Of a DNA stretch of 64,000 nucleotides, positions 1-64,000 are shown piece after piece (within the stretch, counting starts at the first letter, position 1; the number at the start of each line of letters is the position of its first letter). The notes under the pieces are model-generated. The model worked only from the letters and a program-made list of their open reading frames with translations, was not told the DNA's origin and did no database searches. A program made the translations under genes and the position numbers. Source of the DNA: an uncultured Acidobacteriota bacterium (lineage in GTDB: Bacteria; Acidobacteriota; Vicinamibacteria; Vicinamibacterales; UBA2999); assembly GCA_963786365.1 (NCBI GenBank), contig CAWAYR010000018.1, positions 596,078 through 660,077 on the forward strand. The letters run 5' to 3'.

Positions 1-55
1 GGCCGTCACGCTGCCAGCAGAGATCGGCATCCTGATCAGTTCGACATCTGGCTCC

Positions 56-83
56 AGCCGCTAGCCGCTAGCCCCTAGCCGCT
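56..83. repeat. Heptamer tandem array, 4 x AGCC(G/C)CT
   Basis: agccgct-agccgct-agcccct-agccgct read directly, just downstream of the rpsA stop. Confidence 0.85.
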
Positions 84-89
84 GACTCG

Positions 90-1868
<1,779 letters not shown>

Positions 1869-2031
1869 TGACGTGCGCGTCCTCCTGACGTTCAAATTTG
1901 CCGGTCGGGGTGAGCGGGGGCCGGCGCCCCGCGAGTGTCCGCCGGAGGAGCCCGAGGGTTCCCGTCGGCGTAACCAACAGAATTTACGTCAGTTACAGTT
2001 CCGGTGTCAAGGAATCCCGAGGGGACGCGCC

Positions 2032-2876
2032 ATGGCAAAGAGAACCGCTGTGAGGAAGAAGAAAGCCGCCAAGGCGCCCGTGCGCCGTGCCGCGGCGACG
2101 AAGGCCTCCCGGAGACGCGCGGCCAAGAAGGGCGCGCGGAAGGCCGCCGGAAAGAAGGCCGCGCGTCCGCGCCCGGCCAAGAAGAAGGGCATGGCGAAGG
2201 CGGCGAGCCGAGCCGCGGCCAGGACCCGGACGGCCGCCAGGCGCCCGGCCAGGAAGGCCGTCGCCAAGGCTCGGCCGAGCAAGAAGACCGCCCGCAAGGT
2301 CGTCGCCAAGGCCAGGACCGTAGCGCGACCGCCGGCGAAGAAGGCGACGGTCAAGAAGGTCACGGCCAAGAAGGTCAGCGGCCAAGAAGGCCCCGGCGCG
2401 CGCGCTGGCGGCCACGAAAGCGCGTCGCGGCCACCCCCAAGGCCGCGCCGGCCAAGACGCCCGCGGCCAAGGCCGCAGCTCGAAAGCCGCCCGGTCTCGA
2501 CCGCGAGCGGCGCACCGTCGGCGAGCCGGAGATGGTGCCGACGCCGCCGTCGAGCCTCGTGCCCGGCCACGCCAGTGCCGCCCGATCCGGCGCCGACGAA
2601 CTGCGGGTGAAGCTCGCCACACACACCGGGACTGGGCCGGCCCTGACGGCCGGCGACGTCGACGCCGACTGGGGTGCGGCGGAAGCGGTCGGCGACGAGG
2701 CGCCGGGCGGCGACAACCCGACGCCCGATCAGGACGTGGTCGACGAGATCGGCCGGGCGCTCGGCGTCGAGTACGACGACGACGAGGAGCTGCAGGGCGG
2801 CGACGAGATCGCCGGGCGCGATCGCGATCGCTGGGAGCTGGATCCGGCGTCGTCGGACGATTTCGACGAACGCTAG
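2032..2876 (+). CDS. Histone H1-like Lys/Ala/Arg-rich N-terminus fused to an acidic DUF6335-like C-terminal domain (frameshift near 2380-2440)
   Basis: MAKRTAVRKKKAAK... in one frame continues into PALTAGDVDADW...GGDNPTPDQDVVDEIGRALGVEY...RWELDPASSDDF in another. Confidence 0.75.
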
Positions 2877-3016
2877 GCAGGGCCCGGGACTCAGGTCCCG
2901 GCGGCTCGGGACGAACGGAGCCGGCGATCACGCTGTACGCCGGCGCCGGGCCGTGTTTCGTGTACGGCAGCTCGCCGACGTCAGCTCGATCCCGAGACGC
3001 CGAGTCCGCGAGTCCG

Positions 3017-3680
3017 CTAGCCCCGGCCTTGTCGCGCACGAGCGCGCACCACCTGCGCGACCACCTGCTCGATCGGCACGCCGGTGGTGTCGATGTAGAC
3101 CGCGTCGGCGGCCCTGATGAGCGGCGAGACGCTGCGGCTCGAGTCCGACTTGTCGCGGGCCGCCAGCCCCTCGGCAACGTGGGCGACGTCCGCGCCGCTT
3201 CCGGCGTGGGCGGGATCGGCCGCCCGGCGCCGGGCCCGCTCTTCGGGCGACGCGTCGAGATAGACCTTCACGTCGGCGGCCGGGAAGACGACGGTGCCGA
3301 TATCGCGCCCTTCCATCACCACCCCGCCGCCCTGTCCCAAGGCGCGCTGCCGCTCGACCAGCGCCGCCCGCACCTCGGCGATGCGGGCGACGGCGGCCGA
3401 GGCCATGTCGATCTCCGGCGTGCGAATCGCCTGCGTGACGTCGTGGCCGTCGATGCGCACCGCGCCGTCGCTGACGTCGATGCCCGACTCGCGCGCGATG
3501 CCGGGCGGCGTCGCCGGAGGCGTCGAGCCGGCCGCGACGCTGCACGACCATCCAGGCGACCGCCCGGTACATCGCGCCGGTGTCGACGTGCGTGTAGCCG
3601 AGCGCGAGCGCGGTGGCACGCGCCACGGTGCCCTTGCCCGCGCCCGAGGGTCCGTCGACGGCGACGATCAGGCGCTTCAC
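3017..3680 (-). CDS. cmk: Cytidylate kinase (frameshifted)
   Basis: [15 protein letters not shown]-loop, [33 protein letters not shown] motifs spread over two frames. Confidence 0.93.
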
Positions 3681-3707
3681 AACCGGTCAGTGTAACATGC
3701 GCCCCCG

Positions 3708-4919
3708 GTGCTGATCGCCCGCGCGCTGCGCGTCTGGCTCGTCGTCGTGGCCGTGGTCGCCGCTGCCGGCTACGCCGCGCTGCCCTATGTCGACGCCGCG
3801 GCGTTCATCGTCCGCGCCGCCAACCTGACCGACGGCTTTGCCGGGCGCGTCGCCGCGTGCGCGGGCTCACGCCGTGACGCGGACCGATCTGCCGCCGATC
3901 CCGACGCGACACGGCGCCGTACCGGCGCGGCTGTTCCGCCCGGCGCGCTTCTCGCGCACGGTCGCTGCTCGCGCCGGGCGTGCACATGGACGGCATCGAC
4001 GAGACGCGGCTGGTCGGCATGGCCGAGGATCTCGCCGCCACCGGCTACGCCGTCGTCACCGTCGCGCCGCCCGATCTGCGTCAGTTCCGCATCACGCCCG
4101 AGAACACCGACGTGCTCGAGGACGCCGCGCGGTGGCTGGCCGGCCGCGCCGACCTCGCGCCCGACGGCAGGGTCGGCCTGATGGGCATCAGCTTCTCCGG
4201 CGGCCTGTCGATCGTCGCCGCCGGGCGGCCGGCGCTGCGCGATCACGTCGCCTTCGTCATGTCCTTCGGCGGCCACGGCGACCTGATCCGCGTGATGCGC
4301 TACCTGTGCTCGGGAAAGGCGCCGGCGGCCGATCCCGGCGCGGCGGCGGCCGACATCACCGGCATCGAACACCTGTCCGTGCATCCACCGCACGACTACG
4401 GCGTCACCGTGGTGCTGCTCACGTTCGCCGATCGCGTCGTGCCGGCCGCGCAGGTGCAGCCGCTGCGCGACGGCATCGGCATCTACCTGCGCGCCTCGTC
4501 GCTCACGCTCGTGGATCAACAGCTGGCCGAGGCGGAGTTCGCGCGGGCACGGGAGTACGCGGCGACGCTCGACGAACCGGCGCGTACGCTGATGACCCAC
4601 GTCAACGACCGCGCGGTGGACAAGCTGGGCCCGCTGCTGCTTCCCGATCGTCGACGGCCTCGACGACCACCCGAGCGCGCCGTCGCTGTCGCCGGAACGG
4701 GCCCCGCCGCCGGCGGCGCCGGTGTTCCTGCTGCACGGCGCCGACGACACGGTGATTCCCACGGTGGAAACGGTGCTGCTCGCCCGCTACCTCCACGGGC
4801 GCACCCCGGTGCGGGCGCTGCTGAGCGGCCTGATCACCCACGCCGAGGTCGATCGGTCGGCGGCCGCTGCCGACGTCTGGCAGCTGACGACCTTCTGGCG
4901 CGAGCTCATGAAATACTAG
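3708..4919 (+). CDS. Alpha/beta-hydrolase fold protein with N-terminal membrane anchor (frameshifted)
   Basis: GISFSGG nucleophile-elbow-like motif; FLLHGADDTVIP and ITHAE acid/His motifs. Confidence 0.7.
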
Positions 4920-4928
4920 GCTCGCGCC

Positions 4929-4956
4929 GGGGACTGGGGGCTCGGGGCTCGGGGCT
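4929..4956. repeat. Heptamer tandem array, 4 x (C/G)GGG(G/A)CT
   Basis: ggggact-gggggct-cggggct-cggggct immediately after the hydrolase stop. Confidence 0.85.
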
Positions 4957-4999
4957 GCTCACGGCGTCACGCTGCACCAAGAACGCGTCCTCCCTGCCG

Positions 5000-5994
5000 A
5001 TGCCACGCCGTCCCGCTGCCCCACCGTCACCTGCGCCGTCGCGCCGTCGCCGTCACGGCGTCCCGCCTCGCCGAAGCCACGGCGGACCGCGCCTCGCCCG
5101 GCGGGCACCGACGGTGGCCGAGTCTCGCGGCCTGCGTCGTGACGATCGGGCGCCGCACGACCGGCTGAAGTCGAAGCGGAAGCGGCGCGCGTCCGGCCGC
5201 CGTCGCCCGGACCGGCGCCGTCGCCGCGGCCGGGCCCGGCGTCCGGGCCGATCGACGACGACCGTCCCGGCGCCATCCGGCTGCAGAAGCTGCTGTCGAT
5301 GGCCGGCGTCGCCTCGCGGCGCACGGCCGAGGTGCTCATCGCCGAGGGCCGGGTCACCGTCAACGGCGCGATCGTCGTCACGCTCGGCGCCAAGGCGGTG
5401 CCCGACGTCGACGACGTCAAGGTCGACGACCGCCGCGTCCGGCCGGCACAGCGCGCCCGCTACATCCTGCTCAACAAGCCGCGCGGCTACGTCACCACCC
5501 GACACGACCCGGAGGGGCGGCGCACGGTGCTCGACCTGCTCGGCGGCGTGCGCGACTACGTCTATCCGGTGGGACGGCTCGACTACGACACCGAGGGCCT
5601 GCTGCTGCTCACGAGCGACGGCGACCTGGCGGCGCGGCTCACCCATCCCCGCCACGAGGTGCCGCGCGTGTACGAAGCGATCGTCGCCGGCGCGCCCGGC
5701 GACGACGCCATCGACGAGCTGCGCCGCGGGGTCTTCCTCGACGGGCGGCGGACCGCCGAGGCCGGCGTCACGCGCGGACAGACGATGGGCAAGGGGCGCG
5801 AACAGACGACCAAGCTGGTGCTGACGCTGTTCGAGGGCCGCAACCGCCAGGTGCGCGAGATGTGCGCCCGCATCGGCCACCCGGTGCGCACGCTGCAGCG
5901 CGTCAGCCTGGGCCCGCTGTCACTGCGCGGCCTGCCGGTCGGCGCCTGGCGCGACCTCACGGCGACAGAAGTCGCGGCGCTTCGCGACTACTGA
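5000..5994 (+). CDS. rluB: rRNA pseudouridine synthase, RsuA/RluB family, with Arg/Pro-rich N-terminal extension (start approximate)
   Basis: RLQKLLSMAGVASRR S4 domain, LNKPRGYVTT, VGRLDYDTEGLLLLT, EGRNRQVR; adjacent to scpAB. Confidence 0.85.
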
Positions 5995-6707
5995 CTACTG
6001 GTCTTCGGCGCCGGGCGACGCGGCCGGGTTCGTCGCCTTCTTCGAGCGGCAGCATCTCGTCGCTGATCGGCTTCTCCATCAGCAACGCCGGCGGGTCGAA
6101 GCCGAGCGCCTGCACCATGTCCTCGATCTTCGGCAGGTCGTTGAGATCCTTCAGCCCGAAGCGGATCAGGAACTCCTTGGTCGTGCCGTAGAGGAACGGC
6201 CGGCCGACGACGTTCTTGCGGCCGACGATCTTGATCAGGTGCCGCTCGAGCAGCGTCGACAGCACGCCCGAGGTGTTGACGCCGCGGATCTCGTTGGCCT
6301 CGGCCGCCGTCACCGGCTGGCGGTAGGCCACGACCGACAGCGTCTCGAGCGCCGCCACCGACAGCTTCGACGCGCTCCGCTCGTGGAACAGCCGCCGCAC
6401 CCAGTCGTGCAGCTCGGGCCGGGTGGTGATCTGGAACCCGCCGGCCAGCTGCGGCCAGGTGCAGGCCGCCGGGCCGTTCGTAGTCGGCGGCCAGCGCGTC
6501 GAGCGCCGCCTGCACCTCTTCTTTCGGCTCGTCGGCCAGCAGCTTGAAGAGCATCCGGGTGGTCAGCGGCTCGGGTGAGGCGAACACCAGCGCCTCGACG
6601 ATCGCCTTGAGCTGCGCCAGGTCCAGGCGCGGACGGGCCGCGTCGTCGGCTGGCGCCGGGTCGGCGGGTGCCGAGTCGGCGTCTGGTCGTCGCATCTCGT
6701 CGCTCAT
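5988..6707 (-). CDS. scpB: SMC-Scp complex subunit ScpB (frameshifted)
   Basis: KAIVEALVFASPEPL; LSVAALETLSVVAYRQPVT...IRGVN...GRPFLYGTTKEFLIRFGL. Confidence 0.93.
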   Translation of the reverse strand: MSDEMRRPDADSAPADPAPADDAARPRLDLAQLKAIVEALVFASPEPLTTRMLFKLLADEPKEEVQAALDALAADYERPGGLHLAAAGRRVPDHHPARAARLGAAAVPRAERVEAVGGGARDAVGRGLPPAGDGGRGQRDPRRQHLGRAVDAARAAPDQDRRPQERRRPAVPLRHDQGVPDPLRAEGSQRPAEDRGHGAGARLRPAGVADGEADQRRDAAARRRRRTRPRRPAPKTSSQ

Positions 6708-7657
6708 CCGCGTTCGTCCTCGTCCTCGTCGTCGTCCGGGTCAGCGTCCTCGTCGCCGGCGGGTTCGTCGTCGAACACCGGCGCCGAGGGCGGCGGCACC
6801 GCGGCGGCCCGGGCCGCGGCATGGTGCGCGTTGTACTCGTCCTCGGGGTCGTGGATCGGGTGCGGCGCGTCCTTGGGCCGCGCCCGCTTGTAGATGCGAA
6901 TCGCCCCGGCGCCCTGCTGGAACACCCGCACCAGCTTCAGCCGGATCATCTCCAGGATCGCCAGGAACGTCACGATCAGGTCGCCGCGCGACGCGACGTC
7001 CTCGAACAGGTCCTCGAAGCCGCAGGCCTCGGTCTCCGACAGCCGCTCCAGCAGCTGCTCGATCCGCGTCTCGATCGAGATCTGCTCCGGCGGCAGCGGC
7101 ATCGACGGCTGGTCCTTCGAGCGCTCCAGCACGCGGCGGAACGCGGCCAGCAGCCCGAAGAGGTCGACGTCGAGCTCGGGCTCGACCGGCTCGCCGGCAA
7201 TCGCCTCGACGCGGGCGTCGGGCCGCGTCCACTGGGCGCTGCGCAGCGTCTCGCGCTCGTGCAGCAGCTCGGCCGCCGCCTTGAAGCGCTGATGCTCGAC
7301 CAGCCGCCGGACCAGCGCGTCGCGCGGGTCGATCTCCTCGTCCTCGACGCCGGCCGCCGACTCGGGTCGCGGCAGCAGCTGCCGGCTCTTGATGTGGATG
7401 AGCGTGGCGGCGGTGACCAGGAACTCGCTGGCGACGTCGAGGTTCAGCTCCTGCATCAGGTTCAGGTACTGCAGGTACTGCTCGGTGATGAGCGCGATCG
7501 GGATGTCGTAGACGTTGACTTCGTTCTTCTTGATCAGGTGCAGCAGCAGATCGAGCGGACCCTCGAAGCTCTCGAGGCGCAGCGTGATCGCGTCGAGCTG
7601 CGACTCGAAGCCTTCGGCCGCCGACCGTTCGCCCTGTTTGTCCGAGGTGTCGCTCAT
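6704..7657 (-). CDS. scpA: Segregation and condensation protein ScpA
   Basis: FEGPLDLLLHLIKK, ASEFLVTAATLIHIKSRQLLP, IVTFLAILEM. Confidence 0.95.
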   Translation of the reverse strand: MSDTSDKQGERSAAEGFESQLDAITLRLESFEGPLDLLLHLIKKNEVNVYDIPIALITEQYLQYLNLMQELNLDVASEFLVTAATLIHIKSRQLLPRPESAAGVEDEEIDPRDALVRRLVEHQRFKAAAELLHERETLRSAQWTRPDARVEAIAGEPVEPELDVDLFGLLAAFRRVLERSKDQPSMPLPPEQISIETRIEQLLERLSETEACGFEDLFEDVASRGDLIVTFLAILEMIRLKLVRVFQQGAGAIRIYKRARPKDAPHPIHDPEDEYNAHHAAARAAAVPPPSAPVFDDEPAGDEDADPDDDEDEDERG

Positions 7658-7673
7658 GGTCGTGCGCCGTCTG

Positions 7674-8666
7674 CTAGTAGCGGAGCTTCATCGCGGCCCG
7701 CACCCGCTCCATGGTCTCGATCGCCACGAGGCGGGCCCGCCTCGAGCCCTCGACCATCACCTCGCGAAGGTAGCCTGGCCGGGCCAGTGCCGCCTCCCGC
7801 CGCTCGCGGATCGGCTCGAGCATCAGGTTGATCGCCGCCGCCAGCTTGGTCTTGACCTCGACGTCGCCAACCTGGCCGGCGGCATAACGGGCCTTCAGGT
7901 CCTCGACCTCGTCGCGGTTGCGGTTGAAGGCGGTGTGATAGGTGAACACCGGGTTGCCCTCGACCGTGCCGGGGATGTCGGCGCGCACCCGCTTCGGGTC
8001 GGTGTACATCTGCCGCACCTTCTTCACCACCGTCGCCGCGTCGTCGGAGAGGTCGATGGTGTTGGCGTAGCTCTTGCTCATCTTGCGGTTGTCGAGCCCG
8101 GGCAGCCGCGACGTCGAGGTGAGCATCGTCTCGGGCTCGACCAGCACCTCGGCGAAGATGTTGTTGAAGCGGCGCACCACCTCGCGCGACAGCTCGAGGT
8201 GCGGCGCCTGGTCGTCACCCACCGGCACGAAGTTGGCGTCGTACATGGTGACATCGGCGGTCTGCAGCAGCGGATAGCCGAGGAAGCCGATGCTGCCCAG
8301 GTCGCGCTCGGTGAGCTGATCGATCAGCTCCTTGTAGGTGGGCACGCGCTCCAGCCAGGGGATCGGCGTGACCATCTGCAGCAGCAGGTAGAGCTCGGCG
8401 TGCTCGGGGATCATCGACTGCACGAAGATCGTGCTCCGCTCGGGATCGATGCCGGCGCCGATCCAGTCGGCAAGATTGTCGACCGCGTTGGCCGTGAGCT
8501 CCGAGGTGTCGTTGAAATGGCTGGTCAGCGCGTGCCAGTCGGCGACGAAGTAAAAGCAGTCGTAGTCGCGCTGCAGCGCGACCCAGTTGTCGAGCGCGCC
8601 CGCCAGGTGCCCGAGGTGCAGCTTGCCCGTCGGGCGCATGCCCGACACCACGCGTTTCCTGGTCAC
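7674..8666 (-). CDS. trpS: Tryptophan--tRNA ligase
   Basis: SGMRPTGKLHLGH (HIGH-like), VPVGDDQ, KMSKS. Confidence 0.96.
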   Translation of the reverse strand: MTRKRVVSGMRPTGKLHLGHLAGALDNWVALQRDYDCFYFVADWHALTSHFNDTSELTANAVDNLADWIGAGIDPERSTIFVQSMIPEHAELYLLLQMVTPIPWLERVPTYKELIDQLTERDLGSIGFLGYPLLQTADVTMYDANFVPVGDDQAPHLELSREVVRRFNNIFAEVLVEPETMLTSTSRLPGLDNRKMSKSYANTIDLSDDAATVVKKVRQMYTDPKRVRADIPGTVEGNPVFTYHTAFNRNRDEVEDLKARYAAGQVGDVEVKTKLAAAINLMLEPIRERREAALARPGYLREVMVEGSRRARLVAIETMERVRAAMKLRY

Positions 8667-9296
8667 AGCAGCCAACCGAGCAGGAGGTCGGTACAGCGGA
8701 CCGACAGGGTCCGGACAGGCGCCCGGAGAGCATCAAGCGCGTAGAGCACGATGAATGCCGTACGGGCGCAGGCGTTCCACCACGCCGCGCCGCCGGCGCC
8801 GGCAGCACGCCGATGAGGACGTTGCCGCCGTCGAGCGGCGGGATCGGGCAGCATGTTGAAGACGGCCAGGAGCACGTTGAGGCTGACGAAGCAGCAGCAC
8901 GGCGTAGCCCGAGCAGCGCTCGCGCCGACATCGCCGCGGCGTACGGACGCCAGACCGACGGCGCCGATGACCGCCATCGAGCAGGTTGCTGGCCGGGCCG
9001 GCGGCGGCGACCAGCGCGAAGTCACGGCGCGGCGACTTCAGGTTGCGGAAGTCGACCGGCACCGGCTTGGCCCAGCCGATCAGCGGCAAGCCGGTCGTGG
9101 CGGCCAGCAGCGGGAACAGCAGCGTGCCGATCGGATCGATGTGGGCCACCGGGTTGAGCGTCAGGCGGCCGAGCCGGCGCGCCGTCGGATCGCCGAGCTG
9201 GTTCGCCGCCCAGGCGTGCGCCGCTTCGTGCACCGTGAGCGAGCCCACGAGCACGGCGAGCGAGAGTCCGATCTGCAGGAAATCCAGGTCCGCCAA
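8663..9296 (-). CDS. Site-2 protease family (M50) membrane metalloprotease (frameshifted)
   Basis: HEAAH zinc motif, [29 protein letters not shown]. Confidence 0.88.
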
Positions 9297-9360
9297 AGCG
9301 CATCAGCGTACCACAGCGCCACCGGCTCGCGCAGCCGTCGCGCGCGGCTGCCGCGCGCGA

Positions 9361-11304
9361 TCAGGCCGAGGTCGCGGCGCGCGCGAAGTGGTTGAGAATC
9401 GCGTCGGCACAACGCTCGCCGACCAGCGGCACCAGGTCTTCGCGCGTCGCCCGCCGCACACCGGCGACGCTGCCGAAGCGGCGCAGCAGCGCGTTGCGGC
9501 GCCGCGCCCCGACGCCGTCGATCGTGTCGAGCTCCGAGGCGAAGTCGCGCTTGGCCCGCGACTTCCGGTGGAAGGTCACGGCGAAGCGGTGCGCCTCGTC
9601 GCGAATGCGCTGCAGCAGGTGCAGCGCCGGCCCGGTCCGATCGAGCGCGATCGGCTCGTCGTGATCGCGGGTGAAGACCAGCTCTTCCTTCTTGGCCAGG
9701 CCGACGGCGACGAGGTTCGAGAGCCCGACCCGCTCGAGCGCCGCGTACGCCGCCGACAGCTGCCCTTTGCCGCCGTCGATGACCAGCAGATCGGGAAACG
9801 GTCCGCCGGCCTCGACCACGGCCGCGTAGCGGCGGCGGACCACCTGCTCCATCGCCGCAAAGTCATCGAGAAAGCGGGGCTCGGGGCTCGGGACTCGGGG
9901 CTCGGGGACGGGGCTACGGGACTCGGGCGGGCGGGATGCGTCGGCCAGCGCGACGGCGGTATCGGGGTCGTTGGCAAGCGCCCTTCCCGAGTCCCGGGCC
10001 CCGGGTCCCGAGACCCGGTACTTCCGATACTCCCCCTTCGCCATCTGCCCGTCCTCACAGACGACCAGCGACGCCACGGTCTCGCTGCCGTGCAGGGTCG
10101 AGATGTCGATGCACTCGATGCGGCGTGGCAGCGCCGGCAGCTGCAGCGCCTGCTGCAGCTGTTCGAGGGCGGCGGCCTGGGCGACTCCGCCGTGCTCATG
10201 GCGGGCGCGATACGACAGCTCGGCGTTGCGGGTGGCGAGGTCGACGAGCCGACGCCGGTCGCCGCGCTGCGGCACGACGATCCGCACCTTGCGTTCGGCC
10301 CGCACCGACAGCCACTCCTCCATGACGTCGGCGTCGTCGACCGGCGCCGGCACGTAGATCTCGCGCGGCGGCATCTGTTCCTCGTAGAACTGCTGCAGCG
10401 CCGCCGCGACCACGGCGTCGGGACCGCCGGCCACCTCGTGGGCGTGACTGAACAGCGTCACCCGCTCGACGACCCGTCCGCGCCGCACCTGGAACACCTG
10501 GATCACCGCCCCGCGGTCGCCGACCATCACCCCGAACACGTCGCGGTCGCCGAGCTCGGCGGTGGCCATCTTCTGCTGCCGCGCGCCCAATGCCTGGACG
10601 ACTCGCATGGCGTCGCGGTGGTGCGCCGCTTCTTCGAAGCGCTCGGCGTCGGCCGCCGCCCGCATCCGCGTCTCGAGCTCGCCGGCGAGCTCGTCGTTGC
10701 GGCCTTCGAGCAGGAAGCGCACGTCGCTCACCGCCTGGCCGTAGCGGTCGGGCGAGCACAGCTCGGCGACGCACGGGGCCAGGCAGCGCTTGATGTCGAA
10801 CTCGAGGCACGGGCGCGGACGCTTGCCGGTGATGACCTCGCTGCACGACCGCAGGCCGAACAGCTTGTGGCTGAGCGACATCGTCCGCCGGGCGAGCGTC
10901 GCCGGCAGGAACGGCCCGGCGTAGAGGTCGCCGTCGCGCGCCACCTGGCGGGCGACCAGCACCCGGGGAAACGGCTCGCTCAGCGTCAGCCGCAGGTAGG
11001 GGTAGTTCTTGTCGTCGCGGAGCAGGATGTTGTATTTCGGCGACCGGCGCTTGATCAGGTTGTTCTCGAGCGCCAGGGCTTCGACCACCGAGTCGGTGAC
11101 GATCACCTCGAGCGAGGTCACCTCGTCGAGCAGCGCATCGGTCTTGGGGTTGCTGCCGTAGGCGCCCAGGTAGGTCCGGACCCGGTCGCGCAGGGCCCGC
11201 GCCTTGCCGACGTAGATCGTCTGGCCGTCGCGGTTCCCATACAGATACACTCCCGGCTGCTCGGGCAGGCGGGCGATCTGTTCCTTGAGATCCTGAATGG
11301 CCAT
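9361..11304 (-). CDS. uvrC: Excinuclease ABC subunit C, carrying an in-frame repeat-derived insertion
   Basis: LPEQPGVY...YVGKA GIY-YIG domain, RIECIDIS, DLLVIDGGKGQL, RDEAHRFA, C-terminal HhH. Confidence 0.96.
   Translation of the reverse strand: MAIQDLKEQIARLPEQPGVYLYGNRDGQTIYVGKARALRDRVRTYLGAYGSNPKTDALLDEVTSLEVIVTDSVVEALALENNLIKRRSPKYNILLRDDKNYPYLRLTLSEPFPRVLVARQVARDGDLYAGPFLPATLARRTMSLSHKLFGLRSCSEVITGKRPRPCLEFDIKRCLAPCVAELCSPDRYGQAVSDVRFLLEGRNDELAGELETRMRAAADAERFEEAAHHRDAMRVVQALGARQQKMATAELGDRDVFGVMVGDRGAVIQVFQVRRGRVVERVTLFSHAHEVAGGPDAVVAAALQQFYEEQMPPREIYVPAPVDDADVMEEWLSVRAERKVRIVVPQRGDRRRLVDLATRNAELSYRARHEHGGVAQAAALEQLQQALQLPALPRRIECIDISTLHGSETVASLVVCEDGQMAKGEYRKYRVSGPGARDSGRALANDPDTAVALADASRPPESRSPVPEPRVPSPEPRFLDDFAAMEQVVRRRYAAVVEAGGPFPDLLVIDGGKGQLSAAYAALERVGLSNLVAVGLAKKEELVFTRDHDEPIALDRTGPALHLLQRIRDEAHRFAVTFHRKSRAKRDFASELDTIDGVGARRRNALLRRFGSVAGVRRATREDLVPLVGERCADAILNHFARAATSA
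9875..10018. repeat. Inverted pair of heptamer arrays inside uvrC
   Basis: About 7 x CGGG(G/A)CT at 9875-9927 and about 4-5 x G(T/C)CCCG(G/A) at 9986-10018, the reverse-complement orientation. Confidence 0.85.
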
Positions 11305-11356
11305 GGGCTACGCTAGAGCCGGTTTTCCACGACTGCGCGCCTCTTCATCTTAGCTA

Positions 11357-12082
11357 ATGACCTTCACCGGGTTCATCGGCGCGGCCTGCATGCTCCCGCT
11401 GCGCCTGATCATCAGCGCCAGCGTCGCTCTCGGCATCCATCCCAACGTCCTGACCCTCATCGGGGTGCTGGTCAACGTGTGGGCGGCGTGGGCGCTGGCC
11501 GTCGACCGCTTCGTGCTGGCCGGCGTCATCATGATCTGCGCCAACATCTTCGACTTCATCGACGGCAAGGTCGCGCACATCACCGGCAAGCAGTCGGAGT
11601 TCGGCGCCTTCTGGGACTCGACGCTCGATCGCTTCTCGGATCTCGCGCTCTTCACCGGACTGATCTGGCTCTACTCGTCGCTCGGCCGCGAAGGCTACGT
11701 CCTGGTCGCCACCGCCGCCCTCATCTTCTCGATCATGACCAGCTACGCGCGGGCGCGGGCCGAGTCGCTGATCGAGAAGTGCAAGGTCGGCTTCATGGAA
11801 CGGCCCGAGCGGATCGTGCTGTTCATGATCGGCGCGTTCACCGATCGCATGGCCGGCGTGCTGTGGGTGATCCTCACGCTGGCCGTGGTGACCGTGGCCA
11901 ACCGGATCTACTACACCTATCTCGAGCTGAACCGGCTGCCGATGCCGTCGACGAGCGGGCCGCTCGGCGATCTTCTGGCGCTTCTTCTTCTGGCGCGACG
12001 AGCGGGCCACGCTCCCCTACGACGTCTGGGTGATCGCCATCCTCGCGTTCGTCTGGCTGACGCCACCGGACTGGCTGCGTGA
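11357..12082 (+). CDS. CDP-alcohol phosphatidyltransferase family protein
   Basis: HPNVLT, DFIDGKVA...SEFGAFWDSTLDR signature, SYARARAE. Confidence 0.9.
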   Translation: MTFTGFIGAACMLPLRLIISASVALGIHPNVLTLIGVLVNVWAAWALAVDRFVLAGVIMICANIFDFIDGKVAHITGKQSEFGAFWDSTLDRFSDLALFTGLIWLYSSLGREGYVLVATAALIFSIMTSYARARAESLIEKCKVGFMERPERIVLFMIGAFTDRMAGVLWVILTLAVVTVANRIYYTYLELNRLPMPSTSGPLGDLLALLLLARRAGHAPLRRLGDRHPRVRLADATGLAA

Positions 12083-12176
12083 CCCCACCGCCTCGGGTCT
12101 CGGCCTGCTCGGTTACGTGCTGCGCTAGCCGGCGCCGCCGGCTACGACCAGACGATCTTGCGCTGCAGTTCCGCCG

Positions 12177-13076
12177 TCACGAGGCTTTCCGCTTCTTCGC
12201 CGCCGGCTTCGCCGCCACCAGTTTCGGCGCCTTGGCCGCGGCCTTCTTGGCCGCCGGCGCCGCTTGCGCCTCCTCGACCTTCGCGGTCGGCTTGCGGCCG
12301 GCGCTGACCTGGTCGAGGCTGCGACGCAGCGCTTCCATCAGATCGATGACCTTCGGCGCCGCCTCTTCCTTCGGCGCCACCACCTCTTCGCCGGCGACCT
12401 TGGCGTCGATGATCGCCCGCAGCCCGCTCTGGTACTCGTCGGTGTAGGTCTTGAGGTCGAGCGGCCCCTGGTAGCTCTCGATCACCTGCTGGGCCAGCTT
12501 GGCCTCGGCCGGCGAGACCTTGCCGCGGACCTCGCGCAACTCGTCGATTTGATCGATGGTCCGGATCTCGGCGGCGTGGTGCAGCGTGTACATCACCAGG
12601 CCCTGCTTGTGCGGCTTCACCGCCACCAGGTACTCGCGGCCGTGGATCGCCACCTTGCCGATGCCGGCCTTGCCGATCATGCCGTCGCGCATCACCGCGT
12701 AGGCGTCGCCGGCCATCGGCCCCTCGGGCGCCAGGTAGTAGGCCTTGTCCACGTACATCGGATCGATGTCGTCGCTGTCGGCGAACTGCAACAGGTTGAT
12801 GACCTTGGTCGACTCGGGCTTGACCTTGGCGATGTCGTCGTCGGACACCACGACCCAGTGCCCCTTCTCGAACTCGTAGCCCTTGACAATCTCGGCGTTG
12901 GTGACCTCGCGCTCGCAGGACGGGCACCACTTCTTCTGCTGGATGCGGGTCTGGCACTCCTCGTGGAGCTGGTTGAACGAGATCGTGGCACTCGCCTCGG
13001 TGGCCGGGTACACCCGCACCGGGATCGTCACCAAGCTGACCTTGAGAAAGCCCTTCCAGGTTGGACGCGCCGCCAT
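12177..13076 (-). CDS. ku: Non-homologous end-joining protein Ku with basic Lys/Ala tail
   Basis: MAARPTWKGFLKVSLVTIPV, IVKGYEFEKG, DPMYVDKAYYLAP, VIDLMEALRRS. Confidence 0.95.
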   Translation of the reverse strand: MAARPTWKGFLKVSLVTIPVRVYPATEASATISFNQLHEECQTRIQQKKWCPSCEREVTNAEIVKGYEFEKGHWVVVSDDDIAKVKPESTKVINLLQFADSDDIDPMYVDKAYYLAPEGPMAGDAYAVMRDGMIGKAGIGKVAIHGREYLVAVKPHKQGLVMYTLHHAAEIRTIDQIDELREVRGKVSPAEAKLAQQVIESYQGPLDLKTYTDEYQSGLRAIIDAKVAGEEVVAPKEEAAPKVIDLMEALRRSLDQVSAGRKPTAKVEEAQAAPAAKKAAAKAPKLVAAKPAAKKRKAS

Positions 13077-13158
13077 TGGTTCGCTCCCAGGGGTTGAGCG
13101 CGCGCCGGGAGTCCCGGCGCGCAGGTGATATCGGTCGATGGTACTCCGCTCTGTAGCG

Positions 13159-13231
13159 GCGGGGACTCTGGTCTCGGGGTCCGGGGCTCGGGACGGTGGG
13201 CAGTCCCTGGTCCCCGGTCCCCGGTCCCCGC
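13159..13231. repeat. Inverted heptamer arrays forming a hairpin between the upstream gene and ku
   Basis: gcggggact-ctggtct-cggggtc-cggggct-cgggac, a short loop, then gtccctg-gtccccg-gtccccg-gtccccgc. Confidence 0.8.
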
Positions 13232-13234
13232 CTT

Positions 13235-13801
13235 CTAGACGTCTTCCCGCGCGTCGTGTCCCTCCAGGTGCAGCCCGGGGCCGCCCTGGAAGTCGATGGC
13301 GTGCTCGGCGATCTTCTGCCGGAGCACCCGGCGGACCTCGCCCAGCCGCTGACCCGGCACCGGCAGGCGGCGGGCCAGCGTGGTCAGACGCGACACCACG
13401 ATCAGCGTCGAGGCGTCGCCGCGGTCCTGCCAGGTCAGCCCGCCGATCTGCGCGTAGGGCATGAACCCGGCATCGGCCCAGATGCCGTCGGCATAGAGGC
13501 CGTGCATGATGCGGGAGCTGAGCGGCACGGCAGCGCCGTAGTAGACGAACATCATCAGCTCGCCGAAGAGGGCCGGCAGCGGCCGCGGCACGAACAAGGC
13601 CGAGAGCAGCAGGCAGCCCATGGCCCCGCCGATGGCCAGGCTCATGACGTAGAAGGGCGGCTTGGGCGCGGTCCAGACGGTCAGCGCCGCCGAACGACGG
13701 CGGGCCCAGCGCCACAGGTCCCGGCCGGCTCGCAGGTTGGCCACGAGGAAGCCCAAGCCGAGCACGAACAACACCCTGGGCAGCAGCTCGGCGACCGGCA
13801 C
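13235..13801 (-). CDS. Hypothetical membrane protein (about 3 TM segments plus soluble C-terminal domain)
   Basis: Hydrophobic stretches; co-oriented between tdk and ku. Confidence 0.65.
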   Translation of the reverse strand: MPVAELLPRVLFVLGLGFLVANLRAGRDLWRWARRRSAALTVWTAPKPPFYVMSLAIGGAMGCLLLSALFVPRPLPALFGELMMFVYYGAAVPLSSRIMHGLYADGIWADAGFMPYAQIGGLTWQDRGDASTLIVVSRLTTLARRLPVPGQRLGEVRRVLRQKIAEHAIDFQGGPGLHLEGHDAREDV

Positions 13802-13833
13802 GTCCCGATTCTGCGATGCGCCATCGCGGGGCG

Positions 13834-14433
13834 TCAATCCGCGGTCGAGGTCTGGGCCGGTTCCTGGCGCGACAGCAGCGGGTCGAAACAGCGCCGGCAC
13901 CGGGCCTCGTAGGTGCCGTGGGCGCCGAGCAGCACGCGGTCGGCGTTGTCGACCAGCCGCTGGGTATGGTTGGCCGGGTTGCCGCACACCACGCAGATGG
14001 CCCGGGTCTTGGTGATGTACTCGGCGATGGCCAGCAGATGCGGCATCGGCTCGAAGGGCCGGCCGAGGTAGTCCTGGTCGAGCCCGGCGACGATCACGCG
14101 CACGCCCCGCCCGGCCAGCTCGACGCAGGCGGCCGGCAGCGCCGCGTCGAAGAACTGGCCCTCGTCGATGCCGACCACCTCGGTGTCGAGGCGGACCTTG
14201 GTCAGCAGGTCGGCCGACGAGGCGGCCGGCTCGGCCGACAGCCGCAGCTCGCCGTGCGAGACGATCGCGTCGTCGGCGTAGCGCGTGTCGACCGACGGCT
14301 TGAAGATCTGCACCCGCTGGCGGGCAATCTGCGCGCGGCGCACGCGGCGGATGAGCTCCTCGCTCTTGCCGCTGAACATGCTGCCGACGATGACTTCGAT
14401 CCAGCCCTGATTGGCGGTGCGGACGACGTCCAT
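13834..14433 (-). CDS. tdk: Thymidine kinase
   Basis: [35 protein letters not shown]...YEARCRRC. Confidence 0.96.
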
Positions 14434-14447
14434 GGGTGCGGTCGCGC

Positions 14448-15014
14448 TCAGGCCCGCGACTGGTACTCGCCGGTCTCGGTGTTGACGCGGATCACGTCGC
14501 CCTCGCCGATGAAGGGCGGCACCTGCACGACCAGACCGGTCTCGGTCGTGGCCGGCTTCAGCTGGTTGGTGGCGGTGGCGCCCTTGATCGCCGGCACCGT
14601 CTCCATCACCTTCAGGTCCACGGTCTGCGGCAGCTCGATGCCGACCGGCTCGCTGCCGTGGAACTCGACGCTGATGGTCATCTCGGGTTTGAGGTAGCCG
14701 ACCGAATCGCCGAGCGCTTCCGAGGTGAGATGCGTCTGCTCGTAGCTCGACGTGTCCATGAAGTAGTGGTCCTCGCCGTCGCTGTACAGGTACTGCATCT
14801 GCTTCTCGTCGAGGACCGCGCGCTCGACCACGTCTTCGGAGCGCAGCCGCTGCTCGGACGTGGTCTGGCTGCGCAGGTTGCGGGTCTTGACCCGGACGAA
14901 GCCGCGCAGATTGCCTGGCGTCTTGTGCTCGAGATCGAGGATGCGGAGCAGGTCGCCCGCCTGGATGATGATCATGCCGCGCTTGAGCCGGGTGGCGGCC
15001 AGGGTGTTTGCCAT
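14448..15014 (-). CDS. efp: Elongation factor P
   Basis: MQYLY..G..Y.FMD...[33 protein letters not shown]; loop reads TPGNLRG. Confidence 0.95.
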
Positions 15015-15133
15015 CGGTCTGCCTTGAAGGGGTTGTAGATCTTCCGGATCCTAGCACGCGGTCCGGCTCGCGAGCCGGCACCGCGGCCGTCGTCGGTGGC
15101 CCCGACGCCGCGCGGCGACGGCCGCGCCGCCCG

Positions 15134-15142
15134 TGCTACCAT
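15134..15142 (+). promoter_or_regulatory. Extended -10 element (TGnTACCAT) 7 nt before the hsp20 GTG; leaderless candidate
   Basis: tgctaccat-cgggctc-GTG with no SD. Confidence 0.5.
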
Positions 15143-15149
15143 CGGGCTC

Positions 15150-15552
15150 GTGGCCTTCGCTCGCTGGGATCCCGTGCGGGATTTGCTCGCGATTCAGCTG
15201 AAGATGGAGCGGCTGCCCGCCCCCGCCCCGCAGGGCTGGGTGCCGGCCGCCGACCTGTGCGAAACGGCCGACGCCTACATCGTCACCGCCGAGCTTCCCG
15301 GGCGTGCCGCGGCCGCAGATCCGCATCGACGTCCACGACGGCCAGCTGACCGTGCACGGCCGCCGCGACGCCCGGGTGGCCTGCGAGCAGTACCACCAGG
15401 TCGAGCGCGGCCACGGCGAGTTCAGCCGGTCGTTCCGGCTGCCGCACACCATCGCCGCCGACCGGATCTCGGCCGAGCTCAAGGACGGCGTGCTGACCAT
15501 CGTCGTGCCGAAGGGACAGGCGCAGGGCCCACGGCGCGTGGACGTGTCGTAA
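15150..15552 (+). CDS. Hsp20/alpha-crystallin small heat shock protein (frameshifted)
   Basis: WVPAADLCE....YIVTAELPG; ERGHGEFSRSFRLP...ISAELKDGVLTIVVPK. Confidence 0.9.
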
Positions 15553-15560
15553 GGCCGGCC

Positions 15561-16735
15561 ATGCGGCGGCTGACCCTGGCGCTCGTCCTGGTGCTGGCCG
15601 GCGTCGTCGCGGGCTTGGTCGTGTCGGGGCGCATGCGCGCCACCGGCGAGGCGACCGGCGACGATCAGAGCAGCGCCGCTCCGCGCCCGGCCCGCGGCCA
15701 GGCCCGATGCCGCCCCGACGCTGAACACCGGACCCGACTTCACCAGGATCGCCGAGCAGACCACCGGCGCCGTCACCAACATCGCCTCGCTGCAGGTGGT
15801 GCGCCGCCAGGCCTCGCCGTTCGCCAACGACCCGTTCTTCCAGGTACTTCTTCGGCGGCGCCGACGACATGTTCGGCAGCCGCAGCCGCTACGAGTCGAG
15901 TCTCGGCTCGGGCGTGGTGATCTCGGCCGACGGCTACGTGCTGACCAACAGCCACGTCGTCGGCGAAGGACAGGTCGAGGTCACCGTCGGCCTCGGCGAC
16001 AAGCGCGAGCTGCGGGCCAAGGTGGTCGGCGTCGACGCCTCCACCGACCTCGCCCTGCTCAAGGTCGACGCCCGCGGCCTGCCGACGATTCCGTGGGGCG
16101 ACTCCGCCCGGCTGAAGGTCGCCGAGTGGGTGCTGGCCATCGGCAGCCCGTTCCAGTTGAACCAGACGGTCACGCTGGGCATCGTCAGCGCGCTCGGCCG
16201 GGCCAACGTCGGCATCGCCGCCTACGAGGACTTCATCCAGACCGACGCCGCGATCAATCCGGGCAACTCGGGCGGGGCGCTGATCAACGCCCGCGGTGAG
16301 CTGATCGGCATCAACACCGCGATCTTCTCGCAGAGCGGCGGCTACCAGGGCATCGGCTTCGCCGTGCCGAGCAACCTCGCCCGCCGCGTCGTCGACGACC
16401 TGACCAAGTACGGCGTGGTCCGGCGCGGGTCGATCGGCTACCTCGAGGTGTCGCCGCTGACCTCGCGCCTGGCCGACGAGCTGCGGGCGCCGACCACCGA
16501 CGGACTGGTCGTGATGCGGATGGCCCGCGGCGCGGCGTATCAGGCCGGCCTGCGGCCCGGTGACGTCATCCTCTCGGTGAACGGCCGGCCGGTCACCGAC
16601 GCGGCGCGCTTCATGCGCGAGGTGGCCGACGCCGCCGTCGGCAGCACCATGGCGATCGAGATCCTGCGCGACGCGGTGCGCCAGACGTTGCGAGTGCCAG
16701 TGCAGCAGGAAGCGGCGCGGACCCCCGCCCGCTGA
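15561..16735 (+). CDS. DegP/HtrA-family trypsin-like serine protease with PDZ domain (frameshifted)
   Basis: GSGVVIS...LTNSHVV, TDLALLK, IQTDAAINPGNSGG. Confidence 0.93.
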
Positions 16736-16787
16736 GCTGCGGCGGCAGGCCGGGCGATCGACCCGGGCCGCCGGGCGGCGCCGCAGC
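16736..16787. terminator. GC-rich hairpin after htrA, no U-tract
   Basis: gctgcggcg ... cgccgcagc inverted repeat. Confidence 0.35.
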
Positions 16788-16825
16788 ATCGAACTCCCCC
16801 ACCCGAATCTTCGTCCACTGTGCGT

Positions 16826-17943
16826 ATGACGCTGCGCACCGTCGTCCGGCGAACCGCGGCGGTGTTCGGCGTCGTGGTGGCCCTCGCCGTCTCGGGGCTG
16901 GTCATCGCCTACTGGAGGTCCGACAACGACTGCGCCGAGCGCCGCGCCGCGGTCCCGGCCCACCCGATGACGGCCATCCTCTACTGCGACTACGGGGCGC
17001 CCGAGGTCCTGACGCTCGAAGACGTCGAGAAGCCGACGCCCGCCGATGGTCAGGTGCTGGTCCGCGTACGCGCGGCGGCGGTGAATCCGCTCGAGTTGCA
17101 CTACATGCGCGGCACGCCGTACGTCATGCGGCTCGACACCGGGCTGCGGCGGCCCAAGGACCTGCGCCTCGGCGTCGACTTCGCCGGCGTCGTGGAAGCG
17201 GTCGGCGCCAACGTCACGAAGCTCAAGCCCGGCGACGAGGTGTTCGGCGGGCGCAACGGGGCGCTGGCCGAGTACGTCGTGGTCGCCGAGCGGTCGGTCG
17301 TCGTCAAGCCGGAGAACGTGACCTTCGAGCAGGCGGCGGCCGTGCCGGTGGCCGCGGTCACCGCGCTGCAGGCGGTGCGCGACCACGGACATCTCCAGCC
17401 GGGACAGACGGTGCTGATCAACGGGGCCTCGGGCGGCGTCGGCACCTTCGCGGTGCAGATCGCCAAGGCCTTCGGCGCCGTCGTCACCGGCGTCAGCAGC
17501 ACCCGGAACGTCGAGCTGGTGCGCTCGCTGGGGGCGGACCGCACGGTCGACTACAGCCAGGAGGACTACACCCAGGGCGCGCGAGCGCTACGACGTCATC
17601 ATCGACATGGTCGGCAACCAGTCGCTGCCTGGCCAACCGCCGGGTCCTGCAGCCGAAGGGCATCTACGTCATGGTCGGCGGGCCGAACGGCAACTGGATC
17701 GCGCCGCTCGACCGCGTCGCCCGCATGTACGTGCTGTCGGCGTTCGTGAGCCAGGAGTTCCGGATGTTCATGGCGCGACTGAACGCCGCGGATCTGGCCA
17801 CGCTGCGCGATCTCATGCAGGCCGGCAAGGTGACCCCGATCATCGACCGGCGCTACCCGTTGAACGAAGTCGGCGAGGCCGTCCGCTACCTGGAGACGGG
17901 CCGGGCCCGCGGCAAGGTCGTGGTCACGGTCGGCGGCGCTTAG
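16826..17943 (+). CDS. NAD(P)-dependent alcohol dehydrogenase/quinone reductase-like MDR protein with N-terminal TM extension (frameshifted)
   Basis: VLVRVRAAAVNP, G.DFAGVVEAVG, VLINGASGGVGTFAVQIAK, RARGKVVV. Confidence 0.88.
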
Positions 17944-17985
17944 CGGCGGCCGCCGGCGGCGAGCGGCGCCGGTGCCGCCCGGCCG

Positions 17986-18610
17986 TCACGCAGCCACCGC
18001 CGCACGCCCGACACCGACGCGGCGTCGCGGGCCGCGCACGCGCCAGTAGCGATCGGCGCCGAGGGTGACGCCGATGCGCGGCGTCCACACCACGCCGGCC
18101 ACCGCTGTGCCGTCATCACGCACGGTCAGCACGCCACGGGTCAGCATCCGGGTGTTGTGGACCGGCGTGCTGATGCCCATCGCCACCGTGAGGTTGCCCG
18201 GGCCGCGGCACAGGTCGGCGTCGCGGATCGGCCCGGGGCGGCTGCTGGCCGCCCGCCGCCGGCGCGTGCATGCGGTCGACGCCGTCGAGCGGTTCGACGG
18301 CGCGGATCAGCACCGCCGACGGGAAGCCCTCGTGCTCGGTGACCGCGTTCAGCAGATGGTGCAGGCCGTAGCTGACGTAGACGTAGGCCAGTCCGGGCGG
18401 GCCGTAGAGCGGCTCGTTGCGCGGGGTGCGTCCCTTGTAGGCGTGGCAGGCCGGATCGGTCTCGCCGATGTAGGCCTCGGTCTCGACGATCCGGCCGGTC
18501 GTCGTGCCGTCGGGGCCGCGATGCACCAGCACCTTGCCGATGAGGTCACGCGCGACGTCCAACGTCGACCGCGCGTAGAAGTCCACTGGCAGCGTCGAGG
18601 AGCGGGCCAT
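17986..18610 (-). CDS. mpg: DNA-3-methyladenine glycosylase (AAG/MPG family; frameshifted)
   Basis: [43 protein letters not shown]. Confidence 0.9.
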
Positions 18611-18617
18611 GGCAGGA

Positions 18618-21529
<2,912 letters not shown>

Positions 21530-21778
21530 GGAGTGGGAGGGCTCGCCTAGGGCAGGACCCGGCGGCGGGCTCCAAACCACCCATGGTAACAGGCCCGCCC
21601 GCCGCTACCCACGTTGCCGCCACCCGCGACGTCAGAAAAGTGGCAGGAGCGCACTTCCCGTCAGCGCCGTGGCGATGCCGGGGGCCGCGGGCGTCGCGAT
21701 TCCTGCCCAGAAACCGTGCAGTCCGGGTCGCCGGCGGCTTGGCATGCTTCCTGTAGTCCGCGTCTGGGCGTCGTGTCG

Positions 21779-22183
21779 ATGAACAGCCAGCGCTTCACCG
21801 TGGGCACTCGCGGCACCGTCATCATCGTGAACGAGCCCGACGCCCAGCGGCAGATGGTCCTCCAGCGCTTCCAGGCGCGGGGATTCCGCGCCCAGGTCGC
21901 CGAGAGCGGCCGTGTCGCGCTGCAGCTGGCCCGCGAGCAGCGGCCCGACGTGATCCTGATGGACATGGATCGGCCGACGCTCGACGGCTGGGAGTCGACC
22001 CGGCGGCTGAAGGCCGATCCGGTGACCCGCCACATCCTCGTGGTGGCGCTGTCGGAAGACACGCAGACCGACCGCCGCAACCAGGCGATGCGGGTCGGCT
22101 GCGACGGCTTCGAGCCCAAGCCGCTCGACGTCGACCACCTCGTGGCCAGCGTCGAGCGCCTGCTGCCCGCCCAAGGTCTGTAA
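21779..22183 (+). CDS. Single-domain response regulator (DivK/CheY-like)
   Basis: [29 protein letters not shown]. Confidence 0.85.
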
Positions 22184-22301
22184 CGACCCCGGGCCGCGCT
22201 GGCGCCGGGTTCCGTCCCCCTTGGCCCCGGCGCGCCTCGGCGCTACCATCCGGGGTGCGAGGCGGCACTGCGGCCGGGGCCGAGGTGCCGACGAGACCCG
22301 G

Positions 22302-24111
22302 ATGTCCAGCGACGGCCGCGACACCGACGTGGCTCCGGTGGCCCCCACGGCCACCTGGAGCTGGCGTGTGGATTCCGATCGCGTCGCCTACTCCGCTGGC
22401 TGGCACGCGATTCTCGGCGAGACGCCGGCCGACGACGTGCGCTCGCTGCACGCCTGGCTCGGCCGGGTGCACCCCGACGACATCGCCACGCTCATGGGCG
22501 CGCTCGACCGGCACCTGACCGGCGAGGCGCCCCGAATTCGTCTGCGAGCACCGCGTCCGAACCCGCACCGGCGCCTTCCGCTGGGTGGTGGCGCGCGGCG
22601 CCGCCGAGCGCGACGGCAAGGGCCGCCCGACGCTGCTGGCCGGCACGCTCGACGACGTGACCGAACGCAACGCGCGCGATCCGCTGGCCGGGCTGCCGGG
22701 CATCGTCGCCCTGCGCGCCCACGTGGCGCGGCTGCTGCAGGCGACGCGCCGTGATCCCACCGCGCGTTTCGCGCTGCTGCTCGTCGACCTCGATCGCTTC
22801 GGGGCGATGAACGAGCTGCTCGGCCACGACACCGGCGACACCCTGCTGCGCGAGGCCCTCCGCCGCGTGTCGCGGTGCCTGCGCGAAGGCGACCTGGTCG
22901 CCCGGCTGGGCTCGAACCACGGCCGCGAGGGCACGCCGACCGACGTGGCGCTGCCGCCGCTCGGCGGCGACGAGTGCGCGGTCGTGCTCTCGCATCTCGC
23001 CGACGTGCGCGACTCCGGCCGCGTCGCCACCCGCATCCACGACGCGATGGCGGCGCCGTTTCCGGTGGCCGGACAACGGCTCTTCGCCTCGGTCAGCATC
23101 GGCATCGCCTCGAACAGCGCCGCCCACGATTCAGCCGAGGACATGCTGCGCGACGCCCACTCGGCGCTGGTGCGCGCCAAGGCGCGCGGCCCGTCCGAGA
23201 CCCAGCTCTTCGACGACTCGGCCAAGGCCGGGCTGGCGGAGTTCATGGAGTTCGCCGCCGACCTCTCGGCCGCGATCACCGAGCACCAGTTCGAGACGTG
23301 GTATCAGCCGGTGGTCGACCTGCACGACGGGTCGATCGTGCGGGCCGAAGCGCTGATGCGCTGGCGGCACCCGTCGCGCGGGCTGCTGCGGCCGAACATC
23401 TTCGTGCCCTTGCTCGAGCAGACGGGCACGATCGTGCCGGTGGGGTGGGAGGGCGTGACGGCCGCCTGTGAGGCCCTGGCCGCGTGGCGCCGCGCGCATG
23501 CGCCGGCCCACGGCATCCGCGTGTCGGTGAACCTGCTGGCGCGGCAGTTCCTCGAGCCGGATCTGATCGAGCGGCTCGACGCCGCCACCCGCGCCGCCGG
23601 GCTCGAGCACGGCGACCTCGAGCTGGAGATCGCCGAGATGGAAGCGATGTCGCACTACGAGCGCGCCGTCGAGGTGACGCGCGCACTGCGCGCCGCCGAG
23701 TTCAAGGTCGCTCTCGACGACTTCGGTATCGGGCTGGCGGCAACCGAGCACATCCGCAACCTCGGCGTCCACACGCTCAAGATCGACCGCGCCTACATCG
23801 GCGGCAACCAGCAGCAGGCCGGCAGTTCGGCAATCGTCCAATACGCCGTCGAGCTGGCGGCGATTCTCGGGATCGACGTGGTCGCCGAAGGCGTCGAGAC
23901 GCCGACCGAGCTCGACACGCTGCGCATGCTGAACTGCCCGATGGGGCAAGGCTTCCTGTTCTCACGCCCGGTCACCGGCGACGAGCTGCTGGCGCTGCTG
24001 CAACGGTCCGACGCCACCGCTGCCGGCACGGCGTGGTGGGCCGGCCAGCAGCCGATCACGCAGCGGCGGCGGCGTGACTCGGACGTCGAAATGCCGGCGG
24101 CGGGACGGTAG
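22302..24111 (+). CDS. PAS-GGDEF-EAL c-di-GMP signalling protein (frameshift near 22540)
   Basis: VHPDD PAS motif, DLDRF..N...GH..GD, GGDEC, AEALMRW, DDFG, KIDR, AEGVE, GQGFLFSRP. Confidence 0.9.
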
Positions 24112-24122
24112 CCCGCGGCTCA

Positions 24123-24154
24123 CGCAGGCGACCGGCGTGCCGCGGCCGCCTGCG
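24123..24154. terminator. Hairpin between convergent genes
   Basis: cgcaggcg ... cgcctgcg inverted repeat, no U-tract. Confidence 0.35.
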
Positions 24155-24168
24155 GTCGGTCGACTCTA

Positions 24169-26624
24169 CTACTCGGCTCGCAGACCCTCGACGGGATTGA
24201 CGCGCATCGCGCGCAGCGCCGGTGGCACCGTGGCGACGAGCGCGGCCACGATCAGCACCGCGCACGCCGCACCGGTGGCCACGACGTCGCGCGCCGACAC
24301 GCCGTAGAGCACCCGCGACAGCAGGCCGTCGAGCAGCTGCACGGCGACGAGCCCGCCGGCCAGGCCGGCGACGACGAGGCTGATGCCGTGGCGCACCACC
24401 AGTCCACCGACGGTGCCGGCGGTAGCCCCGAGCGCGAGACGAATCGCCAGCTCCCGAGTGCGCATCGCCACGGCCCACGAGAACAGGCCGTAGACCCCGA
24501 CTGCGGCGAGCAGCGCCGCCAGCCCGCCGAAGGTGAGGAGCACGCTGCGCAGCACGCGGGCTTCGGCGGTGCGCTCGGCCAAATGGCTGCCCCACGACCG
24601 TGGCTCCGCCATCGGCACGGCCGGCGCCACCTTGCGCAGCGCGTTGCGCACTGCCGACGCGCCGGCCGCAGCGTCGGCGGCGCGCACGGCGATGACCACC
24701 TCCGAGAAGGGGAACTGTCGCGTCGTGAAGTAGATCGCCGGCTCGACGTCCTGGCCGAGCGCCACGTTGCGGATGTCCGCCACGACGCCGACGATCTCGA
24801 CCGGCACACCGTGCTGACCGCTCACCCACTTCAGGTTCACGCCGAGCGGGCCGATGCCGCTGGCGAGGTTGGTCAGCGTGGTGCCCACCGGTTCGCGGCT
24901 GGCCAGGTAGCGGCGCGCGAACGTCTCGTTGACGACGATCGCCCCGGGGGCGTCGGGGCCGTCGAACGCGGTGAAGTCGCGGCCACGGACGATCCGCGCT
25001 CCCATCGCCGCGAAGTAGCCGTCGCTGACGCTGTGCAGCTGCGCCTGCGGCGCATCCTCACGGCGCGGCGGCGGCGGATCGCCGACGATCAGGAAGGGTT
25101 CACGCCAGCCGACTTCGAACGGCAGGAAGTTGGTCGCGCCGGCGGACTGCACGCCGGGCTCACGGCGCACGGCGTCGAGAATGTCGGTGTGCTGCGTGGC
25201 CATCGCGCCCCAGCGGGCGATGACTGTGGCTTGTGGCCCTGGCGCCGGACGCACCTGGATCCGCGTCGTCGCCACGTCGGCGGCGTCCACGCCGGTGGGC
25301 GTCTCGGTCATCCGCTGCACCGTGCGCACCAGCAGCGCCGATCCGACCAGCAGCCCGCAGGCCAGCGCCAGCTCGGCGCCGACCAGCACCGAGTAGAGAC
25401 GGCGCGCACCGCGCGAGCTGCCCCGCTCCCCGCCTTCAACTCGGTGGTGAGGTGACGCTTGAGCGAGGCCAGCGCCGGCACCAGCGCGAAGAACAGCGTC
25501 GCGGCCAGGATCACCGCCAGCGCCACGCCGACGGTGCGCACGTCGACCGACGCGTCGGCCAGGCGCGGGATCGAGACGGGCGTGTAGTGCAGCAGCAACG
25601 GCAGCGCGCCGGCGGTGAGCGCCAGGCCGAGCACGGCGCCGCCGACGGCCAGGATCAGGCCCTCGGCCAGGAGCTGCAGCACCAGCTGGCGCGGCGTGGC
25701 GCCGAGTGCGATGCGCACCGCGACTTCGCGCTCGCGTGACAAGGCGCGCGTGAGCAGGAGGGAGGCCACGTTGATGCAGGCGATGGTGAGCAGGACGACC
25801 ACCGCGCCCAGCAGCACCGACAGCGCCGGACGGTAGTAGCCGAGCGTCTCGTCGAGCTGCGGCACGAGCCGCGTGCCCCAGCCGCGGTTGGTCTCGGCGA
25901 ACTCGGTCTGGAAACGCGTGGTGAGCGCGTCAGCGGCGGCCTGCGCCTGCGCCACGGTGACGCCGGGCTTCATCCGCGCCACGGCGCCCATGAAGTGAGC
26001 GGCGCGGCTGTGCCGCGTCATGTCCCAGCGCAGGCGCTGCCACACGTCGACGTCGTCTGGATAATTGAAGCCCGCGGGCATCACGCCGACCACGGTGTAG
26101 GGCTCGTCGTTCAGCTGCAGCGGCCGTCCGATCACGCTCGGATCGGCGCCGTAGCGGGTGCGCCACAGCCGGTCGCTGATCACCGCCACGAGCTCGCGCT
26201 GCACGAACAGCGGCCCGCCCTCGGGGAAGCCGGCGCCGATCTGCGGCTTCACGCCGAGCAGCGAGAACAGGTTGCCGCTGACTTCGATGGTCGTGACCCG
26301 GGCCGGGTCGAGCCCGGGGTCCACCAGGTTGATGCCCGGGCGCCACCAGGCGGCCGCGTCCTCGAACACCGGCAGGGCGCGGACGTCCATGAAGTTCACC
26401 GGCGAGATTGGGTCGTGGTTGGCCGCCTTCTCGGCGTTGGTGTCCCAGATCGTGACCAGCCGCTCGGGATTCGTGTACGGCAGCGGCCGCAACACCACCG
26501 CGTCGACGATCGTGAAGACCGTGGCCGTGGCTCCGGTACCGAGCCCGAGCACGAGCATCGTGACGAGCGCGAAGCGCGGGTGGTGGCGAACCTGACGGGC
26601 GGCGGCGCGAAGGGCGTCGAGCAC
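24169..26624 (-). CDS. ABC transporter permease, ADOP/MacB-FtsX duplicated type (frameshifted)
   Basis: LGLGTGATATVFTIVDAVVLRPLPY, IACINVASLLL...REVAVRIALGA, RAMRVNPVEGLRAE. Confidence 0.9.
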
Positions 26625-26779
26625 GGGCAGCTCCGGGCCGCGGTGAGGCGCCCGCGCCACGCGGACCTGCCCACTGCGGCACGAGTTGGACGGGACCGAG
26701 CACTCCAGGGTTGGCACGCCGCGCTGTGCTAGACTCGACGATCTCTGCCAGGGCACGCGCCATGGCACGCGTCACGCTG

Positions 26780-26852
26780 GCCGGCGTAGCTCAGTTGGTA
26801 GAGCAGCTGATTCGTAATCAGCAGGTCGTCGGTTCGAGTCCGACCGCCGGCA
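26780..26852 (+). tRNA. tRNA-Thr (anticodon CGT)
   Basis: Cloverleaf GCCGGCG-TA-GCTC/GAGC-GCTGA-TTCGTAA-TCAGC-GTCGG-TTCGAGT-CCGAC-CGCCGGC; the encoded TCCA follows only the duplicated copy at 26888-26891. Confidence 0.95.
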
Positions 26853-26887
26853 ATCAGCAGGTCGTCGGTTCGAGTCCGACCGCCGGC
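26816..26887 (+). repeat. Exact 36-bp tandem duplication of the tRNA-Thr 3' half (att-like)
   Basis: aatcagcaggtcgtcggttcgagtccgaccgccggc at 26816-26851 and 26852-26887. Confidence 0.93.
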
Positions 26888-26956
26888 TCCACATTTCCCT
26901 AGACATTTCGCCCGGTTTCGCTTCCGCGCGTGTCCGGAGTGCAGTAGGCTCCCGGC

Positions 26957-27931
26957 ATGCCACCAACCAGTCGGCAGCGAAGGAAGCTGGAGAAGCAACT
27001 CCTGATCTTGCCTTTGATCTTCCTGGTCGGCGGGCTCGTTCTTGTGCTGCCGTCGATCGTCAGCTTCCAGGATGTGTGGGGCGATGCGAAGGCGGTCGCC
27101 GAATGGAACAATCCGCTCTGCGGCCCCCTCGATGCGTTCGCCGGGCTCCAGAAAGCCCACGGCGTGACTCACCGAGCCGAAGAGATCGAGCGCGCGAGCC
27201 GCTACGTGCGCGAGGACGGCGGCCTGTATCAGTACGAAACGCCCGCCGGGTCATTTTGGATGCCGCAGGCGAACGACCTGCACAGCATCGCGGTCGTGCT
27301 TGCCGAACAAGAATTTGCCATGTACGGCGACTCCGGCGGCCTGGGCGTCCACGAAGGCGACGTTGTCATCGACGGCGGGGCGCACGTAGGCCTCTTTGCA
27401 CGGACGGCGCTGGATTCCGGCGCGAGCAAGGTCGTCACCTTCGAAGTCACGCCGAAGTCGAATGAGGCGCTGCGACGAAACTTTGCGACCGAGATCGCGG
27501 CAGGCAAAGTCGTCGTGACGGCCAAGGGCGTCTGGCGGGAAGAGGGCGTCCTCCCGCTGGTCATAGTCGACGACTGCTCGATCTGCAACAGCGTCTCACA
27601 CCCGTGGATGAAGCCGTCGGTGGACGTTCCGCTGACGACAATCGATCACGCTGTCGCAGAACTCGAGCTGGCGCAGGTCAACTTCATCAAGCTGGATGTC
27701 GAGAATGCCGAAGCCAATGCGCTTCGCGGCGCAACGGGCACGCTCGCGAAGTTTCACCCGCGGCTCGCCGTGGCGCTGGAGAACTCCAAAACGCGCGTTG
27801 CCTACGGTCACGAAGTGCTCGGCATCGTGCAGGAAGCCTACGCCGGATACAAGGCGACCTGCGGAGCCGTGACGTACATGGACACCGGCGAACGCATCCT
27901 TCCCGAAGTGCTGCACTTCCAAGTGTATTGA
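26957..27931 (+). CDS. FkbM family SAM-dependent methyltransferase with N-terminal TM helix
   Basis: VVIDGGAHVGLF, FEV, FIKLDVENAE..ALRGA. Confidence 0.88.
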   Translation: MPPTSRQRRKLEKQLLILPLIFLVGGLVLVLPSIVSFQDVWGDAKAVAEWNNPLCGPLDAFAGLQKAHGVTHRAEEIERASRYVREDGGLYQYETPAGSFWMPQANDLHSIAVVLAEQEFAMYGDSGGLGVHEGDVVIDGGAHVGLFARTALDSGASKVVTFEVTPKSNEALRRNFATEIAAGKVVVTAKGVWREEGVLPLVIVDDCSICNSVSHPWMKPSVDVPLTTIDHAVAELELAQVNFIKLDVENAEANALRGATGTLAKFHPRLAVALENSKTRVAYGHEVLGIVQEAYAGYKATCGAVTYMDTGERILPEVLHFQVY

Positions 27932-27972
27932 GGGTCGCAACCTTGACCGGCAGGGGGGCCGATAGCTCATCC

Positions 27973-28092
27973 ATGGGCTATCACGTCATGGTCGCTTGCT
28001 CCGAGACGGGCAAGGCGATCCGCACCGGAATCGAGCTGCCGAGCCTCTGCGCGAGCTTGCTTCTCTCGAAGAGCCATACCGCAGCGCGGTAG
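27973..28092 (+). pseudogene. Truncated copy of the C-x-x-TG-x-AI-x-TG mini-domain
   Basis: YHVMVACSETGKAIRTGIELPSL resembles YRVVIKCPNTGRAIPTGHELSNL of the 29596-29983 protein but lacks the C-terminal CxxC..H.W. Confidence 0.5.
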
Positions 28093-28099
28093 ACGCGGG

Positions 28100-28747
28100 C
28101 TACACCGAAGGCATGGGGACGTCGGCGGTGGCCGCGATTCCCTCGCCGTTCGCGGATTGGTCGGAAATTCTTCGGTCCGCACCGGATGGCCCGTGGTGCT
28201 GCGATCCTTCCATCAGCAGCCGGTTCGCCGGCAGCGCCAGATCCTCGGTGCCCAACTTGTCCACGCCGTCGGCGGTGATCGCGAGCAGGCCGCTGTCGAG
28301 CCGTTCGACCCACCCGCGCTGCTTGAGGTACCAGAGCGGGAACTCCAGATGCTGGCTGGGACAGCCGAGGATCGACTCGAGCGTCACGGAGCCGAGGCCG
28401 CCGTACTGCGGGTCGCGGCGGCGCGCGATGTAGAGCAACGACAGGATGGCGTGGAACAACCGGCGGTCCTCGGCGCGATGATCGCCGGCACCGTCCTGCT
28501 TGAACACCTTCCACGTAAGGGCCCGGTTCTCGTCATAGGTCACGTCGTAGGCGGCGCGCCGGGTCGGATTGGACAGCGTGTCGTAGGCGTGCTGGAGATC
28601 GGTGAAGCGGCCTGCGTCTCCCGTTTCCTGGTTGTCGGGGTGGAAGCGCCTGGCGAGCATCCGGTACACGCGCTCAACCGTGTCCACGGTCGCGTTGGGA
28701 CTGAGTTGCAGTACTTCGTAGTGGTCGACGAACGTTGGCTCCGACAC
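28100..28747 (-). CDS. J-domain (DnaJ-like) protein with possible winged-helix C-terminal domain
   Basis: DHYEVLQL...YRMLARRFHPD...AYDTLS.P.RRAAYD; AGGAG RBS. Confidence 0.85.
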   Translation of the reverse strand: MSEPTFVDHYEVLQLSPNATVDTVERVYRMLARRFHPDNQETGDAGRFTDLQHAYDTLSNPTRRAAYDVTYDENRALTWKVFKQDGAGDHRAEDRRLFHAILSLLYIARRRDPQYGGLGSVTLESILGCPSQHLEFPLWYLKQRGWVERLDSGLLAITADGVDKLGTEDLALPANRLLMEGSQHHGPSGADRRISDQSANGEGIAATADVPMPSV

Positions 28748-29118
28748 CTGTGCTCGCTCCTGAAACGGGGAGGATAGTCAATCGCGTGTCGCAGTGCCAA
28801 GCGCTCTCGACGCTGGCACTGTTGTACTGATATCGGCCGCCCGCGTGAGAAGCGAACAGCCTTGGGAAGTGCGGAAACGGCCTGTTTCTCGCCGTCGGCA
28901 TGGCCGGACTGTGGTGCTGGCGCCGCACCTGTCATCCCGCGCCGTTCGGAGCCTCTGCCACTGAAGAACTCCGGCAGTGGGTACCACTAGGGTACCACGA
29001 GCAGCGGAGTCCTTCCGCCAGCTGTGGAACGCGATGCCTGCCGGAGTCGTCGGCAGGAAACCTCCACACTTCGCTCCCCCGCCTGAGCCGCCGAAATCGC
29101 AATACAATAAACGACCAC

Positions 29119-29484
29119 ATGAGCTATCGGGACTGTCCGAAATGCTCGAAGACGATCGTCGTCGGCCAGCCGTGCCCATACTGTGACCCGGCGCTGGCCG
29201 CGATGGCGGTGCCCCCGGACGCGCGGGCCGCTGGAGTGCAGAGCGGCAGTCACCTCTGCACGTCGTGCGGCTCGCAGATGTACCCGAAGCTGTTCACCAA
29301 GGGCAGCGGCCGGATCGAGCTGATCCTGTGGCTATGCTTCCTGGTGCCGGGCCTGATTTACTCGACCTGGCGCTTCACGACGAAGGGGTTCGTGTGCCGC
29401 GCCTGCGGACAGCCCACCATCATTCCGGCCGACTCACCGATGGCAAAGGCCACGCTGGCGCAAATGCGCGCGCGGCTGCCGTAG
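29119..29484 (+). CDS. Small zinc-ribbon membrane protein (CxxC pairs flanking a TM segment, LITAF-like topology)
   Basis: CPKC..CPYC; CTSC-hydrophobic segment-CRAC. Confidence 0.7.
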   Translation: MSYRDCPKCSKTIVVGQPCPYCDPALAAMAVPPDARAAGVQSGSHLCTSCGSQMYPKLFTKGSGRIELILWLCFLVPGLIYSTWRFTTKGFVCRACGQPTIIPADSPMAKATLAQMRARLP

Positions 29485-29595
29485 CCTGCCGCGCCGTTGC
29501 TTTGCGCCGTATCGGTGTCGCTTCAGACCACCCGCGTTGTGCAGCAAGCTAATTGAGCAGCCGGCGCCCGGCGACGCGCCGCCGGACAGTAATCC

Positions 29596-29983
29596 TCAAG
29601 ACGGCGGCGGCTCGGGCGAGGCCCGGGACGCGTCCCGTTCGATCCAGGCGTCGCCGTGCCGCCACACGTGCCAGCTCGGGCAGGACCGGACAACGGCAGG
29701 CCTCGGGCTGCAAGCCGATGGCGGCGAATCCCTCGAGGTTCGACAGTTCGTGTCCGGTCGGGATGGCCCTCCCGGTGTTCGGACACTTGATGACGACACG
29801 ATACACATCGAGGGGCTCTGGACCCTCCGCGATGGTCCCGTCGGCGTCGGCGTCAGCGGGCAGCGTCCAGACGTGCCGGCACTGGTCACACCGGTAGTAG
29901 CCGCCGACCAACACCTCCTGACCGGGCACCTCCAGTCGGTGCGGCGTCGGTTGTCGGCAATTCGGGCACGCTGCGGGCGGCAT
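29596..29983 (-). CDS. Small two-domain Cys-rich protein (frameshift near 29685)
   Basis: CPNC...YYRCDQCRHVW then KCPNTGRAIPTG...CPV/CPSWHVW..DAW; removing one base gives CPVCPSWHVW. Confidence 0.65.
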
Positions 29984-30520
29984 GGCCACACCTGCTAGGG
30001 GCGACGCGTCCGCGCGCCGACGACCGCGAAGACGATTGGGCTGACGATGAAGTTGATGAGATCTCCCGTTGCCAAGGTGTGGCTCTGCGCCTCGTTGTGC
30101 AGTATTACGGTCGCGCGACGACTCCCGTGATGAATCCGAGAGTCGAGCGACCAACGCCTGAAAAGGCTCAGGCGCGCGGCGGAGGACGGGAGGCGAGCGG
30201 CAGGGAGCTGCGGTCCGTGGAGCGCCGCAGGGGAACGTCGGCCGCAGTGGCAACGGTCAGGGGCGTCACCGGCGGCGCGGCCTGCACGCGCCTGGCATGC
30301 AACCCGGCCCCCCCGTCCGCATGACCGACCTTCGAGCCGGGCGACGCTGGCCGCTTGAACGTCCGGCGCGCAGATTGCCGTGGGCGCCCCGTCGGGATTG
30401 GCCGAGCGGCGCTTGTCGCCGACGCTACTGCGCGCCGTGACGCAGCTCGCGATCGCGAAGAGGACGAGCACGACGCGGACGCCACGGGGTCGCACTGGCC
30501 AGTAGTATAGCCGGCGCGCG

Positions 30521-30760
30521 TTACTTTCTCCGGACCATCGCCAGCAGCCTGGTGGTCGTCGAGGCCCGGCGTGAGGACCCCGTCGGCGGCGTCCACGGCC
30601 CGACGACGGATCGCCCTGCCTCCTGATCCGCGCGGAGTTGCGCCGCTTGCCGTCGCGCCGAGTCGGAGAGCGCCGCCCGGCGACGCCTGAGAAGCTCTTC
30701 GTCCTTGAACGCCGTGCGTTTCGATCCGGCGCCCAGCCAGGTCCACAACGTCTTCAACAC
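30521..30760 (-). CDS. Small basic hypothetical protein
   Basis: 79-aa ORF with a plausible helical composition; no recognised family. Confidence 0.35.
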   Translation of the reverse strand: MLKTLWTWLGAGSKRTAFKDEELLRRRRAALSDSARRQAAQLRADQEAGRSVVGPWTPPTGSSRRASTTTRLLAMVRRK

Positions 30761-31019
30761 ACCCGTTACCTTCGGCCTCCTACCGTGAGGCCGACGTCGC
30801 GCGTGCTAATTCGGTACCAACCTCCGGCAGGCGACAACAGGCCTTGTTCTGTCGAATCGCGCAATCGCGCCCGTGCCGAGGCGACCATTCCTGACAGCGG
30901 AATGACACGTCTGGCAGCGCTAGCGCGTCCCTTTCGCCTCATTACTCTCAGGGACAAGCATCGCGCGCCGATTGCTTTACTGCGCCGGCTTGCCTCAGGT
31001 GCTGGGATCCGGTCATCCA

Positions 31020-31114
31020 TTGTCCACAGGCGCGAATAGTTACCAGGGTGCCGTCGTGGCTGACTAATAATGTTCACAGGGCGGCACCGGCTCCCCCTTA
31101 TCCACTTATCCACT
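31020..31114 (+). promoter_or_regulatory. Cluster of co-oriented DnaA-box-like 9-mers
   Basis: TTGTCCACA 31020, ATGTTCACA 31070, TTATCCACT 31098 and 31106. Confidence 0.5.
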
Positions 31115-31174
31115 GCGACCTGGTGCCGGGACCTCGCAGCGTCGCTGAGGTCCGCCCCCTGCGGGAGATCGAGC

Positions 31175-31501
31175 ATGAGCAAGAAGACGGCGAGCGACAG
31201 TGTGGCCGATCAGATCGCGTCGTTCATCGGCAAGTCGATGGGCGAGCTGCTGAACAAGAAGGAGTCGCTCCAGAGGCAGCTGGCGGAGGTCGAGAAGCAG
31301 ATTTCAGGGGTGCGCAACAAGGTGCTCAAGCAGTTTGGCGGCGCGGCCAAGACCCGGCGCAAGGCCAAGAGCGCCTTGAAGCGGGTCGGGAAAGCGATCC
31401 GCCGGGAACTGTCCCCGGCGACCCGCCGCAAGATGGCCATCGCCGCCAAGAAACGGTGGGCGCGGGTGCGCAAGGCCGCCAAGGACGTCACCGGTGTCTG
31501 A
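31175..31501 (+). CDS. Small basic protein, N-terminal coiled coil plus LSPATRRKMAIAAKKRWA motif; putative nucleoid-associated protein
   Basis: GGGAG RBS; heptad pattern LLNKKESLQRQLAEVEKQISGV; Lys/Arg-rich C-half. Confidence 0.75.
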   Translation: MSKKTASDSVADQIASFIGKSMGELLNKKESLQRQLAEVEKQISGVRNKVLKQFGGAAKTRRKAKSALKRVGKAIRRELSPATRRKMAIAAKKRWARVRKAAKDVTGV

Positions 31502-31578
31502 CCGGTCCGCCGTGCTACTCTGACCCGGTTGCGCCGCACGGCCACCTCAGCCGTGCGGCCGCCTCCGTGGAGGCCGTC

Positions 31579-32362
31579 ATGCGCAGGCCCTGTCGCGTCG
31601 CGCTCGTGGTCGCTTCGCTGCTGCTGCCGGCCATCGCCGGGGCCCAGCCGGAGCGATCCGCAACAGTCCACCACTCCCCCGTCGCTCCCAACCTCGCCGC
31701 CCGACTTCCTGCTCGGACGTCCGCGCGGCCTGCTGGCGATCCGCGGCGGCTGGCTCTTCGCCAACACCGGCAGCGACCTCTACGACTTCATCACCGACCA
31801 GCTCACGATCGACAAATCGTCGTTCAACACCTCGTCGATCTCGGGCGACTTCGGCATCTCGATCGGCTCGCGCTTCGACGTCATCACCACGCTCGAGCAG
31901 TCGAACTCTTCGAGCGCCTCGGAGTACCGGGACTTCATCGACACCGGCGGCGCACCGATCACCCAGACCACGCTGCGCGAGGAATGGATCGTCTCGGGCA
32001 CGATGCGCATGGCGCTGGTACCGCGCGGGCGGCGCATCAGCCGCTTCGCCTGGGTGCCGCGGACCTTCACGCCGTACGTCGGCGTCGGCGCCGGCGGCGC
32101 GAAATACAACATCAAGCAGTACGGCTCGTTCGTCGACTTCCGCACGCTGCGCGTCTTCAACGAGAGCTTCGACTCCGAGGGCTGGACGCCGACCGTGCAC
32201 GCTCTGGCCGGCGCCGACCTGCGGCTCTATCGCCGCCTCTATCTGACCACCGAGGCCCGCTACACCTGGGGCACGGCGGACCTGGACGACGACTTCGTGG
32301 ACTTCGATCCGATCTCGCTCGGCGGGCTGCGGACCTCGGCCGGCGTGCAGATCGTGTTCTGA
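31579..32362 (+). CDS. Outer-membrane beta-barrel protein (OmpW/OmpA-like; frameshift near the N-terminus)
   Basis: Signal peptide, PYVGVGAG strand, C-terminal Phe (AGVQIVF). Confidence 0.75.
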
Positions 32363-32375
32363 GACGAGGACCGCC

Positions 32376-33599
32376 ATGACCGCATCAATCGTCATCGCGC
32401 TGACCGTGCTGGCGGGGGGCGCCCAGGCGCCGGCCGAGCGTCCGACGGTGGACGACCGCTGGCAGCCGTGGCTGGGCTGCTGGCGCGCCGACACCGACGG
32501 CGCCGGCACCAGCGCCCGCCTGTGCGTCACGCCCGGCCCGGACGGCGGGGTGTCGATCGTCACGCTCGTCGGCGTGCAGCAGACCTCCGCGGAGACGCGC
32601 ATCGCCGACGACCGTGATCACGCCGTGACGGTGGACGACTGCCGCGGCAGCGAACGCGTGCGCTGGTCGGCGAACGGACGCCGCTGGTTCCGGACGGCGA
32701 CGGCGACCTGCGGGGCCGAGGCCCCGCGCACCTTGTCGAGCGTGGCGTTCATGACCGAAGGCCCGACCTGGGTCGAGGTGCAGTCGGTGGTGCAGGGCGC
32801 CGAGACCAATGTCCGGGTCCAGCGCTTCCGCCTCGCCGCCAGTCAGCGGCTGGCCGACGGCCGCCCGGTGCAGCAGGCGGGCGCGGGGGCCTTCGAGTTG
32901 GCCGACGTGCCGTGGACGATCGACGACGTCCTCGAGCTGAGCGCCGCGCTGCCGCCCGACGGCGTGCAGGCCGCCATCGGCGAAGGCCGCACTGCGTTCG
33001 CGCTCAACAAGCGCTCGCTGGTGGCGCTGGCCGACGCCAAGGTGGCCGAACGGGTCATCGACCTGATGGTCGGGCTCACCTACCCGTCGCATTTCGTGAT
33101 CAAGAGCGGCGGCGGGTCCACCGCTGGCCTGATGGCGTCGGGCGCCTACGATCCGTTCTTCTCGCCGATCATCGGCCCGGCCGTCTACTACGGCTGCTAT
33201 TCGCCTTATGCCTGGGCCGCCTCCAGCTACTGGCGCGACTGCGGTTCGATGAGCCCGTACCTCCTCGGCTACGGCCCGGGCTATTACTACGGGTACTACG
33301 GCTACGACTACCCGTGGGTCGTCATCCCGGGCGGCGGCACCGGCAGCGGTGGCGGTGGCGGCGAGGTCGTCGTGCAGCCGGAAGGCCGCGTCGTGAACGG
33401 CCGCGGCTACACCCAGGTCACGCCGGTCGAGACCTCGATCGGCGGCGGCAACGGCGGCGGCCGGTCGAGCGGACTGAACAGCGACGGCGGGTCGTCGTCG
33501 GGCGGGTCGAGCGGCGTCTCGTCGGGCGGCTACTCGGGCGGCGGCGGGGGCGGCGGCGACGGCGGCCGCATGGCGATGCCGCGACCGCCCGGGCAATGA
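32376..33599 (+). CDS. Secreted hypothetical protein with Tyr/Gly-rich segment and Gly/Ser-rich tail
   Basis: Intact 407-aa ORF, GAGG RBS, signal-peptide-like N-terminus. Confidence 0.8.
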   Translation: MTASIVIALTVLAGGAQAPAERPTVDDRWQPWLGCWRADTDGAGTSARLCVTPGPDGGVSIVTLVGVQQTSAETRIADDRDHAVTVDDCRGSERVRWSANGRRWFRTATATCGAEAPRTLSSVAFMTEGPTWVEVQSVVQGAETNVRVQRFRLAASQRLADGRPVQQAGAGAFELADVPWTIDDVLELSAALPPDGVQAAIGEGRTAFALNKRSLVALADAKVAERVIDLMVGLTYPSHFVIKSGGGSTAGLMASGAYDPFFSPIIGPAVYYGCYSPYAWAASSYWRDCGSMSPYLLGYGPGYYYGYYGYDYPWVVIPGGGTGSGGGGGEVVVQPEGRVVNGRGYTQVTPVETSIGGGNGGGRSSGLNSDGGSSSGGSSGVSSGGYSGGGGGGGDGGRMAMPRPPGQ

Positions 33600-33607
33600 C
33601 CGCGCGA

Positions 33608-35213
33608 CTAGGCGCTGCGCACCGCGCCCGCAGACGTGCTGTGCGGTCGCGAAGATTTCGCGCCCGGCACGGTCGTGGAGGCTGGCGCGCAGCGCCCCGG
33701 TCGCGGCCTCGACGACCAACCGGCCGAAGAACTGGAAGCCCTCGCTGGGCGGACGGTTGGGCTTCATCCCGGCCGGGATGCCGAGGAAACGCAGCTCGGG
33801 TCCGAAGGTCGGGTCGAGGCGGGTTCGGCCCGAACGTCCCGGCATGGAGCGGCCCGGCGACGAACTCCCAGAACGGCGTGAACTCGGTGAAGCGCGCCCG
33901 CGCCGGGTCGTAGTGGTGCGCGGCCGCATAGTGCACGTCGCCGGTGATCCACACGACGTTGTCGACGCGGCGATCGCGGATGAACCTGAGCAGCCGGGCG
34001 ATCTCCAGCTCGCGGCCGAGCGGCGGCCCGGGATCGCCGTTGGCGACGGCCTCGAAGCGATCCGGGACCGTCGCCGACGACCAGGCCGATCGGCAGGCTG
34101 CTCGCCATCACCTTCCACGGCGCGGTGCTCGTCCGCCAGCGCGCCCTCGAGCCACCTGACCTGCGCCTCGCCGAGATGCGCCGTGGCCTCGCCGGCGACC
34201 GGCTGCCGGTTGGCGCTGTTGGACCCGCGGTAGCTGCGGTAGTCGAGCAGGAAGACCTCGACCGGGCCGTAGCGCACGCGGCGATACAGGCGCTCGGGGT
34301 CGCGGCCGTCGATCGGCAGCGGCGTGTACTCGCCCTGCGCCTGCCGGGCCCGGGCGGCGAGCAGCGCGACCGACGCGACGGCGTAGCGCGGCATCGCCGT
34401 CCTGACGGCGCTCCGGATACCAGTTGTCGCGCACCTCGTGGTCGTCCCACACGGTGAGCTGGGCGACCTGCGCGTTGAAACGGCGCATGTGCGCGTCCTG
34501 CAGGTTGTAGCGGTAGTTGCCGCGGAATTCGTCGACCGTCTCGGCCGGCTTGGCTTTGGCGGGGCTCGCCAGGCTGCGCCAGGTGCCGCCGCCGTCGAGC
34601 GGCACGGCGAGGCCGACCGGCTGGTCGGCATAGATCGCGTCGCCGAGATTCACGAACAGGTCGGGCTCGGCTCCGAGCATGCTGGCGTAGGTCTGCATGC
34701 CGCCGAACGCCGGGTCGAGGCCCCAGCCCTGCCCGACCGTGTCGGCCGAGAACACCAGCGACACGTCGCGGCCGCGCGCCGGCCGGCGCCGTGCACCAGG
34801 CTGCCGACCGCCGGCTCGCTCCACCGGCGCAGATCGGCGAGATCCTGGAAGCGGACCCGGTAGAACATGCGCTGCCCGCGCGGCAGGTCGGGCAGGTAGA
34901 CCCGGGCGGTGAAGTCGCTGCCCTCGAGCGCCGCCGGGCCCGAATATGTGACGGGCGTCATCAAAACGCGTCGGTGGTCGCCCACTCCACCTGGAGCCGG
35001 GCCGCCCGATCCGCCCGCGCCCAGACCAGCCCGGTCGCCTCGTCGACGAGGGTCGAGGCGACGCCGTCGGTCACGACCGGGCGCAGCCCCAGCGCCGGCG
35101 ACGATCGCCGGCGCCTGGCCGAACAGCGGCGACACGCGAGACGCGCAGACGCGACGCCACCGGCCGCGACGACTGCGAAGCAGCCGTCGGCGGCCGGTGT
35201 CGACGCGTCGCAT
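33608..35213 (-). CDS. phoD: Alkaline phosphatase D family protein with Tat-like signal (multiple frameshifts)
   Basis: GRRRLL Tat-like motif; FSADTVGQGWG, NLGDAIYAD, WDDHEV.DNWYP, LDYRSYR, WITGDVHY. Confidence 0.88.
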
Positions 35214-35228
35214 CGGTGTGCCGTGCCG

Positions 35229-35268
35229 AGTCCCCTGGTCCGCTAGTCCGCTAGTCCCTAGCCGCTAG
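35229..35268. repeat. Degenerate 7-8-mer array overlapping the TonB receptor stop codon
   Basis: agtcccct-ggtccgct-agtccgct-agtccct-agccgct-ag. Confidence 0.75.
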
Positions 35269-38200
35269 AACGAGTACTTGATCCCCAGCTGAATGACCCG
35301 GCCGTCCTCGGCCTGTGTGATCTGGCCGAACGTGCGCGGTGCCGAACGTGCCGTTCGGGCTGGGATGAAGCGCGCCTGGTTCCAGACGTTGAACGCCTCG
35401 ACGCGGGCCTGGATGCGGTGCCGGCCGGCGAAGTCGAAGTTCTTGAAGATCGACAGGTCGGTGCGCTGGAACCCCGGGCCGCGCACGGTGTTGCGGCCGG
35501 CGTTGCCGGGCCGCTCGCCGGTCTGCGGCCAGCGTCAGCGCGCGTGAAGCAGCTGGTCTCGAAGTACTCGGTCGGTGGTCTTCGGGCCCGTCGTTGGGAT
35601 CGCAGGTCGACGTCCGGGCGCGACGTCATGTAGCGGATGTCGAGCACGCCGCCGAGGCTGACCGGCACCGGGAAGCCGGTCTGCGCCTGGAAGATGCCGT
35701 TCAGCTGCCAGCCGCCGGCGATGGCCCGCAGCGACCGCCGCGCTGTCCTCGAGCCGCGGCAGTTCGTAGCCGAAGCTGAGGACGAAGCGGTGCCGGGCGT
35801 CGAACAGCGCCGGCGCCCTTCTCGGCCTCGAGCGCCTGCTCGAGGCTGGCCTCGTCGCCCTGCACCACCGGCAGCACCGGCCGCGGCTCGCCGCCGATGT
35901 TGAGGCCCGACACGTGGTCGGTGGCCTTGCCGAGCGTGTACGACGCCAGCAGGTTGAGCCCGCGCGTCGGCAGCAGGCGCAGGCTGGTCTGCAGCGAGTC
36001 GAACCACGACTGCGCCGCCGAGAAGGTCGGCCGCACCAGCGAGAACGCCGGCATGAGGCGGGCGCCGCGCGCCGTCTGGCCCGGCGCGTAGACGCCCGGG
36101 TTCACCTCGATGAAGATCGGCAGGTTGTAGCCGCGCGAGCCGACGTAGGCCACCTCGGCGCCGAGGTTGCCGGCCGACCTGCCGCTGCACGCCGACGTTG
36201 AAGTGGTAGGCGTACGGCGACTTGAAGTCGTCGCCCCAGCCGATGACCGTCAGGCTGGCGGGAACGGGTTGGGCGGGCCGGCCACCGCGGCCAGCGGATC
36301 GGCCAGGGTGATCGGCGTCGGCGTGTTCAGCTCGACCAGCGGCGTGAACGGCGGCGACAGCACGCCGCTCTGGAAGAAGTCGCCCTGCCCGGCCAGCGCG
36401 TCGTAGAACATGCCGAACGCCGCCGCGCACGCTGGTCCGGCCGTCGCCGAACGGATCCCACGCCGCCGACAGCCGCGGCGCGAAGTTGTTCTTGTCGGTC
36501 GGCACGATGCCGCGCGGCACGCCGGCGTCGCCGGGGTAGACGAGCCCGGCCGGCGCGTTCGGGAAGACGGTCGACTGCTGGCCGGTGATGGAAGCCGGTG
36601 ATGGCGTCGTTGACGTCGATGAACGGCGTCGGCAGCTCGTAGCGCAGGCCGAGGTTCACGGTGAGCTGTCGGCGTGACCCGGAAGTCGTCCTGGACGTAG
36701 CCGGCGAAGAGCCAGCCGTAGCCGTCCTGGATCGCCTGCGGTGGTCGTCGCCCGGGCCTGCGCCGGCAGGCCGAGCAGGAAGTCGGCGGCGGCGTTGCCG
36801 GTGATGCACCGCCGCTGAAGGTGAGGTCGCCGTTCGGGCGGTTGATGAAGGCGATGTTCATCGCCTCGCGGCGGACGTCGACGCCGAACTTCAGCGAGTG
36901 CCGGCCCGCGATCCAGGTGACGTCGTTGGCCGCCTGCCACACGTGGTTGACGCGCGTCACGAACGGCTGCTGCGGATCGCCGAGCGCCGGCCGTGCCGCG
37001 CGCCGAAGAAGCCCGGCGACGGCGATCGACGGCAGGCCCGGCGGCCAGCGGGTTGGTGTTGGCGAAGTTGATGCCGTAGTCGCGCGGGCTGAGGCCGCTC
37101 GTCACCGCCGGGTTGGCGCTGATGCGGTTGATCGACACGCGCGCCTGGTTGATGACGTTCGAGGCCGAGGACGTAGTTGTGCGAGGCCATGAAGTCCTGC
37201 AGCGTCGCCAGCGCCTGCTGATCGACCGGGGCGATCACCTTCGGCGTCGTCCGCTCGGTCTCGGCGCGCATGTAGCGCAGCAGCAGCGACTGGTTCTGGC
37301 GTGAGCTGGTAGTCGACGCGGGCGCCGAACTGGTCGCGGACGTCGTTGATCGTCGGCGAGACGATGTAGCGGTTGCCGGCCGAGTTGGGCAGCGGCACGA
37401 AGTCGTTGAGCAGCCTGCGCCGCCGCCGGGCTGATGCGGCTGGCGGGAATGGTGTTGTTCGGGAACGGCAGGCCGGTCAGCGGATCGCGGATCGTGGTGC
37501 GTGCCGAAGTTGCCGGCGCGCTGCGCTTCCGACAGCACGACGACGTTGTGTGGTGATGCCGGCGTCGTTGCGGTAGCCCTCGTAGTAGCCGAACCCGAAC
37601 AGCGCGGTTCCTGACGATCGGACCGCCGACCGCGGCGCCGAACTGGTTCTGCTTCAGCTCCGGCTTGGGCTGGTTGCCGGGGGCGAAGAAGTTGCGGGCC
37701 TGCAGCGCGTCGTCGCGGTTGAACTCCCACGCCGACGCCGGTGAGCGTGTTGCTGCCCGACTTGGTCACGACGTTGACCACCGAGCCGGCGTTGCGGCCG
37801 TACTCGGCGCCGAAGGCGTGGGTCAGGATCTTGAATTCCTCGATGGCGTCGGGCGGCGGCCGCAGCACGAAGCCGGTGTTGAAGGTGTCGTTGTTGGTGG
37901 CGCCGTCCATCAGGAAGTTGTTGGACTGGTTGCGCATGCCGTTGACGTTGAAGCCGCCGGTGACGTTGCCGAACCCGCCGGGCGTGGCGTCGCCGCGTCT
38001 GGCCGCCGAGGCCCGTCGGCGGCGCGACGACGCCGGGAATCAGCGTGCCGAGCTGGGTGAAGTTGCGGCCGTTGAGCGGCAGGTCGACCACCTTCTGCTC
38101 GTCGATGACGATGCCGTGGGTGGCGTTGGCGGTCTCGACCAGCGGTGGCCTCGGCGGCGACCGTCACCGTCTCGCTGATCTGGCCGACCTCCAGCTGGAA

Positions 38201-38516
38201 CGCCGCCCGCGCGGTCTCGGTGACCGTCACCCGCACGCCTTCCTGCAGTCGCGACGCGGAACCCGGCCAGCGTGGCCTTGACGTTGTAGACGCCCGGCTG
38301 CAGCAGCGGCAGCGTGTAGAGGCCGTCGTCGCCGCTGACCGCCGAGCGCACGGCGCCGGTGGCGGTGTTGGTCGCCTCGACGGTCACGCCCGGCAGCACG
38401 GCGCCCGACGTGTCGGTGACGCTGCCGGTGATCTGGCCGGTGGCCTGCGCCCACACCGCGACCGGCGCCGCGAGCAGCAGGGCCAGCATGAAACCGAGTC
38501 TCGTCATCAATCGCAT
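35265..38516 (-). CDS. TonB-dependent receptor with N-terminal carboxypeptidase regulatory-like domain (Oar-like; many frameshifts)
   Basis: [54 protein letters not shown]. Confidence 0.9.
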
Positions 38517-38662
38517 GGCGGCACCTCCGCAACGACGTCGGTCTGCAAAGTGAACCCCGCGGATGTGCCGCTTGTCAACGACGCGCCGGTGACGCGACCG
38601 TGGCATGCGGCCGATGCCGGCGCGAGATGCATCGTCGCGGTCGCGATACACTACCCGGCGCA

Positions 38663-40886
38663 ATGGCGCGGCGGCGGTGGCTGGCAGGCGTAGCGGGCAT
38701 GCTCGTGGGTGGCACGCTGTCGCTGTCGGCCCAGGACGCGCACCGTCACCGCCCCCGACGGCCGGCGCGCCCTGACCGCCGTCCGCGTCACGACGCCGGT
38801 CACGGTCGACGGTGTCCTCGACGAGGAGGTCTGGCGCACGGCGCCGCCCGCCGACCGGTTCGTGCAAAGCGATCCGCTCGAGGGCGAGCCGGCCACCGAG
38901 ACGACCGAGGTGCGCGTCGCCTTCGACGACGACTACCTCTACATCGGCGGCGCTCTGCCACGACAGCGACCCGGCCCACATCGTCGTCAACGACATCCGC
39001 AAGGACTTCGCCGGGGCCGAGCAGGACATCTTCGAGGTGCTGCTCGACACCTTCGCGGACCGGCGCAACGGGTTCGTCTTCGCCACCAACGCCGCCGGTG
39101 CCCGCGCCGACACCCAGATCGCCAACGAGGGCCGCGACGTGAACCCGAACTGGGACGCGGTGTGGTGGGTCGCCGGCCGCATCACGCCGGACGGGTGGAC
39201 GGCCGAGTTCCGCATCCCCTTCAAGACCCTGCGGTTCCAGCCCGGCGACGGCCACGACTGGGGCCTCAACTTCGCGCGCCGGATCCGGCGGAAGAACGAA
39301 GTGACCTACTGGTCCCCGGTGTCGCGCGCGTTCTCGATCGTGCGGGCGTCGTCGGCCGGGACGCTGACCGGCCTGCCCGACCTGGCCCAGGGCCGCAACA
39401 TCCGCGTCAAGCCGTTCGTGCTCGGTGACACGGTGCGGCCGCTCGGCGGCGACAGCTTCTCGGTCGACCGGCAGCGCCGGGGTCGACGTCAAGGCCGGGT
39501 TGACGCCGTCGCTGACCCTCGACGCCACCGTCAATCCCGACTTCGCCCAGGCCGAGGCCGACGAACAGCAGGTCAACCTCACGCAGTTCAGTCTGTTCTT
39601 CCCCGAGAAGCGCGAGTTCTTCCTGGAGAACTCCGGCATCTTCTACTTCGGCGACATCCCGCGCAATCAGCGTCAGACCAGTCGCTTCCGTCCGCCCGAG
39701 GAGGACCTGCTGCTGTTCTTCAGCCGCCGCATCGGGTTGACCGACGACGGCGAGCAGGTGCCGCTCTACGGCGGCCTCCGCCTCACCGGCCGCGCCGGCG
39801 GTGTCGGCCTCGGCGCCCTCAGCATGCAGAGCGAGGCGCACGACGGCGCGCCGGCCAGAACTACTCCGTCGCCCGCGTCCGCCGCGACGTCTTCGGCTCC
39901 TCGGACATCGGCGCCATCGTCATGTCGCGGCAGGCGGCCGGCGAGCAGCGGCGACTTCAACCGCGTCGTCGGCGCCGACGCCAACTTCCGGGTCCTGAAG
40001 AGCCTCAGCCTCAACGGCTTCGCCGCCCGGTCCGACACCCCCGACGAAGACCGCGGAGCAGACGGCGTCGAAGGCCGCGGATCGGCTGGGAGGACAGCCG
40101 GCTGCGCACCGCAGTATTCGATCATGAACGTCGGCGAGGGCTTCCGCGCCGACATGGGCTTCGTGCGTCGCACCGGGGTCACCCGGCACTTCGTCGACTG
40201 GGCGTCGTTCCTGCAGTCCGAGGCGCTGCAGCGGCACGGCATCCGCCAGCTCGAGCCGCACGCGCGCGCCTGGATCTATGTCGATCCGCACGGCGATCTG
40301 GCGACACGCGAAGGGCACGTCGCGCTCCAGGTGACGTGGACGCGCGGCACCTACCTCGAGTACGCGTTCGAGCCGCGCGCCGAGGCGATCACCTCGCCCT
40401 TCCGGATCCGCCCCGACGTGGTGATCCCGACCGGCCGCTACGACTGGACCCAGCACCTGTGGGTGTTCCAGAGCGATCGCAGCCGCGCCTTCTCGGTCGC
40501 CAGCCGCGTCACCCACGGCGGCTTCTGGAGCGGCTCACAGAAGAACGTGCAGACCAGCGTGCTCTACCGCCCGAACTACCGGCTGTTCGTCGACGTCGGC
40601 CTGCAGGTGACCGACATCGACCTGAGCGAACCCGACGCCTCGTTCGTGACCACGCTGGTCAACTGGCGCACCGGCTACTCGTTCACGACCAACATGTTCC
40701 TCGACGCGCTGGTGCAGTATCGCAGCGACATCGAGCAGTTCTCGGCCAACCTGCGCTTCAACCTGATCCACCGCCCGCTCAGCGACTTCTTCGTCGTCTA
40801 CAACGAGCAGCAGTACACCGACGGCGGCGCCGATCGCCGCCGGGCGCGGCGTGGTGGTGAAGTACACGCACCTGTTCTCCTTCTAG
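38663..40886 (+). CDS. DUF5916 / CBM9-like domain outer-membrane protein (frameshifted)
   Basis: VDGVLDEEVW, GWTAEFRIPFKTLRF, TVNPDFAQAEAD, FFPEKREFFLE, FFSRRIG. Confidence 0.85.
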
Positions 40887-41035
40887 GGGCTAGGGACTAG
40901 GGGCTAGGGGCTAGGACGCGCTATCGGCACGGTTCGCAGCGCTCACGCTCGTGCAGCGCGATGCCCTGCTCGAGGGTTGGTCAATGCAGCGCGACGCATG
41001 CACGCGCCAGCCCCTAGCCCCCAGTCCCTAGCCCC
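40884..41035. repeat. Inverted heptamer arrays (TAGGG(G/A)C x4-5 and AG(C/T)CCC(T/C) x4) flanking a spacer of about 93 bp between convergent genes
   Basis: Arms at 40884-40915 and 41009-41035 read directly. Confidence 0.88.
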
Positions 41036-41067
41036 GGAGATCGCGTGGCCGCTGTCAGATCAAGCGG

Positions 41068-41469
41068 TCACGAATCTCCTTGGGCGGTATTTCGCACGCG
41101 TTCGAGTGCCCGGCGATGCGGTGCCGGATGGCGGCGACGACGCGGTAGACGGGGTCGCGCAGCGGCCTCGGGCACGACCAGCGCGGCCGCCGCGAACCAC
41201 CACGGGAACGACAGGCGGCGGGCGACGCGCAGCACGGCGGTGGAGCGGAGATAGAGCCGGCCGTCCTCGATCAGGACCAGGCTGCGGGTGGCCTCACGGG
41301 TCACGCCGTGGGCGGCCAGCAGCGCCGCGCCGGCCGCATTCTGCGACGCGCCGAAGCGGAAGTAGCCGCCGGGGTCGCGGGTGGCGATGAAGCGCACCGA
41401 GCGCTCGCAGAACGCGCAGGTGCCGTCGAACAGGATGACGCCGTGTCCCTCGAGCCCGGCCGGCGCCAC
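41068..41469 (-). CDS. DCC1-like thiol-disulfide oxidoreductase (DUF393)
   Basis: ILFDGTCAFC DxxCxxC motif, FRFGASQ, YLRSTA. Confidence 0.88.
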   Translation of the reverse strand: MAPAGLEGHGVILFDGTCAFCERSVRFIATRDPGGYFRFGASQNAAGAALLAAHGVTREATRSLVLIEDGRLYLRSTAVLRVARRLSFPWWFAAAALVVPEAAARPRLPRRRRHPAPHRRALERVRNTAQGDS

Positions 41470-41481
41470 GCGGTGCCGCCG

Positions 41482-43693
41482 CTACGGGAAGAACACGCGG
41501 ACGCCGAACCGCACCGTGCGCGGCCAGCCGATCGAGCGCACCGGCGTGCGCGCCACGTCGTAGTCGCTGTCGAACAGGTTCTCCACCGCCGCGAAGGCGT
41601 GCAGCGCCCGCCAGACCGGGCGGCCGGCGAAGAGGTCGACCACTGCGTAACGGCGCAGCACCAGCGTGTTCAGGTCGTCGTCGTAGGCCTCGTCCGACGC
41701 CCGCACCTGCAGGTTGAAGGTGACGATACGCGGATCGGCCCAGACCATGCCCGCGGCCAGCGACCACGGCGGCACCTGCGTGACCTTGTTGCCTTCGATC
41801 GCCGGCGTGGCGACCGAGCCGCGGAACTCGCTCGACGTGAGGGCGAGCTGGGCGTTGAAGCTGAGGGTCGAGGTGGCGCGGACGTCGGCCTCGAACTCGG
41901 CGCCGAAGGCCCGGATCTCATCGGAGTTGGCCCGCTGGCGGGTGATCTGCGCCGGGGTGCTGCTGATCGTGATGTTGGCGATCGCGCCGTCGAGCGTGTT
42001 GAAGAAGCCGGTCACCCGCGCCGAGACCGGGCCCGACCGGCCGAGCAGGCCGGCCTCGAAGCCGGTGAGCCGCTCGGGATCGAGCGCCGGGTTGGGGTTG
42101 GTCTGGACGTTGCCGGCACGGAAGCCGCGGTGCAGCTCGTTCAGCGTCGGCGTGCGGTACGACCGCGAGGCGGCGAAGTGGGCGCCGATCGCCTCGCGCT
42201 GCCAGGCCAGCGAAACGCGGGGGCTGAAGAACGTCTCGGTGCGGTCGGACACGGCCGGGTCGATCGAACCCGCCTTCCAGCCGTCGACGCGGGCCCCGGC
42301 CGAGAGCGTCCACTCGTCGCCGAGCACGATGCGGGTCCGCAGGAACCCGGCGGTCAACAGCTCGTCGCCGCCGACGAAGAACGGTCCGGTTTGCACGTTG
42401 GTCACCGAGTAGCGGAACTCTTCGACCGTGGCCTCGGTGTCGTGGAGCTCGCCGCCGACGATGTACGAGTGGCGCCCGACGTTGCCCACCCACTGCGCCG
42501 ACGCCTGTGTGAAGTCGCTGGGGATCGTCTGGTCCATGAGCAGCCGCTCACTCGACCGATCGGCGACCAGGGCGCTGAAGGTCTGGAAGTAGTCCTGGCT
42601 GCCGTAGGACACCGCCGCCTGCCAGGCGCCGGCGGCCACGGCCCCGCCGCCGGTCAGCGCCCCCTGGCGCCAGGTCGTGTCGTTGACCTGGAGCGGCGTG
42701 CCGTTGCCGCGCTCCTCGCGGAAGCCCGACGCCCGCAGGTTGGCCCGAGCCGAGTCGCTGTGCCAGCCGAGGTCGACGACGCCGGTGCGGTAGTCGCTGT
42801 CGGCGCGGGTATCGACCACGCCGCGCTGATCCTCGGCGACGACGTAGGCGCCGTCGGTGGTGACGCCCTCGCCCGAGCGCGAAGAGCGACCAGGCGCCGC
42901 GGCTGCCGCCGGCGTAGAGCGACCCGCGGGCCGTGTCGTGCGATCCCCCGTCGAGGAATGCCCGCACGCGCGGTGCCCCCGGGGTGAAGGTCAGCAGCTG
43001 CACGACGCCGCCCAGGGCTTCGGCGCCGTAGAGGTCGCCGGTCGTGCCGCGCAGCACCTCGACGCGGTCGATGGCGGCCTGCGGCACGTGATTCCAGTAG
43101 ACCCAGCTGCCGAACGGGTCGTTGAGCGGCACGCCGTCGGTGAGCACCAGCGTGCGGCTCGCCCCCGAACCCGAGACGCCGCGCAGGGTCACGCCCTGGG
43201 TCGTCGGGTTGGCCGTGCGCGACGAGCTGCGGCGGAACAGGCTGAAGCCCGGGGTGTAGCGCAGCAGGTCGTCCATCGCGCCGGCGGCCGAGGTCAGCAC
43301 CTCGGCCGAGGTGAGCACGGTGGTGCTGGCCGGGGTCGCCAGCCGCGCATCGCCGCGGGTCGCGGTGACGGTGACGCGGTCGGTCAGGGCCGCCGGCACC
43401 AGCACGACGCGGACCTCGGTTCCGGGACGCGGCGTCACCTCGACGCTGGCGAAGCCGCGGGCGGTCACGGTGACCGGCTCGCCGCCGCCGGTCCAATCCA
43501 CGGCCCCGTCGGCCGAGGTCTCGGCGGTCGTGCCGCCGGCCGCGACCGTGGCGTGCTCAATCGGCGCGCCGGATTGGTCGACGACGACGATGCGGGCGCT
43601 CTGCGCCGACACCCCGGTCGCCGACGTCAGCAACAGGACGGCCGCCGTCCATATCGCACCAGGGTCCGAACGCGTGTGGTCATAAGCGGTCAT
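41482..43693 (-). CDS. TonB-dependent receptor (frameshift near 42880)
   Basis: Plug motifs LRG...SRTLVLTDGVPLND, RVEVLRG...LYGAEALGGVV; YRTPTLNELHR; ENLFD; C-terminal VRVFFP. Confidence 0.9.
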
Positions 43694-43821
43694 GGGCGCG
43701 CGTGGCTGCTCGCGCGCGATGTTGAAACTTTACACCACCCCTTCCCCTCCCCGGCGGCACCCCCGCGGCACCCGGCCGATCGGCCGGGGACGGCGCGAGG
43801 GGCAAGGTAGGATCGGCGGTG

Positions 43822-44615
43822 ATGGCGGACCCCGCCCGATCCGGCCGAACCGGCCGCCGCGGCGCGTTTGAACGCGGCCGCGCGACCTGGTGCTGCTCGA
43901 AGGGCCGCGCGCCCGATGGCGCGAGGTCGGGACGCTGATGCGGGTCGGCCGCGATTTCGTCCGCGGCTTCCGCGCCCTCCACTTCGTCGGGCCGTGCGTC
44001 ACGATCTTCGGCTCGGCCCGCTTCAAGGAGGACCATCCGACCTACCAGGTGGCGCGCGAGGTCGGCGCCGCCGTGGCCCGGCTCGGCTTCACGGTGATGA
44101 CCGGCGGCGGACCGGGGGTGATGGAGGCCGCCAACCGCGGGGCGCGCGAAGCCGGCGGCGTGTCGGTGGGCTGCAACATCGAGCTGACCTTCGAACAGAA
44201 CCCCAATCCGTACCTCGACCGGTGGGTCACCTGCCGCTACTTCTTCGTGCGCAAGGTGCTGCTCTTCAAGTACTCCTACGCGTTCGTCGTCCTGCCCGGC
44301 GGGCTCGGCACCCTCGACGAGCTGACCGAGGCGCTGACGCTGATCCAGACCCAGAAAATCCGCCAGTTCCCGGTCGTCCTCATGGACAAGGACTACTGGG
44401 AGCCCTTCGTCGAGATGCTGCGCACGATGGTCCAGGCGCACACGATCTCGGCCGGCGACCTCGACCTGATGCTGGTGACCGACTCGATCGACGAGGCCAT
44501 CGCCCACATCGAGCGCCACGCCATCCGCCGCTTCGGGCTGACCACGCAGGCCCGGCCGTCGCCGTGGCGATGGCTCGGCGAGCGCGCCCTGCGCGGGGCC
44601 CGGTCGCTGCGCTAG
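43822..44615 (+). CDS. LOG family (TIGR00730) Rossmann-fold protein
   Basis: VTIFGSAR, MTGGGPGVMEAANRGA, YFFVRKV, PGGLGTLDE. Confidence 0.9.
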
Positions 44616-44693
44616 TCGCGGTACGACGCCGGCGCGGCCGCAAACGTCCAGGCTGACCAGCGCTGCACGGCGGGGACACGGTAAGCTGAACAC

Positions 44694-46592
44694 ATGCGTC
44701 TCGTGAAGCTGGCCGTCGCCAGCCTCAGCCCGACCGTGGGCGCCGTCCGCAGCAACACCGCGGCAATGGTCACCGCGGCCCGCCGGATGGCCGACGACGG
44801 CGTCACGCTCGGCGCATTTCCCGAACAGGTCGTCGGCGGCTACCCGCCCGAGGACCTGGTCCAGTGGCGGGCCTTCCTCGACGCCCAGCGGCGCGCCCTC
44901 GAGTCGTTCGCCCGCGACACCGCCGACGCCGGCACGGTGCTTCGTGATCGGCCTGGCGGTGGCGGTGCAGGCGCAGCTCTTCAACGCCGCGGCGGTCGTG
45001 CACCGCGGCCGCCTCCTCGGCTGCGTGCCCAAGGAGAAGCTGCCGACCTACAACGTGTTCTACGAGGCGCGCACGTTCTCGCGCGGCGGGCCCGGGCTGG
45101 CCCTCGATGCCGACGGCGTGCCGCTCGGCGACTACCTCTTCGCGTTCGACTTCGGCACCGTCGCGGTCGAGGTCTGCGAGGACGCCTGGGCGCCCGACGG
45201 CCCGATGCGGCGCCGCTGTCTCTCGGGCGCCGAGATCGTCGTCAACGTCTCGGCGTCGCCGTACCGCCTCGGCATCGACGGCACCCGCCGCGAGATGCTG
45301 GCGACGCGCGCCGCCGACAACCAGACGGTGCTGGTCTACGCCAATGCCGTCGGCGCCCAGGACGGCCTCATCTACGACGGCGGCGGTTTCGTCTTCCAGA
45401 ACGGCCGGCTGGTGCACGAAGCGCCGCGCTTCGTCGAGGGCACGGCGGCGGCGATCGTCGACCTCGATCGCACCCGGCGGCTGCGGATGGAGCACACGAC
45501 GTGGCGGGCCGACTGCGAGGCGTTCGTCCTCCGCGAGCGCCCGGTGCCGGTCATCCGCAGTGACGCCGAGACGGCCGACACCTCCGGGTTGCCCTATCCG
45601 GCGCCGCCCGGCGGCAGCTTCTTCCTGCCGGCGCCGTCGCCGCCGCCGGTCGACGCGCGCGACGGCGCCCTCGACGAGCTGTTCGAGGCGCTGGCCCTCG
45701 GCGTGGCGAGCTACTACGGCAAGACCGCGCGCCTTCCGCTCGCTCGGGCTGGCGCTGTCGGGCGGTCGCGACTCGATGCTGACGCTGCTGGTGGCCTGGC
45801 GCGCCGCCAGCCGCATCCTCGAGGCCGCCGGCGGCGACGCGACCGCCCCGGGGCGTCTCATCACGGCGTTCTACATGCCGACCCGGCATTCGCAGGCGGA
45901 CACACGCACGGCAGCGCACGAGCTGGCCGACGCGCTCGGCGTCGCGCTGCACACCATCCCGCTCGACGAGGCCTACGACCGTGAGGTCGAGGCGGCCCAG
46001 GCCATGCTCGGTGGACAACCGCCGGGGCCGATGACGCGTCAGAACGTTCAGGCGCGGCTGCGCGGACAGCGGATGTGGAACTGGGCCAACAGCTCCGGCG
46101 CGCTGTTCCTCCAGACCGGCGACATGAGCGAGAAAGCGGTCGGCTACACGACCATCGGCGGCGACCTCGAGGGCGCCCTGTCGGTGATTGCCAACGTCCC
46201 CAAGACGGTCGTCGAGGCCCTGCTGGCGCGGCTCGACGTGCGCTTCGGCTTCGCCGGGATCGCCGCGACCCTGGCGACGCGGCCCGGCCCGGAGCTGGCC
46301 GACGGCCAGCAGGCCGAAGACGACCTGATGCCGTTCCCGATCCTCGACGCCTGCCTGCACCTCTACGCCAGCGAGAAGATGTCGCCCGACGAGATGGCCC
46401 GGGCGCTGGCCAGCGTCTGTCCCGGGGACCGACCCGGCCCACCTCGCCGCCTGCGCGACCAGGTTCGCGCGCCTCTTCACCCAGTCGATCTACAAGTGGG
46501 TGCAGTCGCCGCTGGCGCTGCACGTCGGCTCCCTCGACCTCGATCGGGAGCGCGCCCTGCAGATGCCGGTCGTGCAGCGCACCGAGTGGTGA
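44694..46592 (+). CDS. nadE: Glutamine-dependent NAD+ synthetase (frameshifted)
   Basis: Nitrilase domain (FPE, PKEKLPTYNVFYE, EVCED) plus LSGGRDS, QNVQARLRG, SEKAVGYTT.GGD. Confidence 0.92.
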
Positions 46593-46597
46593 GGCGA

Positions 46598-48463
46598 TGA
46601 CCGGTAACCGCGCTCGTGCACCGGGCGGCGCTGCTGGCGGCGGTGGTCGTCGCCGTGGCGAGCGGCGGCCCGGGACCGGCGATTGCGGGCCAGGCGCCGG
46701 CCCCGGCCGCACCGGCGCCCCAACAGGTGCCGCCGCCGGCCGAGGTCCAGCCGCCGATCTTCCGATCGGGCGTGAAGCTGGTGCTGATCGACGTCTCGGT
46801 CACCGGCAACGACGACCAGCCGCTGGCCGATCTCACGGCCGCCGACTTCGAGCTCACCGAAGACGGCGTGCCGCAGCGGGTCGAGCAGGCGACGCTGATG
46901 CGGCTGGGCGGCGAGCCCCGCAACAACGGCGAGGCGCTCGAGATCCGCTCCCAGGACCACGCCATCGCCGAAGCCGGCCGCGACGACGTCCGCGTCTTCG
47001 CGGTGTTCATGGACGACTACCACCTCGGCAGGTACCCGCAGGAGATGCTGCCGCTGCGCAAGGCCCTGTCGGATTTCCTCGGCGTGATGATGGGCCCGCT
47101 CGACCTGGCGACGGTGATGAATCCGATCACGCCGCTGAGCGCGCTGCGGTGGACCCGCGACAAGGCGACGCTGGCCCGCGAGATCCGGAAATACGAAGGC
47201 CGGATCGACAACTTCATCGGGCGCAGCCCGCTCGAGGAGTCGCAGAACCTCAGCCGCAACGTCTTCCGCGTCCGCTCGCAGGTGGTGATCTCGGCGCTGC
47301 AGGCCTTGGTGATGCACCTGTCCGGCCTGCGCGAAGGCCGCAAGACGCTGGTGGTCGTGTCGCGCGGCATCCCGCTGATGTTCGACATCTCGCTCGAGCC
47401 CGAGTTCCAGGCGATGCTGCGCGAGGCCAACCGCGGCAACGTCGTCATCCACACCCTCGACCCGCGCGGCCTCGGCCAGGGCATCTTCCCGCACGACACG
47501 CTCTACCGGATGGCCGCCGAGACCGGCGGCCAGGCGATCGTGAACACCAACAACCTCTCGGCCGGCCTCGAGCGCGTGATCCGCGACGCCAGTCACCACT
47601 ATCTGATCGGCTACACGCCGACGCGCGAGCTGAACGACGGCAAGTTCCACAAGTTCGAGGTGAAGGTGAAGCGGCGTGGGGCCCGGACCGTGGCCCGCAA
47701 GGGCTACTGGGCGCCGACCGAGGAGGAGCTGACGCCGCGGCCGGTGGAAGTGATCGAGCCGGCGGTCTCGGGCGCGCTGACCCAACTTCAGGCGCGCCAG
47801 GACGAACGGGTGGCGCATGTCACCACCGGCTTCGGGCCGGGCACCGATGGCGCCACGACGCTCCTGGTGCTGTGGAAACCGGTGCCCGGCTTCCGCGACC
47901 GTCCCGAGCGGCTGCACGTCGAAGCGCGCAGTAGCGACGGCGCCACGCTCGGCACCGCCGAAGGCCCGCTCGCCGCCGACGGCACCGGCACGGCGCGCGT
48001 GCAGGTGCCGGCCGGTGACGTGACCGTGCGCTTCACCGCCCTCGGCGCCAGTGGCGAGGTCGTGGACCGCTGGGAAGCGCCGGTGACGGTCCCGGACTTG
48101 AGCGGGCGGACGTTCGCGCTGGCCACGCCGATGTTCGTCCGCGCCCGCACGACGCTCGACTTCCAGGCGCTGCGCAAGGGCTTCGAAGGCAGACCGAGCC
48201 CCGACCGCGAGTTCCGCACCAGCGATCTCGTCGTGGTGCGGACGTCGGCCGCCGGTGGCGAGGCCGCCGCGACGGTGACCGCCGAAGTGCTGACCCGGCA
48301 AGGCAAGCCGCTGGCCTCGTGGCCGGCGCGGTTCGTCGGCGGGGAGTATCAGGTGGAACTGCCCGTCCGCTCGCTCGCCCTCGGCGAGTACGTGTTGCGC
48401 TTCACGGCGACCGGTGGCGACGCGTCGGCGGTGGCGACCGCGGCCTTCGCCATCGTCCGCTGA
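46598..48463 (+). CDS. VWA domain protein, acidobacterial VWFA-related type
   Basis: PIFRSGVKLVLIDVSVT, DLTAADFELTEDG, GRKTLVVVSRG, ETGG, YLIGYTP. Confidence 0.85.
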
Positions 48464-48489
48464 CGCGCGCCCGGGAGGCTGAGGTGCGG

Positions 48490-49283
48490 ATGCCGGTGGC
48501 CTCGCTCGACGCACCGGGCCTGGACGACTACCGCGACCTCGCGCAGCCCGATCGGCTGACCGCGCACGGGCTCTTCGTCGCCGAAGGGCGGCTGGTCGTC
48601 GCGCGGCTGGTCGCGCTCGGCACCTACCGCCTTCGCTCGCTGCTGCTGACGACCGCCGCCGCCGAGGCGATGGCCGACGTCGTGGCGCAGGTGCCGGCCG
48701 ACGTGCCGGTCTACGTCGTCGATCACGCCGTGATGAACGGGGTCGTCGGCTTCAACCTCCACCGCGGCTGCCTGGCCCTGGCCGAACGCCCGGCCCGGCG
48801 GACGCTCGAGGACGCCGACCTGGCCGTGAGCCGGCGCCTGCTCGTGCTCGAGGGCGTCAACAACCCCGACAACGTCGGCGGGTTGTTCCGCGCCGGCGCG
48901 GCGCTGGGCGCCGACCTCGTGGTGCTCGGGCGCGACTGCGGCGACCCGCTGTATCGCAAGGCCATCCGCACGTCGATGGCGGCCACGCTGAGCCTGCCCT
49001 ACCGGACGGCGACGCCGTGGCCGGACGCGCTCGCCGCCGTTCGGCGGGCGGGCCTGGCGGTGATTGCCTGCACGCCGGCGGCCGACACGCCGTCGCTCTA
49101 CGACGTGGCCCTGCCGGCACGGGCCGCGGTGCTGGTCGGCGCCGAAGGCCCGGCCTCTCGGCCGAGGCGCTGGCCCACGCCGACCTGTGCGTGCGCATCC
49201 CGATGCACGGCCAGATGGACTCGCTCAACGTCGCGACCGCCGCGGCGATCGTCTTGAGCGCGCTGGCGGCGCGGGGCCGCTGA
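48490..49283 (+). CDS. TrmH/SpoU family RNA methyltransferase (frameshifted)
   Basis: LEGVNNPDNVGGLFR, GAEG, IPM...DSLNVATAAAI. Confidence 0.9.
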
Positions 49284-49385
49284 CGACGATCCATCCGCTC
49301 GGTTGCCTCCCGATGCCGGCCGGCCACTTCGCAGCTGCCGGCGCGTCAAAATGGCTCAGCGGAACCTTCGACAACGGAGTGTGCC

Positions 49386-49647
49386 ATGACCACGCTGTCC
49401 CCATCCCGCGCGCGTGCTGGTCGCCGTCGCGATCCTCGCGTCCACTGTCGCGGCCATCGCGCAGTTCCCTCGAGACCCGGGGGTGACCGCCAGCCGAGCC
49501 ACGCATCGTCTCCGGTTCGGATTCCTCGGCTTCCGAGTCGACGGCACCGACCCGCGTTCGGGCAATCCGACCGGCGTGTGGGTGATCCGGGTGAACGGCC
49601 GCTGGGTCGAAGTCGCGGCCGCCTCGGGCATCAGGCCGGCGAAGTAA
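49386..49647 (+). CDS. Small exported hypothetical protein (frameshifted)
   Basis: GGAG RBS, signal-peptide-like segment, GFRVDG...PTGVWVIRVNGRWVE. Confidence 0.5.
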
Positions 49648-49657
49648 GCTCTGGCTC

Positions 49658-51950
<2,293 letters not shown>

Positions 51951-52037
51951 GGCCCGCGCATTATGGCAGCGCGCCGGCCGGCCCGGAAGCGCGCGCCGCG
52001 CACGCGGCCTTGTACAATGCGCCGGCGTGCGGCTGAC

Positions 52038-52642
52038 ATGCTGAGCGACCTCGGGGCCGCACTGCGGGCGTGGGCGGACGGCGCCGGGGCCGCACGGCGT
52101 CTTCGTGGTGGCGCTGGTGGACTCGGCGGGGCTGTCGGTGCCCAACGCCACCGACGCACTGGTCCTCTACCTCACCGTGCAGCACCCGGCACGCTGGTGG
52201 TGGTACGTGGCCGCCGGCATCGCCGGCGCGGTGCTGGGATCGCTGCCGCTCTACTGGATCGGGCGCCGCGGCGGCCAGGCGCTGCTGGAGCGCCGGTTCG
52301 GCGGCCAGCGCACGGCCGCCGCGGTGCGCTGGTACCGGCGCAGTGCCTTCGGCGCCGTCCTCGTCCCGGCGTTCCTGCCGCCGCCCCTGCCCTTCAAGAT
52401 CTTCGCGGTGCTGGCTGGCGCCACGGGCCTGCCGGTGTGGCGCTTCTGCCGGCGCTGGCCCTCGGTCGTGGCGCCCGGCACTGACCGAAGCGCTGACTGG
52501 CCGCAGCTTACGGCGAGCGCAGGCCATCGCCATGTTCGAGACCCAGGGCGCCGTCGATCGCGCGGTGGTCGTGGCGATCGCGGCGCTCGCCGTCACGGCC
52601 GCGGTCGCTCTGGCAGGCGCCGCCCGGACGCGTCGGCGATAA
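52038..52642 (+). CDS. DedA/VTT-domain membrane protein (frameshifted)
   Basis: [32 protein letters not shown]. Confidence 0.8.
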
Positions 52643-52653
52643 TCGAGTCACCC

Positions 52654-53397
52654 ATGCTGCCTGGCGCCGCGGTCGCCGACGGTCGACGTCTGGGTGGCCG
52701 CCTCTACCTCGCTCGACGCGCGCGATCTGGCGCGCCTGGCCACGCTGCTGACGCCCGACGAGACGGCGCGCGGCGCGCGCTTCGTTCGCCCGCAGGACCG
52801 CGCCAGCGTTCGTGCTCACGCGGGCCCTGGTGCGGACCACGCTGTCACGCTACGGACCGATCGCGCCTGCGCGACTGGCGCTTCGTCACCAACGCGCACG
52901 AGTGTCCGTTCGTGGCCGAGGCGCAGGCGGGATCGCCGGTGCTGCGCTTCAACGTCTCGCACACCGAACGGACTCGTCGCGCTGGCGGTGACGCGCGGCC
53001 ACCGCGTGGGCGTGGACGTGGAAGCCGTGACCCGGCCAGTGCTCGAGGGCGTGCCCGAGCGCCACTTCGCGCCCGACGAGGTGCGCGACCTGCGCGCGCT
53101 GCCCGCCGCCGAGCAGCCGCGGGTGTTCTTCGACTACTGGACGCTGAAGGAGGCGTACATCAAGGCCCGCGGGCTGGGCCTGGCGCTGCCGCTCGACCAG
53201 TTCGCGTTCACCTTGCGCACCGGGTCGCCGCCGGCGATTCGCTTCGCCGCCGGGTTCGACGACGACCCGGCGCGCTGGCAGTTCTGGCAGGCGTGGCCGA
53301 CCCCGACGCACCGGCTGGCACTGGCCGTCGAGCGCGACGGCGCCGACCTGCCGGTGGCCCTGCGACACGTGGCGCCCGGCGGCGCTCGCTGCCGTGA
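52654..53397 (+). CDS. Sfp-type 4'-phosphopantetheinyl transferase (frameshifted)
   Basis: FNVSHT, VGVDVE, FFDYWTLKEAYIKARGLGL. Confidence 0.92.
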   Translation: MLPGAAVADGRRLGGRLYLARRARSGAPGHAADARRDGARRALRSPAGPRQRSCSRGPWCGPRCHATDRSRLRDWRFVTNAHECPFVAEAQAGSPVLRFNVSHTERTRRAGGDARPPRGRGRGSRDPASARGRARAPLRARRGARPARAARRRAAAGVLRLLDAEGGVHQGPRAGPGAAARPVRVHLAHRVAAGDSLRRRVRRRPGALAVLAGVADPDAPAGTGRRARRRRPAGGPATRGARRRSLP

Positions 53398-54261
53398 CGG
53401 TCTGGGCCATCAGCGACCTGCACGTCGGCTTCGACGCCAACCGGCGCGCCGTCGAGGCGCTGCCGGCGCGGCCCGACGACTGGCTGATCGTCGCCGGCGA
53501 CACCGGCGACACGCTGGCGCAGCTCGAGTTCGTGCTCGACGTGACACGGCGCGCTTCGCGCGGGTCATCTGGACGCCGGGCAACCACGACCTGTGGACGC
53601 CGCGCCACTGGCCCGACGCCCGCCGCGGCGAGGCGCACTACCAGCGCCTGGTCGAGACCTGCCGCGGCGCGCGGCGTGGCCACGCCCGAGGATCCGTTCG
53701 TGGTGTGGCCGGGCCCGACGCCCGGTCGCCATCGCGCCGTGCTTCACGCTCTACGACTACTCGTTCGCGCCGGCCGGGCTGGCGCCCGACGCGGCCGTCG
53801 CCTGGGCGGCCGAGACCGGCGTGCACTGCGCCGACGAGGTGCTGCTGTCGCCGGCGCCGTACGCCACCCGTGGGGCGTGGTGCGACGCGCGCGTGGCCTA
53901 CACCGAGGCGCGGCTCGCCGCCGTGCCGCCGGCACGCGGCTCGCGCTGGTGAACCACTACCCGCTGCGTCCCGACCTGGCGGTGCTGCCGCGCATCCCGC
54001 GCTTCACGATCTGGTGCGGCACGACCCGGACCGCCGACTGGCACACGCGCTACCCGATCGACGTCGTCGTGTCGGGGCACCTCCACATGCGCAGCACGCG
54101 CTGGCGCGACGGCGTGCGCTTCGAGGAGGTGTCGCTCGGCTATCCGGCGCAGTGGCAGCAGGCACAAGGGCGCGACGCGCTATCTGCGGCAGATCCTGCC
54201 CGCGCGCCAGTCGCAGCGGCCGGGCTGGGGTGACGACCGGACGGTGGTCCGCCACCCCTAG
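53394..54261 (+). CDS. Calcineurin-like metallophosphoesterase resembling PptH/Rv2795c (frameshifted)
   Basis: AISDLH, IVAGD, PGNHDLW, TPEDP, LYDYSF, LVNHYPL, WCGT..TADWH, GHLH, RFEEVSLGYP, LRQILP; GTGA overlap with the PPTase stop. Confidence 0.8.
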
Positions 54262-54419
54262 CGCGGCCGTCCGGTGCGGCCCTGGCCGGCGACCAACCGT
54301 TTCAGGAGCCTCCGTGAAGCAGATCCCGGCCCGTCGCGGCGGTGCCATCCTACCGGCCCGCCATCCTCGAGGCGGTGCACGACGTCGCCGCGAGGGAGGA
54401 CAGGTTGGCACGAGTGCTC

Positions 54420-55931
54420 ATGCTGCTGCCACGACCGGTGGTCGCGGTCACCGGTCGCCGCGTTCCTGACCGCGCAGTGCGCCGCCCAGTGCCGACCTGC
54501 GCCGGCGCCACGGCGTTGCCGGACGTCGCAGGGCGGCCGCCCTGAAGCGCGCGCTCGAACATCTCGACCACGTCCCGGGCGAGGTCCTGGTGAAGTTCAA
54601 GGCCGGCACCGACGCGCGGCGCGCAGGCGGCGGTGATGGCGCTGGCCCCGGCGCCGATCGGCGGGCCGCGGTCTCCGGTGGGTCGGCGATCTGGCCGTGC
54701 TCAGCATCGACGCGGCGGCGCCGGTCGCTGCCGTCGCCGAGCGGCTGGCGCGTGAGCCGGAGGTGGAGTACGTCGCAGCCGAATCACCTCATTCGCCTCA
54801 GCTCGACGCCCAACGATCCCGGCCTGTCGCGGCAATGGAACTCTCAGCGCGATCGATGCGCCGCGGGCCTGGGACATCAACCCGGCGCCGCCGACGTGCT
54901 GGTGGCGGTGATCGACAGCGGCGTCACCACGCTGACCGGCAACGGTCAGCTACCGGCTGTGGACCGGCGAGCGGTTCGAGACGGTCGTCGTCCCCTACCG
55001 CGTCAATCCCGACCTCGACGCGTCGCGGTTCGCCGGCGGCCATCGACACCACGTTCACGCGTCTGGTCGATTTCGGGCGTGGCGACCCAGCCGGTCTTCG
55101 ACACCGATGGTCATGGCACCCACGTCGCCGGGACCATTCTCCAGGCGACCAACAACAGCCTCGGCTTCGCCGGCATCGCCTATGGGGCGCGGCTGATGTC
55201 CGTGAAGTCGTGCTTCTCGTACTGGGACTTGCAGTTCTTCGTGTCGGCGCTCGGCGAGCCCGGCTTCGTGCCGCCGTCGTTCGACGGCGGCATGTGCCAC
55301 CGCCGACGTCGTCGCCGCGCATCCGGGCCGCCGCCGACGCCGGCGCCAAGGTCATCAACCTCAGCCTCGGCGGTCCTGGCCCGGCGCCGGCCTATACCGA
55401 CGCCATCGAACTACGCCGTGCAGCGCGGCGCCTTCGTCGCCATCGCCGTGGGGAACGAGCTTCGAGGACGGCAACCCGATCGAGTATCCCGCCGCCTACG
55501 CCGCCGCAGATCGCCGGCGTCGATGTCGGTCGGCGCGGTCGGCCGCAGCCTGCGGCGCGCCTTCTACTCGAACACCGGCAGCTCACCTCGAAATCGTCGC
55601 GCCGGGCGGCGACCGCCGCGACGGCGGCAGCAGCGGTCTGATCTTCCAGACCGGGCCTGTTCGAGCCAGACTTCGATCCGGCGACGGTCGTCAGCCCGCG
55701 CTTCGACCGCTATGCCGACGCGCGCGAAACAAGGCACGTCGATGGCGTCGCCGCACGTCGCCGGCCTGGCCGCGCTGCTCTACTCGCAGGGCGTGACCAG
55801 TCCGGCCGCCATCGAAGCCGCCCTCAAGCAGTTCGCGCGCGACCTCGGCGATCCCGGCACCGACGCGCAGTACGGCGCCGGGCTCGATCGACGCGCGCGC
55901 GACGCTGCGCGGACTGGGGATCGCGCGATGA
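54420..55931 (+). CDS. S8 family subtilisin-like serine peptidase (many frameshifts; start approximate)
   Basis: Catalytic triad motifs VAVIDSG, GHGTHVAGT, GTSMASPHVAG. Confidence 0.9.
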
Positions 55932-56892
55932 CCCGCCTGCTTCGGCGTGGTCGCCACGGTGTGGTGCATGAGCGCGGTCATGCCGTCGCCGGCCGACGCG
56001 CACGCCCAAAGTGTCTTCGGCGAACGGCGCGCTGGTCGTCGCCGACGGCGTCCGATCTACCTGCTGCCCGACGCGACGCGCACGCCGCTGCGCACCCTGG
56101 CCGCTGGGCAGCCCTTGACGTTGCTGGCCAGGAAGGGCGACTGGTTCCAGGTGACCTTCGAGGACGCGCAGCTCGGCCACCGCACCGGATGGATCGAGGC
56201 GCGATTCGTGCGCATGCGCCCGGCCGACACACCCGGCGAAACGCCCGCGGCCGGCCAGCCGGCACCGCCAGCCGGTCCCGCCCAGCCCGGCCAGCCAGAA
56301 GGCGGCGGCCCAGCCGCCGCGCCCGGCGACGGCGATCGGCGTGCGGGCGTTCGGCGGCGGCGCGGTCACCAGGATGTCGGCCAGCAAGAGCTTCGACGCC
56401 GTCACCGGCTCCGACGTCGTCTGGTCGTACGGCGGCGGGGTCCAGGTCACCAACCTGTGGCGCGGCCTGTTCATCGAAGGCGGCGATGCGAACGCGGCAC
56501 CGTCGACGGCGAGCGCGTCTTCGCCGTCGCCGACGAGGTGTTCCCGCTCGGCATCCCGCTGCAGGTGACGATGATGCCGGTCGACGCGGTCGCTCGGCTG
56601 GCGCGTCGGACGCGACCGCCTGACCACCTATGTCGGAGGCGGCCTCACGATCTTCCGCTACGAGGAGACGTCGGACTTCGCCGACGCCGACGAGAACGTC
56701 GACGACGGTACCTCGGCTTCGTGGTGATGGGCGGCGTCGAAGTGTCCTTGACGCCGCTGGCTGCACGTGCGCGGCGACGTCCGCTATCGCCAGGTGAACG
56801 ACGCGCTCGGCCTCGGCGGCGTGTCGGAGCATTTCGACGAGGACCGCCTCGGCGGATTCGGGGCCGGTCTGCAGCTCGTCATCGGCCGTTGA
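55928..56892 (+). CDS. SH3-like domain plus Pro-rich linker plus outer-membrane beta-barrel protein (frameshifted)
   Basis: LTLLARKGDWFQV...GWIEARFV SH3b-like motif; YGGGVQV and YVGGG barrel strands. Confidence 0.65.
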
Positions 56893-56919
56893 CCAGCGCG
56901 GATGGCTACAATGGGGGCC

Positions 56920-57813
56920 ATGCGCATCCCCTGCTCTCGCCGTCGGTCTGACCTTGGGTTGGCCCACTCGCCGCGGCGCGCAAGCGCCCGGGAAGTTCGC
57001 CCGTCCCGAGCTGCTGGTCGACGCGGCAGTGGCTGGCCGCGACACCTGTCCGAGCCCAACCAGCGGATCGTCGACATGCGGCCACGCGGCTTCGACGACG
57101 GCCACATCCCCGGGGCGGTCTGGCTCGACAACAACGCCATCCGCGTGCCCAACCGCCCGCCGACCTTCCTGCCCACGCCCGAGGAGTTCTCGGCGCTGAT
57201 GCGGCGCCTCGGGATTTCGAACCAGACCCGGGTCATCGCCTACGACGAGCGTGGCGGCATCTACGCCACGCGGCTGTGGTGGATCCTGAACCACTACGGC
57301 CACGCCAACGTCGCCGTGCTCGACGGCGGCTGGACCAAGTGGACCGCCGACCAGCGGGTCACGACCACGGCTGCGCCGCCGCCGGTGACCGCGACCTTCA
57401 CCGTCAAGCCGGGCACGGTCGGCGTGGCCACCGCCGACGACGTCAAGGCGGCGATCAACAACCCGGCGCGTGAAGCTCATCGACGCCCGGACGCAGAACG
57501 AAATCGACGGCAAGGACCTGCGCGGCATCAAGCGCGGCGGCTTCATCGAGTCGTCGATTCCGGTGTACTGGGAAGACACGCTGGTATCCGGCGCTGCACG
57601 TTCAAGTCGCCGGCCGAGATCGCCGCCGTGTGGCGCGGCAAGGGCGTGCTGCAGGCCGACAACGTGCTGGTCTACTGCCAGGTGGGCATGCGCGCCAGTC
57701 ACGACCTCTTCACGCTGGCGCTGCTCGGCCACGACCTCACCAAGCTGCGCAACTACTACGGCGCCTGGGAGGAATGGGGCAACCGCGACGACACGCCGAT
57801 TCGCACGAAGTAA
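56920..57813 (+). CDS. Two-domain rhodanese / sulfurtransferase (frameshifted)
   Basis: GHIPGA, RLWWIL..YGH..VAVLDGG, YCQVGMRAS, NYYGAWEEWG. Confidence 0.9.
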   Translation: MRIPCSRRRSDLGLAHSPRRASAREVRPSRAAGRRGSGWPRHLSEPNQRIVDMRPRGFDDGHIPGAVWLDNNAIRVPNRPPTFLPTPEEFSALMRRLGISNQTRVIAYDERGGIYATRLWWILNHYGHANVAVLDGGWTKWTADQRVTTTAAPPPVTATFTVKPGTVGVATADDVKAAINNPAREAHRRPDAERNRRQGPARHQARRLHRVVDSGVLGRHAGIRRCTFKSPAEIAAVWRGKGVLQADNVLVYCQVGMRASHDLFTLALLGHDLTKLRNYYGAWEEWGNRDDTPIRTK

Positions 57814-57850
57814 CGGTGCCGGGACCGGGGATCAGCGACCAGGGAACGAC

Positions 57851-58072
57851 ATGAACACGACCACGCCCACGCAGAGCGTCATCGCGCGGTTCCTGACCGG
57901 GCTGGCGACGCCCCGGCTGTTCCTCGTGGCCGCGGCCTTGCTGGGGCTGGATCTGCTGATTCCCGATTTCATCCCGTTCGTCGACGAGGCGCTGCTGGCC
58001 ATTCTCACGCTCATTTTCGCGCGGCGGAAGACCCGAGCCGTAAGACGCCGCGCCGACTCGCGCCGGCCTTGA
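57851..58072 (+). CDS. Small membrane protein, DUF6116-like
   Basis: PRLFL...LDLLIPDFIPFVDEALL motif. Confidence 0.7.
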   Translation: MNTTTPTQSVIARFLTGLATPRLFLVAAALLGLDLLIPDFIPFVDEALLAILTLIFARRKTRAVRRRADSRRP

Positions 58073-58097
58073 CTGCCCGCCTGGGCTCCCCTATCGT
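58069..58097 (+). promoter_or_regulatory. Sigma70-type promoter candidate for ggt
   Basis: TTGACT-N17-TATCGT followed by GGAGG RBS and ATG at 58121. Confidence 0.55.
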
Positions 58098-58120
58098 CGT
58101 CAATGCCCGGGAGGCATCAG

Positions 58121-59820
58121 ATGCATGACCGCCGTGTCGTCGCGACCGTGGTGGCGCTCGCTTTCGCCACCGTCACTCTCACGCTCGAAGCCGGCAACAC
58201 GCCCAGCCGCGCCCGCAAGGCCATGGTCGTGTCGCAGAGCGACATCGCGTCGGAGGTCGGCTGGAAGGTGATGCGCGAGGGCGGCAACGCCATCGACGGC
58301 GCCGTCGCCACCGCCTTCGCGCTGGCGGTCACCCACCCCGCCGCCGGCAACATCGGCGGCGGCGGCTTCATCGTCTACCGGGCGGCCGATGGCACCGCCA
58401 CCGCCTTCGACTTCCGCGAGATGGCGCCGGCCGGCTCGAGCCCGACGATGTGGATGAAGGACGGCAAGTACGACTACGACGTCCACCACAACACCCATCG
58501 ATCGGTCGGCGTCCCCGGCTCCGTTGCCGGGCCTGCACCTGGCCTGGCAGAAGCTCGGCTGCAAGCCGTGGAAGGATCTGGTGACGCCGGCGGTGGCGCT
58601 GGCCCGCGACGGCTTCGAGGTCAGCGACGGGTTGGCGCAGTCGCTCGAACGCTAGTCGATCCCGACGAGTTCAAGAAGTATCCGGCCTCGCTCGCCCAGT
58701 TCTCGAAGAACGGCCAGCCGTACCAGCCGGGCGAGACGCTGAAGCAGCCGGACCTGGCCCGCACGCTGCAGCGCATCGCCGATCAGGGCCCGGCCGGCTT
58801 CTACGAGGGCGAGACCGCGGCGCTGCATCGAGAAGGAGATGAAGGCCAACGACGGCCTCATCACCCGCGACGATCTCAAGGCCTACCGCGCCAAGGAACG
58901 CGCGCCGATCAAGGGCACCTATCGCGGCCTCGAGGTCATCGGCATGCCGCCGCCCAGCTCCGGGGGCATCGCGGTCGTGCACATGCTGAACGTGCTCGAA
59001 GGCTTCGACCTGAAGGCCAACGGCTACGGCTCGGCCCAGAACGCTCCACCTGGTCGCCGAGTCGATGCGCCGGGCCTTCGCCGACCGCGCCCAGCACCTC
59101 GGCGACCCCGACTTCGTCGGCAACATCCCGGTGGCCCAGCTCATCTCCAAGGACTACGCGACGCAGGTGCGCAAGACCATCAACCCGAACAAGGCCTCGG
59201 TGTCGTCGCCGTCGACGTTCTCGTGGCCGACCGAGTCGCAGGAGACGACGCACCTGTCGGTGGTCGACGAGAAGCGCAACGCCGTGTCGATGACCTACAC
59301 GCTCGAGTACAGCTACGGCTCGCGCATCGTGGTGCCGGGCGGCGGGTTCCTGCTCAACAACGAGATGGGCGACTTCAACTCGGCGCCCGAGATGACCGAC
59401 GAGCGCGGCAACATCGGCACCAAGCCGAACCTGGCCGTGCCCGGCAAGCGGATGCTGTCGAGCATGTCGCCGACCATCCTGGCCAAGGACGGCAAGCTGT
59501 TCATGGTCACCGGCTCACCCGGCGGCCGGACGATCATCAACACCGTGCTGATGACCATCCTGAACGTCGTCGACTTCGGCATGAACGCGCAGGAGGCCGT
59601 CGACGCCGGCCGCATGCACCACCAGTGGCTGCCCGACCGGCTGAGCATGGAACGCTACGGCTTCTCGGCCGACACCATCGCCAAGCTCAAGGCGATGGGC
59701 CACACCATCGCCGAGGGCGGCGACCAGGGCGTCGCCGAGGTGATTGTCGTCGGCGAGGACGGCGTGCTGGAAGGCGGCCTCGATCGCCGCGCGCCCGACG
59801 GCGGCGCCGCCGGCAAGTAG
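58121..59820 (+). CDS. ggt: Gamma-glutamyltransferase (frameshifted)
   Basis: GGNAIDGAVA, GNIGGGGF, DFREMAP, ETTHLSVVD, LLNNEMGDF, PGKRMLSSMSP, GSPGG, HHQWLPD. Confidence 0.95.
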
Positions 59821-59842
59821 CGCTCGACACGGAGGGCGGCGG

Positions 59843-61178
59843 GTGACCAGCGCTCGCGACCGCCGCCGCGGGCACGGACGCGGCTGGGTCGTGGCGCTGT
59901 ATGTCGTCGGTGCCGCCGCTGCCGGGCCAGGCGGCGTGGCCCAGACGCCTGCGGTGAACGACTGGCGGACGGCGCCGGTCGAGGCGTGGCTCCGCGTCGT
60001 CGAAGGCCACGCGCCGGGCATCCTCGACAGCGAACTGCTCGCGGCCGCGAGCTGGACGCTCGACGACCTGCGCGCCAACTGGATCGGCGTGAGCGTCGTC
60101 ATCGCGGCGGCGACCACGACGAAGCGGTCCGGGTTCGACGTCGACGCCGCTCGACCTGGCGGCGCGGCCGCGGCGCGACGCTTCGCTGCGGATTGGACTG
60201 AGCCGGGCGGAACGTCGGGACCTGGAACGAATCGTCTCCACGGGTGCACGCGCTGGGTGTCGCTCGGTGCTCAGGCGCGCGGTGGTGGTGCACACGGATC
60301 TCGTGACGATGATCCCGCAGCTGGCCCGCGCGTCGTCCGAACCCGTCGGCGCGCGGCGCCCCGGTCCGCATGAACGCCGGCGACGGCACGCGGCGCTGGC
60401 TTCGAGGGTCTCAGCGTCCACTGGGAGGTCGCGCGGCAGATGCTCGGTCTGCTGCCGCCGTCTGCTGATGCCGACCGCTTCGCGTGCGCTGGTTCCGGGC
60501 CACCATCGCGGTCGGGCAGCGTCAGGAGTTCTTCGACGGGCGCCACCTCATGCGAGGGGCGGCGGCGGTGTCCCGACGACCCCTCGCTGCTCTTTCTGGC
60601 CGGCGCCGAGCGTGAAGCGATGGCGTCGACGTTCTTCCAGGCGTTCGCGCGTTCGATGCGAGGATCGGCCATCCGGCCGGACATCGACGGTGCCAGCGTG
60701 GAGCTCGAGGCCGCGGACCGCTACTATCGGGGGGCGCTGCGACGTGACGCGAGCCTGCACGAAGCGCGGGTGCGGCTCGGGCGCGTGCTCATCGACCGCG
60801 GTCGACGCCGAGGAGGCCGCCGGTGAACTTCGCGCCGCCCTCGCGGCGCCGCTCGAACCGGTGATCGAGTACCTGGCCGCGCTGTTCCTCGGCTCGGCGC
60901 TCGAGGCCACCGGACGGCTCGCCGACGCCCGCGACGCCTATCGCCGCGCCGCGGCGCTGACCCCGGCGGCGCCGCGCGCCGCATCTCGCTCTGGCCCGCG
61001 TGGCGCTCGCGCTCGGTGAATCCGAGATCATTGCCGACAGCCTCGACCACGCTCTTCGCGACGTGGAGACGGGTGCTCCGGACGACCCGTGGCTGGAGCT
61101 ACCGCAGCGTGCAGGCCCGGCACGCCGAGGTCTGGCTGGAACGAGGTCCGCAGGACCGCCGCGGAGAGCCGGCAGTGA
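59843..61178 (+). CDS. Tetratricopeptide-repeat-like exported protein (many frameshifts)
   Basis: YRGALRRDASLHEARVRLGRVL and YLAALFLG..LEATGRLADARDAYRRAAAL TPR-like helices. Confidence 0.6.
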
Positions 61179-62040
61179 GCGCCGCTGGCTGGCTGTCGCG
61201 GCCGTGGTGGCATCGGACTCGCCGGCGCCGCCAGCGTGGCGCAGAGCCCAGATTTCCGCGCGCGGGTGGACGGTGTGCGCGATCGATGTCCTGGTCACGG
61301 AAAACGGACGGCCGGTGACCGCCTTGTCCGCCGCGGACTTCGAGGTCCGCGACAATGGCGTGCCTCAGACGATCGATCTGGTCAGCCTGAGCGACGTCGG
61401 CGTGAGCGTCGTGCTCGCGCTCGACCTCAGCGCCAGTGTCGACGGTCCCCGGCTGCCGGTGCTGCGGCGTGCCGGGTACACGCTGATCGATGCGCTGACC
61501 GCGAGGGACGCGGCCGCGCTGGTGACGTTCAATCGAGCGGCGGTGCTCAGGGTGCCGCTGACCGACGGCCCTCGATCGTGTTCGCGCCGCACTCGCCGCG
61601 GCGACGGCACGACGGCCACACCGCTCTCATCGACGCCACGCAGGCCGCCCTGCTCCTGGGAGCGACCGACGGCAGCCGCAACCTCGTCATGGTATTCAGC
61701 GACGGCGTCGATACCGCGAGCTACACGCCGGCAGCCGTGGTCGTCGAGGCGGCCCGCCGTGCCAACAGCGTGGTCTACGCCCTGTCCGACGAGCGACGAT
61801 GCCACACCGTTCCTGCGCGACGTGTCCAGCGCCACCGGCGGGCGGGTAATCGAAGTCGATCAGGACGACGACCCGGACCGGCCTTTCTCGAGGTGCTGCG
61901 CGAGTTCCGCCGGCGCTATGTCGTCACCTACACGCCGAGCGGCGTGGCAAGCCGGCGGCTGGCACCGACTCGACGTCCGTGTCGCTCGCGGGAACGCGCG
62001 GGTCCGCACCCGGCCCGGCTATTTCTCGGCGGCGCCGTGA
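61175..62040 (+). CDS. VWA domain protein, acidobacterial VWFA-related type (frameshifted)
   Basis: DFEVRDNGVPQ, LALDLSAS MIDAS, FSDGVD, TGG, YVVTYTP, RTRPGYF. Confidence 0.82.
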
Positions 62041-62150
62041 TCCGCTGCTGCGCGCCGACACGACCGGTCGAGTGCGGCAATCCTGGACCTGAACCATCGG
62101 ACTGGCGTGTCGCCGAGCCCGGCGCGAGGCGCTGCCGCCTCACCGGACGC

Positions 62151-63120
62151 TCACGCCACGCGGTAGCGGCGCACTTGTTCGCCGACGGCGAACGAGGCGC
62201 GGAAGATCGACTCGACCGCAGGCCGCCGGGCAGGCGGTGACGGCCGACCGCGGCGAGCGCCGCCGAGGCGATGCAGCCGCAGCGCGCACAGTCGGGTGTG
62301 CCGCCGAACTGGCACGGCGTGATCCGCTTCTCGAGGTCGGCCGAGATGCACTCGGTCGTCTGCGCGAAGATGCAGTCCTCGGGCGAGGACGGCGGAGTCG
62401 GCCAGGGCGTCGATCAGGCCCTTGGGCATCTGCAGCTTGGGATAGCGCAGTCCGCAGCTCGTGCAGTGTGGTGACGATGTGGGCCCGATCGTCCGCGGTC
62501 AGACACTCGGGCGACTCCTCGCCGACCTGCGGGGTGTAGAGGCTGACCCAGATCGTGCGGACGTTGTCGTTGGCCGACCAGGTCGTCAGGAACTCCTCGA
62601 GGTAGCCGTCACGCGACGCCTGCTGGCGGGTGACCGTGCAGTGCACGGTGATGCGATGGCCGTCGATGTTCTTCAGGATGCGCGCATACGTGGCCGGCGC
62701 CCGCCGGACGTCGTGTTCGGCCGGCAAGCCGTCGATCGACACGCAGATCTGCAGCCGAGGCAGGGCCGCCCAGGCGGCCGGAATCGGCGCGACGGCACTG
62801 GTCACCAGCTGGGTGTAGATGCCCCGCTCGGCGAGGATCGGCAGCAGCGTCTCCAGCTCGCGCCGGCGCACCAGCGGCTCGCCGCCGACGATCGACAGGT
62901 GCAGGGGCTTGTAGCGATCGACGAGTCCGAGGACGCCGTCGATCAGCGCCTGGCCGCGCAGGTCGCGCACCTCGCGCAGGGTGACGCCGCCGCCCAGGTG
63001 CTCGCTGCCGTAGGCGTAACAGCCGGGGCAGTGCAGCGGGCACTCGCGCGTGATTTCGATCGATAGATTCGGCCGGTGTCCTTGCAGGATCCGGCCCCAT
63101 GCTCGCAACACACCTTCCAT
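62151..63120 (-). CDS. Radical SAM protein (frameshifted near the C-terminus)
   Basis: CPLHCPGC motif, VGGEPL, VSIDG; Cys-rich C-terminus. Confidence 0.88.
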
Positions 63121-63171
63121 GAGACGCCTCGGCAGTCCGCTCGCCGTCCTCCGACTGTAGCACCACTCCGG

Positions 63172-63866
63172 TCACGTCAGGGTCGGCACCATCGGGACGA
63201 AGCGCACCGGCAGGCTGCGCTCGGTGACGACGCCGTGTGCGGTCTTCCGTAGAATCCGCAGTTCCTGTTCGCCGGGATGTGGTCCAACCGGCACGACCAT
63301 CGTGCCGCCGATGGCCAGCTGGTCGACGAGCGACTCCGGCAGCGCGTCCGGCGCCGCCGTGACGATGACCTTCGGAAACGGCGCGTGCTCGGGCCACCCG
63401 CCGTAGCCGTCGCCGTGGCGGACGTGGACGTGGCGATAACCCAGCTCATCGAGCGTAACGCGCGCCCGCTCGGCCAGCTCCGGCACGACCTCGACGGAGT
63501 AGACCTCGTGCGCAATCTCGCCGAGGACGGCGGTCTGATAGCCGGATCCAGTGCCGATCTCCAGGACCACATCAGCCGGCGACAGCGCCAGCGCCTCGGT
63601 CATGAACGCGACGATGTACGGCTGTGAGATGGTCTGTCCGAAGCCGATGGGGAGCGGCCGATCGTCATAGGCCCAGCCTGCTGGTCCTCCGGCACGAAGC
63701 GATGACGCGGCACGCTCCGCATGGCGGTCAGCACCTGCGGGTCGCTGATACCGCGGCCCTGAATCTGGCGGTCGACCATCCGGCCGGCCTCCGCCGCGCG
63801 CGCGTCGGCGGTCGCGGACGGCGGGGCGGCCGCGCCGCGCGCCCGCAGCCACCGGCCGATGCTCAC
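63172..63866 (-). CDS. pcm: Protein-L-isoaspartate O-methyltransferase (frameshifted)
   Basis: VPRHRFV, GQTISQPYIV, VLEIGTGSGYQ, GDGYGGWPEHAPF, VRFVPM. Confidence 0.94.
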
Positions 63867-64000
63867 GGCAGCTTCAGCGCCGCTTTGAGCTGTGCGGCGG
63901 TCAGCCCTTTCACGTAGACCGGGGTGCCGGCGTCGAACTCGCGGGCCCGGGCCAGCCCGCCGACCACCACCGGATCGAAGCCGGCGTCCTCGACCAGGCG
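63863..64000 (-). CDS. C-terminal end of an NADP oxidoreductase (F420-dependent reductase-like) protein, partial
   Basis: LVEDAGFDPVVVGGLARAREFDAGTPVY...LKLP stop. Confidence 0.65.
   Translation of the reverse strand, partial: RLVEDAGFDPVVVGGLARAREFDAGTPVYVKGLTAAQLKAALKLP

What the first reader, a model, noticed from the sequence alone, without database searches (positions are those of the whole stretch)
9875..10018. Inverted heptamer element inserted in frame in uvrC, adding about 45 amino acids
Seen: between YRKYRV and DDFAAM, normally only a few residues apart in the UvrC RNase H-like domain, the protein reads SGPGARDSGRALANDPDTAVALADASRPPESRSPVPEPRVPSPEPRFL. The DNA is two inverted heptamer arrays around a spacer, the same element found between genes, and uvrC remains an unbroken 647-aa ORF. 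Inference: a palindromic repeat has become protein-coding in a surface loop of a conserved repair enzyme, analogous to Rickettsia palindromic elements; it may be a general route to new peptide sequence in this lineage.
Basis: partly seen in the sequence, partly recalled or inferred. Interest (0 to 1): 0.75.

Follow-up and report, generated by a model that had tools for sequence, protein, structure and literature searches.

The report
Hairpin heptamer repeat translated inside UvrC
A hairpin-forming block of seven-base repeats, of a kind this soil bacterium usually keeps just after its genes, sits in frame inside the DNA-repair gene uvrC and is read as a 45-residue loop that differs greatly even between otherwise near-identical relatives.

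Summary
uvrC (9361-11304, minus strand, 647 aa) carries a 45-codon insert (9877-10011). It consists of two inverted heptamer arrays around a ~50-nt spacer, placed where three solved UvrC structures have 3-5 residues. Such arrays are far above chance in the window (7 vs 0.43 in shuffles; 3 convergent pairs vs 0). The other copies sit at or within 8 nt of stop codons.

This is not a private, recent insertion. All 120 closest UvrC orthologues (Vicinamibacterales, 67-91% identity) have a loop here of 5-67 aa, mostly heptamer-encoded, with at least 12 heptamer types. The two arms co-vary. An 89%-identical syntenic relative has the same architecture built from a different heptamer, which also occurs in that genome's intergenic arrays. 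Orthologues identical outside the loop carry unrelated inserts. A sister clade without the element has an invariant 8-aa loop.

Best reading: a translated, tolerated, fast-evolving copy of a lineage-wide hairpin/G-quadruplex-prone heptamer repeat class, closest to the GGGNATC repeats of Xanthomonas and Nostoc. It is analogous to Rickettsia palindromic elements but not a member of that family. Only the arms are shared between copies; the spacers are not. Evidence that this is a general route to new peptides is weak.

The parts
9361..11304 (-). uvrC, 647 aa, intact ORF (GIY-YIG, UVR, inactive and active RNase H-like domains, HhH)
9877..10011 (-). 45-codon in-frame insert (residues 432-476), lying between YRKYRV and RFLDDFAAM. 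Its composition is 84% G/P/S/R/A/D/E against 53% in the rest of the protein.
9986..10018 (-). 5' arm on the sense strand: a G-rich heptamer array (GGGTCTC/GGGACCC/GGGGCCC/GGGACTC) encoding SGPGARDSG. It contains 6 G3+ tracts, which fits a G-quadruplex motif.
9936..9985 (-). Unique spacer, encoding roughly RALANDPDTAVALADAS.
9875..9935 (-). 3' arm on the sense strand: a C-rich heptamer array (CCCCGAG/TCCCGAG units; G-rich on the + strand, 7.6 copies) encoding RPPESRSPVPEPRVPSPEP
56..83 (.). Intergenic array (AGCCGCT x4), 6 nt after the rpsA stop codon. The second arm would lie beyond the window edge. The orthologous sites in L001 and L002 hold two-armed elements built from other heptamers.
2880..3024 (.). 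Degenerate two-armed element at the 3' end of cmk. The stop codon of the frame that carries the C-terminal cmk Pfam match (3017-3019) lies in the first unit of the G arm; the cmk reading frame is broken in this window. The orthologous site in L001 holds a GGGAACA element.
4928..4956 (.). One-armed G-rich array (CGGGGCT x4), 8 nt after a TAG stop. L001 has a two-armed GCGGCTA element at this site.
13176..13230 (.). Two-armed element with a 4-nt spacer, 4 nt after the stop of a minus-strand ORF. It is absent at the orthologous site of L001.
35229..35268 (.). Array with a 7-8 nt period (AGTCCGCT/AGTCCCT) that overlaps the TAG stop of an outer-membrane beta-barrel gene
40883..41035 (.). Two-armed CTAGGGG / CCCCTAG element with a ~93-nt spacer, between convergent genes. 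The upstream gene's TAG stop lies in the first units of the G arm.

Best explanation
The segment is a translated, in-frame copy of a lineage-wide class of repeat. Each copy has a G-rich heptamer array, a unique spacer, and the reverse-complementary C-rich array. Together they can form a long hairpin, and each strand carries a G-quadruplex motif.

In this genome such repeats normally sit at or just after stop codons. One copy became lodged in uvrC in the ancestor of a Vicinamibacterales sub-clade. It lies in the short connection between the third strand and first helix of the C-terminal RNase H-like (5'-incision) domain, just upstream of the conserved DD motif.

Shown: the architecture; the intact frame; the site; the clade-wide presence; the extreme variability; co-variation of the two arms; the match between the uvrC heptamer and the same genome's intergenic heptamers; and the invariance of the loop in a sister clade that lacks the element.

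Inferred: the insert is translated into a Pro/Gly/Arg/Ser-rich, probably disordered surface loop that UvrC tolerates, and it has no function of its own. It evolves at the DNA level by unit slippage, by arm-to-arm template switching (quasipalindrome correction), and by replacement or recombination of the whole insert. Selection acts only to keep the length a multiple of three and to exclude stop codons. Consistent with this, the TAG-bearing CTAG units common in intergenic copies are missing from the uvrC copy.
For: Structure and site
- Architecture and statistics. Hairpin folding of the window insert and of the L001 insert, which uses a different heptamer.
- The frame is intact and every domain is present. 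The site holds 3-5 residues in 3 of 3 solved UvrC C-terminal halves.

Clade-wide presence
- 120 of 120 nearest orthologues have loops of 5-67 aa, median 28.
- 31 of 120 hold an exact 9-aa window translatable from a perfect heptamer array inside the loop. The same test on the other ~600 residues gives 0 of 120. At least 12 heptamer types occur.

Arm co-variation
- In 53 of the 75 loops of 24 aa or more, both ends look heptamer-encoded. In 32 of those 53 the two inferred heptamers are reverse complements within 1 nt, against 29% after random re-pairing.

Link to the genome's own arrays
- L001 (89% aa identity, 85% nt identity, syntenic) has GGGAACA/TGTTCCC arrays at the same site.
- The L001 uvrC insert shares 16 13-mers with the rest of L001 and 3 with the window. 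The window insert shares 11 with the rest of the window and 0 with L001.
- L005 likewise has CCCGAGT units both in uvrC and just after it.

Turnover
- P0013 and P0019 are identical at every residue outside the loop but carry unrelated 38- and 54-aa loops. P0035 and P0061 differ at 3 residues outside the loop and carry loops of 64 and 18 aa.
- 26 of 69 pairs with at least 98% backbone identity have under 40% loop identity.
- C-arm class changes at least 46 times on the 120-leaf backbone tree.

Control
- In the L008-like sister clade, 113 of 120 UvrC proteins are 602-604 aa long. The loop SPANHAGS is identical in all 10 I aligned, which included all 7 length outliers.

Stop avoidance and composition
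- There are 0 CTAG in the uvrC copy, while 15 of the window's 34 CTAG lie in four intergenic array sites.
- The insert is 84% G/P/S/R/A/D/E and 11% hydrophobic.

Literature
- The quasipalindrome template-switch mechanism is described in the abstract of PMC7202029, which I saw only in the search listing.
Against: - Translation is not shown. 'Disordered surface loop' therefore rests on composition and on alignment to solved structures only.
- Retention at one site across a whole clade, while arrays are otherwise kept out of coding DNA, could also mean the element is useful there.
- Slippage and template switching do not obviously explain wholesale replacement of arms plus spacer between identical backbones, nor the recurrence of the same arm classes in all three sub-clades.
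- The pair statistics are biased. The protein database is clustered at 90% identity, so near-identical backbones appear as separate entries mostly when their loops differ.
- The window assembly is noisy (cmk and several other genes are frame-broken), so exact unit counts in the arrays may contain errors.
- One of the 120 orthologues (P0026) is out of frame for about 50 residues starting at the loop.
- The genome-specific heptamer match rests on 3 of the 4 genomes for which I hold both uvrC and flanking arrays. L069 does not match.
Confidence: 0.68

Rival explanations
1. The hairpin/G-quadruplex is kept in uvrC because it acts at the nucleic-acid level. Possible roles are a translational pause between folding units, a control on uvrC mRNA stability or expression, or a structure that the repair machinery itself senses.
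For: - The arms stay complementary while their sequence is replaced. This is the signature expected if the structure, not the peptide, is what is kept.
- The element has persisted at this site across the clade.
- Heptamer repeats have been proposed to regulate recF and recO in Nostoc (passages read from bioRxiv 10.1101/2022.06.06.494920).
- G4 formation by related heptamers was shown in vitro by Rehm et al. (PMC4692102; abstract and discussion read).
Against: - Many clade members have lost most or all of it: loops of 5-14 aa in P0101, P0118, P0086 and P0024, and only SGPEPRF in L002.
- Template switching would keep the arms complementary without any selection.
- No terminator-like site and no Rfam family is found in the region.
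- The sister clade does without the element.
Confidence: 0.12
2. It is a mobile MITE- or RPE-like element that has inserted repeatedly and independently at one hot spot in uvrC. The different insert types are then different element families.
For: - Unrelated inserts occur in identical backbones, and the same arm classes recur in separate sub-clades.
- There is presence/absence polymorphism at an intergenic site: window 13176-13230 is occupied and the L001 site is empty.
- The arms resemble terminal inverted repeats.
Against: - No two copies share a spacer. Nine element pieces searched against 1.5 Mb of held DNA matched only through their arms, and the five-way alignment gives the same result.
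- No clean target-site duplication is visible at the occupied/empty pair.
- No transposase domain appeared among the 43 window ORFs scanned.
- There is no match in 72,556 plasmid records.
- Orthologous intergenic sites stay occupied while the heptamer changes, which fits in-place turnover better than new insertion.
Confidence: 0.1
3. The loop is the protein's own low-complexity linker. Its heptamer periodicity arose by local slippage, unconnected with the intergenic arrays.
For: - Heptamer simple repeats are generally over-represented in large GC-rich genomes (stated in the introduction of PMC4692102).
- L005 has only a direct array of 17.6 copies with no inverted arm.
Against: - The heptamer family, the inverted architecture and the G-first polarity are the same as in intergenic copies of the same genome, in the window and in L001.
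- The arms co-vary.
- The sister clade's loop at the same position is invariant.
Confidence: 0.07
4. uvrC is a contingency (phase-variable) locus. Gain or loss of one 7-nt unit shifts the frame and switches the 5'-incision domain off and on, giving a reversible repair-deficient state.
For: - A 7-nt unit is not a multiple of three.
- Loop length varies widely between strains.
- One orthologue (P0026) goes out of frame exactly at the loop.
- Heptanucleotide repeats are listed among the simple repeats of Haemophilus influenzae (PMC2651432, seen in the search listing only).
Against: - The arrays are imperfect (78-81% matches), which lowers slippage.
- 119 of 120 orthologues are in frame.
- P0026 returns to frame 50 residues later, which looks like assembly error.
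- L069 and L009 are frame-broken all along the gene, not only at the loop.
Confidence: 0.03
5. Assembly or sequencing artefact.
For: The window has several frame-broken genes.
Against: Independent assemblies encode homologous 45-aa inserts with the same spacer (P0002, P0003, P0004, P0014, and P0037 at 77% identity). L001, a 3.7-Mb contig, has the same architecture.
Confidence: 0.01

Closest known systems
G-quadruplex-forming heptameric simple repeats of Xanthomonas (GGGAATC) and Nostoc (GGGGA(C/T)T), Rehm et al. 2015, PMC4692102 (abstract, sections 10 and 16, and passages read; supplementary tables not consulted)
   Same: - Unit of 7 nt starting with a G3-4 tract.
- About four units per array.
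- Strong bias to non-coding DNA just after the upstream ORF (their average distance is 28 nt).
- Frequent convergent pairs, one array on each strand (70-75 cases per genome), able to form stem-loops.
- Extensive length and sequence variation at conserved sites between close relatives.
   Different: - The phylum differs (Acidobacteriota, Vicinamibacterales).
- The units differ (GGGGCTN, GGGACTN, GGGAACA, GCGGCTA and others).
- In that paper intragenic copies (7-11%) were set aside and not analysed.
- In the parts I read, no in-frame copy fixed at one site of a core enzyme across a clade is described, and neither is arm co-variation.
Rickettsia palindromic elements (RPE), as summarised in the MITE review PMC10969869 (passages read)
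   Same: Palindromic repeat DNA of about 100-150 bp inserted in frame in unrelated housekeeping genes, translated, and thought compatible with fold and function.
   Different: RPEs form families with a conserved full-length consensus that encodes a conserved peptide. Here only the heptamer arms are shared, the spacer is unique to each site, and the peptide is hypervariable. The lineages are unrelated. No sequence comparison with RPEs was made because none was at hand.
REP/BIME elements and MITEs in general
   Same: Small, dispersed, inverted-repeat, hairpin-forming elements, mostly intergenic and near the 3' ends of genes.
   Different: There is no conserved element-wide consensus, no target duplication was seen, and no associated transposase was seen. 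The arms are tandem arrays rather than a single palindrome.
Other heptamer direct repeats: cyanobacterial STRR (recalled, not read) and TAACTGA repeats of Beggiatoaceae (PMC4679880, abstract read)
   Same: Tandem heptamers dispersed through intergenic DNA and specific to a lineage. A trans-acting binding factor is suspected but unknown.
   Different: Those are mostly direct arrays upstream of start codons. They are not G-rich inverted pairs placed after stop codons.
Loop1 of Deinococcus radiodurans UvrC (17-residue insertion; PMC10085695, passages read)
   Same: A lineage-specific, solvent-exposed insertion in the C-terminal RNase H-like domain of UvrC that points away from the active site.
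   Different: The site is different: between the second Asp and the His of the DDH triad, not between the first and second Asp. It is not repeat-encoded.

Membership tests
G-rich heptameric quadruplex-type simple repeats (Rehm et al. 2015) | Tandem 7-nt units, each with a G3+ tract, at least 2 units, with a mode of about 4 | tested here: met
   TRF reports 4.0, 4.0, 4.7 and 3.9 copies at the intergenic sites, and 7.6 and 3.7 copies in uvrC. There are 6 G3+ tracts on the sense strand and 13 on the other strand.
G-rich heptameric quadruplex-type simple repeats (Rehm et al. 2015) | Mostly intergenic and close to the stop codon of the upstream ORF | tested here: met
   Gaps of 6, 8 and 4 nt at sites 56-83, 4928-4956 and 13176-13230. 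The stop codon lies inside the array at 2880-3024, 35229-35268 and 40883-41035. The uvrC copy is the exception.
G-rich heptameric quadruplex-type simple repeats (Rehm et al. 2015) | Convergent pairs on opposite strands | tested here: met
   There are 3 pairs in the window against 0 in 200 shuffles. All 10 of the two-armed G-rich elements seen in the window, L001, L002 and L008 have the G arm first.
G-rich heptameric quadruplex-type simple repeats (Rehm et al. 2015) | Consensus unit GGGNATC / GGGGA(C/T)T | tested here: not met
   The units here are GGGGCTC, GGGACTC, GGGGCTA and GGGGACC. GGGGACT does occur once, at 4929. The elements therefore belong to the class but not to that sequence family.
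G-rich heptameric quadruplex-type simple repeats (Rehm et al. 2015) | G-quadruplex formation in vitro | not testable with these tools
   Only the sequence motif could be checked.
Rickettsia palindromic elements / MITEs | Copies share a full-length consensus, including the internal sequence | tested here: not met
   The spacers are unalignable. Only the arms match in blastn-short searches against 1.5 Mb of held DNA.
Rickettsia palindromic elements / MITEs | Terminal inverted repeats | tested here: met
   41-nt arms at 78% complementarity and 25-nt arms at 88%.
Rickettsia palindromic elements / MITEs | Target-site duplication at occupied versus empty sites | tested here: inconclusive
   For the occupied (window 13176-13230) versus empty (L001) site, the flanks are too diverged to read a duplication.
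Rickettsia palindromic elements / MITEs | In-frame insertion into housekeeping genes with the ORF preserved | tested here: met
   uvrC is intact at 647 aa. It is the only such case among 50 window ORFs.
UvrC (excinuclease ABC subunit C) | GIY-YIG domain, UvrB-binding UVR motif, central and C-terminal RNase H-like domains, (HhH)2 | tested here: met
   Pfam hits: PF01541, PF02151, PF22920, PF08459 (split into two stretches by the insert) and PF14520. PDB matches have E-values of 1e-44 to 1e-31.
UvrC (excinuclease ABC subunit C) | DDH catalytic triad of the 5'-incision domain | tested here: met
   D400 (IDIS), D510 (VIDGG) and H572 (EAHRF) align with the conserved columns in 3c65, 2nrt and 8b0q. 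D400 and H572 are invariant and D510 is conserved in at least 90% of the 120 orthologues. The identity of the triad residues comes from PMC10085695.

The most novel reading that the evidence does not exclude
The uvrC loop may be a site where whole hairpin cassettes (both arms plus spacer) are rewritten or exchanged faster than point substitutions accumulate. The process would be active and specific to the lineage, and would also keep dispersed heptamer arrays of one genome alike. Candidates are structure-triggered breakage with templated repair from other arrays or other alleles, or a dedicated repeat-making or repeat-binding factor. On this reading the arrays are not passive slippage products. 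The reading frame of uvrC would then act as a natural selective reporter of that process, and the loop would be a strain-level hypervariable marker inside a core gene.
Probability: 0.2. Interest if true: 0.8.

Novelty: new variant of a known kind. Interest (0 to 1): 0.6.

Why it matters
Heptamer arrays are among the most abundant unexplained repeats in large GC-rich and cyanobacterial genomes. Their origin, turnover and function remain open questions (PMC4692102 discussion).

A copy held in frame inside an essential-type repair enzyme across a whole clade gives a rare handle on those questions. Selection on the frame records which changes are allowed. The invariant flanks allow alleles to be compared across hundreds of genomes. 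The data already show that the two arms change together, and that complete inserts differ between otherwise identical proteins.

The case also shows that a conserved catalytic domain can carry 5 to 67 residues of repeat-encoded peptide at one point. This matters for annotation, because Pfam splits the domain, and for the use of uvrC as a marker gene. It is also relevant to ideas about how non-coding repeats become protein sequence.

Tried and rejected
No model exists, so the placement of the loop rests on sequence alignment to solved structures.
I therefore could not learn whether any orthologue comes from a cultured, named strain.
- A phmmer search of the 48-aa insert against 1.84 billion representative proteins gave 0 hits at E <= 0.001. 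The query is too short and too biased in composition to find heptamer-encoded peptides in other proteins, so this says nothing about how general the phenomenon is.
- I looked for a conserved element body in three ways: a five-way DNA alignment, blastn-short of nine pieces against all held DNA, and a plasmid collection search. No spacer matched anything.
- Rfam gave only tRNA-Thr at gathering threshold over the whole window. At E <= 1 over 9700-10200 it gave one chance-level miRNA hit outside the insert.
- The terminator and promoter scan of 9300-11400 found nothing.
- I considered an intein, an intron or a known inserted domain. Pfam shows no domain in residues 433-479, and the composition is low-complexity.
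- I considered that the 18.6-copy array in L004 was coding. It lies just upstream of the cmk start codon.
- I considered using L069 and L009 to look for frameshifts at the array. Both genes are frame-broken throughout, so they are not informative.
- I considered that the D. radiodurans Loop1 insertion was at the same site. It is not.
- Five literature searches found no report of heptamer arrays in Vicinamibacterales or Acidobacteriota, or inside uvrC. The library lacks most subscription journals, so this is not proof of absence.
Full report
WHAT IS THERE

uvrC occupies 9361-11304 on the minus strand as one unbroken ORF of 647 codons. It has every UvrC domain.

On the plus strand the DNA has three parts. 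The first is a G-rich period-7 array at 9875-9935 (TRF: 7.6 copies, 81% matches, unit CGGGGCT). The second is a spacer of about 50 nt. The third is the reverse-complementary array at 9986-10018 (3.7 copies). The arms pair over 41 nt at 78% complementarity, or over 25 nt at 88%.

The segment folds into one long hairpin. As RNA it reaches -83 kcal/mol (z = -3.5), and as DNA -54 kcal/mol (z = -5.2). In neither case does any of 200 shuffles fold as well. Each strand also carries a canonical G-quadruplex motif: 6 G3+ tracts on the sense strand and 13 on the other.

IS IT MORE THAN CHANCE?

Yes. The window has 7 such G-tract arrays against a mean of 0.43 in 200 dinucleotide-preserving shuffles. It has 3 convergent pairs against none in any shuffle. 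By a stricter definition it has 6 arrays against a mean of 0.02.

WHERE IN THE PROTEIN

Pfam's C-terminal RNase H endonuclease model (PF08459) is split into two stretches by the insert. Three solved C-terminal halves were aligned: 3c65, 2nrt and 8b0q. In all three, the strand ending Y-R/K-x-Y/F-K/R-V/I and the DD(Y/F) helix start are 3-5 residues apart. Eight Acidobacteriota loci outside the order have 6-7 residues there.

R-F-L before DDF is nearly invariant in the clade. The insert proper is therefore 45 residues, 432-476 (nt 9877-10011).

The insert lies between the first and second Asp of the DDH triad (D400, D510, H572). The triad residues were identified by alignment and from PMC10085695. 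This is not the site of the 17-residue Loop1 of Deinococcus UvrC.

The insert is 84% G/P/S/R/A/D/E and 11% hydrophobic. 'Disordered surface loop' is therefore an inference.

THE INTERGENIC RELATIVES

The window holds six further sites with heptamer arrays: 56-83, 2880-3024, 4928-4956, 13176-13230, 35229-35268 and 40883-41035.

- Position. All sit at the 3' ends of genes. Three lie 6, 8 and 4 nt after a stop codon, and the other three contain the stop codon.
- Units. They belong to the same family as in uvrC (GGGGCTC, GGGGCTA, GGGACTA, GGGGACC, GCGGCTA).
- Polarity. Where two arms are present, the G-rich arm comes first on both strands. This holds in all 10 two-armed G-rich elements I saw in the window, L001, L002 and L008.
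- Spacers. They are unrelated to one another and to the uvrC spacer.
- CTAG. Fifteen of the 34 CTAG tetranucleotides in the window lie in four of these sites, and none lies in the uvrC copy. CTAG-bearing arrays close all frames within three units. Their absence from uvrC is what selection on the ORF would produce.

RELATIVES

The 120 best UvrC matches (67-91% identity; the named ones are Vicinamibacterales MAGs) all have a loop at this site. Its length runs from 5 to 67 residues, with a median of 28.

- Heptamer coding. In 31 of 120 the loop contains an exact 9-residue window that can be translated from a perfect heptamer array. In the other ~600 residues of each protein this is true of 0 of 120. 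At least 12 heptamer types are implied.
- Arm co-variation. Of the 75 loops of at least 24 residues, 53 look heptamer-encoded at both ends. In 32 of those 53 the N-side and C-side heptamers are reverse complements within one base, against 29% when the ends are re-paired at random. The rows are related, so this is not a probability.

- L001 is 89% identical in UvrC, syntenic over 22 kb, and 85% identical in DNA. It has the same architecture at the same place, built from GGGAACA/TGTTCCC, and it folds equally well (z = -3.6).
- L005 has a 17.6-copy direct CCCGAGT array.
- L002 keeps only SGPEPRF.
- L003, L004, L006 and L008 have short or non-repeat loops.

THE INSERT GOES WITH THE GENOME'S OWN ARRAYS

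L001's uvrC heptamer recurs in the element at the 3' end of its cmk gene, and in L002's element after rpsA. Counts of shared 13-mers:

| uvrC insert | shared with its own locus elsewhere | shared with the other genome |
|---|---|---|
| L001 | 16 (rest of L001) | 3 (window) |
| window | 11 (rest of window) | 0 (L001) |

L005 shows the same agreement and L069 does not, so 3 of 4 genomes agree.

Four orthologous intergenic sites were compared between the window and L001. At three, both genomes are occupied but the heptamers differ. At the fourth, only the window is occupied.

TURNOVER

On a tree built from the 602 columns outside the loop, insert types are scattered. My hand-made C-arm classes change at least 46 times on 120 leaves, against 57-74 for shuffled labels.

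- P0013 and P0019 are identical at every aligned residue outside the loop, yet have unrelated loops of 38 and 54 residues.
- P0035 and P0061 differ at three residues outside the loop and have loops of 64 and 18 residues.
- Of the 69 pairs with at least 98% backbone identity, 26 have under 40% loop identity. The database is clustered at 90% identity, which enriches for such pairs.
- The window's own insert type, spacer included, recurs at about 71% identity in P0037, whose backbone is about 77% identical. That type is therefore old.

As a control, 113 of the 120 nearest relatives of the L008 UvrC are 602-604 residues long. The loop SPANHAGS is identical in all 10 that I aligned, which included the 7 length outliers; their extra length lies at the termini. 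Hypervariability therefore goes with the element, not with the position in the fold.

WIDER DISTRIBUTION

Period-7 arrays of at least 3 copies number 42 in 241 kb of Vicinamibacterales-like DNA (17.4 per 100 kb). In the 1.24 Mb of the other 70 loci they number 36 (2.9 per 100 kb). Several other Acidobacteriota and one Gemmatimonadaceae locus also have inverted heptamer pairs, with units that are not G-rich (L013, L020, L026, L079). The seven-base period and the inverted arrangement are therefore more general than the quadruplex motif.

HOW GENERAL IS CODING USE?

Not very, on the evidence I have. Among 50 candidate coding ORFs of the window (14,183 residues), only uvrC has a heptamer-encoded peptide. 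Among the 42 arrays in related DNA, the only ones spanned by a supported coding frame are in uvrC. One further overlap exists: in L001 the cmk ORF runs 14 codons through the G arm into the spacer.

INTERPRETATION

- Shown: an in-frame, stop-free, hairpin-forming inverted heptamer-array element of the genome's own repeat class sits in a normally short loop of the 5'-incision domain. It is old, clade-wide and extremely variable. Its arms change together, and its sequence follows the genome's other arrays.
- Inferred: it is translated and tolerated as a floppy loop and has no function of its own. It changes by slippage, by arm-to-arm template switching as at quasipalindromes (PMC7202029, abstract in the search listing), and by replacement or recombination.
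- Unexplained: complete replacement of the insert between identical backbones, and the recurrence of the same classes in separate sub-clades. This leaves room for an active process or for cassette exchange through the invariant flanks.

COMPARISON WITH WHAT IS KNOWN

The closest described class is the GGGNATC / GGGGA(C/T)T quadruplex-forming heptamer repeats of Xanthomonas and Nostoc (PMC4692102). The shared features are about four units per array, placement just after the upstream ORF, convergent pairs, variation at conserved sites, and 7-11% intragenic copies that were not analysed further. The present elements meet the structural criteria of that class but not its consensus.

They behave like Rickettsia palindromic elements in being translated in frame (PMC10969869). 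They fail the defining feature of a shared full-length consensus.

Five literature searches found no description of such arrays in Acidobacteriota or within uvrC. The library is incomplete, and supplements of preprints were closed.

CAVEATS

- The window's assembly contains frame-broken genes, so unit-level detail may contain errors.
- All orthologue evidence is from predicted proteins of metagenomes.
- No expression or structural evidence exists.

Noticed in passing
window 3020-3686 (-): Cytidylate kinase (cmk) matches its Pfam model in two different frames (profile positions 1-43 in one frame, 59-208 in another). Its last codons are in a third frame relative to the intact L001 orthologue. 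This is either a pair of frameshifts or assembly indel errors.
   Followed up: partly
window 35261-36655 / 35704-36249; 41485-42990 / 42551-43729; 18119-18649; 50307-50972; 59014-59817: Several genes match only part of their Pfam model or are split over overlapping ORFs in different frames: an outer-membrane beta-barrel, a TonB-dependent receptor (plug and barrel), methylpurine glycosylase, an FGGY kinase, and gamma-glutamyltranspeptidase. The contig looks rich in indels, or some of these are pseudogenes.
   Followed up: no
window 26780-26887: tRNA-Thr (CGT) at 26780-26852 is followed by a perfect tandem second copy of its last 36 bases (TRF 26816-26887, 2.0 copies, 100%). It may be an integration or excision scar, or an assembly artefact.
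   Followed up: no
L001 18300-18500: The cmk ORF of L001 runs 14 codons through the G-rich arm of a GGGAACA element and ends in its spacer (tail ...AGNRERGTGNRETA). A repeat arm supplies the protein's C-terminus here.
   Followed up: partly
whole window; sites 56-83, 2880-3024, 35229-35268, 40883-41035: CTAG is strongly avoided in the window (34 observed, about 169 expected from base composition), yet 15 of the 34 lie in four intergenic heptamer-array sites. CTAG-type arrays put a TAG in every frame on both strands within three units.
   Followed up: partly
window 13096-13120: A separate GC-rich perfect palindrome (REP-like; a GCGCGCCGGGA arm and its complement) lies next to the 13176-13230 element. 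Like that element, it is absent from the orthologous L001 intergenic region.
   Followed up: no
L069 7566-7660 and 8201-8294; L004 17996-18125: These are very long heptamer arrays. L069 has an inverted pair of 13.7 copies each (GTTCCGG / GGAACCT) about 540 nt apart. L004 has an 18.6-copy array (GCCGCAA-like) ending 3 nt before the cmk start codon.
   Followed up: partly
L013 61-364 and 3312-3783; L020 4692-4775; L026 16828-16952; L079 4243-4348: Other Acidobacteriota and a Gemmatimonadaceae MAG have inverted heptamer-array pairs with units that are not G-rich (AGCACTC/GAGTGCT, ACTTGGC, GAGCGAT/GCTCATC, AATGCGG/TCCGCAT). In L013 one array starts 4 nt after the uvrC stop. The period-7 inverted-pair design seems wider than the G-quadruplex class.
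   Followed up: no
protein P0026 (orthologue, 618 aa): This UvrC orthologue leaves the reading frame exactly at the loop. It reads about 50 residues in another frame, across the VIDGG catalytic Asp region, and then returns to frame. It may be a real defective allele or a pair of assembly errors.
   Followed up: partly
L002 4370-4400: The UvrC loop of L002 is reduced to SGPEPRF, whose DNA is a minimal palindrome made of the outermost unit of each arm. It looks like excision of the hairpin that left its base behind. Several short-loop orthologues (P0082, P0083, P0063) have the same form.
   Followed up: partly
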